Source: Octopus bimaculoides (taxonomy: Eukaryota). Taken from it: a stretch of 54,890 nucleotides of DNA. Positions 1 to 54,890 of the stretch are shown here, piece by piece; the first letter of the stretch is position 1; every line of letters starts with the position of its first letter. A program made the position numbers and the translations under genes. Where the stretch lies: contig NC_068982.1 in NCBI RefSeq assembly GCF_001194135.2, forward strand, positions 148,346,225-148,401,114, given 5' to 3'. The notes beneath the pieces are model-generated. The model saw only the letters and a program-made list of their open reading frames with translations, made no database searches and had not been told where the DNA came from.

Positions 1-13
1 AGTTTAATTGTTG

Positions 14-396
14 TTGTTGGCACTCCGTCGCTTACGACGTCGAGGGTTCCAGTTGATCCGATCAACGGAACAGCCTGCTCGTGAAATTAACATGCAAGTG
101 GCTGAGCACTCCACAGACACGTGTACCCTTAAAGTAGTTCTCGGGGATATTCAGCGTGACACAGTGTGACAAGGCTGGCCCTTTGAATTACAGGCACAAC
201 AGAAACAGTAAGTAAGAGTGAAAGAAAGTTGTGGTGAAAGAGTACAGAAAGGGTTCGCCACCATCCCCTGCCGGAGCGTCGTGGAGCTTTAGGTGTTTTC
301 GCTCAATAAACACTCACAACGCCCGGTCTGGGAATCAAAACCGCGATCCTATGACCGCGAGTCCGCTGCCCTAACCACTGGGCCATTGCACCTCCA
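14..396 (-). mobile_element. tRNA-derived SINE, family A
   Basis: Minus strand: A box tggcccagtggttagg, TCG anticodon-like loop (tRNA-Arg-like), B box ggttttgattcc, (CAA)n tail; homologous to 12179-12526 and 36628-36945. Confidence 0.85.
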
Positions 397-767
397 CTTT
401 AGTTTAATAACCGTGTGCAAAAGGTTTCTATCCCATGTGATTCTTGGTATCAGTGAAAAAGCTGACTAGAAATACAGACCAAATTCCTGTAAATTATGTC
501 TAAGTCTTAGACAGGAAGCACTGGCTCGAAGTAAAAAGATATTGTATCAGCTGGAATGATTTTTCTCTTATATCAACTCACTCAGTAGCGATCTGAAGCT
601 ACACGACAACATCAGGACGACTGAAATCTAAACAGACGGCAAAGAGTGGGATGCGAGTTTTCTATAATCTATTAAAATTAAGAGTAGCACAAAAAGAAAA
701 TAGAGAAAAGAAAACTTCCACAGTATTTTTACGTGTAATTATATGTCGGGCTGGTTTTCTTTCGCAG

Positions 768-932
768 ATTTTTTCCGTTCCCTTCGGCGTATATGCCAAA
801 AGAAAAGTTACCTGTTTCTTGTATGTGGCGTTACCTCAAACATCATGGGTGTTGGTGGAGTGAGTTCATTCGGAGCGAAATATATTGAAACTCAGTATCA
901 TCTTCCAGCTTGGAAATCAAATGCAGTTTTGG
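768..932 (+). CDS. SLCO: SLCO/OATP organic anion transporter, internal exon (165 bp, TM7 region)
   Basis: ttttctttcgcag acceptor, gtatgt donor; encodes DFFRSLRRICQKKSYLFLVC...FGAKYIETQYHLPAWKSNAVLG, matching the OATP F-x-PKY-x-E-x-Q-F/Y motif; phase 1/1. Upstream exons are outside the window. Subfamily not assignable. Confidence 0.9.
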
Positions 933-1055
933 GTATGTATATAAATATACATTAAAATATACATAAATACACACGCGCGCAAGCACACAAACTTACACAG
1001 AGACACACACATACACATCTGTGTGCATGTATGTATATATATTTATATATGTATT

Positions 1056-1088
<33 letters not shown>

Positions 1089-1521
1089 NNNNNNNNNNNN
1101 NNNNNNNNNNNNNNNNNNNNNNNNNNNNNNNNNNNNNNNNNNNNNNNNNNNNNNNNNNNNNNNNNNNNNNNNNNNNNNNNNNNNNNNNNNNNNNNNNNNN
1201 NNNNNNNNNNNNNNNNNNNNNNNNNNNNNNNNNNNNNNNNNNNNNNNNNNNNNNNNNNNNNNNNNNNNNNNNNNNNNNNNNNNNNNNNNNNNNNNNNNNN
1301 NNNNNNNNNNNNNNNNNNNNNNNNNNNNNNNNNNNNNNNNNNNNNNNNNNNNNNNNNNNNNNNNNNNNNNNNNNNNNNNNNNNNNNNNNNNNNNNNNNNN
1401 NNNNNNNNNNNNNNNNNNNNNNNNNNNNNNNNNNNNNNNNNNNNNNNNNNNNNNNNNNNNNNNNNNNNNNNNNNNNNNNNNNNNNNNNNNNNNNNNNNNN
1501 NNNNNNNNNNNNNNNNNNNNN

Positions 1522-1826
1522 NCACTTTTTACCCCAGCCAAAGATCTACAATGTCTTGCACAGAGTTGGCATCCAAAACCTTTACTGGCAATAGCTGGCT
1601 GTTGTTGTAACTGGGCTCCATGTACCTTTGCGTGTCGTTTAAGTCCTCCTGCTGAATCACACTCCCTTCCACATGCCCGACAGACATGATTAGGATGATG
1701 TGTAGCATCATCACCAGCGGCCTGGTAGTCAATCATCGGTCTTGCTTTATGACTACGAAGATGACTCATGAGTCCAGCTTTACTGAGGCACGGTCTTGCA
1801 CAGAGAGTGCATGTCAGTGTCATAGG
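1522..1826 (-). mobile_element. Triple C2H2 zinc-finger fragment, probably LINE (RTE-like) ORF2 C-terminus
   Basis: CTLCARPCLSKAGLMSHLRSH, CRACGRECDSAGGLKRHAKVH, CQLCARHCRSLAGVKS then N gap; long non-TGEKP linkers; antisense in an SLCO intron between microsatellites. Confidence 0.55.
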
Positions 1827-2218
1827 AATACATACATACATACGTACACACATACATGCACAAACACATATGAGTGGAGATATGTACATATAGCGAGATA
1901 GATAGTTATATCTGTGTGTATATATGTTTGCGTGTGTTTGTATATATTATATTGTTATATGTTCATATCTATGTGCATGCGTAGGTATACGTATATATGA
2001 ATACATCTTCACTAGTAGTACTATTTTCTTAAGCGCATCTACTAAGCAGTATGAACTGTGTTTAAGGCAGATACGCACAGCGTGTATCAATCCGCTATAG
2101 ACACGGTTTGTAAACATGTCAAATAAAGCAAACACGTAGAAACATAGCAATGCCTTCAGTGAGTTGTTTATTATCCCATAAAGAACAAAAGAATACATAA
2201 CATATATATATGTATATG

Positions 2219-2277
<59 letters not shown>

Positions 2278-2904
2278 CACTCTACATACACGAACTCATA
2301 AACTGTCCCTTAATTATTGAATTACCCAAATTTTATTGCATATTTACCTGATTTTACATACTTCTATTATATAATACCCAACTTAAACCACACCCTGTCT
2401 CTTGTAACAAGGTTACAACTACCATCGTACTTATAACAAAATACTCAACCAAAGGCCCTTTCTGTCTTCATATCCCTCGATGTTATTACACTATCATGAC
2501 ATACAATCTTAGTTATTTATGTAACTGATCCTCTTGTTCTGCTCACCCTAGTGGTGGTTTATAACCTTTTTTTTTTCTGTTTAGAATATTAAAGTTTATC
2601 TTTCCTGTACGTCTGACTTTAGATGGATATAATACAGAAAGCCACACAACAGTGATATTCGAGAAGACATCTCGTATAGATGTATAGGGCTAAAAAAAAA
2701 GTACAGAGGAAAAAAAGTACATTAGCGCGTCATCAGTAGCGGGCATCCTCTTAGAAATATTCAGCCTCTATTGATATGCACAGAAAAACAGTGATTACCA
2801 AATCACTTGTGATGCAAAAAACAGGCAGGCTTGGTAAAAATGTTCTATTAGCGAAAGAAGCAGTGTCATTTCAAAATAGCATTCTGTATACCTTACTTAA
2901 CGCG

Positions 2905-3268
2905 GACTTAAACTGCAGCCCTGCTGGGCACTGCCTTGAAGATTTTTGATAGACCGAATCGACCTCAGTACTAACTTTTTAAATCTACTACTTATTCTAT
3001 CGGTCCCTTTGGCTGAACCGATGTAAACACACCAACACCGGTTGTCAAGCTGTGGTTGGAGACAGACACAGACACAAAGATACACACATACATAGATATA
3101 TATACGACGGGCTTCTTACAGTTTCTGTCTACCAAGTCCACTCACAAGGCTTTAGTCGACCCGATGCTATAGTAGAATACACTTGTCTAAGGTAATACGC
3201 AATGGGACTGAACCCGGAACTATGTTGTAGGTGAACAAACTTCTTATCACACCGCCACACCCGCTCCT
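2905..3268 (-). mobile_element. tRNA-derived SINE, family B (central domain resembles the MetaSINE domain; tentative)
   Basis: tRNA-like head, then ...cttctactatagc...gccttgtgagtgga(c/t)ttggtagac(a/g)gaaactg.aagaagcccgtcg and an internal microsatellite; homologous to 45195-45566 and 48409-48800. Confidence 0.8.
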
Positions 3269-3412
3269 GTAGCAACACCATATGTCTTAATCTGTAAACT
3301 ACACCTTAAAATGAATTGTAATAATAATCTTTTAGCTATAACTTTTTTCAGTCATTGGACTGCATCTATACTGAAGCATCCATCTATTTACTTATCTATT
3401 TACGAATTTCAG

Positions 3413-3608
3413 GAGTCACCAACTTGCTTGCGTTGTCTGGTGGAACACTTTCAGGTGGATTAATGACATCAAAAGCGAAATTTTCGGCCAGAGGGAGTTT
3501 ATTGTTCATGACCGTTTGTTACGCTGGAGTTTCTATCGTGGGAATGTTGAATTTGATAACTGGTTGTGACAGCGTCGCTATGGTAGGACCAAGTGTCATT
3601 CCAAACAG
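3413..3608 (+). CDS. SLCO: SLCO/OATP exon (196 bp, TM8-TM9, start of extracellular loop 5)
   Basis: tttcag acceptor, gtaggt donor; GVTNLLALSGGTLSGGLMTSKAKF...LITGCDSVAMVGPSVIPNR; phase 1/2, in frame with neighbours. Confidence 0.92.
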
Positions 3609-3708
3609 GTAGGTCAGCAGATACGGTGATCGATTCCCGTAAACGATATTATAACATTTTCCCGTCTTCTTCTATGTTAGATATAGATAATTCCCTGACA
3701 GCCCAATA

Positions 3709-4150
3709 TCCTCTAGTATATATAAATCACAATATGTGTGTGCGTATATTGACTAACGCATACATTTCCACAATTCTCGACCGATTTTCACCAAACTTTA
3801 CACACACGTTACTTATGTCCTAAGGATGATCATGTACTATAACATTTTGCCCAGAGCTCCCGCATCAATGGACAAACCGCGAAAAACTGTGGTTTACACG
3901 GATTTTTCTCTAATTCGTTGTACGTACCTAGTTTTTGTATGTAGGGTCTTCCATACTTTTTTAATCTGTATGGTCGTATATTGGCATTAGAGAATATTTT
4001 TTAGTAGGTTTTCACATTTTTCTATTTACAATTTATTTATATGTTGTAATTATGTATCATTACTTGTTTAGATAATATTATAAAAGTGAAAGGATTTTGT
4101 CTATTTATTTATTTCGACTGTCCACCAGCGACGGTGATTAAATTGACTAG
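3709..4150 (+). mobile_element. Possible non-autonomous Helitron-like element
   Basis: A|TC start followed by tatatataaat..tgtgtgtg, short GC hairpin cacc..ggtg about 15 nt before a CTAG end; the flank after CTAG is not T. A similar 5' end occurs at 26584. Confidence 0.35.
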
Positions 4151-5214
4151 GAACATTATACGCGATGAGTATCCAATACCAAATAGTCTTTATCTCCATA
4201 TTTAAACTGCATTAAACGTTAGCAAGCTTACTTTTACCTATTCTGAATTATTGAAAAGTGACGCCCCCTTCCCTCTCCTCTATTTGTTAATGCCTTTGTT
4301 TACCTACTGTTGCGTTCTTTCACTTTAAGGGTGCTTATACACTCATCCATTATGATATTTCGAACGCGACATCATTTCACTGCGAACTGCTAAAGATTCA
4401 AAGCAGTATTCGTGAACTGAAGTCAAAATCTTCATATCTTCATTTTCCGTTACTTGAAGTCAATTTCAGAGTGGTCGTACATTGTAGGCACGTAGCAAAT
4501 ACATTCCTTTAACTCTGCTTTTTCAAGCAGGTATCATATTGCCGTTTTTGAACGTTCCATTCATACTTCTCTCCGAAAAAATAGCTCCCTATACTGTTGA
4601 GTAAAATAAACTCGCAGAGGGGAAGTTTCAATATCTTCCTTCAATTTCCTTATACCATTTATGCGGCTGTTTCTGACAAGAAATTTCGCTTTCATGTAAA
4701 ACAACTACATTTTGTAGTCATTATCCGTATTCTACTCCCAAAACACTTCCGTAGCTTTACTTTGCATTGCTTACAAACTTATAAATTCTATGATCATTAA
4801 AGTACAACGACCTCTGCAATAACCAGCCTTCAGTTTGGTCTTCTGTTCCTAGGTTAATCGGAAACACATATTGCCGTGCTACTCATAAACCTTCTCGGTA
4901 GTTCAACTATTTGGTAAAAAAAATACCACCAAAGCAACTTCAACTGTCCAAAGGACGGGTGCGTTTGCTAGTTAGATACAAATTATTGTTCATCAGTACT
5001 CTTAGGTAGTTTAAGTTTTCTCATTCCGACTTATGCTTTCACCTTAGTATAGTGGTTAGCGTACCTGTACTGTTTACAACAGATGCGGCGTTCAGTTCTC
5101 ACAGGTAATGTCCCCCTCAACTATGCCCCTGTGGTGAATAAAAGAATTTATTATTATTGTTATTTTGGTTTGGCTCAGGTTTGGTCTTATTCCTGGTAGG
5201 ATTTTTATGTGGGT

Positions 5215-5425
5215 AACGGGTTACTCCCAGTAACCTTAGGTATCCACAAGTTTTCAGCAGACTTTCAAGCGCTTAGAACCCTCCTGATAGTTCTTGCTAC
5301 AAACTTCGATAGAAACTCTACCAAGCATTCTGTTTCAATCTCCTTCAGCTATTTATCTATATCTTGAATTGCTGTTCCCACCGCACCAATTACTATAAGC
5401 ACGACCTTTACTGTTCACATGATCC
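5215..5425 (-). mobile_element. Old restriction-like-endonuclease LINE 3' fragment
   Basis: Minus translation VKVVLIVIGAVGTAIQDIDK*LKEIET...ARTIRRVLSA* parallels the PIIVGALG...TAHILRKTL C-terminus at 6444-6635. Confidence 0.55.
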
Positions 5426-5468
5426 ATGATTATTATTATTATTATTGTTGTTGTTGTTGTTGTTGTTG

Positions 5469-5506
<38 letters not shown>

Positions 5507-6311
5507 TAGTTTTATTTTTATAACGTGCTTTCACTTCACTACCGAGCGCAGCTCTGTGCGCCTTGGGTATGTGCTGTGGTTTGCTGTGGTGCTCTTATGT
5601 TTACTGTATTGAAAGTGTTTTGCGTAGAATGTGTGCAGTACCCAGTAGTGCAATTTTCTGTATGTTATATATATTTGTAAGTCCTGGTGTTTTTGTTATG
5701 TATTTGTCTGAATATTTTTTTATTANNNNNNNNNNNNNNNNNNNNNNNNNNNNNNNNNNNNNNNNNNNNNNNNNNNNNNNNNNNNNNNNNNNNNNNNNNN
5801 NNNNNNNNNNNNNNNNNNNNNNNNNNNNNNNNNNNNNNNNNNNNNNNNNNNNNNNNNNNNNNNNNNNNNNNNNNNNNNNNNNNNNNNNNNNNNNNNNNNN
5901 NNNNNNNNNNNNNNNNNNNNNNNNNNNNNNNNNNNNNNNNNNNNNNNNNNNNNNNNNNNNNNNNNNNNNNNNNNNNNNNNNNNNNNNNNNNNNNNNNNNN
6001 NNNNNNNNNNNNNNNNNNNNNNNNNNNNNNNNNNNNNNNNNNNNNNNNNNNNNNNNNNNNNNNNNNNNNNNNNNNNNNNNNNNNNNNNNNNNNNNNNNNN
6101 NNNNNNNNNNNNNNNNNNNNNNNNNNNNNNNNNNNNNNNNNNNNNNNNNNNNNNNNNNNNNNNNNNNNNNNNNNNNNNNNNNNNNNNNNNNNNNNNNNNN
6201 NNNNNNNNNNNNNNNNNNNNNNNNNNNNNNNNNNNNNNNNNNNNNNNNNNNNNNNNNNNNNNNNNNNNNNNNNNNNNNNNNNNNNNNNNNNNNTTGTTGT
6301 TGTTGTTGTTG

Positions 6312-6346
<35 letters not shown>

Positions 6347-6349
<3 letters not shown>

Positions 6350-6838
6350 TAGTTTTATTTTTATAACGTGCTTTCACTTCACTACCGAGCGCAGCTCTGT
6401 GCGCCTTGGGTATGTGCTGTGGTTTGCTGTGGTGCTCTTATGTTTACTGTATTGAAAGTGTTTTGCGTAGAATGTGTGCAGTACCCAGTAGTGCAATTTT
6501 CTGTATGTTATATATATTTGTAAGTCCTGGTGTTTTTGTTATGTATTTGTCTGAATATTTTTTTATTACACCTAAGGCACCTACTATGATAGGAAATGAT
6601 AGGAACGTTGTCATCTGCTGGTATTGATGCATCAATTAGAAAGCATTATTTTCTTCATGATCTCTGACAACTATATCTGGCCTATTGGCCTTAATTTCTC
6701 TATCTGTGTGTATTGGCATATCCCAGAGTATGGTTGCTTTCTCGTTTTCTGTGACCTTTTCTGGCGTGTGCCTATACCATCTTTTTTTTTGTTGTTATTC
6801 CATAGTGTTGGCATAGCTTCCAGTGTATGTAGGTCCCA
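6347..6838 (-). mobile_element. 5'-truncated R4/Dong-like LINE (RLE domain) in (TAA)n/(CAA)n
   Basis: Minus strand YIHWKLCQHYG...ILWDMPIHTDREIKANRPDIVVRD...LIDASIP.DDN / PIIVGALG...QKIALLGTAHILRKTL*: PD-(D/E)xK endonuclease C-terminus; trinucleotide arrays on both sides. Confidence 0.8.
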
Positions 6839-6946
<108 letters not shown>

Positions 6947-7318
6947 GCTGTTGTTGTTGTTGTTATTATTATTATTATAACTGTTGAACTACTGAGCTTG
7001 ATTCTCATCACAGGATGCACTTACCCAATATAATAGGCTTAATACTTGTCATTTAACAACATAGTGGCAACTACACTTGAGGAATACACAGAATGGATGT
7101 TTAATAAGTGAAATTGATTAACATCCTACTTTAAATCTTCCGTAGTGACATTCAAAAGCAAATGAAATTTCATTTGAATTCTAGCATCCAATAAAATTAA
7201 TTTTAGCAGCCCAGGTTGGGAAATAGCCTTAAAGAAACATACTCCTTTCCTTCAATTTTGTAAAACTCCTGTCGACCTAATCACATGATAAAGAAATATA
7301 TACTGTTTACTTTTTTAG

Positions 7319-7463
7319 GGCTACATTCGAGAATGGTACCTTAATTCCACACTGCAAAGAATCCTGCTCCTGCGATGACACAAAGTATTTGCCAATTTGT
7401 AGTGAAAGTGGTATTAATTATTATTCTCCCTGTTACGCTGGATGCCACAGTAAAAATGAATCT
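7319..7463 (+). CDS. SLCO: SLCO/OATP exon (145 bp, Kazal-like domain)
   Basis: Not in ORF track. ttttttag acceptor, gtaagt donor; manual translation ATFENGTLIPHCKESCSCDDTKYLPICSESGINYYSPCYAGCHSKNES, the OATP Kazal signature (CxC...PxC...Y-SPC-AGC); phase 2/0. Confidence 0.95.
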
Positions 7464-8593
7464 GTAAGTATGACTGTCTCCCTTTGTGTTAACCATTAAA
7501 TCTGTAGAACAATCTTTGTCAGATTCACATCTGCCATAGCAGTTTGTCGTTATGTTGTCAGAAAGCATATGAGAACTAAACAGACTCGATAGAGCCAACA
7601 AGGGAGGCTCTACATAGTTGCTTGCCCTGATAGAGATAGCAGGCCAAACCGGTTTCATACCGTTTTTGAAAAAGTGTTGGGATGAAACAAAATGTACTCC
7701 CTGATGCAATACTTTTAAAAAAAAGACAGGTTTGTCACAGCAGCCAGAAATCGCTGATCTGTTCTATCACAGCCTATATGCAGTTAAACGACGTCAACAA
7801 TATTTGTTTCAAATTTTGGAACAAGGCCAGCAATTTTCTGAGAGAGAGAGTTAGTCGATTACCTCGACCTGATACTTGACTGGTACTTATTTTATCGAAC
7901 CCGAAAGAATTAAAAGGCAAAGTTTGCCTGGGTGGGATTTGAGCTCAGAAAGTGAAGACCCAGAAAAAATACCACCTAGTATTTTGTCTAACGTGCTAAC
8001 GATTCTGTCAGATCGCCGTCTTAACAACATCAGCAATAACAATGACATACATTGCATGCCAACAATTCCAAACAATATTGGTGTATTGTACATCTCAGTA
8101 AAGATCAAATATGGGAGCAGAAGCACCAAAAAGATCTTATTTACCAAACAATAACCAAAAAACGAAGAAGTGATGAGGATACCAGTCAACTACTTGGGTG
8201 AAACATGTAAGAAAGTATTAACTGATTAATCTTTTTTTATATATGGAGTACATGCATATAAACACATGCAGACACACATAAATACGTGCAGGCACACAAG
8301 TTTTTATATAAGATTATTCTATGAATCCTCCTTCTGCTTCCATGACTGTTTGAATGCGGGCTCGGAATCATTGGCATGTCTGCACTAAATAATCCCTATT
8401 CATTTCCGACTTTACCTGGCCAGTGGTGGCCTTCAGTGAAGCTGAGGTGTTGTGAGGATGTCTTTTACCTGTTTCAGTCATTTGATTGCGGTCATGCTGG
8501 AGCACCACCGCCTTGAAGGGTTTAAGTCGAACAACTCGACCTCCAAGACTTACTTTTTTAAAGCCTATTGCTTATTCTATCGGCCACTTTTGC

Positions 8594-8658
<65 letters not shown>

Positions 8659-8706
8659 TCACTGCCTGGAATGGAACTCAGAATCTTGGGGTTATGCCCG
8701 TGGAAA

Positions 8707-8776
8707 TGTGGCGTAGTGGTTAAGAGCATGGGCCACAAACCGCAAGATACCGAGTTCGATTCCAGGCAGTGACCTA

Positions 8777-8852
<76 letters not shown>

Positions 8853-9000
8853 TCGCAAAATACCTTCGGAATGAGAACCCAGGTTCGAAATTTCCCCAAG
8901 ACACCCGATGAAGGCTGAAGGGTTCTTCAGCCGAAACGTTGTGTTGACAACAAACAAGATGAGAACAAATATCCGTCAAATGTAAATAATGTAAATAATG
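8707..9000 (+). mobile_element. tRNA-headed SINE-like element with internal (AAT)n and a hammerhead-containing 3' region (family G)
   Basis: A box tggcgtagtggttaag, B box gagttcgattcc, (AAT)n, body shared with 54612-54740, tail (aaataatgt)n. Confidence 0.7.
8900..8945 (+). ncRNA. Minimal type-I hammerhead ribozyme motif (U4C core variant)
   Basis: gacac-CCGATGA-A-ggctgaag(ggtt)cttcagcc-GAAAC-GTT^-gtgtt: stem I 5 bp, stem II 8 bp perfect, palindromic AACGTT stem III. Confidence 0.7.
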
Positions 9001-9104
9001 CGTTGACCTTTGTATGGAAGTCCTGAATCTATTATGGACCATAACAGAGTCTAGGGAANNNNNNNNNNGAACAAATATCCGTCAAATGTAAATAATGTAA
9101 ATAA

Positions 9105-9990
9105 TGCGTTGACCTTTGTATGGAAGTCCTGAATCTATTATGGACCATGACAGAGTCTAGGGAATATTTCTATTTTTGTGATGATGTATGTGACTGGTGA
9201 GTGTTGTGGATTTACTGTATTCCTCGTATCTAAAAGAATTGAGATGAGCGGCATATCTTTGTTTAAAACTCATAGTTGATCTTGTGTATATATATGGCTG
9301 TAGAATTGTGTAATGTGTTGAGGACGGTGCATTTATAAATTACATTAGATCTTCTACAATGGGTTTGTAGAGGGCAGATGGGCCCAGGACGGCAGTTACA
9401 AGTGAGAGTATTTTGGGGGTTATTTTCAGGAATGGAGGAGGTTAATACAGTCTGAGGAGAGGTTAGAGAAGGGCGTAGAAATGTCTAAGTTATGACTATT
9501 ATTCATGTTATTATTATTGCTATTATTGTTATAATTGCTATCGTTGTTGTAAATTATTCTATCTGTAAGGGTGGTGGAAGTTGTGGCAGTATTTTGGGTA
9601 GTGTTAGTAGAATGGGTTTTGTTATGGTTATGGTCTAGCGTATGGGTTCAATGCTGGAGCTGTGTACATATTGGGCGCTCGTGTGTTTAGAGTTGTTATA
9701 GCGTGAGTTTTGATAGTAGAGAGAAATATTTTGTTTATTAGAGGCTGCTATGATAGATTCGAAGTTTGGTGGGGTGAAATAGGATAACTTCAGGGTGGAT
9801 CTATTAAGGATAAAGTAATATTTACGTTGAGGAGGGAAGTTGGAGTCCAGTATATTAAAGAAGGATTTAGCTAAGTTCCTAACATTAAGTGAGAAGTGGG
9901 TATATACCACCAACTTTTTCGGGTGTTTAGGAGTAGTGCTATCTACATTTTTGGAAAATGGCGAGGGCTAACATGGCCCGTTGTTGTTAG
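9105..9990 (-). mobile_element. Penelope-like element fragment (RT thumb plus GIY-YIG endonuclease; Neptune/Nematis-type)
   Basis: HFSLNVRNLAKSFFNILDSNFP...FILNRSTLKLSY, N/T-rich linker, then CNCRPGPICPLQTHCRRSNVIYKCTV...FKQRYAAHLNSFRYEEYSKSTTLTSHI...LSWSII; frameshift near the YIG motif. Confidence 0.85.
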
Positions 9991-10368
9991 CTGTTTCAGC
10001 TTTTGACCAAGTGTTATATGTGTGCGTATGGGATCTAGATTGTATTAATGCGAATTCCTCAGGGGTTCTCTCAAAGTGTATATGTGGTCTGTTGTGATTT
10101 TGATAGTTGGTGTGTCGTTGCGATGTGATTTGAGATATATGTTCTGACCTTTCTTTTGAGGTCAAGGAATTACTTTAATTTCACCTGATCCTTTTAGAGT
10201 GTCACGCGCTAAAGTGCTTCGGTGAGATCTACATTGGAATTCCTTATCTCGCGTAGAAGTTCCTATGTTAGCTAAGCATCATTTTAGATAAATATCGATG
10301 TGTTCTATAAAATATTTCTTACTCTAATGGAGAAGCTTTTAATTTTGCTTCCCTTTTCTCTTTTGCAG

Positions 10369-10526
10369 GCATACAATGATTGCAGATGCATTTTTAATTC
10401 AACATATGCAACCCCTACAATCTGTGAAACTGGTTGCGATAATATCATCTATTATGCAATAATAGTCGTTTTGAAATTTTTCTTTGGAACCATGAAAATA
10501 GTTCCATACTATATCAGTATCATCAG
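10369..10526 (+). CDS. SLCO: SLCO/OATP exon (158 bp, end of loop 5 and TM10)
   Basis: ttttgcag acceptor, gtaaat donor; AYNDCRCIFNSTYATPTICETGCDNIIYYAIIVVLKFFFGTMKIVPYYISIIR; phase 0/2. Confidence 0.92.
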
Positions 10527-10628
10527 GTAAATGTTATAATTATTATTTTTTAATCCATTCAATTAGTGTGTCCCGCTAAATCTACAGGATTTTTGTTTTC
10601 ATTCTCTCTCTGTTTATTTTCTCTTATT

Positions 10629-10666
10629 TCTTTCTGTCGAAGAACGTAGGCTCGAAACGTAAAAGA
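10629..10666 (+). ncRNA. Minimal hammerhead-like motif, A6U variant (family E)
   Basis: tcttt-CTGTCGA-A-gaac(gtag)gctc-GAAAC-GTA^-aaaga; inside a ~150-bp repeat also at 10925-11090 and 46050-46160. Confidence 0.55.
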
Positions 10667-10951
10667 CTTTTTCATTTTCCCGAGCGTCAAATTAATACAC
10701 ATGCATGTTGTTCATACACCTCTCTTCGTCTTTTATTTTTCTGTAAATTTCAACTATACATATTAATAAAAACAATTTACGTTAATTTGGTGGGTTACGC
10801 TATACTTTTGTAGAGTACAAATTATTATTCTTAAACAAGACTGACAATGACTTCGAAATCATTCTCAATATCAGTTTAAGATTTATATATACATATGTAT
10901 ATATGCCACTAAGCCTTTTTAAAAATTTTCTCTCTGTTTATTTGTGTGCTC

Positions 10952-10987
10952 CTTTCTGTTGAAGATCGTAGGCTCGAAATGTAAAAG
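10952..10987 (+). ncRNA. Degenerate hammerhead-like motif (family E)
   Basis: cttt-CTGTTGA-A-gatc(gtag)gctc-GAAAT-GTA^-aaag. Confidence 0.45.
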
Positions 10988-11091
10988 TCTTTCTCACTTC
11001 CCGAGCGTTAAACTAATACATCTTTTGTTGTTTACACACGCGTCTTCGTCTTTTGTTTTGTTTGTTTTGTTTTTTTGTAAACTCCAACTAT

Positions 11092-11137
<46 letters not shown>

Positions 11138-11921
11138 GCATACATACATACATATACGTGTATATATACGTCTATATNNNNNNNNNNNNNNNNNNNNNNN
11201 NNNNNNNNNNNNNNNNNNNNNNNNNNNNNNNNNNNNNNNNNNNNNNNNNNNNNNNNNNNNNNNNNNNNNNNNNNNNNNNNNNNNNNNNNNNNNNNNNNNN
11301 NNNNNNNNNNNNNNNNNNNNNNNNNNNNNNNNNNNNNNNNNNNNNNNNNNNNNNNNNNNNNNNNNNNNNNNNNNNNNNNNNNNNNNNNNNNNNNNNNNNN
11401 NNNNNNNNNNNNNNNNNNNNNNNNNNNNNNNNNNNNNNNNNTGTGTGTGTGTGTGTGTATATGTATTTATATAATGTATTCATGTATGTGTGTACGTGTT
11501 TGTGTATGTGCATTCCTTCATTATTTATTCCCTTATTCCCTTATTCATCATTTCGAAGCTTCACTCTGTTGCTATTCAGAATGCTATGAAACTGAAGCCT
11601 TAATTGCAAGTGAATGCAGGTGTTCAGACCAAGGCTCCGGTTTGTGGATAATTTCCTCCCTTTCTCACATAAGTCTCAGAGGTCATGGAAAATTAAAGTG
11701 TCCTTGACTAAGTGACCAAAAGACTATGAGAGAAAGCTTCATTTATGTCTATCTTGGACGTTCCACACTTCAGTTCCTATATATATATATTCCTATATAA
11801 GCAGATACCAGTCAGAATGCCCTGATGTAAATGCTACATACACGAGAAGAGATCAATGAAAGTACTACATTCCTTTCCTAAGAAGTTGTAGTTTTACACA
11901 GTGAGCAATTTTTTTTTCCAG

Positions 11922-11986
11922 AATTGCTGGAGACAAAGACAAGAGTTTGGCTTTAGGTCTTTCGTCATTTTCAATTTCCCTTATTG
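11922..11986 (+). CDS. SLCO: SLCO/OATP exon (65 bp, start of TM11)
   Basis: Not in ORF track. tttttttccag acceptor, gtaagt donor; (R)IAGDKDKSLALGLSSFSISLI(G), matching the OATP LR-x-V-xxx-KSxAxG motif; phase 2/1. Confidence 0.92.
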
Positions 11987-12178
11987 GTAAGTAAAACATA
12001 GCTTTTAGAATTTCCACAGTCTTTTTTTACTCTTTTCTACTTTATAATGTTTTTGTTTTTAATTTCTAATTTCTGATATAATTTTTCGATGAACCGAACC
12101 AACCTACACCGGTTGTCAAGCAGTGGTGAAACAAAAGCACTAAATCACACACGTGCACAAATACATATACACATGTGT

Positions 12179-12526
12179 GTGTTGGCACTCCGTCGCTTAC
12201 GACGTCGAGGGTTCCAGTTGATCCGATCAACGGAACAGCCTGCTCGTGAAATTAACGTGCAAATGGCTGATCACTCTACAGACACGTGTACCCTTAACGT
12301 AGTTCTCGGGGATATTCAGCGTGACACAGTGTGACAAGGCTGACCCTTTGAATTACAGGTACAACAGAAACAAGAAGAAAGTTGTGGTGAAAGAGTGCTG
12401 CCGGTGTCTCGTGGAACTTTAGGTGTTTTCGCTCAATAAACACTTACAACGCCCGGTCTGGGAATCGAAACCGCGATCCTATGACCACGAGTCCGCTGCC
12501 CTAACCACTGGGCCATTACGCCTCCA
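12179..12526 (-). mobile_element. tRNA-derived SINE, family A
   Basis: High identity to 14-396 with internal deletions; intact B box ggtttcgattcc. Confidence 0.85.
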
Positions 12527-12600
12527 CACATATACACATAGATATACACATACATACATATATGCATGCATACATACATGTATGCATGCATGTACATATA

Positions 12601-12982
12601 CAGGGTGATTCAAAAGTCTCCATACACAGGAAAAATAATTTTTTTATAGATACAGTTTATAAGATCCCCCAGATCCCCTGAACCCCTGATCTGATTCCTC
12701 TTGATTTCTATCTTTGGGGGCATTTGAAAGGCATGGTGTATTGCAGAAAGATAAAAGACATAAAGCACTTGAAGGAACGCATCGCCAACTCCTTTGCACA
12801 CGTATCACCAGATGTGCTATTACGAGTTCACAATGAGTGGGGTAAATGTATTGCAATGTATATTCAAAACAATGGTAACCATATAGAGCCTGTTAAATAA
12901 AATTTAAAAAAACTGTTCTTATAAACTGTTTCTTATAAAAAGATAAATTGTTCCTATGTATGGCGACTTTTGAATCACCCTG
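12601..12982 (+). mobile_element. Internally deleted Tc1/mariner-superfamily element (382 bp)
   Basis: TIRs cagggtgattcaaaagtc(t/g)ccataca at both ends, TA on each side; 12685-12900 encodes PDLIPLDFYLWGHLKGMVY...NGNHIEPVK*, a transposase C-terminus. Confidence 0.85.
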
Positions 12983-13022
12983 TATATATACGTATACATA
13001 CAAACATATATATAAATATATC

Positions 13023-13107
13023 TATTAGAAAAAATAATAAGGTACTCAGATACTGGATGGTTGTACAACCATCCAGATATCTGAGTACCTTATTATTTTT
13101 TCTAATA
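13023..13107. repeat. 85-nt palindrome (42-bp arms, one bulged A, no loop)
   Basis: Base-by-base check: centre ctggatggttgtacaaccatccag; only A13077 is unpaired. Confidence 0.95.
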
Positions 13108-13794
13108 TATAATTCCTGTACATCACCTCCAATCCTTCTAATATATATAGAGAGTAGAAAAATATTTGAAGAAGGTGTAGGGGTAGATACTAAAACGGTT
13201 GAAAAATAAAAGTAAAATTGAAGATGTGATGGAATTTACTTACGTTATCAACTGCTAAACGTATATAATCATCGATAGAGCGGTATAGAAAAGTTATTTT
13301 TAATAATATCGAAAGTAAATTGTTTATAATTGTAGAGAAATTTATCATAGAAAAACTAATGAATAAAGTTATATGATTTCGATGTAGTGTAAGGGAGATA
13401 ACAATTAATGGAAAAAAATCGAGTTTTTTTTTTTATAAAACTAAAAGGTAAAGTGATTGATATCGGATATACATGAATATGTACACTCTAAATTTTATGT
13501 GTCTTGCATACCTTTATATATAAATTTATACGTATACATACCATATAAACATATACACATGAATTTTGTACATAGAAAAGCACACACGAATAAATACTTA
13601 CGTATACATACATATATGTATATGAACATCTACAAGCAGATATCTATACAGACGATAATGCATATACACCATACCCTGGTATATGCCCTTATACATACAA
13701 CACTCACACATATGTACACTTATGTTCTTAAATAATGCTTATATACCGACCAGAAGGCATATATGGCCATATGAGTTTACATACGTACATATAA

Positions 13795-14070
13795 ACACTA
13801 TTAAAAATTTATTAAAAATTTTTAAAATTGTAAAAAACATTATTAAAAATGTATAAAAACATTATAAAAATTTATTAAAAATTATAAAAAGATTTATAAG
13901 AATAATTAATAAAAATTTTATAAAAGTCTATTTTGAAAATTTATTAAAAGATTATAGAAAATTTATGAAGATTATAAAAAATTTTATTAAAATAATTATA
14001 AAAATAATTTATTAAAAAATCATTTTAAAAATTTATTAAAATTTTTTTTTAAATTATAAAAATTTGTATA
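13795..14070. repeat. Degenerate AT-only minisatellite (~10-11 bp, aaaatttatt-like)
   Basis: Repeated ttattaaaaa/ttataaaaa units, almost no G or C. Confidence 0.7.
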
Positions 14071-14612
14071 TATCGTTAGTGGATAGTATAACATGACACT
14101 TAGGTATATATTATATATACTCATACATACATCCATACATACGTGCAAATATATCTGCTTCCTAACANNNNNNNNNNNNNNNNNNNNNNNNNNNNNNNNN
14201 NNNNNNNNNNNNNNNNNNNNNNNNNNNNNNNNNNNNNNNNNNNNNNNNNNNNNNNNNNNNNNNNNNNNNNNNNNNNNNNNNNNNNNNNNNNNNNNNNNNN
14301 NNNNNNNNNNNNNNNNNNNNNNNNNNNNNNNNNNNNNNNNNNNNNNNNNNNNNNNNNNNNNNNNNNNNNNNNNNNNNNNNNNNNNNNNNNNNNNNNNNNN
14401 NNNNNNNNNNNNNNNNNNNNNNNNNNNNNNNNNNNNNNNNNNNNNNNNNNNNNNNNNNNNNNNNNNNNNNNNNNNNNNNNNNNNNNNNNNNNNNNNNNNN
14501 NNNNNNNNNNNNNNNNNNNNNNNNNNNNNCACATTACATACATATAGATACATACATATAAAAACAAATATATACCAATACTTATATACTCATACACACG
14601 CGAAAGTATCTA

Positions 14613-15908
14613 TTGGGTTGTCCGGAAAGTTCGTGCCGATTTTTAAAGGAACGAAAAAGGTCAATAAATACTTACCATTACATTTTTAATCAACCAAATA
14701 TGAACCATTTTGTTGCACAATGCGTCTCCATCTTTCCTTTAACTTGAAAATACCCTCTTCCCAGAAATGAGGTGGTTTCATGGCAAAGAATTCATCAACG
14801 TATCTTTTTACATCATCCAAGGAATTGAAATCTTTACCACTAAGACTATTTTGCAGAGACCTGAATAAGTGGAAATCCGAAGGAGCAATATCTGGTGAAT
14901 ATGGAGGGTGGAGTAACACGTCCCAGCCGAGCTGCAGCAATTTTTGTCTGGTTCCCAAAGAAACGTGCGGTCTTGCATTATAATGTTGGAAAACAACATC
15001 CTTCTTGTTGGCTAATTATGGACGATTCTCTTGAATTGCTACTTTTAACTCGTCCAGTTGTGTGCAATATTTCTCAGAAGTAATTGTCTGGTTACTTGGG
15101 AGAAGCTCATAGTACAGAATTCCTTTCCAATCCTACCAGACACAAAGCAAGACTTTTTTAGGGTGAAGACCCGCTTTTGGGGTGGCTAAGGGTGGCTAAG
15201 GGTGGCTCATGTCGCTTACTCCAGGATCGCTTTCTCTGAACATTTCGGTAGATAATCAATCTCTCATCACCTGTCACAATTTGCTTTAAAAAAAAGGCGC
15301 GTTTTCATTCCGTTTATAAAGCGAATCACAGATGGAAATGCAATCCAAAAGGTTCTTCTCACTCAACTCATGTGGTACCCAAACATCGTAGCTATTTGTG
15401 TACCCAAGCTTTACCAGGTGCTCATGAACGACGGATTTTGATAGGTTGAAGCTTTCTGCCAATTCTCGGGTTGTGCAACGTGGGTTATTCTCAATTAATG
15501 ACTTGATTTGGTCATCATCTGTAGTGGATGGTCTGCCTGATCACTCTTTATCAATAAGGCTACAATCTCCAGCTCGGAACCTTGCGAACCACTTCTGTAC
15601 AGTTCTTTCGGATAAAGAAACATCACCGTAAACTGCGCATATTTCTTTGGTTGCTTGTGAAGCATTTTTCCCTTTACGGAAAAAGAAAAGCATCAAGTAC
15701 CGAAAATGAACTTTCTTATCTTCCATTTTAAAGGGTTACTGAATTAACACAGGTTCTGGGAACATAAACCTTCTTCCACGAAAAGATAGCTTAAACTGTG
15801 CTCTAAATGGAGGTTTAGTCAAATCCTATTTTATGGACTCAATCATGTTCGATTATAAGTCAAAAGGTAAGCTGCTATAAATCAGCACGAACTTTCCGGA
15901 CAACCCAA
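14613..15908 (-). mobile_element. Full-length mariner transposon (1296 bp), inactive
   Basis: TIRs ttgggttgtccggaaagttcgtgc(c/t)gattt, TA target duplication at 14611-14612 and 15909-15910. Confidence 0.95.
14686..15726 (-). pseudogene. Mariner (DD34D-type) transposase pseudogene
   Basis: MEDKKVHFR...WVPHEL...VTGDE...HYNARPH...HPPYSPDIAPSDFHLF; stops at 15541-15543, 15133-15135, 15016-15018; two frameshifts; second catalytic Asp changed to Tyr. Confidence 0.9.
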
Positions 15909-16772
15909 TACATATTTAAATACATATATGCGCATATTGACATATATATATATACACACTTACAAAAAGATATTTAGGTAAGCATATAGACATAGACACC
16001 TACATATACACTCACATATACTATGTATCCCACTGTTTGAACTATTGTTACTCAAATTAACTAATGAGGGAACCTCTACGTAATCACTTGCATGCAAGAA
16101 ATAGCCGTTAAATTTCATTCAAATTATGCATTACTACTATCATAAAAGAAGGATACGATGGATAGTGTAGTCCTACAAAATATTCTGATGGAATGGTAGA
16201 GATGGAAGGATTTTTAGCATGTTTTTTTTTTTCCATATCAGGTTTAACACTGTGGTAACAACAGCAATAATTCGAGAGCTGCTGCCACGCAGTTACTCTG
16301 CCTCATATATAATCAGCCACCAAACTAATCTCTCTACTTAGTAAAATCTACTATCTTAAAACAGAGAAGAGAAACGCTAAAACTGGGTTTCTCACCGAAG
16401 GTAGCCCTACAAAGATTAAAAACAAAGACAGACAAATTGACCAGGCAGTTCGGCCAGTATTATTTTATATTATTTTATATTATTTTACATTTTAGCACGC
16501 CGGAAAAATTGTCAAACAGCATTTCGTCTGCCTTTTCATTCTGAGCTGAAAAGCCGTCAAGGTCGACTTAACCTTTTTGCTCCTTTTGTGGAGTCGATAA
16601 AATAAGTAACTGCTGAACATTGTTATCGACTTACATTCATCCCTAAAATTACAGGCCTTGTAGCAAAATTTGAAACCATTATATTATATTGTATTGTATT
16701 TTATTATATTGAATTGTGTTATATTGTATAATGTATATCATAGTTTTTAATTTTCTGCTATCTATTCGCCAG

Positions 16773-17047
16773 GTTGGATGGCTGGGCCCGTTTTCTTCGG
16801 ACTGATTATAGATACTACATGTTTGATCTGGTCGTCTTCTGATGGAAGCGGCAGAGGATCTTGTGTTCTATATGACACCGACAAAATGAGGAAGGCAATA
16901 TTTCTAACCGAAGGTGGACTTACATGCCTGGCTTCATTTTTTTGTATGATAGCTTTAATTTGTCATATAAGATCGCAAAAGCAGACAATGAAAGAAGAAA
17001 TAGTAAATGAAAATTTAAAAGTGGAAATTGAAGCACCTCAACTGTAA
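16773..17047 (+). CDS. SLCO: SLCO/OATP terminal coding exon (275 bp, TM11-TM12, C-tail)
   Basis: cgccag acceptor; GWMAGPVFFGLIIDTTCLIW...GSCVLYD...EIEAPQL*, with OATP GP-x-x-FG-x-x-ID-x-x-C-x-x-W motif; the six exons sum to 1004 nt and stay in frame to TAA 17045-17047. Confidence 0.95.
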
Positions 17048-17468
17048 TTCCCTTTGGATAATCCGTTCTAATATATCCTAATTCATAAAGCAACTATTAT
17101 TAGATCGATTACCTGTGTGTGTGTGCCTACGTGTGTGTGTGCGTGCATGCTTGTATGTATGTGTGCATGTACATCGATGACGTATATGAGAATACATACA
17201 TTTAAAATAATGAAATATATTTTATAATGTGCGGAAGAAGTCTGAAGTTTTGTGGTGAATTAATCACCAGAGAGAAAATACGCTGATGAAGGATATTGTC
17301 TGAAACGTTGGACTTTCCTTCTTCGCCGTCGCATAAAATCTGTTCCATTCTTTTAACTATTTGTATCTGCTATTTGCTAAGGCAAACCCACACCAATTTC
17401 CACACTTTTTACCATTTTACAGTATTTGAGTTATATATTTCCCCCTATTTAACTCTTTCATATCGCCT

Positions 17469-17509
17469 CTGCTGAAGGGATATTCCCTCATATCCTTGAA
17501 ACAGCTGTA
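17469..17509 (+). ncRNA. Hammerhead motif (family F), A6C, stem I lost
   Basis: CTGCTGA-agggata(ttccctca)tatcctt-GAAAC-agct-GTA; 256 nt upstream of the homologous core at 17725. Confidence 0.5.
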
Positions 17510-17719
17510 ACACAACCTTCCTCTAACTCTACTATTTCCCTCTATTTAACTTTCTACAACAGAATTTTCCTTGAATAATAGAACTGCAGCTGTAACATCC
17601 AACATATATTTTTAAATTTTTATTCTCTTATTTCCCTTTATACTTACTCTATCTCTCCCTTTCCAAAATAATTTCGTATATGGAACCTTACTATTTCTCT
17701 CTATTAAACTTTCTCATAC

Positions 17720-17769
17720 GGTCCCTGATGAAGGGATATCCCACATATCCTTGAAACAGCTGTAAGACT
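17720..17769 (+). ncRNA. Type-I hammerhead ribozyme motif, canonical core (family F)
   Basis: ggtcc-CTGATGA-agggata(tcccaca)tatcctt-GAAAC-agct-GTA^-agact; stem III is the palindrome ACAGCTGT; innermost stem-I pair is C.A. Confidence 0.7.
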
Positions 17770-18417
17770 ACCTTTCTCTTTATAAATGTCCTAGAAATTT
17801 CACACTACCTTGGTTTTGTTGTCTCATTTTATTTAACACNNNNNNNNNNNNNNNNNNNNNNNNNNNNNNNNNNNNNNNNNNNNNNNNNNNNNNNNNNNNN
17901 NNNNNNNNNNNNNNNNNNNNNNNNNNNNNNNNNNNNNNNNNNNNNNNNNNNNNNNNNNNNNNNNNNNNNNNNNNNNNNNNNNNNNNNNNNNNNNNNNNNN
18001 NNNNNNNNNNNNNNNNNNNNNNNNNNNNNNNNNNNNNNNNNNNNNNNNNNNNNNNNNNNNNNNNNNNNNNNNNNNNNNNNNNNNNNNNNNNNNNNNNNNN
18101 NNNNNNNNNNNNNNNNNNNNNNNNNNNNNNNNNNNNNNNNNNNNNNNNNNNNNNNNNNNNNNNNNNNNNNNNNNNNNNNNNNNNNNNNNNNNNNNNNNNN
18201 NNNNNNNNNNNNNNNNNNNNNNNNNNNNNNNNNNNNNNNNNNNNNNNNNNNNNNNNNNNNNNNNNNNNNNNNNNNNNNNNNNNNNNNNNNNNNNNNNNNN
18301 NNNNNNNNNNNNNNNNNNNNNNNNNNNNNNNNNNNNNNNNNNNNNNNNNNNNNNNNNNNNNNNNNNNNNNNNNNNNNNNNNNNNNNNNNNNNNNNNNNNN
18401 NNNNNNNNNNNNNNNNN

Positions 18418-18605
18418 AGAGTATCGCGAGAGGCCTTGAGTGAAGGCCCAATCTTCCGAAGTTCTTTTACAGGGCTTAGAAAAACTGAAGGACCGCTGCA
18501 ATAACTGTGTGAATCTGAGAGGCGAATATATTAAATAAAATTATAATTAACTGATCCTCCTGTAGTTTCTTTTACCTAAAACCAGGAACTCTTCAGCACC
18601 CTTCG
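18418..18605 (+). mobile_element. 3' end of a second mariner element
   Basis: LLQGLEKLKDRCNNCVNLRGEYIK* then TIR ccaggaactcttcagcacccttcg and TA; 5' part in the N gap. Confidence 0.75.
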
Positions 18606-18986
18606 TATTGCACAAATATAATCTTTTTACACCCAAATAAAGTGCAATTCATATTCGAGGCTCCGATAAAAGTTATGGATATTATTCAGGCACTCAATTA
18701 TGAGTGCGCTGTCAACTTATAGCAGAAACAGCAGTAAGCTACTGAACTTCATAACATAACCGTTATTTTTCCTGTGTCATCTTTTTTTCATATATATTTA
18801 TATATATGCATGGATACATGCGTGCGTATGTGCTGTATGTTGTGTGTGTTTGTGTGTGTGTGTGTGTGGTGTATACATACATACATACATACGTACATAC
18901 ATACATACATACATACATGCATACATACATACATACATACATACCTATTTCTATATCAGTGGGGTTGTGCTTGCATGTATGTATGT

Positions 18987-19204
18987 ATGAAAAGTTATAA
19001 GTAGAAATAGGAGCACATCAAATATAATTCCTTTTAGATAATCCGTTCTAATATATCCTAATTCACAAGGCAACTATTATTAGATCGATTATCTATATAT
19101 GTATGTATATATATATGCACGCGTGTATGTGTGTGTGTATATATATGTATGTATACATATATATACATATGTTTGTGTGTTTGTGTCTGTGTGTGTGTGT
19201 GCAA

Positions 19205-19247
<43 letters not shown>

Positions 19248-19318
19248 TGTGCGTGTGTGCGTGTGTGCTTATATGTATGTTTGCATGTACATCGATAAAG
19301 CATATAAGAATATATACA
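18987..19318 (+). pseudogene. Decayed duplicate of the SLCO last-exon end and proximal 3' UTR
   Basis: 18987-19090 aligns without gaps to 17007-17110 (YEKL*VEIGAHQI* versus NENLKVEIEAPQL*, then gataatccgttctaatatatcctaattca...caactattattagatcgatta); homology resumes after a microsatellite. Confidence 0.8.
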
Positions 19319-20210
19319 GTTCAAGCAGTGTATGTACGTGGCCTATTGGTCTCGGGGTTAAGATGGTAGCGAGTTCTCTCCCCGCTTGCTCTATATATCG
19401 AGTGCGAAGCGCACCGAATAACCAGCCGGAGGAGGAGTACTCCTGGAGTTAAAATAGCAGTATCGGCTGTTCTTAAAAAACATTCACGTTTAAGTGACAG
19501 TAAACATTATTCCTCAGTGTGTATATAGTTATATGTATAACTAGAAGCTTCCTTCTTCTTGTTAGTTGCCAAAGTGGAGATAGATGGAATAATTCCAAAC
19601 GTGTTTTACAATATTTATTCTTTTGTTTCTTTTCTATTTTCTACATCTCTTACCGTTCTGAGATTGAATCCTGCTGAGCACAGGAGTGTCTATTTTAACT
19701 CTGGGCTTGATGAAATAAGCATTAGTGCAGTAAATGCTTAGAGAAAGCACGGGAAACCGGATTGAGAACCTACCAGCAACACATCAAGCTATACAGGGCT
19801 TAAGGTGCATATCTTAAACAGTCACGGACACTTGCACAACAGATTGGTCCCTCATCACTGCTTGTAAAACACCACAGCACTTTCACATTATATTTAGAAA
19901 TCTGGATACAAAGGAGATATTGCTGTCGTATCATAGCCATTTAATGGTGCCATATTGAAATGTTTCTATATTGTGAAAGGCATGATTCTCCGACAGTAGA
20001 CTCACTTCACCCCACTTACTGGTTTGTTTGACCTAGAAGGTGGTCCCTTTGTGTTCCCTTTGATATCGCTTGGTTTAATAAATTTATATGATCACCAGGT
20101 CAAAGGAAACCATGGGCACAAAAATGTAATTGCTGATTATTTCTTATAAATTAACATATAATCATACATACGTAAGGCAACAAAGACACACATGTCTCTC
20201 TCTCTTTCTC

Positions 20211-20250
<40 letters not shown>

Positions 20251-21454
20251 NNNNNNNNNNNNNNNNNNNNNNNNNNNNNNNNNNNNNNNNNNNNNNNNNN
20301 NNNNNNNNNNNNNNNNNNNNNNNNNNNNNNNNNNNNNNNNNNNNNNNNNNNNNNNNNNNNNNNNNNNNNNNNNNNNNNNNNNNNNNNNNNNNNNNNNNNN
20401 NNNNNNNNNNNNNNNNNNNNNNNNNNNNNNNNNNNNNNNNNNNNNNNNNNNNNNNNNNNNNNNNNNNNNNNNNNNNNNNNNNNNNNNNNNNNNNNNNNNN
20501 NNNNNNNNNNNNNNNNNNNNNNNNNNNNNNNNNNNNNNNNNNNNNNNNNNNNNNNNNNNNNNNNNNNNNNNNNNNNNNNNNNNNNNNNNNNNNNNNNNNN
20601 NNNNNNNNNNNNNNNNNNNNNNNNNNNNNNNNNNNNNNNNNNNNNNNNNNNNNNNNNNNNNNNNNNNNNNNNNNNNNNNNNNNNNNNNNNNNNNNNNNNN
20701 NNNNNNNNNNNNNNNNNNNCTCTAGAATCCGAACTCTAAAATTGTTACACACATAGATACGCACAGCGTAATTTATTATATAAACAATATATGCGTATAA
20801 ATTACGATTAAACCGGATGAAATATGTCACAGGGAATAACATTTTTATGACCGCCCAGCAGTAAGTCTATTAAGCTGAATAGACGTCAGTGATTGGTTGA
20901 AATTACAGAAATACGACAACTTTAACATGGAATAACTTGCGAATTCCTTTTTTTTTATTAAGAAGACTAAGAGTAAAAGATGTTTTATATGACACATTCT
21001 ACCAGTGTCCCAAGTTTCAAAGTGTTTCGTTAGTGTTTCGTTAAGAAAATACTGGCGCCCCCGTTTTAAAATAGATCCGACGAAAATATTTTGGCAAATT
21101 CAATTTTAATGTTGAAGTAAATCTAATGGTTTTTATGTTTTTAAATAGCTTATAAACATCTTTCACGCTGCAATTGTTTATATCAATATAATCGAAGGGA
21201 AATAATTTCGTTAATATATCATGTATTATGTCCCTTATACGAAGCAAAAAGCAAATAAAAGACATGACAGGCGACATCAGCAAAAATAAATTATTTTACA
21301 ATTATTTTTTTAATTTTGAAAATATTTCACGGCTGTTATTTTCTCCTCAAACATTTCGTAAGTGTTTTTAAGGGACCATATTGTCGTGAAAAAAAAATAA
21401 AAAACAGAAGCACAGACACTTCTCTCGACTTTTCTACTGACACTTCATCTAATA

Positions 21455-21785
21455 CAGGGATTCTCAACCATTTTTTACGCATGGACCACGTTGAATCATA
21501 TTTTACTTGGGTAGACCCTCATCACCATTCCGGGTTTAATAAACCCTAAAGTATTTTTATAATTAAATGTTATTAAGAATTGTATAAAAAATTGTTTAAA
21601 TATCTTGCATATTGTAGATATATAACCAATTTATTGCACATAAAATTTACTGGTCTGAAGCATAGTTTTTTCATGGTCCCTGAAAAATAACCATAGACTC
21701 CCAATTTACTATATTGCATATATGGATCCCCACCCATCCACCCACTCCCAAAAAATCTTATATGGATCCCGGTTGAGAACTCCTG
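21455..21785. mobile_element. hAT-like MITE
   Basis: TIRs cagggattctcaacc / ggttgagaactcctg; no convincing 8-bp TSD. Confidence 0.5.
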
Positions 21786-22494
21786 ATTGTAGTAGAACCA
21801 CCAAAATGATAGACTCAGGGAGAGAAGATGGACCCAGCACTTATTTGTTCTTTATTTAATGATCCCAGGAAAAATGAAATTCACTAGAGTGCCAGGAAAA
21901 AATACAGCAATGTATATCGATTCTACCAATGCCACTACCATTTTCAATTGGTGAAACAGAAGAATTTTGATATTAAGTATTATGCTGTTCTTTTCTTTAT
22001 ACTTAAGGGAGATAGATTTCATTTCAGCTATCTTTTATTTATTTATTTTTTATTTTTTTTACTTATTGTGATCATTAGACTGCGGCCATGCTGGGGCATC
22101 GCCTTGAAGAATTTTAGAATTTTAGAACGAATCTACCCAGTATTTTTTATTTTTAAGTCTGGTACTTATTTTATCGGACTTCTTGACAGAATTGCTAAGT
22201 AAGCGGGATATGTCTAGATTTCTAACAAAAAGGTCTAATGCTCTTAGCTTAGACTTTTTGGGGGGGCAACTAGTTCGAACTGTCTCAAGTGTAACTGTCC
22301 GAAACAATAAGGACTTCTGGTATACTGGACAGAGGAAAGAAAGCTACAAATGACCCGTCTTTTTTATGTCTGCCCTTTTAATTGTTGTTTCTCCTGTCCG
22401 CCTATCTGTCCGAATGTTTTATTCTCTTCTATTGCGTTTTCGGACGTGGCACAAGAAATGTATTAATTAGATGCTCAGAAGGAAAAGAGTAGAA

Positions 22495-22529
22495 GTTTTA
22501 CGTTTCGAGCATAGCTCTTCATCGAAAAC
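22495..22529 (-). ncRNA. Hammerhead-like motif with altered core
   Basis: Minus strand gttt-TCGATGA-A-gagc(tat)gctc-GAAAC-GTA^-aaac. Confidence 0.45.
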
Positions 22530-22634
22530 AGGAAGAAACAGGAAAGTCCAAGACGATGGAGGAAAGAAATCGAAAACAATCACATGCTTTTACATTATAT
22601 ATATATGTGCATGCATGTGTGTGTGTGTGTGTAT

Positions 22635-22675
<41 letters not shown>

Positions 22676-22683
22676 CATGTATG

Positions 22684-22715
<32 letters not shown>

Positions 22716-23689
22716 TGTATGTATGTATTATTCCTGTCTCTTTGTGTTTGTGTTTGTCCCCCCACCACCGCTTGGCGACCGATGTTGGTGTGTTTTCATC
22801 CCCGTAAACTTAGTGAATCGACAAAAAGGAACGATAGAGTAAGTACCACACTTTTAAAACCATGAGTATTGGGGTCAATTCATTCGACTAAATTTTTTGA
22901 TTAAATTCAAGGCGGTGCCCCAGCATGGACATAGTCTGGCAGTCTGGTGGCTGAAGCAAGTAGAAAGAATATATATATCTTGTGGCGAGGTGCGTGTACG
23001 TGTGTGTGCGCGCGCGCGTGTATGCATGCATATTAAATTGGGTGGGGGCGAAGAAGAAATGTAATATCTAGAATCTCGCCTTTATTTTATTTTCTTTTAT
23101 TTATTTTCCTGAAGACACAAATTTGAAGCATTCTTCAGGGCTAACTTCGAGGTAAATAATAACAATTATTACTAGTTGTACTATTAAGAATAATCTCAGG
23201 TACCTTAGTTCCACATAGTTCACCCTTGCATTTAATTTTGCCTACTTAGTAACATTTTGCATCCATGAAAATTCTCGACAGTTTCCTCAAATAATTCAAG
23301 CAATACATCCTTCGGAGAACCACTTAACGATCTCGTTTCCCTTTTTATGCTTTGAACCTCAATTTTCCCTCTCGTTAAAGGTCAGAGGTCACAACCTTTC
23401 ATTCCTTACATCTATAAAGGTATAACAATTTTATTTTTAACGTATATAATCTTGTAAATTTCAATTAACTTAAAAGTAATTTAATACATGTTCGCATTCT
23501 TACCATATTTATCTCCCTTCCTTTCTTATTGTCTCCCTTGACTTATTATTCCCCTTAGATTAAAGGTTCCTCAAATTATCTCCCTTGTATTCTTCATCTT
23601 TTTCTTAACGTTGCATTTATTACATTTTATAAAAATATGCAAAACTGCTCGAAAGAAAAGCACAAACAGAGGAATATTTTCGATAAAAT

Positions 23690-24035
23690 GCATATATATT
23701 TTATTGTGTCAGAGGAGAGTCATTCTGTTTTAATGCCTTATTAATTAACACACACCGGTTCGATTTCCACTCATTTTTTTTTTCTAAAATTTTCGTTGCT
23801 TTTTGTAACCTCTTCAATTGTCGTTGACTCTGTCCGTTATCGGAGCTGCTCCGATAACGGACAGAGTCAACGCAGTTCCGATAATGGACAGAGTCAACCA
23901 CTATTGAAGAAGTTGCAAGAAACAACGAAACTTTTAGAAAAAATAAATAAGTAAATGAGTGGAAATTGAACCGGAGTGTGTTGATTGATAAGGCATTAAA
24001 ACAGAATGACTCTCCCAACACACAATAAAATATGC
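23690..24035. mobile_element. Foldback / palindromic MITE-like element
   Basis: 23696-23817 is the reverse complement of 23903-24033; perfect 25-bp inner hairpin 23822-23872. Confidence 0.7.
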
Positions 24036-24960
24036 TTCAACACACGAATTCTCATAAAGAATCGTGCAAAACAAATACAAACTATTACAGATTAATTCAT
24101 GGTATACGATAAGATTGTGTGTTGTGAGAAGAGGCAAGTTCTACAATTTCAAGTCAGGACATTTCTTTCTCAAAACAGAAATGACAATCTCAAAAAATGT
24201 CTAATACTATAAGCCATCTCTAGTATTCAAAGAATCTTTGTCTTTTTTTTTATGTAATCCAGTGCTATTAGTCCCTTAATTACACATCAATTCCACCATA
24301 ATATTTTTTGCTGTGTTTTAGATACAAAAAATAGCAATTAGTTTCTGAATATGAGCAAATATCATTTTAACAGTTCTAAATAATTTCTTGACATGCTAAA
24401 ATAAGCAGGCAGATCTTGCTCAAATCACACCTTAATATCTTTAAAAAACAACGAAGGATACGGGATAATGTAGTGGTACTTGTACAAAAACAGAATGCTC
24501 ATAACTGAAACGCATTTTCTCTTAGGTTTGCTAGACCAGGCTAAGTTTGTTATGGGGGTTAAACGAAAATAGCAGCAACAATCACTACTTTTGAAAACAA
24601 TGATTGTTTTTCTTTATCAATAATGGCAGATTTTGTCTTAGCATGCAGTTGTCAGTGAATACTTGCTACTAACAAAGTACAAAGAGGCAGAAAGGCACAT
24701 CTAGCAGCACCACGACGAAGGCTATCCGGTTTTCACAGGCGCTTGATATATTTTGATGATTTTAACCCTGTATGTCTATAAGATATACTATCTCAGGACG
24801 AATTTCACAATTTATAAGCCATTCAATGATGTATCTGCTTGAAGTATGATACACAGATTACTATACTATGCTAATAGTACTTCAGCTGCACATAACATAC
24901 ATGCATACATACATACATATATACATACACACATACATACATACATGTTCGTGTGTGTGA

Positions 24961-25400
24961 GGCTTGAAAGAAATGAAGCTAGTATGAATCGTTGGATGTA
25001 CAATGTATGACAAAGTGTAAGCATCTTGAGAGAAAAAGTAGGCATAAGCGGCATCAGATGCAGTGTGCATGAGAGATGACTGTGCTGGTATGGTCATGTG
25101 ATGTGTATGAGCGAGGGCAGCTGTGTGAACAAGTGCCGCACTCAAATGGTGGAGGGAATCTGTGGAAAAGGTAGACCCAGAAAGATATAGGATGAAGTGA
25201 AGCGTGATCTTTGAATATTGCACCTCACAGAGGCGATGACAAGTGACTGAGACCTTTGGAGATATGCTGTGCTTGAGAAAACTCGTCAAACAAATTGAAA
25301 TCGTAAGCATGGCCAATGCCAGTGTCACATAACTGGTACCCATGCTGGTGGCACATAAAGAGCACTCATTACACTCTTGGAGTTTTAGGTATTAGGAAGG
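24961..25400 (+). mobile_element. RTE-clade LINE 3' fragment
   Basis: LERNEASMNRWMYNV...LCWYGHVMCM...GKGRPRKI*DEV...DLWRYAVLEK, the RTE ORF2 C-terminus with stops, then the start of the 3' UTR. Confidence 0.8.
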
Positions 25401-26007
25401 GCATTTATTTCACATAGCTCCAGTTCACTTAGCTGTAGATATAAGTTGTCACGTCACTGGGGCCAAGCTGTATCAGCCTTTGCTTTTCCCTTGGATAACA
25501 TCAGTGGCATGGAGAGGGAAACCTGGTATGCATGGGTGACTGCTGGTCTTCCATAAACAACTTTGCCTAGACTTGTGCCTTGGAGGGTAACTTTCTAGGT
25601 GCAATCCCATGGTCAGTAATGACCAAAGGGGGTCTTTACCCTTTACCCTATTACATCACATGTGTGAGACCCTTACTCTATTCAGTAATGTCAGATAGTG
25701 TTCTACTTTAATAAGTTTCAAACATCTGACTGTACTGCCACTCTTGGCATGGTATATATGCTAGGGTACCGGCCTGATGGGGGAGCGGGATGGGATTAAT
25801 TTAGAAGAGATTTGCTAATTGTGTACAATGTGGTGGGTAGTAAAAGTGGAGGTTTTTATCAATAGAGGTGATGCTCACAGAACCATTATGGTTGAGAAAT
25901 AGGGGAAGAGAGAATTCTGCATATTTGGTGGAAATTTTTTTGGCATGGCACCAGAAAGACAAATTGCAGCATTGTAGGCAGGAAAGCTTATGTATGGATG
26001 AGCAGTG

Positions 26008-26051
<44 letters not shown>

Positions 26052-28390
26052 CATGGATGTGTGATTAAGAAGTTTACTTTGCAACCATACAGTTTCAAGT
26101 TCAGTCTCACTGAGCAACACCTTGAGCAAATGACTGCAACTGTAACCCTGGGCCAACAAAAGTCTCGTGTGCTTTTAATATAAAAGTAATATAAAAGGCC
26201 TGGCAATGACAGTCAGGGCTGATTTAACCCCATGTACAGCAATGTACTGTAGCCCCTATCAACACAGCCACAGGGGCCCCTAGTCTTGTAGGATTGTGGG
26301 TGACTGATTAGTATACTAATGCCTTAATCCTTTAGCATTCAGATTTCTTTCTTAAAAATAATGATTATCTATTCACATTATTTTGAATTAATCATATGTT
26401 ATCTTGTAGCTTCAAGGTTTTGATGAGGTGATTGTTTATTTTCAGAATGACATTGTAGGGTAGGTGTGAGAAGCTGGATCTGGTCATTTTGAACATAAAA
26501 CAGGTAGAATTTTTGGGCTGGATATGACACATTTGAATACTAAAGTGTTAAGATAGCACTGGTGACAGTAGAAATTGAAATAATCTATATCTATAAAAGG
26601 CAGGATGTGTTTGTGTGTGTACGTGAATGTACTTTATGCATGTCCACAAATTAGCACACATGTCACTCCAATTTTAGGAGGACATTGGTCACAACCATGG
26701 CTGTGCTTTTGTCAACTTATTTTTCCCGAGGCACCCCGGATAGCGGTAAAAATAACTTTTCAACCATAACTTTTATCAATTTTCACGACGGTGAAATCCA
26801 TAAGTTTGCTAACATGAGTTAAGTCCCTTGTCTTATAGATTAATTCACCCTAATACAATGCCTCTAAAAAAAAATTAGATTTGGACTACCTAAGCAATCT
26901 CAGCATAGGAAAAGTGAAAGAGCTGAAGAGACTGACTATCAGCAGACCCATTAGTAAAATATTATAACTTATGGGGCTGAAACCTGGCAATAATATCGAA
27001 GCAGTAACTTTCATAAATCAGGGTATAATTTTTGAAGACTTTTTCTGAACCCAGTCAGCGACAGGTATTTCTGCCAGTTCATATTAAGATGTCCTCCAGT
27101 AGCTAGAGGGCTGTATTTCCTTATTACACTAATGAGCTAGTAAAATCATTAGAATGCTGGAAAAAATATCTTGTGGGAATTTGTTTCAGCTCTTTACATT
27201 CTGAGTTCATATTGTGCCAAGTCCAATTTCACCTTTTATCCCTTTGTGGGGTCAATAAAATAAGTAACAGTCAAGTACTAGTATCAGTATAATCGACTAC
27301 ATCCTTCTCCCTAATATTGCTGGTTTTGTGTTAAAATTTGAAACATTGTTAATGTGGCAGGCAGACATTTCATCTGGCTCTTTACATTCTGTGTTCAAAT
27401 CTCATCAACTTCAACTTCGCCTTCCATCCTTTTGAGCTTGGTAAAATAACATAGCAGTGAAGTGGCCCTAAAAACGCTGACCTTCTGTTAAAGTTTGAAA
27501 CATATATTATCATTATCATTGTGGTTACTATTATATCATCAGCTTTGTTCTTGATGCTATTTGAACCTGAGACATACTAGACCTATGATTAAAGACATTT
27601 CAGTCATAGTCATCTTTTATTTTATTTAGATAAAGTATATATCGGACTATTTTATTAGAATTGCTCTACTTTCCTTTTTTACCATGGTAAGGTGTGATGC
27701 TTTAAAGATTTGGTTGATATTTCTAGCAGGCTTAGCAACCACATAGCAGCAACCTGTGATCTGTTTTGTCTTTGGCAATGGATTGTACTGTACTTTCAAA
27801 ACTGTTCTAAATTTGGCCTCCAGCCAGGAATTATGACATTGAGATTTTGGCCTCTAGTAGAAAGAAATTTATTATGCACATTACTTTTATATTGCTTTTA
27901 TATGAAAAGCTTAGCCACATTCTACAGTACATACACACACACACGCACACACACACACGCACACACACACACACACATACACACACACACTCACACACAC
28001 ACACACACAGACACACACACACACACACAAACACAGTTTAACACACTCATGCATGCATGCACACACTCTCTCTCTCTCTTTCTCTCACACACACACACAC
28101 ATACATATAATAGCAAATATATATATGTAGCATATATGTGTTGGTGTGTGTTTACAAAGAAAGAGAGAGGGAAAACAGAGTGATAAAGAATATGAATTCA
28201 ACATCATTACAAAAAAACATAAAAAACAAGGAAATTATGAATGCATTTATGTGTGTGTGTGTGTGTGTGTGTACATGAGTGTTGAGGGCAATATTCCCAA
28301 ATGGCCTTAGGCATGTTTGATAGCTAGCTAAGACACACAGATACACATATATACATGCACGTGTACATTATTTTCTTTCTCTATGGATGA

Positions 28391-28422
<32 letters not shown>

Positions 28423-28735
28423 ACATAAACACACACATGCGCACGCACATATTTCATACATGCATATATATATGTACATATGCTGTATATGTATATGCAC
28501 AAGGGCTAAAACCTACACTCACTAACAACATGCTGTATTAAAACTGAGTGAAACAGGGTTATTTAACGAGGTACCCCTTGTAAAATCAAATGATGACACT
28601 CTTAAGCACCCAAGGGGTGCTCCACAACCAGTCATACAGTATCCTACCCATTAGGGATCAGCACAAGATGAATCAAAATGATCATTGTGTGCAACAAAGT
28701 TTCTCACATATTCAATTTTCTGTCTCTATCATTTG

Positions 28736-28803
<68 letters not shown>

Positions 28804-29580
28804 GAATACCAGAAATGAGACAAGAATGCAAGACATTCAGACAGTTAGATGATACAAAAAAGGGACAACAAAACATCCAGACAGATGATACAAAGAAAAC
28901 AAGGACGGGTCATTCGGAGTTTTCTACATGCACCATCTGGACATGGCTGATGCCAGTACCCACTGACTGGCTCCCATGCCGGTGGCATGTAAAAAGCACT
29001 ATCCAAACGTGATCGATGCCAGGGCCACCTGACTGGCTCCTGTACCAGTGGCACGTAAAAAGCACCCACTACACTCTCAGAGTGGTTAGTGTTAGAAAGG
29101 GCATCCAAGTGTAGAAACATTGCCAGATCAGATTGGAGCCTGGTGCAGCCGCTGACTTTCCAGACCTCAGTCAAACTGTCCAGTCCATGTCAGCATGGAA
29201 AACGGAAGTTAAACGATGATGATGATGACAATGATATACATATACATATACATACATGGTCCAATTTGTGTGAAACTTGTTTTATTCCATTCGTATTCTC
29301 ATTTCAGGGGCACTTTACTTTCAAAGTATCTTCCCATTACATGCCAGTTGGGCTGTGTAACATTGCAAGCAAGATTGAACTTCACTTTTAATCATCATCA
29401 TCATCATTTAACGTCTGTTGTATATGCTGGTCTGGGCTGGACAGTTTGATTGGGCTAGCACACTGGAAAGCTGCACCAAGTGCCAGTCTGATTTGGCACG
29501 GTTTTCTATGGCTGGATGTACTCTTAGATGGCTTACACACACACACGTATGTATATATGTATATATGTTATATATATATA

Positions 29581-29613
<33 letters not shown>

Positions 29614-31009
29614 NNNNNNNNNNNNNNNNNNNNNNNNNNNNNNNNNNNNNNNNNNNNNNNNNNNNNNNNNNNNNNNNNNNNNNNNNNNNNNNNNNNNNNN
29701 NNNNNNNNNNNNNNNNNNNNNNNNNNNNNNNNNNNNNNNNNNNNNNNNNNNNNNNNNNNNNNNNNNNNNNNNNNNNNNNNNNNNNNNNNNNNNNNNNNNN
29801 NNNNNNNNNNNNNNNNNNNNNNNNNNNNNNNNNNNNNNNNNNNNNNNNNNNNNNNNNNNNNNNNNNNNNNNNNNNNNNNNNNNNNNNNNNNNNNNNNNNN
29901 NNNNNNNNNNNNNNNNNNNNNNNNNNNNNNNNNNNNNNNNNNNNNNNNNNNNNNNNNNNNNNNNNNNNNNNNNNNNNNNNNNNNNNNNNNNNNNNNNNNN
30001 NNNNNNNNNNNNNNNNNNNNNNNNNNNNNNNNNNNNNNNNNNNNNNNNNNNNNNNNNNNNNNNNNNNNNNNNNNNNNNNNNNNNNNNNNNNNNNNNNNNN
30101 NNNNNNNNNNNNNNNNNNNNNNNNNNNNNNNNNNNNNNNNNNNNNNNNNNNNNNNNNNNNNNNNNNNNNNNNNNNNNNNNNNNNNNNNNNNNNNNNNNNN
30201 NNNNNNNNNNNNNNNNNNNNNNNNNATATATATATATATATATATATACATACATACATATATATGTATGTGTTTATATATGTGTGTGTATTTATATATA
30301 TATATATATACACATGTGTGTGTATATGTATCAAACATATATATGTGTGTGTGTTGTGTGTGTTGTGTGTGTGTATTTATGTATACACACACACACATAG
30401 ACATATATGTGTGAATATATATACACACACACACACATATATACATACATACATATCAACATACATACACATTAATTGTTTTCTAATACATGGAGGGATA
30501 GATATGAAGAGAAAACATGTAAGAGAGAGTAGGAGAAAGGAGTAAAAGAAAGACAATTTAAGAGTAGGAAATTTTCTCCTTTGCTTATCTTATTATTATT
30601 ATTATTAGTTGTAGTATGTAACCCATGATAACAGTATCTACATTATGCTGACAGACATGTAACTTACACCAAAACGATCTACCACCTGCCAAATTCTACA
30701 TATTCAGGTCTGCTGTTTCTAACGTGTGCCAACTCTATCTAACCTTTGCCAATAATTCACCAATGCCAGCTTCATCTTTGTCAGATCAGTGCAGTCTGTT
30801 CTTCCCTAAATCCACGTCAGAGCACTGTTGGACCAAAAACCAATCTTAAAAATCTATGCCAATATTACTTCCTTTCTAGAAATGTCTTCAGATTAATCAA
30901 AAAATTGGTCAAATAGATTAGATATTGGACTGTTTATTCATAGGTTCTGAGTTCATATTGGGTTCAAGCGTTTTGCTATGTTTCTCAGCAGAAACAATTT
31001 ATTCCACAT

Positions 31010-31545
31010 TAGGCATTAGAGGAATTATATGCAGTGTATGAGAGAGAAGGCTTCACTGGTTTGGTCATGTGATGTGCACGGATGAGGACAGTGGCATGAA
31101 GAAATGCTGATCACTCAAACTGGAGGCAAGTTGTGGAAAAGGGGAACCCAGGGAGACATAGGACAAAGTTTCGAAGGCAGATCTCAAAATATTGAGCATT
31201 ATGAAGATGACAGAGGACTGAGATATGTAGTGCATTGCTGTACTCAAGAAGCCATGCCCACCACAAAAGAATTGATGTCCTAAGACTAAAGTACCATGTA
31301 AAAAGCATTGGTGTTGGTGCTAGTGTCACATAATAAGCACCGGTGATGATGCTACGTAAAAAGCACCCAGTACACTCTGTAAAGTGGTTGGCATTAGGAA
31401 GTGCATCCAGCAGTAGAAACCCAACCAAAATAGACTATGGAACCTGGTGTGGCCTCTGGTCTTGCCAGTTCCTGTCAAGCTGTCCAACCCATGCCAGTAT
31501 GGAAAACAGACATTAACTGACGATGAGGACGGTGATGGTGGTGGT
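31010..31545 (+). mobile_element. RTE-clade LINE 3' end with full 3' UTR
   Basis: RRLHWFGHVMC motif; UTR ending catgccagtatggaaaacagacattaa plus (GAT/GGT)n tail. Confidence 0.75.
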
Positions 31546-32559
31546 GGTGGTGGTGGAGATGTGTCATACTTTCAAGATACAGTGGGTAGGGATGAGTATA
31601 AGTTAAGTGCTACGGAGGATTGGACAAGGTGAGTGAGCAGGAGGGGGAGACAAGAAGGGAAGTTTCATACGAGTATGAGGAGAGATGGTTAAAGATGGGG
31701 TAAAGGTGACTGTACCAAGTGATGGTGAGAGACACAGCAGTGGCTCGGTGGGCTTCTATGGTAGATGTTTCAGGTCATTGAGAGTGGTAGCAGATAAGAG
31801 AGGTGTTAAGGAAGGAATTTAGCAGAGTGGAGAGAGAGTAAAAACTGAAGGCACAGAAAGGAGGTGATTGGTGGAAATAGGGGTGGGGGCAGAGAAGATA
31901 ATGAAAAATGGAAGTGGTTCCAGTAGGAAAAAGGAGGTAACCAAAAGGGAAGGGATGTAGTAAGTGTGTATTCTGCTCTCGGCTGACTACAGCAGCTGAA
32001 TAGTACCATAGTCAGAGAAGTGATGAGGTTTAAGGAATGAGATGCTGTGGGATGGGGATAATTGACAGGGCAGAAAGAGTGGAGGTAAAGTAGGACCCCA
32101 CATGTACAAGCACACACACACAAACACATACACACACACACACACTCACACACACACACACACACATACATGTAAATGTAAGATCCAAGGATCAAGTTGT
32201 AGAACGTCAGTGGGACTTCAAACAATCTGTAGAAGGTATAAAAAAAAAACAACTTTCAGGAACAATAGTGGTTTATTGGCTCAAAAGGTTGTGAATTTTT
32301 CGTGTATCGGAATATGATAAACTGAAAAAAAGCTAACGTTATAGCTCATGGTTAGCAACAGTGGTTGTTGTGTATGTGAATAAACATTCAAAAATTAGGA
32401 AATGAAGCAGATAAAATCCAGGTTACATATGTTTCATAGCTAGCAGAACCTTGGAAGTAGTAATTTATCCAAACATGGAATAGACTGCAAGCTACTCTTC
32501 AGGCCAAAGATACCTTGATTATATGAAGTTTACATTGTCATTGGAATATAATATATATG

Positions 32560-32597
<38 letters not shown>

Positions 32598-32671
32598 TAA
32601 AAGATAATAAGAGTGAAAAAACTACAGAAGGCTTGTNNNNNNNNNNNNNNNNNNNNNNNNNNNNNNNNNNN

Positions 32672-32779
32672 CTGCATCTCATCTAAATTGATTCGCTCCC
32701 TAATTAGTTGGGCTATGACCCTCTCTGTAACTTTCATAACCTGATCTAACAGCTTGATGCCTCTGTAATTATTTGTATG
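32672..32779 (-). mobile_element. RTE reverse-transcriptase fragment
   Basis: NNYRGIKLLDQVMKVTERVIAQLIRERINLDEMQ, the non-LTR RT N-terminal motif preceding QFGF; runs into an N gap. Confidence 0.8.
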
Positions 32780-32902
32780 ACATAATTTAAATATATACTT
32801 TAAATATATACTTTAACCATGTAACACAAGCCTTCTGTAGTTTTTTCACTCTTATTATCTTTTATACATCCAACCACGTACTTTCACATACCAACTTTCT
32901 CA

Positions 32903-32936
<34 letters not shown>

Positions 32937-33928
32937 ACAAGCTTCTTTCACTTTCCATTTACCAAATCCACTCATCCACTCACAAAGCTTTAGTTAGCCT
33001 GAGACGTCATTGCAGTAGGACTGAACCTGGAGTCATATGGTTGAGAAGCAAACTTCTTGCCATACAACCACACCTGCAACTTACTGTTTGAAGGAAAAAG
33101 AAATTGTTATCACAGTCGAAATACCTTTGATCACATGTCTACTCAACAAAGATTGACTGGGGCTAAACAACAACTGTATAATACTGTAGAATTACTGCGT
33201 AATATGCTGTACAATGTAACATTGTAGCATTAGTGTGTGCATTATTGTTGCATTATACCACAAGTGTGTAACACTGTAGTCTCAACTCTATTACAACCAC
33301 ATAAATAGAATTTTGTTATCAAACCTGTATAAGTTATTCTATTACTCTGCAAATTATTTCTATTATTCAACCATGCTACATCAGGGTGCTATAGATTCTG
33401 TCTATGAGTGCCATGAGATTGTTAGATTCACAAAATCAACTAACCAATATTAAATTGGTGGCTTGAAACATTGATAAAAGGAAAATAATTTTCTAAAAGC
33501 TCTCAAAGAAAATTAACTAGATGTGGCTACTTATTGAAATATTAGATGTGAGTGGTTGGTTCTTGCTACTCATTGAGTGATTGAAGCTGCTAGTTTAATT
33601 TGTATTAGTATTGTCTAAACCAGAGCTGAATACAGTGATGGGTGGCCATTTACATGAAATCTACATGAAATTACTGTGCACCCTAAGAAGAATTTGGGAA
33701 TAATGCCAGCTAAGCAATACCATAACATACCATCTGAATTATACTACTTAAATGATATTATCTATACTATAGCATTATTTTCTAAAGCAAACCATATGAA
33801 CTTTGTCATTATTGTCTAAACCAAACCAGTGTTTCTTAACCTGGACAGTGACATGTCTTTCAAAAGACATTGTGAAGTTGCAAGGATGGGGAAAATGGCA
33901 AGGAGCACTACGGGAAATGGGGTGTTGG

Positions 33929-34348
33929 CAGCGCTAGATTAACCGTTGAGCAAAATGAGCACTTGCTCAAGGCATCAAAAAAAGGAGGGCATCACAGGAA
34001 TGGTAAATGATTCACAGTACTAAAGAAATCACTTTAAACTTGCTAAAATAATATTTGAAGTGGTTTATATGATTGGAAGTATAATTTTAAAGCATCCATG
34101 GTCTCATGGTGAGGATCTGATCAAAGACTTTGCAATTAACAAAATAGGAGAAAACTTTTCAAATATAAATAAAGTGGAAGTATACAAAAATAAGCATAAT
34201 TTTCCATCTTACTGTTAGCTTTCTTTCATTTAAAAAAATAAAGATGTATTTTATGACTTATTATTGTTTACATTTTGAATTACATGTATATGGAAGCACC
34301 AAAATTTCTTAAGTGCTTAGGGCCCGTATGGGTGTTAATCTGGCCCTG
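33929..34348. mobile_element. hAT-type MITE (420 bp)
   Basis: TIRs cagcgctagattaac / gttaatctggccctg; 8-bp TSD ggtgttgg / ggtgttag. Confidence 0.8.
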
Positions 34349-36627
34349 GGTGTTAGATCTTTAGAGGGGTTGTGATAATTTTCTTAGAAATCTAATATTT
34401 AAATCAGGAACACATGTAAAAATTACCATTCAAGTGTGGTCGATGTCAGGTTCACCTGACTGGCTCCTGTGCCGGTGGCATGTAAAAAAGCACCATCTCA
34501 ATGTGTTTTCTGTACAACATATGATATTTGTTAAATTATATTTTTGAGTGATGTGACTCAATTTATGAAGGGTAGTATCTCATAAGCCTGCTGCCAAAAT
34601 AAGATTTCCTATATTTGATTTAAGCAACAATGTCACCAGAACATCACATCAGATGTCATATGAAATAATTAATTATTCATAAGAAAATATTTCTAGCTTA
34701 GGTCTAAGACAATTTTGGCTCAAACAAAGGATCTTTATTTCGATGTAGTTAGAAATACATTTTATATCAGTCATACTAAGTCATTTTATATTGGTTAATA
34801 TCCATTATAAATTGTCTGATGATACAGTTTTAGCAATTCATGAATAAGAAAAATTATGTAACACCTTACATCATCATCATCATCATCCTTTAACATCTGT
34901 TTTTCATGCTGGTAAGGGTTGGATGGTTTGGCCAAAGCTAGCAGGCTGGAGAACTGTACCAAGTTCCAGTCTGATTTGGCTTGGTTGCCACTCCTAATGC
35001 CATATAAATTAAATAATTCTATATGATAAAGATTTTCACTAATACAATTTGGATATTATAATACCTAAAGTGAACATGTTGGGTTCGTCAACTTGGTTTT
35101 AACTTAAAAGCAAGGTTTAAAATACATTGTTATACAGAATTAAGTAAATTGTCTCAGGTTGACTAAAAGCTTGTAAATGTAAGTGGGTAAACAGAAACTA
35201 TGTGGAGGCCTTTTGTAGGAGTTCTTTTATAGTATACTTAATTTGTTATCCAGCCTAACACCACCACCTTGCCATTAATTGCTGTTGGGTACCTTTAACA
35301 GACTCCACTCTGGTGCAGACATTCAGGTTAAGTATCTGGCCTGAAGGTAACTTACCACTAGTCGTTGATGACTGTGAAACATGTTATGAATACTGCTCTG
35401 CCTCAATAGATTAAATCATAAAATAAAAGCTGATGAGATCCAACGTGGTTCAAATTACAATCCTTAGAATAGATAGACTTACATAAGAAATTCATACTTT
35501 ATTCTCAAGAAATGTTATATCTGAAATCTGCTGTGGTAATAAAAAATTAGCTTGTAGCTATTTCAGTTCACTTGTGTTCCTAAGGATTTTGAAAACAACA
35601 TAAACATCACAACTTCTATTTCCTCCAATTCTAAAATTTATGGACTTTAACACTACTGGAGAAGTCTGTCAAAAACCTATTTTTAAAAATAAATATATAT
35701 ATTTTGATTTATGAAAATACATTTAGGAAAATAAAGCATTCAGAATTTCCTTCCAAAATTAAATTACGTACAGGCCATTATTTACCATTGCCTCTGTCCA
35801 TTAGTTTATTAGTGTTAAGGAACAATTGTTTACTTGTGTCAGTATGCAGTTGTTTACCTCAATTAATACCCAATCAGTATGTCTAGATATGAACAATCTC
35901 AGCTAGCACAACGCGAGGATTCCTTTGTTTCAGGCAAATTACTTTACTGAACATTATTATGACCAGATATTGTTTGCTTGTCACATTTGATTAGCAGCAA
36001 TATTTGTTTTGATTCTTTCTTTTAACATTTTTCGAAAAAATCTTGAACCATTCTGCTTCACTCCACCTCCTCTTCCTTCTACTCTCCATTTTCTTTTCAC
36101 TCTTCAATATAGTTGAAGTTGCATTATTTTTTTCTTTATTAGTCTGTTTTGGCATCATTGTAATTTGCTTTCCTTAAAAGCTTCTCTTTTTTGTTTCCTC
36201 TTCCTTCCTCCACCTTCATCCACTACCATCTTTTGTCCACTACATCCCCTTCCTTTCAAAGCCATGTTTGCCAAACAACAGAAACTGAAATAATGCCACT
36301 ACTACTAACAATGAAAATAACGCAAACATTGCATGGATTTCTATATGAAACAACAACAACAACAACAAAAAAAAAGAATAAACATACTCTCACACTATCT
36401 TATTTAAAATTGACATTAGTAAATCGTTCAGATTATACTAACCCATAAAAAACATATTTGAAGCATCCTTACAATGTAACATAACACAACTGACATTACA
36501 ACAAAATTTCTTTGATAGGTCTTCACAAGGATCATGTGACCTGTTGCTTTCTTGATTCAATGTTTAGATGTAGATATATCAAATTCATCATCACAATGGT
36601 TCTCTTATATTATACTATCACAATTAT

Positions 36628-36945
36628 GGTGCATGGCTTAGTAGTTAGGTTATTCAGCTCACAATTGTAAAGTCATGAGTTCAATAGCCAGCAGCAGGTT
36701 TTGTCTTAACCAAGATACTTTATTTCATTTTGCTTCAGTCGACTCAGCTGGCAAAAATTGGGTTGTATATGCAAATTTAAAGGGTCAGCCTTGTCACATT
36801 CTGTGCCACACTGCCTGAGAACTACATAAAGAGTGTGTGCATTTATGGATAGCTCAGCCACTTGCATGTTAATTTCATAAGCAAGTTGTTCTATTGATCA
36901 GACCAACTGGAACACTTGTCATTATAATCAACAAAGTGCCATTTT
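36628..36945 (+). mobile_element. tRNA-derived SINE, family A, diverged
   Basis: 36770-36915 matches the reverse complement of 50-200; degenerate tRNA head at 36628-36690. Confidence 0.7.
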
Positions 36946-37809
36946 TCCTTTATGTCTCACATAACACATGACAATCTCCTATGAGCCAACAAGAAATTCT
37001 CTGAGTGGTAACTTAGTAATACATGTCAAATCTCCCTCAAATCACACCCTATCATTTTTTTTTTAAAATAAAGATGATATTGTATAATGAAACCCCAGAC
37101 ATGGTATATCTAAAACTCAGATGAAATGTTAATGTTGGAATATATTATTCAAATTTCTTTCAAATTACTTATGCATTTTTTTCTAAAAAGGGATATATTG
37201 GATAATATAGTCCTATACAGGAGCATGTATTTAAATTAACACCATTTAAAAAATGTTATACTTTCATGAGTATCATGAGTTTGTATGTGATGAGTCTAAG
37301 ATATTAGCTTTGTTTACATGTGTGTGTGTGTGTATGTATGCACACATGCTATAGATTCTAATAGATTGCACCAGAGTTTTGGAATCCTAATGTTATTATT
37401 GCAAAATGTTATTATTGCACTAAATGAAAACAGATGAGAACAGTGTGACCTCATTACCTATACAGTGAAAGGTAACAGCTTGCAATACTTTGGCTGACCT
37501 CAAGGTGTCAGATGTTCCCTATTCATCTCATTTTACCTATAATGATTGCAGGTGAACACATCTTTCCAGCTACTTTAAAATGATGATCCACAGCAAACTG
37601 ATCCCATCAGAATGACAAACTTGCAAAACCCATAATGTGAGCAGGAATATAATAACTAGAACAGATAAAGTGACAGCATAAGTATAAATTCATATGTTCG
37701 CTGGTGATAATAAATTCATACAGCCTTTCCAAAGTGATTAGGGTTGAAAGAAAGTCCCAAAGCTTCTCAAGTATCACAAATTCACTGGAAGGTATTTGAG
37801 AAACTTTGT

Positions 37810-38117
37810 TGGAAAAAGATATTTGTAATCAACCAAGTAATCATTTTTGTAATTTCAGGATTATTGTTTCTGATAAGGCATGAGAGTGGTGATGGTGTTT
37901 TGGAATCTTTACAACAAACAATGGTGTAATACCACCTCGTTTCATAAAAGCTGGTCCTTAATATCAACACAAGTGAGTATTTGAACATCCTCGATAGAGT
38001 TCTGATGTTGTGGACTGTCATGATTGATGTGAAATGTTATGATTCATATGATATCATGTCTGTCTATGATCCCTGTAATAGCACAGGGTTCAAAATGTGT
38101 TCAAGATTATTTGAAGG
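37810..38117 (+). pseudogene. DD37D (maT-like) Tc1/mariner transposase relic, 5' part
   Basis: With frameshifts: VMVF-GIFTTNNGVIPPRFIKAG-LNINTSEYLNILDRVLMLW...KCVQDYLK; interrupted by the LTR element. Confidence 0.6.
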
Positions 38118-40172
38118 TGTAGTAACGCCGTGCGCATGCGTAGTCTCACGCATGCGTAGAATTAAACAACCAAGCGTTCCCGCTCAATTCATTCTCTTTC
38201 TTGCTGGCCAGCATAGAGCAATGGACGTGTCAAGAGTGTCTCTAACATTCGAACTCTGGAGACAGCCTCTTTACGTGTTAAGCTGTCTCTCTACATCTTT
38301 CGGACTTACGCTCGACAGCTCGCTCACACCTACATAACAACGTCCCAACAACAGAAGCTGTAACAAGAACTAAAGATGTATATATTTACCACCTAAATAA
38401 AGTGTTGTTTAAGTTGATAGTCTGGAGTTCAGCATTCCGTTATATTCTAAGTTTATAGTAGGAAAGTCAGGTATACATCTAAAGATGTATAACCAAATCT
38501 ATTAAAGTGGTGACCCCGGACGTGATTCGAACACGCAGCCCACTGAGCTGCAATAACCCACTTTCTACTAAAGTGGTGACCCCGGACGAAGAAGAAACGC
38601 AGCATGAATTCTGGACTACCAACTTATAACTGGTGAACCTGACTACAGAACAAATACGGCCTGTTTTTTATTATGTTTTTATATGTGTCGCATTCACACT
38701 CTCACATACACATGCATCTTTTATACCACACAATAACTCTTGTTATTCATTTCATACCGTTGTTTTTTTCTATCGTCTCATTACTGGTATTTACGAATTC
38801 ACTAATGTTCGTAGTATAACGTAATTACTTGTATATCATCTTTGATATATATTTTTGGTGTTCGACCATGTGACACGTTTAAATAAAAGGAGTCCTCTGT
38901 TATTCCATTCGTCACCATTTCTCCTTTTTGAGTTCGCACGGTCGTTTTTTCATCTTGGGTTAAGAAAAATTTTCTTCGAGGTTTTCGCTAATGGTCGTAC
39001 AGAGATTTGTCTGTCGACTGTCTGTAAAAGCGTACCTCTTCAAACACTCATCACCAAACAGCTTTTTCGCCACCAGCGNNNNNNNNNNNNNNNNNNNNNN
39101 NNNNNNNNNNNNNNNNNNNNNNNNNNNNNNNNNNNNNNNNNNNNNNNNNNNNNNNNNNNNNNNNNNNNNNNNNNNNNNNNNNNNNNNNNNNNNNNNNNNN
39201 NNNNNNNNNNNNNNNNNNNNNNNNNNNNNNNNNNNNNNNNNNNNNNNNNNNNNNNNNNNNNNNNNNNNNNNNNNNNNNNNNNNNNNNNNNNNNNNNNNNN
39301 NNNNNNNNNNNNNNNNNNNNNNNNNNNNNNNNNNNNNNNNNNNNNNNNNNNNNNNNNNNNNNNNNNNNNNNNNNNNNNNNNNNNNNNNNNNNNNNNNNNN
39401 NNNNNNNNNNNNNNNNNNNNNNNNNNNNNNNNNNNNNNNNNNNNNNNNNNNNNNNNNNNNNNNNNNNNNNNNNNNNNNNNNNNNNNNNNNNNNNNNNNNN
39501 NNNNNNNNNNNNNNNNNNNNNNNNNNNNNNNNNNNNNNNNNNNNNNNNNNNNNNNNNNNNNNNNNNNNNNNNNNNNNNNNNNNNNNNNNNNNNNNNNNNN
39601 NNNNNNNNNNNNNNNNNNNNNNNNNNNNNNNNNNNNNNNNNNNNNNNNNNNNNNNNNNNNNNNNNNNNNNNNNNNNNNNNNNNNNNNNNNNNNNNNNNNN
39701 NNNNNNNNNNNNNNNNNNNNNNNNNNNNNNNNNNNNNNNNNNNNNNNNNNNNNNNNNNNNNNNNNNNNNNNNNNNNNNNNNNNNNNNNNNNNNNNNNNNN
39801 NNNNNNNNNNNNNNNNNAGAATTAAACAACCAAGCGTTCCTGCTCAATTCATTCTCTTTCTTGCTGGCAAGCATAGAGCAATGGACGTGTCAAGAGTGTC
39901 TCTAACATTCGAACTCTGGAGACAGCCTCTTTACGTGTTAAGCTGTCTCTCTACATCTTTCGGACTTACGCTCGACAGCTCGCTCACACCTACATAACAA
40001 CGTCCCAACAACAGAAGCTGTAACAACAAGAACTTAAGACGTATATATTTACCACCTGAATAAATGTTGTTTAAGTTGATAGTCTGGAGTTCAGCGTTCC
40101 GTTATATATTCTAATTTTATAGTAAGAAAGTCAGGTATACATCTAAAGATGTATAACCCACTTTCTACTATA
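38118..40172 (+). mobile_element. Short LTR retroelement (Gypsy-like), tRNA-Trp primed
   Basis: 5' LTR 38118-38506 starts TGTAGTA; 3' LTR (visible 39818-40172) ends TACTATA (TACTACA with C>T); 4-bp TSD AAGG at 38114-38117 and 40173-40176; PBS at 38508; no gag/pol visible; N gap 39079-39817. Confidence 0.85.
38508..38540 (+). promoter_or_regulatory. Primer-binding site complementary to tRNA-Trp(CCA) 3' end
   Basis: Reverse complement ggctgcgtgttcgaatcacgtc(c)ggggtcaCCA matches the metazoan tRNA-Trp 3' half as recalled, including non-genomic CCA, with one extra base. Confidence 0.8.
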
Positions 40173-40176
40173 AAGG

Positions 40177-40400
40177 TAAAACTTCTGCTCTTTGTCTACA
40201 GAGAAGTTTTATCTCATAGATCACAAGATCTGAATCCATGGGACTTTGGGATGTAGGGTATCATTGAGGACAAATCCACTACAGCACCTCACAATAGTAA
40301 AGTCACATTGAACACTGCCATTAGGAAGAAATTTAGGTCCGTCAGCTTGGATGAAGTAACGAGAACATGATCAGACATCTTCAGTCATATTTGGTCAATT
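40177..40400 (+). pseudogene. DD37D (maT-like) transposase relic, 3' part
   Basis: In frame with 38117 after removing the LTR element: VKLLLFVYREVLSHRSQDLNPWDFGM*GIIEDK...PHN...LNTAI (SPDLNPLD-like). Confidence 0.65.
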
Positions 40401-41989
40401 ATACACATAATGCATGCTGAATAAAAGCCTTGTGTTTCCTGTGACAAATAAACACATGGAGTTTCATGTTCCTATCTTTTCATTTACTTTAGTTACAAGC
40501 TTTGAAATATCTCAATACAATCTCAATTTAGTGGAAGCTCAATCCTTTATGTACACATTATGTATGAAAATTAAAGTAGGATGATTATGGTTGAAACATT
40601 CGTGGTTATAAATCAGAGCTAAGAGGCGGATAAACAATAAAAGCACCAGCTAAATAGCAAAAAATAATAACCACAAATATTAGTACTTGTCTGCAGAATT
40701 ATCAACAACAACATTCAAAACATCATCAAATATCTACTTAGTTACAATTATAGTCACTAATCACTCGTCATCAGTCATGCATATCTCTACATCAACCAGT
40801 GTGATGTATCTTATATCTTGCATCTACTTGACGTGCTAGAAATAGCAGCCAAATTTCCTTCATATCAGCCTACCATCTTTAAACAAGCAAAAACATTCCT
40901 TAATGTAATCCTGGATACACTATACTTACAAAAAAAAACAAAAAAAAACAGGATGGTCATGGATGGAGTACTTTTGATCATAGGGCTCCTAAATCAGCTT
41001 TGACTTAAGGCTAAATGACTTCATTGCTACTACACTGCCACCATAACCAGATATTTATTTAATCTCATGTTACAATTGGTAAACAGTTGTGTGGTTGGTT
41101 ATAGTCATCCAGGTGTTATAGGAGCCTACATGTAAGAGTGTCATTTGCTAGCATTGCTTTCAAATAAAGATACTTTATGAGGGTTTTTTTTCCATTAAGT
41201 TACACAATCCTCTGTCACTCTATCAGAAATGTAATTAACCTGTTTTTGACTCACTGGAAACCTTTAACTCCATGGACACACACAGACACACACACATGGA
41301 CACAACAAACACACTCACACACAACAAACATACACTCACACACGTACATACATACAGATTAGTCTCAGACACATTATACAACAACATAATACAACATCGA
41401 CAATGAAATGTATACACAAATGCACTCTCAACAGTGCCAAATGCTTTAATAGCACACAAACATACTTACACACACACACACACACACACACATGCATGCA
41501 CTTCTGCACATTCACTTTGTTGTTGTCTCCTCTGCTGCTGTGAAATATATGAAACATCTTTCCTTCCTCCCNNNNNNNNNNNNNNNNNNNNNNNNNNNNN
41601 NNNNNNNNNNNNNNNNNNNNNNNNNNNNNNNNNNNNNNNNNNNNNNNNNNNNNNNNNNNNNNNNNNNNNNNNNNNNNNNNNNNNNNNNNNNNNNNNNNNN
41701 NNNNNNNNNNNNNNNNNNNNNNNNNNNNNNNNNNNNNNNNNNNNNNNNNNNNNNNNNNNNNNNNNNNNNNNNNNNNNNNNNNNNNNNNNNNNNNNNNNNN
41801 NNNNNNNNNNNNNNNNNNNNNNNNNNNNNNNNNNNNNNNNNNNNNNNNNNNNNNNNNNNNNNNNNNNNNNNNNNNNNNNNNNNNNNNNTATATATATTGA
41901 GAAAATGGAGGCAGTCAGAATTTTGGATAATTCTTTATTAGCACTTTCATTCAGTTTTTGAACTCATCAAGACAAAATCAAAATCAAAG

Positions 41990-42305
41990 CAGACTCTTGT
42001 TCAAAGTAAATGCAGATATGAACTGTAAGATGCAGAATCTCATATACTGCATTACTTGCCCCAACTGCAAAGAAAATTACATTGGTGAAACAAACAATTC
42101 CCTATGCCAATGTGCAAGAATCCACAGACAACACATCAGACAAGAGGAATTGAGCAAGATTCCACTGAGCAAGCATCTAGAAATATGCAGTGAAGGAAAG
42201 TTCAAAATCTTCCCTTTTAACAAATGTTCAAGAGATGACTCAAAATTCTGAAAAGCAATGGAGCTGCACTTCCTCAAAAAATTCTCTCCAAAATTAAATG
42301 TTTGA
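41990..42305 (+). mobile_element. Penelope-like GIY-YIG endonuclease fragment
   Basis: NCKMQNLIYCITCPNCKENYIGET...RIHRQHIR...KHLE...F*KAMELHFLKKFSPKLNV*; one internal TGA; upstream part in the N gap. Confidence 0.85.
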
Positions 42306-42976
42306 AATAGAAGCAAAGGAATTACATTATTATTATTTTTTTAAAAATAGTAATGATGATGGATGTAGAGAAAACATTTATATTACACTATTATTGTTGT
42401 TTCTGAATGTGGCGCCACTGTTAATAAAGTGATACTCATCTCTATAAGTGATCAAATATATATATATATATATAACATTGGGATTTTGACAACTCTTGTT
42501 CTCATACAACTTACATATACCTGAGCAAGAATACTAGAACCATTTTATCACTGATTAGGAACAATATCTAATGTAGCTACTTGGCAAATTTGTGTAAAAG
42601 ATCTCTTTTGAATTGACTTATTTAAGCAAGCAAGAAAAAGAAAAAGAAATCCTACAAAAGGATGAAAGATACTCAAAAAAATATATTTAAGCAGGCCCTG
42701 CTTTACTATAAAATTGATATCCTACTGAGTGGCTTCCAGCTAAATATACAATATACACACAAATGAAATCAAAGAGCAAGTGACTGAACATTCCACAGAC
42801 AAGTGTACCCTTAACTTAGGAGCAGATAGACAGCGGACAACTGATGAAGGGTTGTTCTTTGTGTTGCTTGTCTTGTTTTCCTTTTGTTTGTCTCGTTGTT
42901 TGCGTATTGAACTCATTTGTTTTCGTATTTCATGTTGTTTACTGTTGGTAACATCCTATACCCATATATACATGTG

Positions 42977-43013
<37 letters not shown>

Positions 43014-43026
43014 GCATGTATGTATG

Positions 43027-43070
<44 letters not shown>

Positions 43071-43506
43071 TGATTGTGTGTGTGTTGGGCTTCTTTTTAT
43101 TTTTCTACAATAGAAATCACATGGTTAGAAAACAACTTTCCTTACCACACAGCCACATTTATGTCAATAGCAATACCAGAACTTCTAAAATATTTAATAC
43201 TTCAATACACACATCAATGTGATTATTCTAGCATAACATACAATAGGGCTATCAGGTAGATTTAGTCAGTCCTAAGTCTCTCTTTTCAGAGAAGACTTAT
43301 GATCAAAGACTTTTCAGTCAAGTCCATCTTGGACTTCATTGTCTATGTGTCCTTCCATTTTTCAGATCTCAAAGTGTTATTTTGAAGGAAAGTTGGTTTC
43401 TATCTCTAACAAATTATGCAATCTGTTAGATGTTCCCTTGTTGATATTTTGGGTATGTACCTATCTATCCTTCAGTCTATCTATCTATATCTATAATTAT
43501 ATGTTT

Positions 43507-44001
43507 AACGTGCCAGTGGAACGTTAAAGCACCGTCTGAGCATGATTGTTGCCAGGGCCGCTGACTGGCTCTCGTGCCCGTGGCACATAAAAAGCACCAT
43601 TCGAGCGTGATCGTTACCAGTGTCGCCGTACTGGCACTTGTGCCAGTGGCACATGAAAAACAACATTCGAGTGAGGTCGTTGCCAGTGCTGCTGGACTGG
43701 CTCCTGTGCAAGTGGCATTAAAAACCACCATTTGATTGTGGCCGTCGCCTGTACTGCCTGACTGGCCCTTGTGCTGGTAGCATGCAAAAAGCACCCACTA
43801 CACTCTTGGAGTGGTTGGCGTTAGGAAGGGCATCCAGCTGTAGAAACTCTGCCAGATTAGATTGGAGCCTGGTGCAGCCATCCGGCTCACGGTTTGATTG
43901 AGGACTGGTGCAGCCATCTGGCTCACCAGTCCTCAATCAAACCATTCAATCCATGCCAGCATGGAAAGCGGACGTTAATCGATGATGATGATGATGATGA
44001 T
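43507..44001 (+). mobile_element. RTE 3' UTR-only copy with internal ~66-bp tandem units
   Basis: Same UTR as 31340-31545 with (GAT)n tail; other UTR-only copies at 28930-29226(+), 29395-29520(-), 34870-35002(-), 51570-51610(-). Confidence 0.75.
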
Positions 44002-45194
44002 GTTTGTATGTATGTATGTATGTATGTATAAATATATGTGTGTGTGTGTGTGTGTATGTATACACACATATATAAATGTAAATATAAATATATATTATNN
44101 NNNNNNNNNNNNNNNNNNNNNNNNNNNNNNNNNNNNNNNNNNNNNNNNNNNNNNNNNNNNNNNNNNNNNNNNNNNNNNNNNNNNNNNNNNNNNNNNNNNN
44201 NNNNNNNNNNNNNNNNNNNNNNNNNNNNNNNNNNNNNNNNNNNNNNNNNNNNNNNNNNNNNNNNNNNNNNNNNNNNNNNNNNNNNNNNNNNNNNNNNNNN
44301 NNNNNNNNNNNNNNNNNNNNNNNNNNNNNNNNNNNNNNNNNNNNNNNNNNNNNNNNNNNNNNNNNNNNNNNNNNNNNNNNNNNNNNNNNNNNNNNNNNNN
44401 NNNNNNNNNNNNNNNNNNNNNNNNNNNNNNNNNNNNNNNNNNNNNNNNNNNNNNNNNNNNNNNNNNNNNNNNNNNNNNNNNNNNNNNNNNNNNNNNNNNN
44501 NNNNNNNNNNNNNNNNNNNNNNNNNNNNTTATGTAATTATGCCACTGATGAATACAGGGTATGTAATATAGCTTGGTACATACAGCACAGTACTGGTTTG
44601 TGTTTGGTTTAAATAGTGATTGCTATCAAATTCTCTTCAAGGACGAGGGTAATTTATCATCTGAGGAGTAGCCAATTAGCTATGTAACCTATCAAAATAT
44701 CTTCTTTAAATAGATACATGATATATTTGCTTCAGTTTATGTTCCACAGAAAAGGTTGAAAAACTAGATTACTATGTGATATTTATCTTATATATTTCCT
44801 CATACATACAGTCTGATGATTAGAAACGTGTGAGGTGTTAGCTGCAATAATCATAAACAACTCTCATCCTTTGGCACTGGAGCTTCTTTTCCATACCTAT
44901 GTACACTATACACATACACACATGCACACAGACACTCACACATGCATATATATATATACACACACACACATATACAAATATGTCCGCTCTCTGTTTTTAT
45001 ATGTGCACATGTGTGTGNNNNNNNNNNATATGTCCGCTCTCTGTTTTTATATGTGCACATGTGTGTGTCCATGTGTCCGTGTGTGTGTGCGTGTGTGTGT
45101 GTGTGTGTCTGTGTGTGTGTGTGTGTGTGTGCGTGTGTCTGTGTGTGTGTACTTACGTAATATACATACATATATATATATTTCTTTTCATTTT

Positions 45195-45566
45195 CTTTTA
45201 TTTGTTTCAGTCATTTGCCTGCAGCCATGCTGGGGTACCACCTTTAGTTAAACAGATCGACCCCCAGGACTTATTATTTGTAAACCTTGTACTTATTCTA
45301 TTGGTCTCTTTTGCCAAACCACTATGTTACGGGGATGTAAACATACCAACATCAGTTGTCAAGTGATGGTGGGGGGGGGGGACAAACACAGACACACAAA
45401 CATATGCATTTATGACAGGCTTCTTTCAGTTTCTATCTACCAAATCCACTCAAAAGGCTTTGGTCAGTCTGACTCTATAGTACAATGCCTTGACCAAGGT
45501 GCGTGGACTGAACCTGGAACCATGTGGTTGGTAAGCAAGCTACTTACTACATAGCTACTCCTGCAC
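45195..45566 (-). mobile_element. tRNA-derived SINE, family B
   Basis: Near full-length homologue of 48409-48800. Confidence 0.8.
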
Positions 45567-46073
45567 CTATACATATAGGCGTNNNNNNNNNNNNNNNNNN
45601 NNNNNNNNNNNNNNNNNNNNNNNNNNNNNNNNNNNNNNNNNNNNNNNNNNNNNNNNNNNNNNNNNNNNNNNNGGCCGTACGGCTTTTGAATGTTGTTTTC
45701 ACTGTCCATTTTTTCCTGTCTTGGTTTGTGTTTGCCACCTTGGAATCCTCTGTGTAGTTGGTTGATCCACTACTCAGGAAGAGACTATTCTAGAGTACGT
45801 CCTGTCTGGTCTTCGAAACGTCTAGATAGAATAGAGACAGCTGATGAAGGGATATTCCAAGGGGCTTTCCGTTTTCCTATGTGTTCGTTCCGTTGTCTGT
45901 AGTTTATTGTTCTAACGTCCTGTACCTTGATATGCATGTATATACACATGTAGATGTAAGTATGTACATATATGTGTGTATACATGTATATATATTCTTT
46001 GTATTATTATATATATATATATATATATACAATCAACCGCTAGCTCCAAAAGCATTTTTTATTTTCCTTGTGT

Positions 46074-46111
46074 TCTTTCTGTTGAAGAGCATAGGCTCGA
46101 AACATAAAAGA
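46074..46111 (+). ncRNA. Hammerhead-like motif (family E)
   Basis: tcttt-CTGTTGA-A-gagc(atag)gctc-GAAAC-ATA^-aaaga; perfect stems I and II, G16.2 changed to A. Confidence 0.5.
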
Positions 46112-46153
46112 CTTTCTCACATTCCCGAGCATTAAACTAATACATCTGTTTGT

Positions 46154-46204
<51 letters not shown>

Positions 46205-46214
46205 NNNNNNNNNN

Positions 46215-46261
<47 letters not shown>

Positions 46262-46434
46262 GTATGTATGCATTTGTATGTGCATGTATTCATGTCTGTC
46301 GTGTCTGATGAAAACACATAGATAGACATAAGATACAAAAAGATAAGAAAAACACTGACTGATAGGGAAATAATATAAAGGGAGTGAATAAAGAGAAACA
46401 TAAATCTATAGATGAATGGATAACTAGAGAGAAA

Positions 46435-46476
<42 letters not shown>

Positions 46477-46799
46477 NNNNNNNNNNNNNNNNNNNNNNNN
46501 NNNNNNNNNNNNNNNNNNNNNNNNNNNNNNNNNNNNNNNNNNNNNNNNNNNNNNNNNNNNNNNNNNNNNNNNNNNNNNNNNNNNNNNNNNNNNNNAAGAA
46601 AGAAAGAGAGAGAAAGAAAGAAAGAGAGAGAAAGAAAGAAAGAGAGAAAAAGAAAGAAAGAGCATTAGTAAGAGAAAGAGAAAGAAAACAGACAGGGGTA
46701 GGAATGTTGATGGACAGATCAAAGTAGACTTCTTTAACAATAACTACAACAGCTGTTAATGTAAGAAAATTCATGAGTTGTTACTGTCGTTGTTCTGGT

Positions 46800-47880
46800 T
46801 GGGTTGTTCTGTTGTTGCTGTATTAACACATTGCTACAGCTTTTATTGTTGGTGTGAAAGAATTGACTTTGGAGTTGCCATTGTTGGGCAACTCCATGTA
46901 GTTTGGTCTCTTGTTCTTTTCCTGTTCTTGAAGTGAGCTGTGATGGCCAGGTCACTATAGATGTTGTTGTCTTTGTGAACAGAGTGAATGATGCACAAGA
47001 CTTTGGGATTGGTGGGTGCTACTGCTGCTGCTGTTGTTGTTGTTGTTGTTGTTGTTGTCGCTATTGTTGGATAACCTCAGGTACCTAAATGTTATTTCAG
47101 TGTTTGGTTTCTTGTTCTCTTCCGGTTCTTGACATTAACCATTGTGCTGCTATAACAGTGATTGTCTTTGTAAATGGCACAAAGGTGCTGTTCACTTTGA
47201 GATTGGTGTTGCTGCTGCCACTGTGGTTGTTGTCATTGTTAAGTAATCCCAGGTAGCTAATCCTTATTCTAATGATTGGCTTCGGTTCCCTTCCTGTTCA
47301 TGGTGTTACCTGTGATAGTTTGTTTCGTTGTTGCTGTTATTGTTGTTGTTATAGATAATGTTTTTGTTGTTGGTGTCTTTGTTGTTGATGTTGTTGGAAT
47401 ACATCTAATGTTCTCCTTTCTTTTCTTAAGATAGCAGGGATTAATTTGAGAGTGAGATTTGGTTGCTATTTCTAGCAGGTCTTGTAACTCCAGAGAGGCT
47501 CCCTCTCTGAATTGTTATGGCTTCTGTTGCTTTTATTAATATCATATTGGCTATGATGATGGTGGTGGTGGTGACGATGTAAGTGGTGAAAGGGTGAGGA
47601 TATTGGTGGAGGTGTTAGTGGATGTAGAAGTAGTTGTGATGGTGGTGTTGGTAATGGCATGGAAGTAGCAGTTTTAGTGGTAGTTGTAGTGATGGTGGGG
47701 GGGGTGAAAAGAGTGGCGGTAGTGGTGGTGATATGAGTGGTGGTAGTGTTAGCATTGGTAATAGAAGTGGAACCAAGAGTGATTGTGGACGTAGAGGTAA
47801 TGGTGGTTGTGGTGATGATTGTGATAGTGGATGTTGTGGTGGAGGTGTGGTGGATGGTAGCGGCGGTGGTGTAACTGTAG
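46800..47880. repeat. Low-complexity (GTT/GGT) region with a degenerate ~175-200-bp tandem unit
   Basis: Anchor (g/a)ttgg..tc.(t)gttc..ttcc.gttc.tg recurs at 46901, 47102 and 47275. Confidence 0.55.
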
Positions 47881-48408
47881 TAGTCATCTATCTCATTAAG
47901 TCTTGAACAAATCAAACTTCACCTATAATTACACAAGCTCACAGACTTCATTAATGACAACTTCTCGTTAATTACAGTATCGTTAATAATGATTTCTTAA
48001 CTAGAATAAAGCCTGTGGACAAGTAAAATGACAAACCTTGCCCAAGGATGAAACTGCACAAATATTTGCCATAGGAGTTAGATTTAGGAAACCTATATTT
48101 GAGTAGCACTAAATTTTGGTTTACTTGTTCTGGGAATTAAAATTGTTCCAACACTCATGTGAGTATTTTTGACATGGGCTGTTGTGATTTTTATAATCTA
48201 GCAGACCTATGATCAAAAGCATTCCAGCCATGCCCATAGCATCAATTTTTCAGACATACTATGATGTCATGCTGGGACTATATTATAAAATGTGTCCTTC
48301 TTGTTTTTTTAAGAGGGTTTGATTTGACAGACATTTGGCTGATGTGAAGTGGTCACATACAGCTCAGTGCAATGAGAGAGAAAGAGAGAGAGAGAGAGGG
48401 TCTATATT

Positions 48409-48800
48409 ACTCTTTTACTCTTTTACTTGCTTCAGTCATTTGACTACAGCCACGCTGGAGCACCGCCTTTAGTCGAGCAAATCAACCCCAGGACTTATTC
48501 TTTGTAAGCCTAGTAATTATTCTATCGCTCTCTTTTGCTGAACTGCTAAGTTACAGGGACGTAAACACACAGCATTGGTTGTCAAGCGATGTTGTGGGGA
48601 TAAACACACACACACATATATATACATATGCATATATATGACGGGCTTCTTTCAGTTTCCGTCTACCAAGTTCACTCACAAGGCTTTGGTCAGCCCGAGG
48701 CTATAGTAGAAGACACTTGCCCAAGGTGCCACGCAGTGGGACTGAACCCAGAACCATGTGGTTGGTAAGCAAGCTATTTACCACACAGCCACTCCTGCAC
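48409..48800 (-). mobile_element. tRNA-derived SINE, family B, best-preserved copy
   Basis: Head ggagtggctgtgtggtaa...ggttctgggttcagtccc, central domain, (GAGTAAAA)n tail. Partial copies at about 8455-8590(-), 22055-22205(-), 22730-22975(+), 32935-33077(-), 51395-51545(+). Confidence 0.85.
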
Positions 48801-48806
48801 CTATAT

Positions 48807-49181
48807 TAGTGATTCCCAAAATGGATTATATGCCCAACTGGTAGGGCTAGGGAAAATTGTGGTGGAGCATGGGATACAAAATATTTTCCCTTTTTTTTTA
48901 GTAGACATGGAATTATGAAAATCTTTTATTTTTTCCACAGCAAACATATTACACCTATACTCAGCCTAGTTAAAACCAATCCCTCGAGTCAAGCATACTG
49001 TGTGAAGGTTGTATGTTACAATATAATACTACTTTAATGCCTTAGCATGGATATTTCTTTAAGGATGATAAATCATTATAAAATATTATAAATAAAGTTG
49101 TTTTTGCCAACCACTGGTAGGACATACATTTTTCTGGAAAGTTATAGTGGGATCTGGGGAAAAATAGTTTGAGAAACACTG
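48807..49181. mobile_element. hAT-type MITE (375 bp)
   Basis: Degenerate TIRs tagtgattcccaaa / tttgagaaacactg; 8-bp TSD acctatat / atctatat. Confidence 0.7.
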
Positions 49182-49717
49182 ATCTATATGGTCATTGATC
49201 CTGTTAGAAATGGCAGTTGAATCTTCCTCAAATCACATCATGCCGTCTTAGAAAAAGGACATATGAGAGATAATGTGGCCATGATTTCCTGAATATAAGT
49301 AAATAAAAAAATGGTTTGGTGACAACTGGAATAGATTTAGTTCAATCAGGACTGGCCTGGGGTTAAAATAACTATCAGAAAAATAACACCATGATGGTTT
49401 CTGATTTAAGCACAAGACCAGCAGTTTTGGGGGCAGGGCAAGTCAATTACATCAACCCCAGTGCTCAGCTGGTACTTAATTTTTTTGACCCCAAAAGGAT
49501 GGAAGGCAAAGTGGACCTTGACAGAATTTAAATTCAGAACATAACGATGGATGAAATGCCACAAAGCATTTTACCTGGTGTGTTAACAATTCTGCCAGCT
49601 CGCTGCCTTAATCATAATCATAATCATAATCATAATCATAATCATAATAATAATAATAATGATAATAATAATAGTAAAAAAATAAATAAATAAATAAAAT
49701 AAAATAATAATAATAAT

Positions 49718-49923
49718 GGTTTCAAACTTCGGCACAAGGCCAGCAATTTCAGCAAGGGAATAAGTCAATTAGATCAACCCCAGAGTTCAACTGGTACTTA
49801 TTTTATCAATCCTAAAAGAATGAAAAGCAAAGTAGACCTTGGCAGGATTTGAACTCTGAAAGTAGACAAAATGCCACTAAGCATTTTGTCTGGCATGCTA
49901 ATGATTCTGCTAGCTCACTGCCT
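49718..49923 (-). mobile_element. tRNA-derived SINE with Nin/Deu-like central domain (family I)
   Basis: Minus strand: aaggcagtgagctagcagaatcattagc head, gagttcaaatcc B box, tttgcttttcattc...gataaaataagtaccagttg core. Homologues at about 7807-8023(-), 16492-16678(+), 27135-27345(+), 27365-27505(+), 49400-49610(-), 52738-52880(+). Domain name from recall. Confidence 0.7.
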
Positions 49924-52900
49924 TGATGATGATGATGATCACAACGATGACAACAACAACAGCAACAACATCACTAATACAATACAGCTTAATGGCTTCC
50001 TTGTTGACTAGTTCATAGTTATTAACAGCAAAAGAAGGTGATTTTTGACTGAGATATGAAACCGTGCTGTCACACTGTTACTACAGATTTGATGATGTTT
50101 GCTATCTAATTCAAGTGATTGTTATGGAATATTCATTAAGATGATTCCTTTATATGTCATTGTCAAATAAGTCAATGTAAAACATATAATGAAGTAAATT
50201 CCACTAATTACCTTCTATCGGGTTACAAAGATTCTATTTCAGCAAAAGCCATTATAATAACCAAGTGTTGACAATTTTGATTACTACAGAAATATGCTGT
50301 TAGCTCATTAGCACTGAGTACTTAGTAAAACTAGACAAAGCCTGGTGTGAGATGAAAAGTATATTCCATTAAAAAATTATTCTACTGTTTTCTAATTTTA
50401 TTTTGCTTCTTTATTTTCTTTCTTTCTTGTTAAGGTTGGTTGAGAAGTCATGAGTTTGATCTCTGAGCTGTGTGACACATTGTATTTTTGAACAAGGCAC
50501 TTAGTTTAACACTGTTCTAGTCTACCTGGCTGAAAATGAATACAAGCTGAATCATGATGTCACTTTCTTTCCTGCCATCTGTTACATTCTTGGTGATCCA
50601 CAGGGTCAATAGTAGTAGAATCAAAACATTTTTGCCTGCTTGCAAGCTCTGGTTTGAGTGCTGTATTCAAAATATTCTGATTTTCTACCCTTTCAGGAAT
50701 TGGAAATAATTTACCTTTGATATTTAATAATTATTACACACAGGTTTTATCTGCATTGACATGCATGTACATATGTATGTATGTATGTATGTATATATGT
50801 ATGTATGTATTATATATGTATGTATGTATGTATGCATGCATGTATGTATGTATATATGTATGTATGTATGTATGTATGTGTATATACATATATACCTTTG
50901 TTATGAGACATGTGAAAAAGTTGAACAGCGAATGACCAAAAGATTTAAGAAATAGAAGTATTTGAAGGTCAATGCAAATATGAATTGCTAAACAAAAAAT
51001 CTCATTAGCTACACCACATGACAACAATGCAATGAAAATTATATCAGCCATATATGATCAAAATTAACACATTGGGTTAGAGTACATAAACAACAAGTCA
51101 AAGATTCATCTCTTAGAAATGTTCCATGCAGTGAATATCTAGATGTTTATGCAAATAGAAAATTTAAAAACAACTTCCTCTATATTGATGAATTCATAAC
51201 GTGTGTTTGAAAAGCTGTAAAAAGAAAAAGCTCTTACACCCAATGTGAAAACTTCTTTCTAAAAGATTTGTGTCATTCTGCTTTTTTTAAAAATTTTATA
51301 TAATCAATAATTTCTAATTCATGTAAATCTTTCAAACACACAGACATTATATAGATATATATGCATATATACACACCACACGCAGACACAAAAACAGATA
51401 CACATGTGTGGTTCAGAAGTTCACTTTCCAACCACATAGCTATGAGATCAGACACACTGCAGCACTTGGCCAAGTGGCTTCTATTCTAACCCAGGGTTAA
51501 TTAAAAGGAGTATATTTGTGAGACAAAAACTAAAAGAAACTTTTGTATATATATATATATATATATATATCATCTTCATCATCATTTAATATCCGTTTTC
51601 TATGCTGGAATATATATGTATGTATATATATATGTGTGTGAGTGTGTGTATATGTATGTATGTATGTATATATATAAATATATATATACACACACACACA
51701 CACACACGTGTGTTTGTGTGTGCGTGTGTTACTTATTTTGATTGTGATTAAGCACTGAAAAATTTGAATTGCAATATAAATTATCACAAATAATTTTTAT
51801 TAACTTATGGCGATAATTATTTCTGAGAAACCCATGACACTAAATTAAACTTGAGTACCAGAGATGACAGAGTATCAACTAATATTTATTAAGTCAATAA
51901 TCAATCCATTTCGATTGTATTCTGGTGTTGTATCCAAGAAATGGAAGCAATTCCATTTAGAGTGCTTAACTTAAAACCAAAATACTTGTTCCTTTTATCT
52001 TGATTATAAAATCTTACTTCAGTGTTTTCAATTAAGGAGAAAATGTCAACTGTAAAATAAATGATATTACAATGAACTTCTATTGATGTTCTTCTATATT
52101 ATGACCATCTCAATCATTGCTGTCCACTTAGTTTCTTCTCAGTCTTGGGCAGAAGTGGGAAGGGGATCTTTTTATAAATGAAAAATACAGTGAATTGTGC
52201 ACAGTCTAAGGCACAATGAATTAAGTGTAATTCAATAAGGTTGCATTAAAGAAAATGTTATTGAACATACAGTGAAATGTAATTATATATATTATGAAAA
52301 TCTAATTATAAATATCAAAATAATAAACTTGACCTTTTAAAAAATGATCAACAGATTTTCTCTGAAAGTTTCAGTAAAATAGAAAACTATTAGAATAGTG
52401 AAATTTATTGCAAAATTCTGTAATTGTGTATAAGATGTAGCTACAACTTTTCTAAACTTCTGTGGCTCCACTTAGAACATCTGCCATTTTTAGTAAAGAA
52501 AAGGCTTATATTGCAACAGATATGTCATGATTTTTTTAAAATTTGCCTAACATTTTGTTCAATGATTTACTTTATAAGAAAAAAATTGATATGAAGATAT
52601 TCTTTAATTACCAACATTACAAACGACTTATGTTTTAAAGCAAATTCTAAAATTTGCCTAAATTTTTTAAATAAGTGTTCTATGAAAATCTTTGTGTAAT
52701 TCTTTATGCAATGTAGTTGTCATTACAGAGGCTATTTAAGGTGGAAAGCTGGACAGAATTGTTAAAACATTGGGGAAATTTTTGCAGTATCTGTCCTGGT
52801 TCTTTGAGTTGGAATTCTGCCAAGATCATCTTTGTCTTTCATCCCTCTGGGATTGATTAAATAAAATACCAGTACAAAACTGGTATTTTATTATAAATAT

Positions 52901-53880
52901 CAATTGGAACTTTATATAAAATACTTGATTTTTTTTATATAGTATTTATAACAATTATTTTATATAAAATACTAGTCAACTGTATTGACTATTTCCTTTC
53001 ATAAATGTCGGCTTTGTGTCTAAATCAGATGTCCTTATGAAAGTTATTTATAAAAAAGGAACTGAAAAAAAACGGGCAAGGATTTTTTATAATAAATGGC
53101 TTCAGTAAAAAAAAAAAGGAATTATTGAAAAACAGAAAGTGAAATTGAGAAAATATTGTCAGTTAACATTAAAAAGCTTGAAACAAAAAAAAAAAAAAAT
53201 AGATAGGTGAAGATTGTGTTGATTCTAATTGGCTGCTTTGACGGAAGATTGATTTGTTGAAAGCTAAGTGATCTGACTCATTAGGGACAAAAGAATAGTT
53301 AAAGAATAATGCAAGCAGATGCAGCAGAAAACTATGCTCCATGAAGGTGAAATATTTCTGCTGAGAAAGTTACAATTTTGATTTGTTGAAACAACTTCAA
53401 TTTCCCTTTTCTAAAGAGCTAACAAACGTTTGGTAACTTAGCATTCTCTAACCTGCTGTGAAATAACTCTAACCAATAGTGAAAGTAATAATAAAGATGT
53501 TCAACAATATGCATACACAATATACATCAATAGTACTGCTTGGCACAGAGCACATATCATGTGGAGTACTTGTAATACAAATGAAAAACAGAAGTAAAAG
53601 CACAGCTTATACCCAAAGGTACATAGGCATGTATGTGGTTGTAAAGTAAGAGCATGCAATGGAAGATAACTGAAATGATAAGAAGAATAAGAATAAAGAA
53701 AAATGGAAACAGAGTGTCCAGTAGGGCTGTTAGAAACAGTTTGCCTCCTTGGCACAGCTAGAATCATCAGGAAAGTATTAGATTGCAGAAGAGAACAAAT
53801 GGCACGATACTTTCAGGCTGCAAGTAGCAAAAGCCTGCTACTCATGCAGTAGTTCCAAGACCTGAGTTAAAAGACTACTA

Positions 53881-53918
<38 letters not shown>

Positions 53919-53937
53919 ACTACTACTACTACTACTA

Positions 53938-53984
<47 letters not shown>

Positions 53985-53986
<2 letters not shown>

Positions 53987-54570
53987 GCCCGGATGCAGTA
54001 CCAGGCAGTGGTTCTTATGGCTTCTACAGCAAATATTCTGCTTTATACCACAGATTTACTTGTCAGTTGTTTGACCTTACCAGATGCAGTGGCTCTCATG
54101 GCTTCTGATCTTAATTGAGTGGAAGTGTTATCATGTACATGGTTTTGTCTTGGTATAAAAGATGGGCTACAGCAAATATTCTGCTTAATACTACAGATTT
54201 GCTTGTCAGTTGTTTGACCTTAACCAGTTGAGCATGTCCCTTGGTGGCTGACGATATGTGCATCTCTGATCATGAGCAGAAGTAGTTGGGGAGCATGTTA
54301 AGAGGAATTCTTTGGAGTTTGAATAATTCACCTTTGGAAACATGGGTGTTTTGCTCAACATCCTTAAACAAACCTTATTCAGGGACCTTTTGAGTGGGAT
54401 GGACTACTCGACCTGAAGAAAATTCTAACTGGGCCCCACCTNNNNNNNNNNACCATGTCGTGCACATATTGTTGTGATGCATGTGCCTGGTGTACCCTTA
54501 TCAGATGGGTAGTCATGATGGGTATAATGGGCTTCGTATATTTTACCCCAGTGTCACTTTGATAGCATGC
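53985..54570. repeat. Interspersed repeat, class unassigned, with an internal ~57-bp duplication
   Basis: ctacagcaaatattctgct...cagatt..cttgtcagttgtttgacctta occurs at about 54021 and 54167; bounded by (TAA)n arrays. Confidence 0.4.
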
Positions 54571-54664
54571 ACTGCTCTCTCACTCAATAATGATAATAAT
54601 AATAATGAAAACAGCATCGAAAAATACCTTAGGAATGAGAACCCAAGTTCGAAATTTCCCCCAA

Positions 54665-54710
54665 GACACCTGATGAAGGCTGGAGGGTATATCAGCTGAA
54701 ACGTTGTGTT
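54665..54710 (+). ncRNA. Minimal type-I hammerhead ribozyme motif, canonical core
   Basis: gacac-CTGATGA-A-ggctg(10 nt)cagct-GAAAC-GTT^-gtgtt; same family as 8900-8945. Confidence 0.75.
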
Positions 54711-54852
54711 AACAACAAACAAGATGAGGACAAATATCCATCAATTGTAAATAAGGTAAATCTAATATCTCTTATCCTTCACTCACCCCAGGTTGCTGGG
54801 TGTGTCTCAGCAAGTGACTGTAACAAACATGCAGATTAAAAGTAAAAATAAC

Positions 54853-54890
<38 letters not shown>

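What the first reader, a model, noticed from the sequence alone, without database searches (positions are those of the whole stretch)
17283..17769. Tandem sense-strand hammerheads just downstream of the SLCO stop codon (retrozyme-like array)
Seen: three cores on the gene's strand, at 17283 (CTGATGA-A-gga..tct-GAAACGTT, stem I lost), 17469 and 17725. The last two are homologous, 256 nt apart, with 7-bp stem II and the self-complementary ACAGCUGU stem III; a third cagctgtaac remnant lies at about 17587. I found no AATAAA or ATTAAA between the stop and 17703. Established: metazoan non-LTR retrozymes are tandem units of a few hundred nt, each with a type-I hammerhead, and can yield circular RNAs; palindromic stem III allows two adjacent copies to form an active dimer. 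Inference: these may lie in the SLCO 3' UTR, where cleavage would remove the poly(A) tail or release a ~256-nt monomer. Both family-F copies have stem-I defects, so activity may be low.
Basis: partly seen in the sequence, partly recalled or inferred. Interest (0 to 1): 0.72.

Follow-up and report, generated by a model that had tools for sequence, protein, structure and literature searches.

The report
Decayed hammerhead repeats behind SLCO gene
Just past the end of an organic-anion-transporter gene lie worn-out copies of two families of small mobile repeats that carry hammerhead-ribozyme motifs, a kind of element already known to be common in invertebrate genomes; only one copy keeps an intact catalytic core, and nothing found here suggests it still works.

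Summary
The motifs are real and not chance. A full minimal-hammerhead descriptor hits 17725-17764 (and 54670-54705 elsewhere) and no position in 300 dinucleotide shuffles. Several details differ from the finding. (1) The 17469 copy has CTGCTGA, not CTGATGA (A6 to C), and no helix I. (2) The 17283 motif belongs to a second family, G (copies at 8822-8996 and 54586-54761), not to the 17469/17725 family. (3) The two F copies share only 89 nt. The repeat period is about 96-97 nt across four head-to-tail units, two of which have lost the ribozyme, so there is no 256-nt monomer. (4) No Rfam hammerhead model matches, even at E<=10 on an 81-nt slice. The architecture is a long helix II, a 4-bp helix I and a 2-bp helix III with a palindromic loop. 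That is the 'minimal' hammerhead described for Penelope-like retroelements, which cleaves poorly even when intact. Monomer and dimer folds both disfavour an active shape. Whether the array lies in the SLCO 3' UTR could not be tested. The canonical poly(A) hexamers are indeed absent, but variant hexamers and a GU-rich tract lie upstream. Best reading: inert retroelement debris. Low interest.

The parts
16773..17047 (+). Last coding exon of the SLCO/OATP gene. The stop codon TAA is at 17045-17047. The exon start is inferred from the AG at 16771-16772.
   Evidence: ORF 16751-17047. Pfam PF03137 OATP E=4.8e-11, profile positions 508-545 of 545. Acceptor context read.
17185..17310 (+). Decayed copy (G3) of family G, a min-hammerhead element. 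The motif is at 17283-17309: CTGATGA-A-GGAT/ATT/GTCT-GAAA-CGTT. Helix II is 4 bp with two G.U pairs, and there is no helix I.
   Evidence: Local alignment to 54586-54761 scores 52, reached by 0.4% of shuffles. It passes only the relaxed descriptor. Its MFE fold is not a hammerhead.
17428..17524 (+). Family-F unit U1. The hammerhead-like segment is 17469-17509, with mutated core CTGCTGA (17469-17475), helix II at 17476-17483/17490-17497, and GAAACAGCTGTA at 17498-17509. There is no helix I.
   Evidence: helix I count 1.
17525..17620 (+). Family-F unit U2. The ribozyme core and helix II are lost. The 5' 31 nt of the unit and GCAGCTGTAAC (17586-17596) are retained.
   Evidence: Alignment score 58 against a null maximum of 47. 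Multiple alignment A3.
17621..17683 (+). Family-F unit U3, a truncated 63-nt unit without a ribozyme. The evidence is weak on its own.
   Evidence: Repeat family D4, spacing 96 and 63. Alignment A3. The pairwise score of 28 is not significant by itself.
17684..17787 (+). Family-F unit U4, with the only intact core of the array. Core CTGATGA is at 17725-17731. Helix II is 17732-17739/17745-17752 with loop CCCAC. GAAA is at 17753-17756. Helix III is C17757-G17762 and A17756-U17763 around loop AGCU. The predicted cleavage site is after A17764. Helix I is 17720-17723/17766-17769 (4 bp, with a 1.1-2.1 A/C mismatch). ATTAAA lies at 17703-17708.
   Evidence: Full descriptor hit with 0 of 300 shuffles. 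Coordinates. Folds. ATTAAA.
17840..18417 (.). Assembly gap (578 N) 52 nt after the array. Homology to the F unit already ends at about 17787, and no F homology resumes after the gap.

Best explanation
The 0.6 kb behind the SLCO stop codon holds the remains of two insertions of hammerhead-bearing retroelements, both in the gene's orientation.

- The first is a degraded family-G element at about 17185-17310.
- The second is a short head-to-tail array of four family-F units at 17428-17787, with a period of about 96-97 nt.

Both families carry the 'minimal' type-I hammerhead described for Penelope-like elements and their non-autonomous derivatives. Its features are a long helix II, a short open helix I, and almost no helix III apart from a palindrome (ACAGCUGU in F, ACGU in G) that lets two copies pair.

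In the active element such ribozymes are thought to cut multimeric transcripts into units for retrotransposition. That step is taken from the literature, not shown here.

At this locus the machinery has decayed:
- U1 has A6 changed to C and no helix I.
- U2 and U3 have lost the ribozyme.
- G3 has a collapsed helix II and no helix I.
- Only U4 keeps all core nucleotides. It has a weak 4-bp helix I, no G10.1-C11.1 pair, and no matching partner for a productive dimer.

The most likely present-day function is none: neutral repeat debris in a 3' UTR or in downstream intergenic DNA. Shown here: the sequence anatomy, the family relations, non-randomness and the unfavourable folds. Inferred: the retroelement origin, the loss of activity and the absence of a host role.
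For: - **Non-chance motif.** The full descriptor hits only 17725 and 54670, with 0 of 300 dinucleotide shuffles. CTGATGA-N8-38-GAAAC occurs 3 times against 0.25 expected.
- **Repeat structure.** U1 and U4 are 83% identical over 89 nt. U2 scores 58 against a null maximum of 47. Spacings are 97, 96 and 63 nt, and a four-unit alignment was obtained.
- **Second family.** 54586-54761 and 8822-8996 are 88.6% identical, and 17185-17310 aligns to them.
- **Architecture.** It matches the PLE min-HHR description: helix II of 7-8 bp, helix I of 4-5 bp, palindromic 15.2-16.2/loop 3, massive dispersed copies and low activity (PMC4209133).
- **Decay.** CTGCTGA at 17469 and CCGATGA at 8905. Helix I counts are 1 for U1 and 4 for U4.
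- **Folding.** The U4 hammerhead fold is -6.9 kcal/mol against an MFE of -12.7, and the MFE pairs the core with the helix III strand. Cofolding forms the ACAGCUGU duplex but sequesters CUGAUGA. Fold z-scores are -1.2 to -1.6.
- **Cross-dimer helix I**, read directly from the sequence. The U4 5' strand with the U1 3' strand gives 2 bp. The U1 5' strand with the U4 3' strand gives 2 contiguous bp next to a dead core.
- **Penelope-like elements are present in the window.** A GIY-YIG remnant lies at 41931-42303.
- **No counterpart in the closest available relative.** Nothing similar lies downstream of the closest available SLCO-like gene, in Argonauta hians.
Against: - U4 keeps every invariant core nucleotide and a cleavable GUA site.
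- Between U1 and U4 the hammerhead segment is better conserved (3 of 43 differences) than the flanks (12 of 47; Fisher p=0.024). This could reflect constraint, though it is equally expected from selection in the source element.
- Only two F copies were available, with no covariation. The genome-wide copy number and any link of F or G to a Penelope-like pLTR could not be tested.
- No PLE ORF adjoins the array. The one related PLE 3' end retrieved (L002) has no hammerhead.
- A unit of about 96 nt is shorter than described retrozymes, so the origin of the tandem arrangement is uncertain.
- No transcript data were available.
Confidence: 0.75

Rival explanations
1. Working 3' UTR ribozyme. The array is transcribed as part of the SLCO mRNA, and U4 cleaves after A17764, possibly using the palindromes of U1 or U2 to stabilise helix III. 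This removes the poly(A) tail and lowers SLCO expression, as proposed for the Clec2 3' UTR hammerhead of mammals.
For: It is on the sense strand, 0.68 kb after the stop codon. There is no AATAAA or ATTAAA before 17703. The U4 core is intact and passes the full descriptor. In the 381-nt fold, the U2 remnant's GCAGCUGU pairs with U4's ACAGCUGU. A precedent exists for a 3' UTR hammerhead (PMC6155905).
Against: The hammerhead fold is 5.8 kcal/mol worse than the MFE, which pairs the core away. Helix I is 4 bp with a 1.1-2.1 mismatch, and there is no G10.1-C11.1 pair. In a double hammerhead, helix I must form between the two copies, and here the U4/U1 pairing gives only 2 bp (read from the sequence). 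Intact min-HHRs already cleave poorly in vitro (PMC4209133). Variant hexamers and a GU-rich tract upstream allow an earlier 3' end. Nothing similar lies behind the Argonauta SLCO-like gene. In vertebrates, retrozymes are depleted from genic regions, which suggests active copies there are selected against (preprint 10.64898/2026.07.22.740005).
Confidence: 0.07
2. Live retrozyme array. The F units are an active non-LTR retrozyme locus whose transcripts are cut into monomers and circularised.
For: Head-to-tail units, low GC (33.6%), a type-I topology and a palindromic helix III, as in described retrozymes (PMC7229834).
Against: Release of a unit needs two active ribozymes, and only one core is intact. 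Units are 83% or less identical, and two have lost the ribozyme. The unit of about 96 nt is below the reported 150-450 nt. There is no canonical type-I ribozyme and no Rfam hit. The array has only 4 units and ends at 17787.
Confidence: 0.04
3. Same debris, different origin of the tandem arrangement. A single inserted hammerhead-bearing fragment was expanded locally by slippage or unequal crossing-over (a TE-derived minisatellite), rather than by reverse transcription of a multimeric or circular RNA.
For: The unit is very short (96-97 nt). The best-conserved part in all four units is the pyrimidine-rich 5' 31 nt rather than the ribozyme. One unit is truncated at 63 nt. The window is rich in micro- and minisatellites.
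Against: Partial tandems are also typical of Penelope-like insertions (PMC8557442). With one locus the two origins cannot be told apart.
Confidence: 0.3
4. Chance resemblance to a hammerhead in AT-rich sequence.
For: No Rfam hammerhead model matches. Fold z-scores are unremarkable. The 17283 motif alone is within chance expectation.
Against: No shuffle in 300 gives a full-descriptor hit, whereas the window has two. The motif recurs in homologous repeat copies of two families.
Confidence: 0.02

Closest known systems
Minimal hammerheads (min-HHRs) of metazoan Penelope-like elements (Cervera & de la Pena 2014, PMC4209133)
   Same: Type-I topology, helix II of 6-8 bp, helix I of 4-5 bp without a defined loop 1, and helix III reduced to a palindrome (ACGU in family G, ACAGCUGU in family F). 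Copies are dispersed, mostly solitary or truncated, and poor catalysis is expected. [quoted passage not shown]
   Different: Family F lacks the G10.1-C11.1 pair (A-U, then G.U). No Penelope-like ORF or pLTR flanks the array. Only two F copies were seen, with no covariation. The units form a 96-nt tandem.
Metazoan non-LTR retrozymes (Cervera & de la Pena 2020, PMC7229834; Li et al. 2026 preprint)
   Same: Head-to-tail repeats, low GC, a type-I hammerhead per unit, and a palindromic helix III that allows dimers. They are proposed to be non-autonomous derivatives of Penelope-like elements.
   Different: The unit is about 96 nt rather than 150-450 nt. The ribozyme is not canonical: no loop-loop contacts and no Rfam match. 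Only 1 of 4 units has an intact core. RNA or circle evidence could not be obtained.
Discontinuous hammerhead in the 3' UTR of mammalian Clec2 genes (reviewed in PMC6155905)
   Different: The Clec2 ribozyme is a type-III motif conserved across mammalian species and has demonstrated cleavage. Here the motif is a repeat-derived type-I minimal motif, UTR membership is unverified, and no conservation was found in the one relative available.
Newt satellite 2, Schistosoma Sm-alpha and Rfam Hammerhead_1 (RF00163)
   Same: Type-I hammerheads in tandem or SINE-like repeats of animals. The short helix III needs dimers.
   Different: Those carry canonical helices I (6 bp) and II (4 bp) with interacting loops. 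The motifs here are not detected by any Rfam hammerhead model at E<=10.

Membership tests
Hammerhead ribozyme (general) | Invariant core: C3 U4 G5 A6 N7 G8 A9, G12 A13 A14, A15.1-U16.1, H17 | tested here: met
   Met for U4 (17725-17764) and for the 17283 and 54670 motifs. Not met for U1 (CTGCTGA, A6 to C) or the 8905 copy (CCGATGA, U4 to C).
Hammerhead ribozyme (general) | Three helices around the core that form the three-way junction | tested here: inconclusive
   For U4, helix II is 8 bp, helix III is 2 bp plus a tetraloop, and helix I is 4 bp after a 1.1-2.1 mismatch. That fold is -6.9 kcal/mol against an MFE of -12.7. U1 and the 17283 motif have no helix I.
Hammerhead ribozyme (general) | Match to a curated hammerhead covariance model (Rfam RF00163, RF00008, RF02275-7) | tested here: not met
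   No hammerhead hit at gathering score or at E<=10 on the whole window, 621 nt, 81 nt or 76 nt.
Hammerhead ribozyme (general) | Site-specific self-cleavage | not testable with these tools
   Needs in vitro transcription or RNA end mapping.
PLE-type minimal hammerhead (PMC4209133) | Long helix II (6-8 bp) and short helix I (4-5 bp) without a defined loop 1 | tested here: met
   U4 has 8 bp and 4 bp. The 54670 copy has 6 bp and 5 bp, and the 8905 copy has 8 bp and 5 bp.
PLE-type minimal hammerhead (PMC4209133) | Palindromic 15.2-16.2 and loop 3 | tested here: met
   ACAGCTGT at 17501 and 17756. GAAACGTT (palindrome ACGT) at 17302, 8933 and 54698.
PLE-type minimal hammerhead (PMC4209133) | [quoted passage not shown] | tested here: not met
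   In family F, the A after CUGAUGA pairs with the U before GAAA, followed by G.U. No register gives G10.1-C11.1. Family G meets both features in the 8905 copy, and has G.U in the 54670 copy.
PLE-type minimal hammerhead (PMC4209133) | Location in a Penelope-like pLTR, or membership of a multi-copy consensus family with covariation | tested here: inconclusive
   No PLE ORF lies next to the array. A GIY-YIG remnant lies 24 kb away. The two F copies have identical helices. The genome was not available, and pattern scans of three collections found nothing.
Metazoan non-LTR retrozyme (PMC7229834) | Head-to-tail tandem repeats of low GC content | tested here: met
   Four units with a 96-97-nt period. 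GC is 33.6%.
Metazoan non-LTR retrozyme (PMC7229834) | Monomer of about 150-450 bp | tested here: not met
   The period is 96-97 nt. The 256-nt spacing is not a unit, because only 89 nt are shared and the flanks after U1 and U4 are unrelated.
Metazoan non-LTR retrozyme (PMC7229834) | A canonical type-I hammerhead (helix I-II tertiary contacts) in each unit | tested here: not met
   One intact core in four units. The architecture is min-HHR and there is no Rfam match.
Metazoan non-LTR retrozyme (PMC7229834) | Expression as unit-length linear and circular RNA | not testable with these tools
   No transcript data could be reached. Exact-protein look-ups for this species found nothing.
3' UTR regulatory hammerhead (Clec2 type) | Lies inside the mature mRNA 3' UTR | not testable with these tools
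   Only hexamer scans were possible. There is no AATAAA or ATTAAA before 17703, but variants occur at 17070, 17084, 17191 and 17214, plus a TG-rich tract at 17114-17168.
3' UTR regulatory hammerhead (Clec2 type) | Conserved at the orthologous position in related species | tested here: inconclusive
   The Argonauta hians SLCO-like locus L001 shows no F or G homology in the 10 kb after its stop codon. However, protein identity is only 40-41% and orthology is unproven.

The most novel reading that the evidence does not exclude
U4 is a weak but real ribozyme inside the SLCO 3' UTR. It is helped in cis by the palindromes of the dead neighbouring units (U1, U2), which extend helix III. It trims a fraction of SLCO transcripts, making it an invertebrate, repeat-derived counterpart of the Clec2 3' UTR hammerhead, in which decayed copies serve as structural partners.
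Probability: 0.04. Interest if true: 0.6.

Novelty: new member of a known kind. Interest (0 to 1): 0.18.

Why it matters
If the reading is right, this is ordinary. Minimal hammerheads from Penelope-like elements and their derivatives number in the thousands in many invertebrate genomes, and decayed copies near genes are expected. The modest value lies in three points. First, two previously unnamed min-hammerhead families are documented in what appears to be a cephalopod genome; the papers searched here gave only an Rfam hit count for giant squid (PMC6962438). Second, Rfam models miss this class entirely. Third, the case gives a worked example of why a dimeric hammerhead made of diverged copies cannot assemble helix I. 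It would matter only if U4 proved to cleave SLCO mRNA.

Tried and rejected
- **Rfam searches.** Five runs were made: gathering score, then E<=10 on the whole window, 621 nt, 81 nt and 76 nt. None gave a hammerhead hit. The top hits (mir-297, mir-466 and similar) are microsatellite artefacts.
- **Comparative test.** The SLCO last exon found only one homologue, in Argonauta hians (41% identity). Its locus L001 has no F or G homology downstream.
- **Wasted search.** A second protein search with four concatenated exons returned nothing, because I set the E-value cut-off at 1e-10, which was too strict.
- **More DNA from the same species.** An exact look-up of the mariner-like ORF found nothing on record.
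- **Exact-pattern scans for the F hammerhead** in metagenome, prokaryotic-genome and viral collections gave 0 hits, as expected for an animal repeat.
- **Link to Penelope-like elements.** The GIY-YIG remnant found three relatives. The 80%-identical one (L002, 828 nt) has no CTGANGA motif. P0004 was not on record.
- **45841 and 42841.** The CTGATGAAGGG strings there were considered as extra F copies. This was rejected: no GAAA or helix follows, and they belong to another repeat.
- **17283 as an F copy with an internal deletion.** Rejected in favour of family G.
- **U3-A8 core variants.** None were found.
- **tRNA scan.** None were found.

Full report
**Setting.** The window is a gap-ridden draft scaffold (17 N runs) of about 31% GC, rich in TG/TA/ATAC microsatellites. 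It is animal DNA. It carries exons of an SLCO/OATP transporter on the + strand. The last exon (about 16773-17047) matches Pfam OATP to the final profile position (E=4.8e-11) and ends with TAA at 17045-17047. The only database homologue of that exon is a protein of the octopod Argonauta hians (41% identity). The source is therefore probably a cephalopod; this is an inference and the species is not identified.

**The observation.**
- CTGATGA-N-GAAAC occurs three times in the window against 0.25 expected.
- I wrote a descriptor for a type-I hammerhead with these elements: core CUGANGA, an optional extra base, helix II of at least 5 bp, GAAA, a 15.2-16.2 pair with a loop of 0-8 nt, U16.1, H17, and helix I of at least 4 bp. 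It hits only 17725-17764 and 54670-54705, both on the + strand, and nothing in 300 dinucleotide-preserving shuffles. So 17725 is not a chance motif.
- The 17469 copy is its homologue (17436-17524 vs 17692-17779, 83% identity), 256 nt upstream. It has the same 8-bp helix II (AGGGAUAU/AUAUCCUU) and the same GAAACAGCUGUA.
- The GCAGCTGTAAC remnant is at 17586-17596.
- No AATAAA or ATTAAA lies between the stop codon and 17703.

**Corrections to the observation.**
1. The 17469 'core' reads CTGCTGA. Invariant A6 is a C, and helix I is absent (1 bp).
2. The 17283 motif passes only a descriptor without helix I, which chance supplies 0.12 times per window. Its alignment to family F is not significant (35 against a null 95th percentile of 40). 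The stretch 17185-17310 does align to another repeat, family G (score 52, reached by 0.4% of shuffles).
3. Family G has two good copies, 54586-54761 and 8822-8996, which are 88.6% identical. The 8822-8996 copy lies in the sense strand between SLCO exons. Both begin next to (AAT)n.
4. The G ribozyme is CUGAUGA-A-GGCUGA...UCAGCC-GAAA-CGU-U with a 5-bp helix I. The 8905 copy has CCGAUGA.
5. The F repeat unit is not 256 nt. Beyond the 89 shared nucleotides, the sequences after U1 and after U4 are unrelated.
6. Instead there are four head-to-tail units: U1 17428-17524, U2 17525-17620 (score 58 against a null maximum of 47), U3 17621-17683 (truncated and weak on its own), and U4 17684-17787. Spacings are 97, 96 and 63 nt. 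U2 and U3 have lost the ribozyme. Their best-kept part is the pyrimidine-rich first 31 nt.

**What kind of hammerhead.** No Rfam hammerhead model reports either F2 or the better-formed G1, even at E<=10 on slices of 81 and 76 nt. This agrees with the architecture. A long helix II, a 4-5-bp open helix I and a helix III reduced to a palindrome together make the 'min-HHR' that Cervera and de la Pena defined in the pseudo-LTRs of Penelope-like elements. They found it by the thousand, mostly as solitary truncated copies, in invertebrate genomes (PMC4209133).
- Family G fits that description fully, including the extra base after A9 and G10.1-C11.1 in the 8905 copy.
- Family F fits except for the 10.1-11.1 pair, which is A-U followed by G.U.
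- The same paper reports no cleavage by single min-HHRs, and only low activity in dimeric or trimeric constructs.
The F array meets the tandem and low-GC criteria (33.6% GC) but not the unit size or the canonical ribozyme.
- A Penelope-like endonuclease remnant is present in the window (41931-42303; weak Pfam GIY-YIG hit, E=0.012, below the curated cut-off; an in-frame stop at 42249). An 80%-identical relative sits on a metagenome contig. I could not connect it to family F or G.

**Can it work?**
- As a monomer, U4's hammerhead fold is -6.9 kcal/mol against an MFE of -12.7 kcal/mol, in which CUG of the core pairs with CAG of helix III. The z-score of the fold is -1.2.
- In the dimeric ('double hammerhead') arrangement drawn in PMC4209133 Fig. 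1A, the two palindromes form one extended helix III. By my reading of that topology (an inference), helix I of each junction must then form between the 5' strand of one copy and the 3' strand of the other.
- Read from the sequence, the U4 5' strand with the U1 3' strand gives 2 bp. The reverse combination gives 2 contiguous bp next to U1's mutated core.
- Cofolding does predict the 8-bp ACAGCUGU duplex, but with the CUGAUGA strand paired elsewhere.
- In the 381-nt fold, the U2 remnant pairs with U4's palindrome.
- So one nominally intact core remains, with no good way to assemble. By contrast, G1 (54670) has a hammerhead-compatible fold within 0.6 kcal/mol of its MFE.

**Is it in the 3' UTR?** This could not be tested. 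No transcript or same-species sequence could be reached. The absence of canonical hexamers is confirmed. However, variant hexamers lie upstream of 17283: AATATA at 17070 and 17214, CATAAA at 17084, AATACA at 17191. CATAAA 17084 is followed 25-30 nt later by a TG-rich tract (17114-17168), which is a plausible poly(A) site layout (an inference). The Argonauta SLCO-like locus shows nothing similar in the 10 kb behind its stop codon. With about 40% protein identity, its orthology is unproven.

**A point in favour of constraint.** Between U1 and U4 the ribozyme segment differs at 3 of 43 positions and the flanks at 12 of 47 (Fisher p=0.024). Two of the three differences are in loop 2 and one destroys the core. 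This pattern is what selection on the ribozyme in the source element would leave. It does not require a host function.

**Verdict.** The stretch behind the SLCO stop codon is retroelement debris. It holds a degraded family-G min-hammerhead element, followed by a decayed four-unit array of family-F min-hammerhead repeats. Only one of the array's four units keeps an intact core, and it is structurally handicapped. The finding is real as a motif, imprecise in its details, and ordinary in kind. The regulatory or circular-RNA readings remain possible only at low probability.

Noticed in passing
window 54586-54761 and 8822-8996 (+): A second min-hammerhead repeat family (G), with two copies 88.6% identical, both starting next to (AAT)n microsatellites. 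The 54670-54705 ribozyme is the best formed in the window: intact core, 6-bp helix II, 5-bp helix I, and a fold within 0.6 kcal/mol of the MFE. The 8905 copy lies in the sense strand between SLCO exons and has core CCGATGA. A 32-nt piece of the element is repeated at 9071-9102 after a 10-N gap.
   Followed up: partly
window 41931-42303 (+): Remnant of a Penelope-like element endonuclease: a GIY-YIG motif with a CCHH-type linker, an in-frame TGA at 42249, and an ORF tail ending ...KKFSPKLNV. It starts at the edge of gap 41572-41888. An 80%-identical copy lies on an 828-nt ENA metagenome contig (L002). No hammerhead motif was found in its 3' flank.
   Followed up: partly
window 8905, 17283, 17469, 17725, 42841, 45841, 54670: All seven matches to CTGATGAAGG (at most 1 mismatch) are on the + strand, the SLCO sense strand. 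Five are hammerhead-related. The matches at 42841 and 45841 share AGATAGA...GACA-CTGATGAAGGG but have no GAAA or helices, and they belong to another repeat. With about four independent insertions the strand bias is not significant.
   Followed up: partly
window ~100-390 and ~12170-12500 (element on the - strand); partial copy 42764-42819: A tRNA-derived SINE. The reverse complement of ...GGTCTGGGAATCGAAACCGCGATCC...CCACTGGGCCATT is a tRNA-like head. The two long copies are highly similar. ARAGORN calls no tRNA.
   Followed up: partly
window 14686-15726 (-): Mariner/Tc1-like transposase remnants (…HPPYSPDIAPSDFHLFRSLQNSL…) in the intron upstream of the last SLCO exon. The exact ORF is not on record in the public protein collection.
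   Followed up: partly
window 5445-5725 vs 6294-6530: The same sequence (identical ORF translations) appears on both sides of the 568-N gap at 5726-6293. This is likely an assembly redundancy around a trinucleotide repeat.
   Followed up: no
window 993-1889 (-), across gap 1089-1522: An ORF with repeated C2H2-like zinc-finger motifs (C..C...H...H, e.g. CTLCARPCLSKAGLMSHLRSH). It is possibly part of a transposable element or a ZNF pseudogene inside the SLCO locus.
   Followed up: no
window-wide, e.g. 43000-43070, 18866-18934, 51628-51713: Sub-threshold Rfam matches to mir-297, mir-466, mir-3149 and others all fall on (TG)n, (TA)n or (ATAC)n microsatellites and are composition artefacts.
   Followed up: yes
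L001 20845-20874 (+) (Argonauta hians): An isolated CTGAAGA-G-GTTGCA...TGCAAT-GAAA motif (6-bp helix II) lies 9 kb downstream of the SLCO-like gene. No convincing helix III or helix I was seen, so it is probably chance.
   Followed up: no
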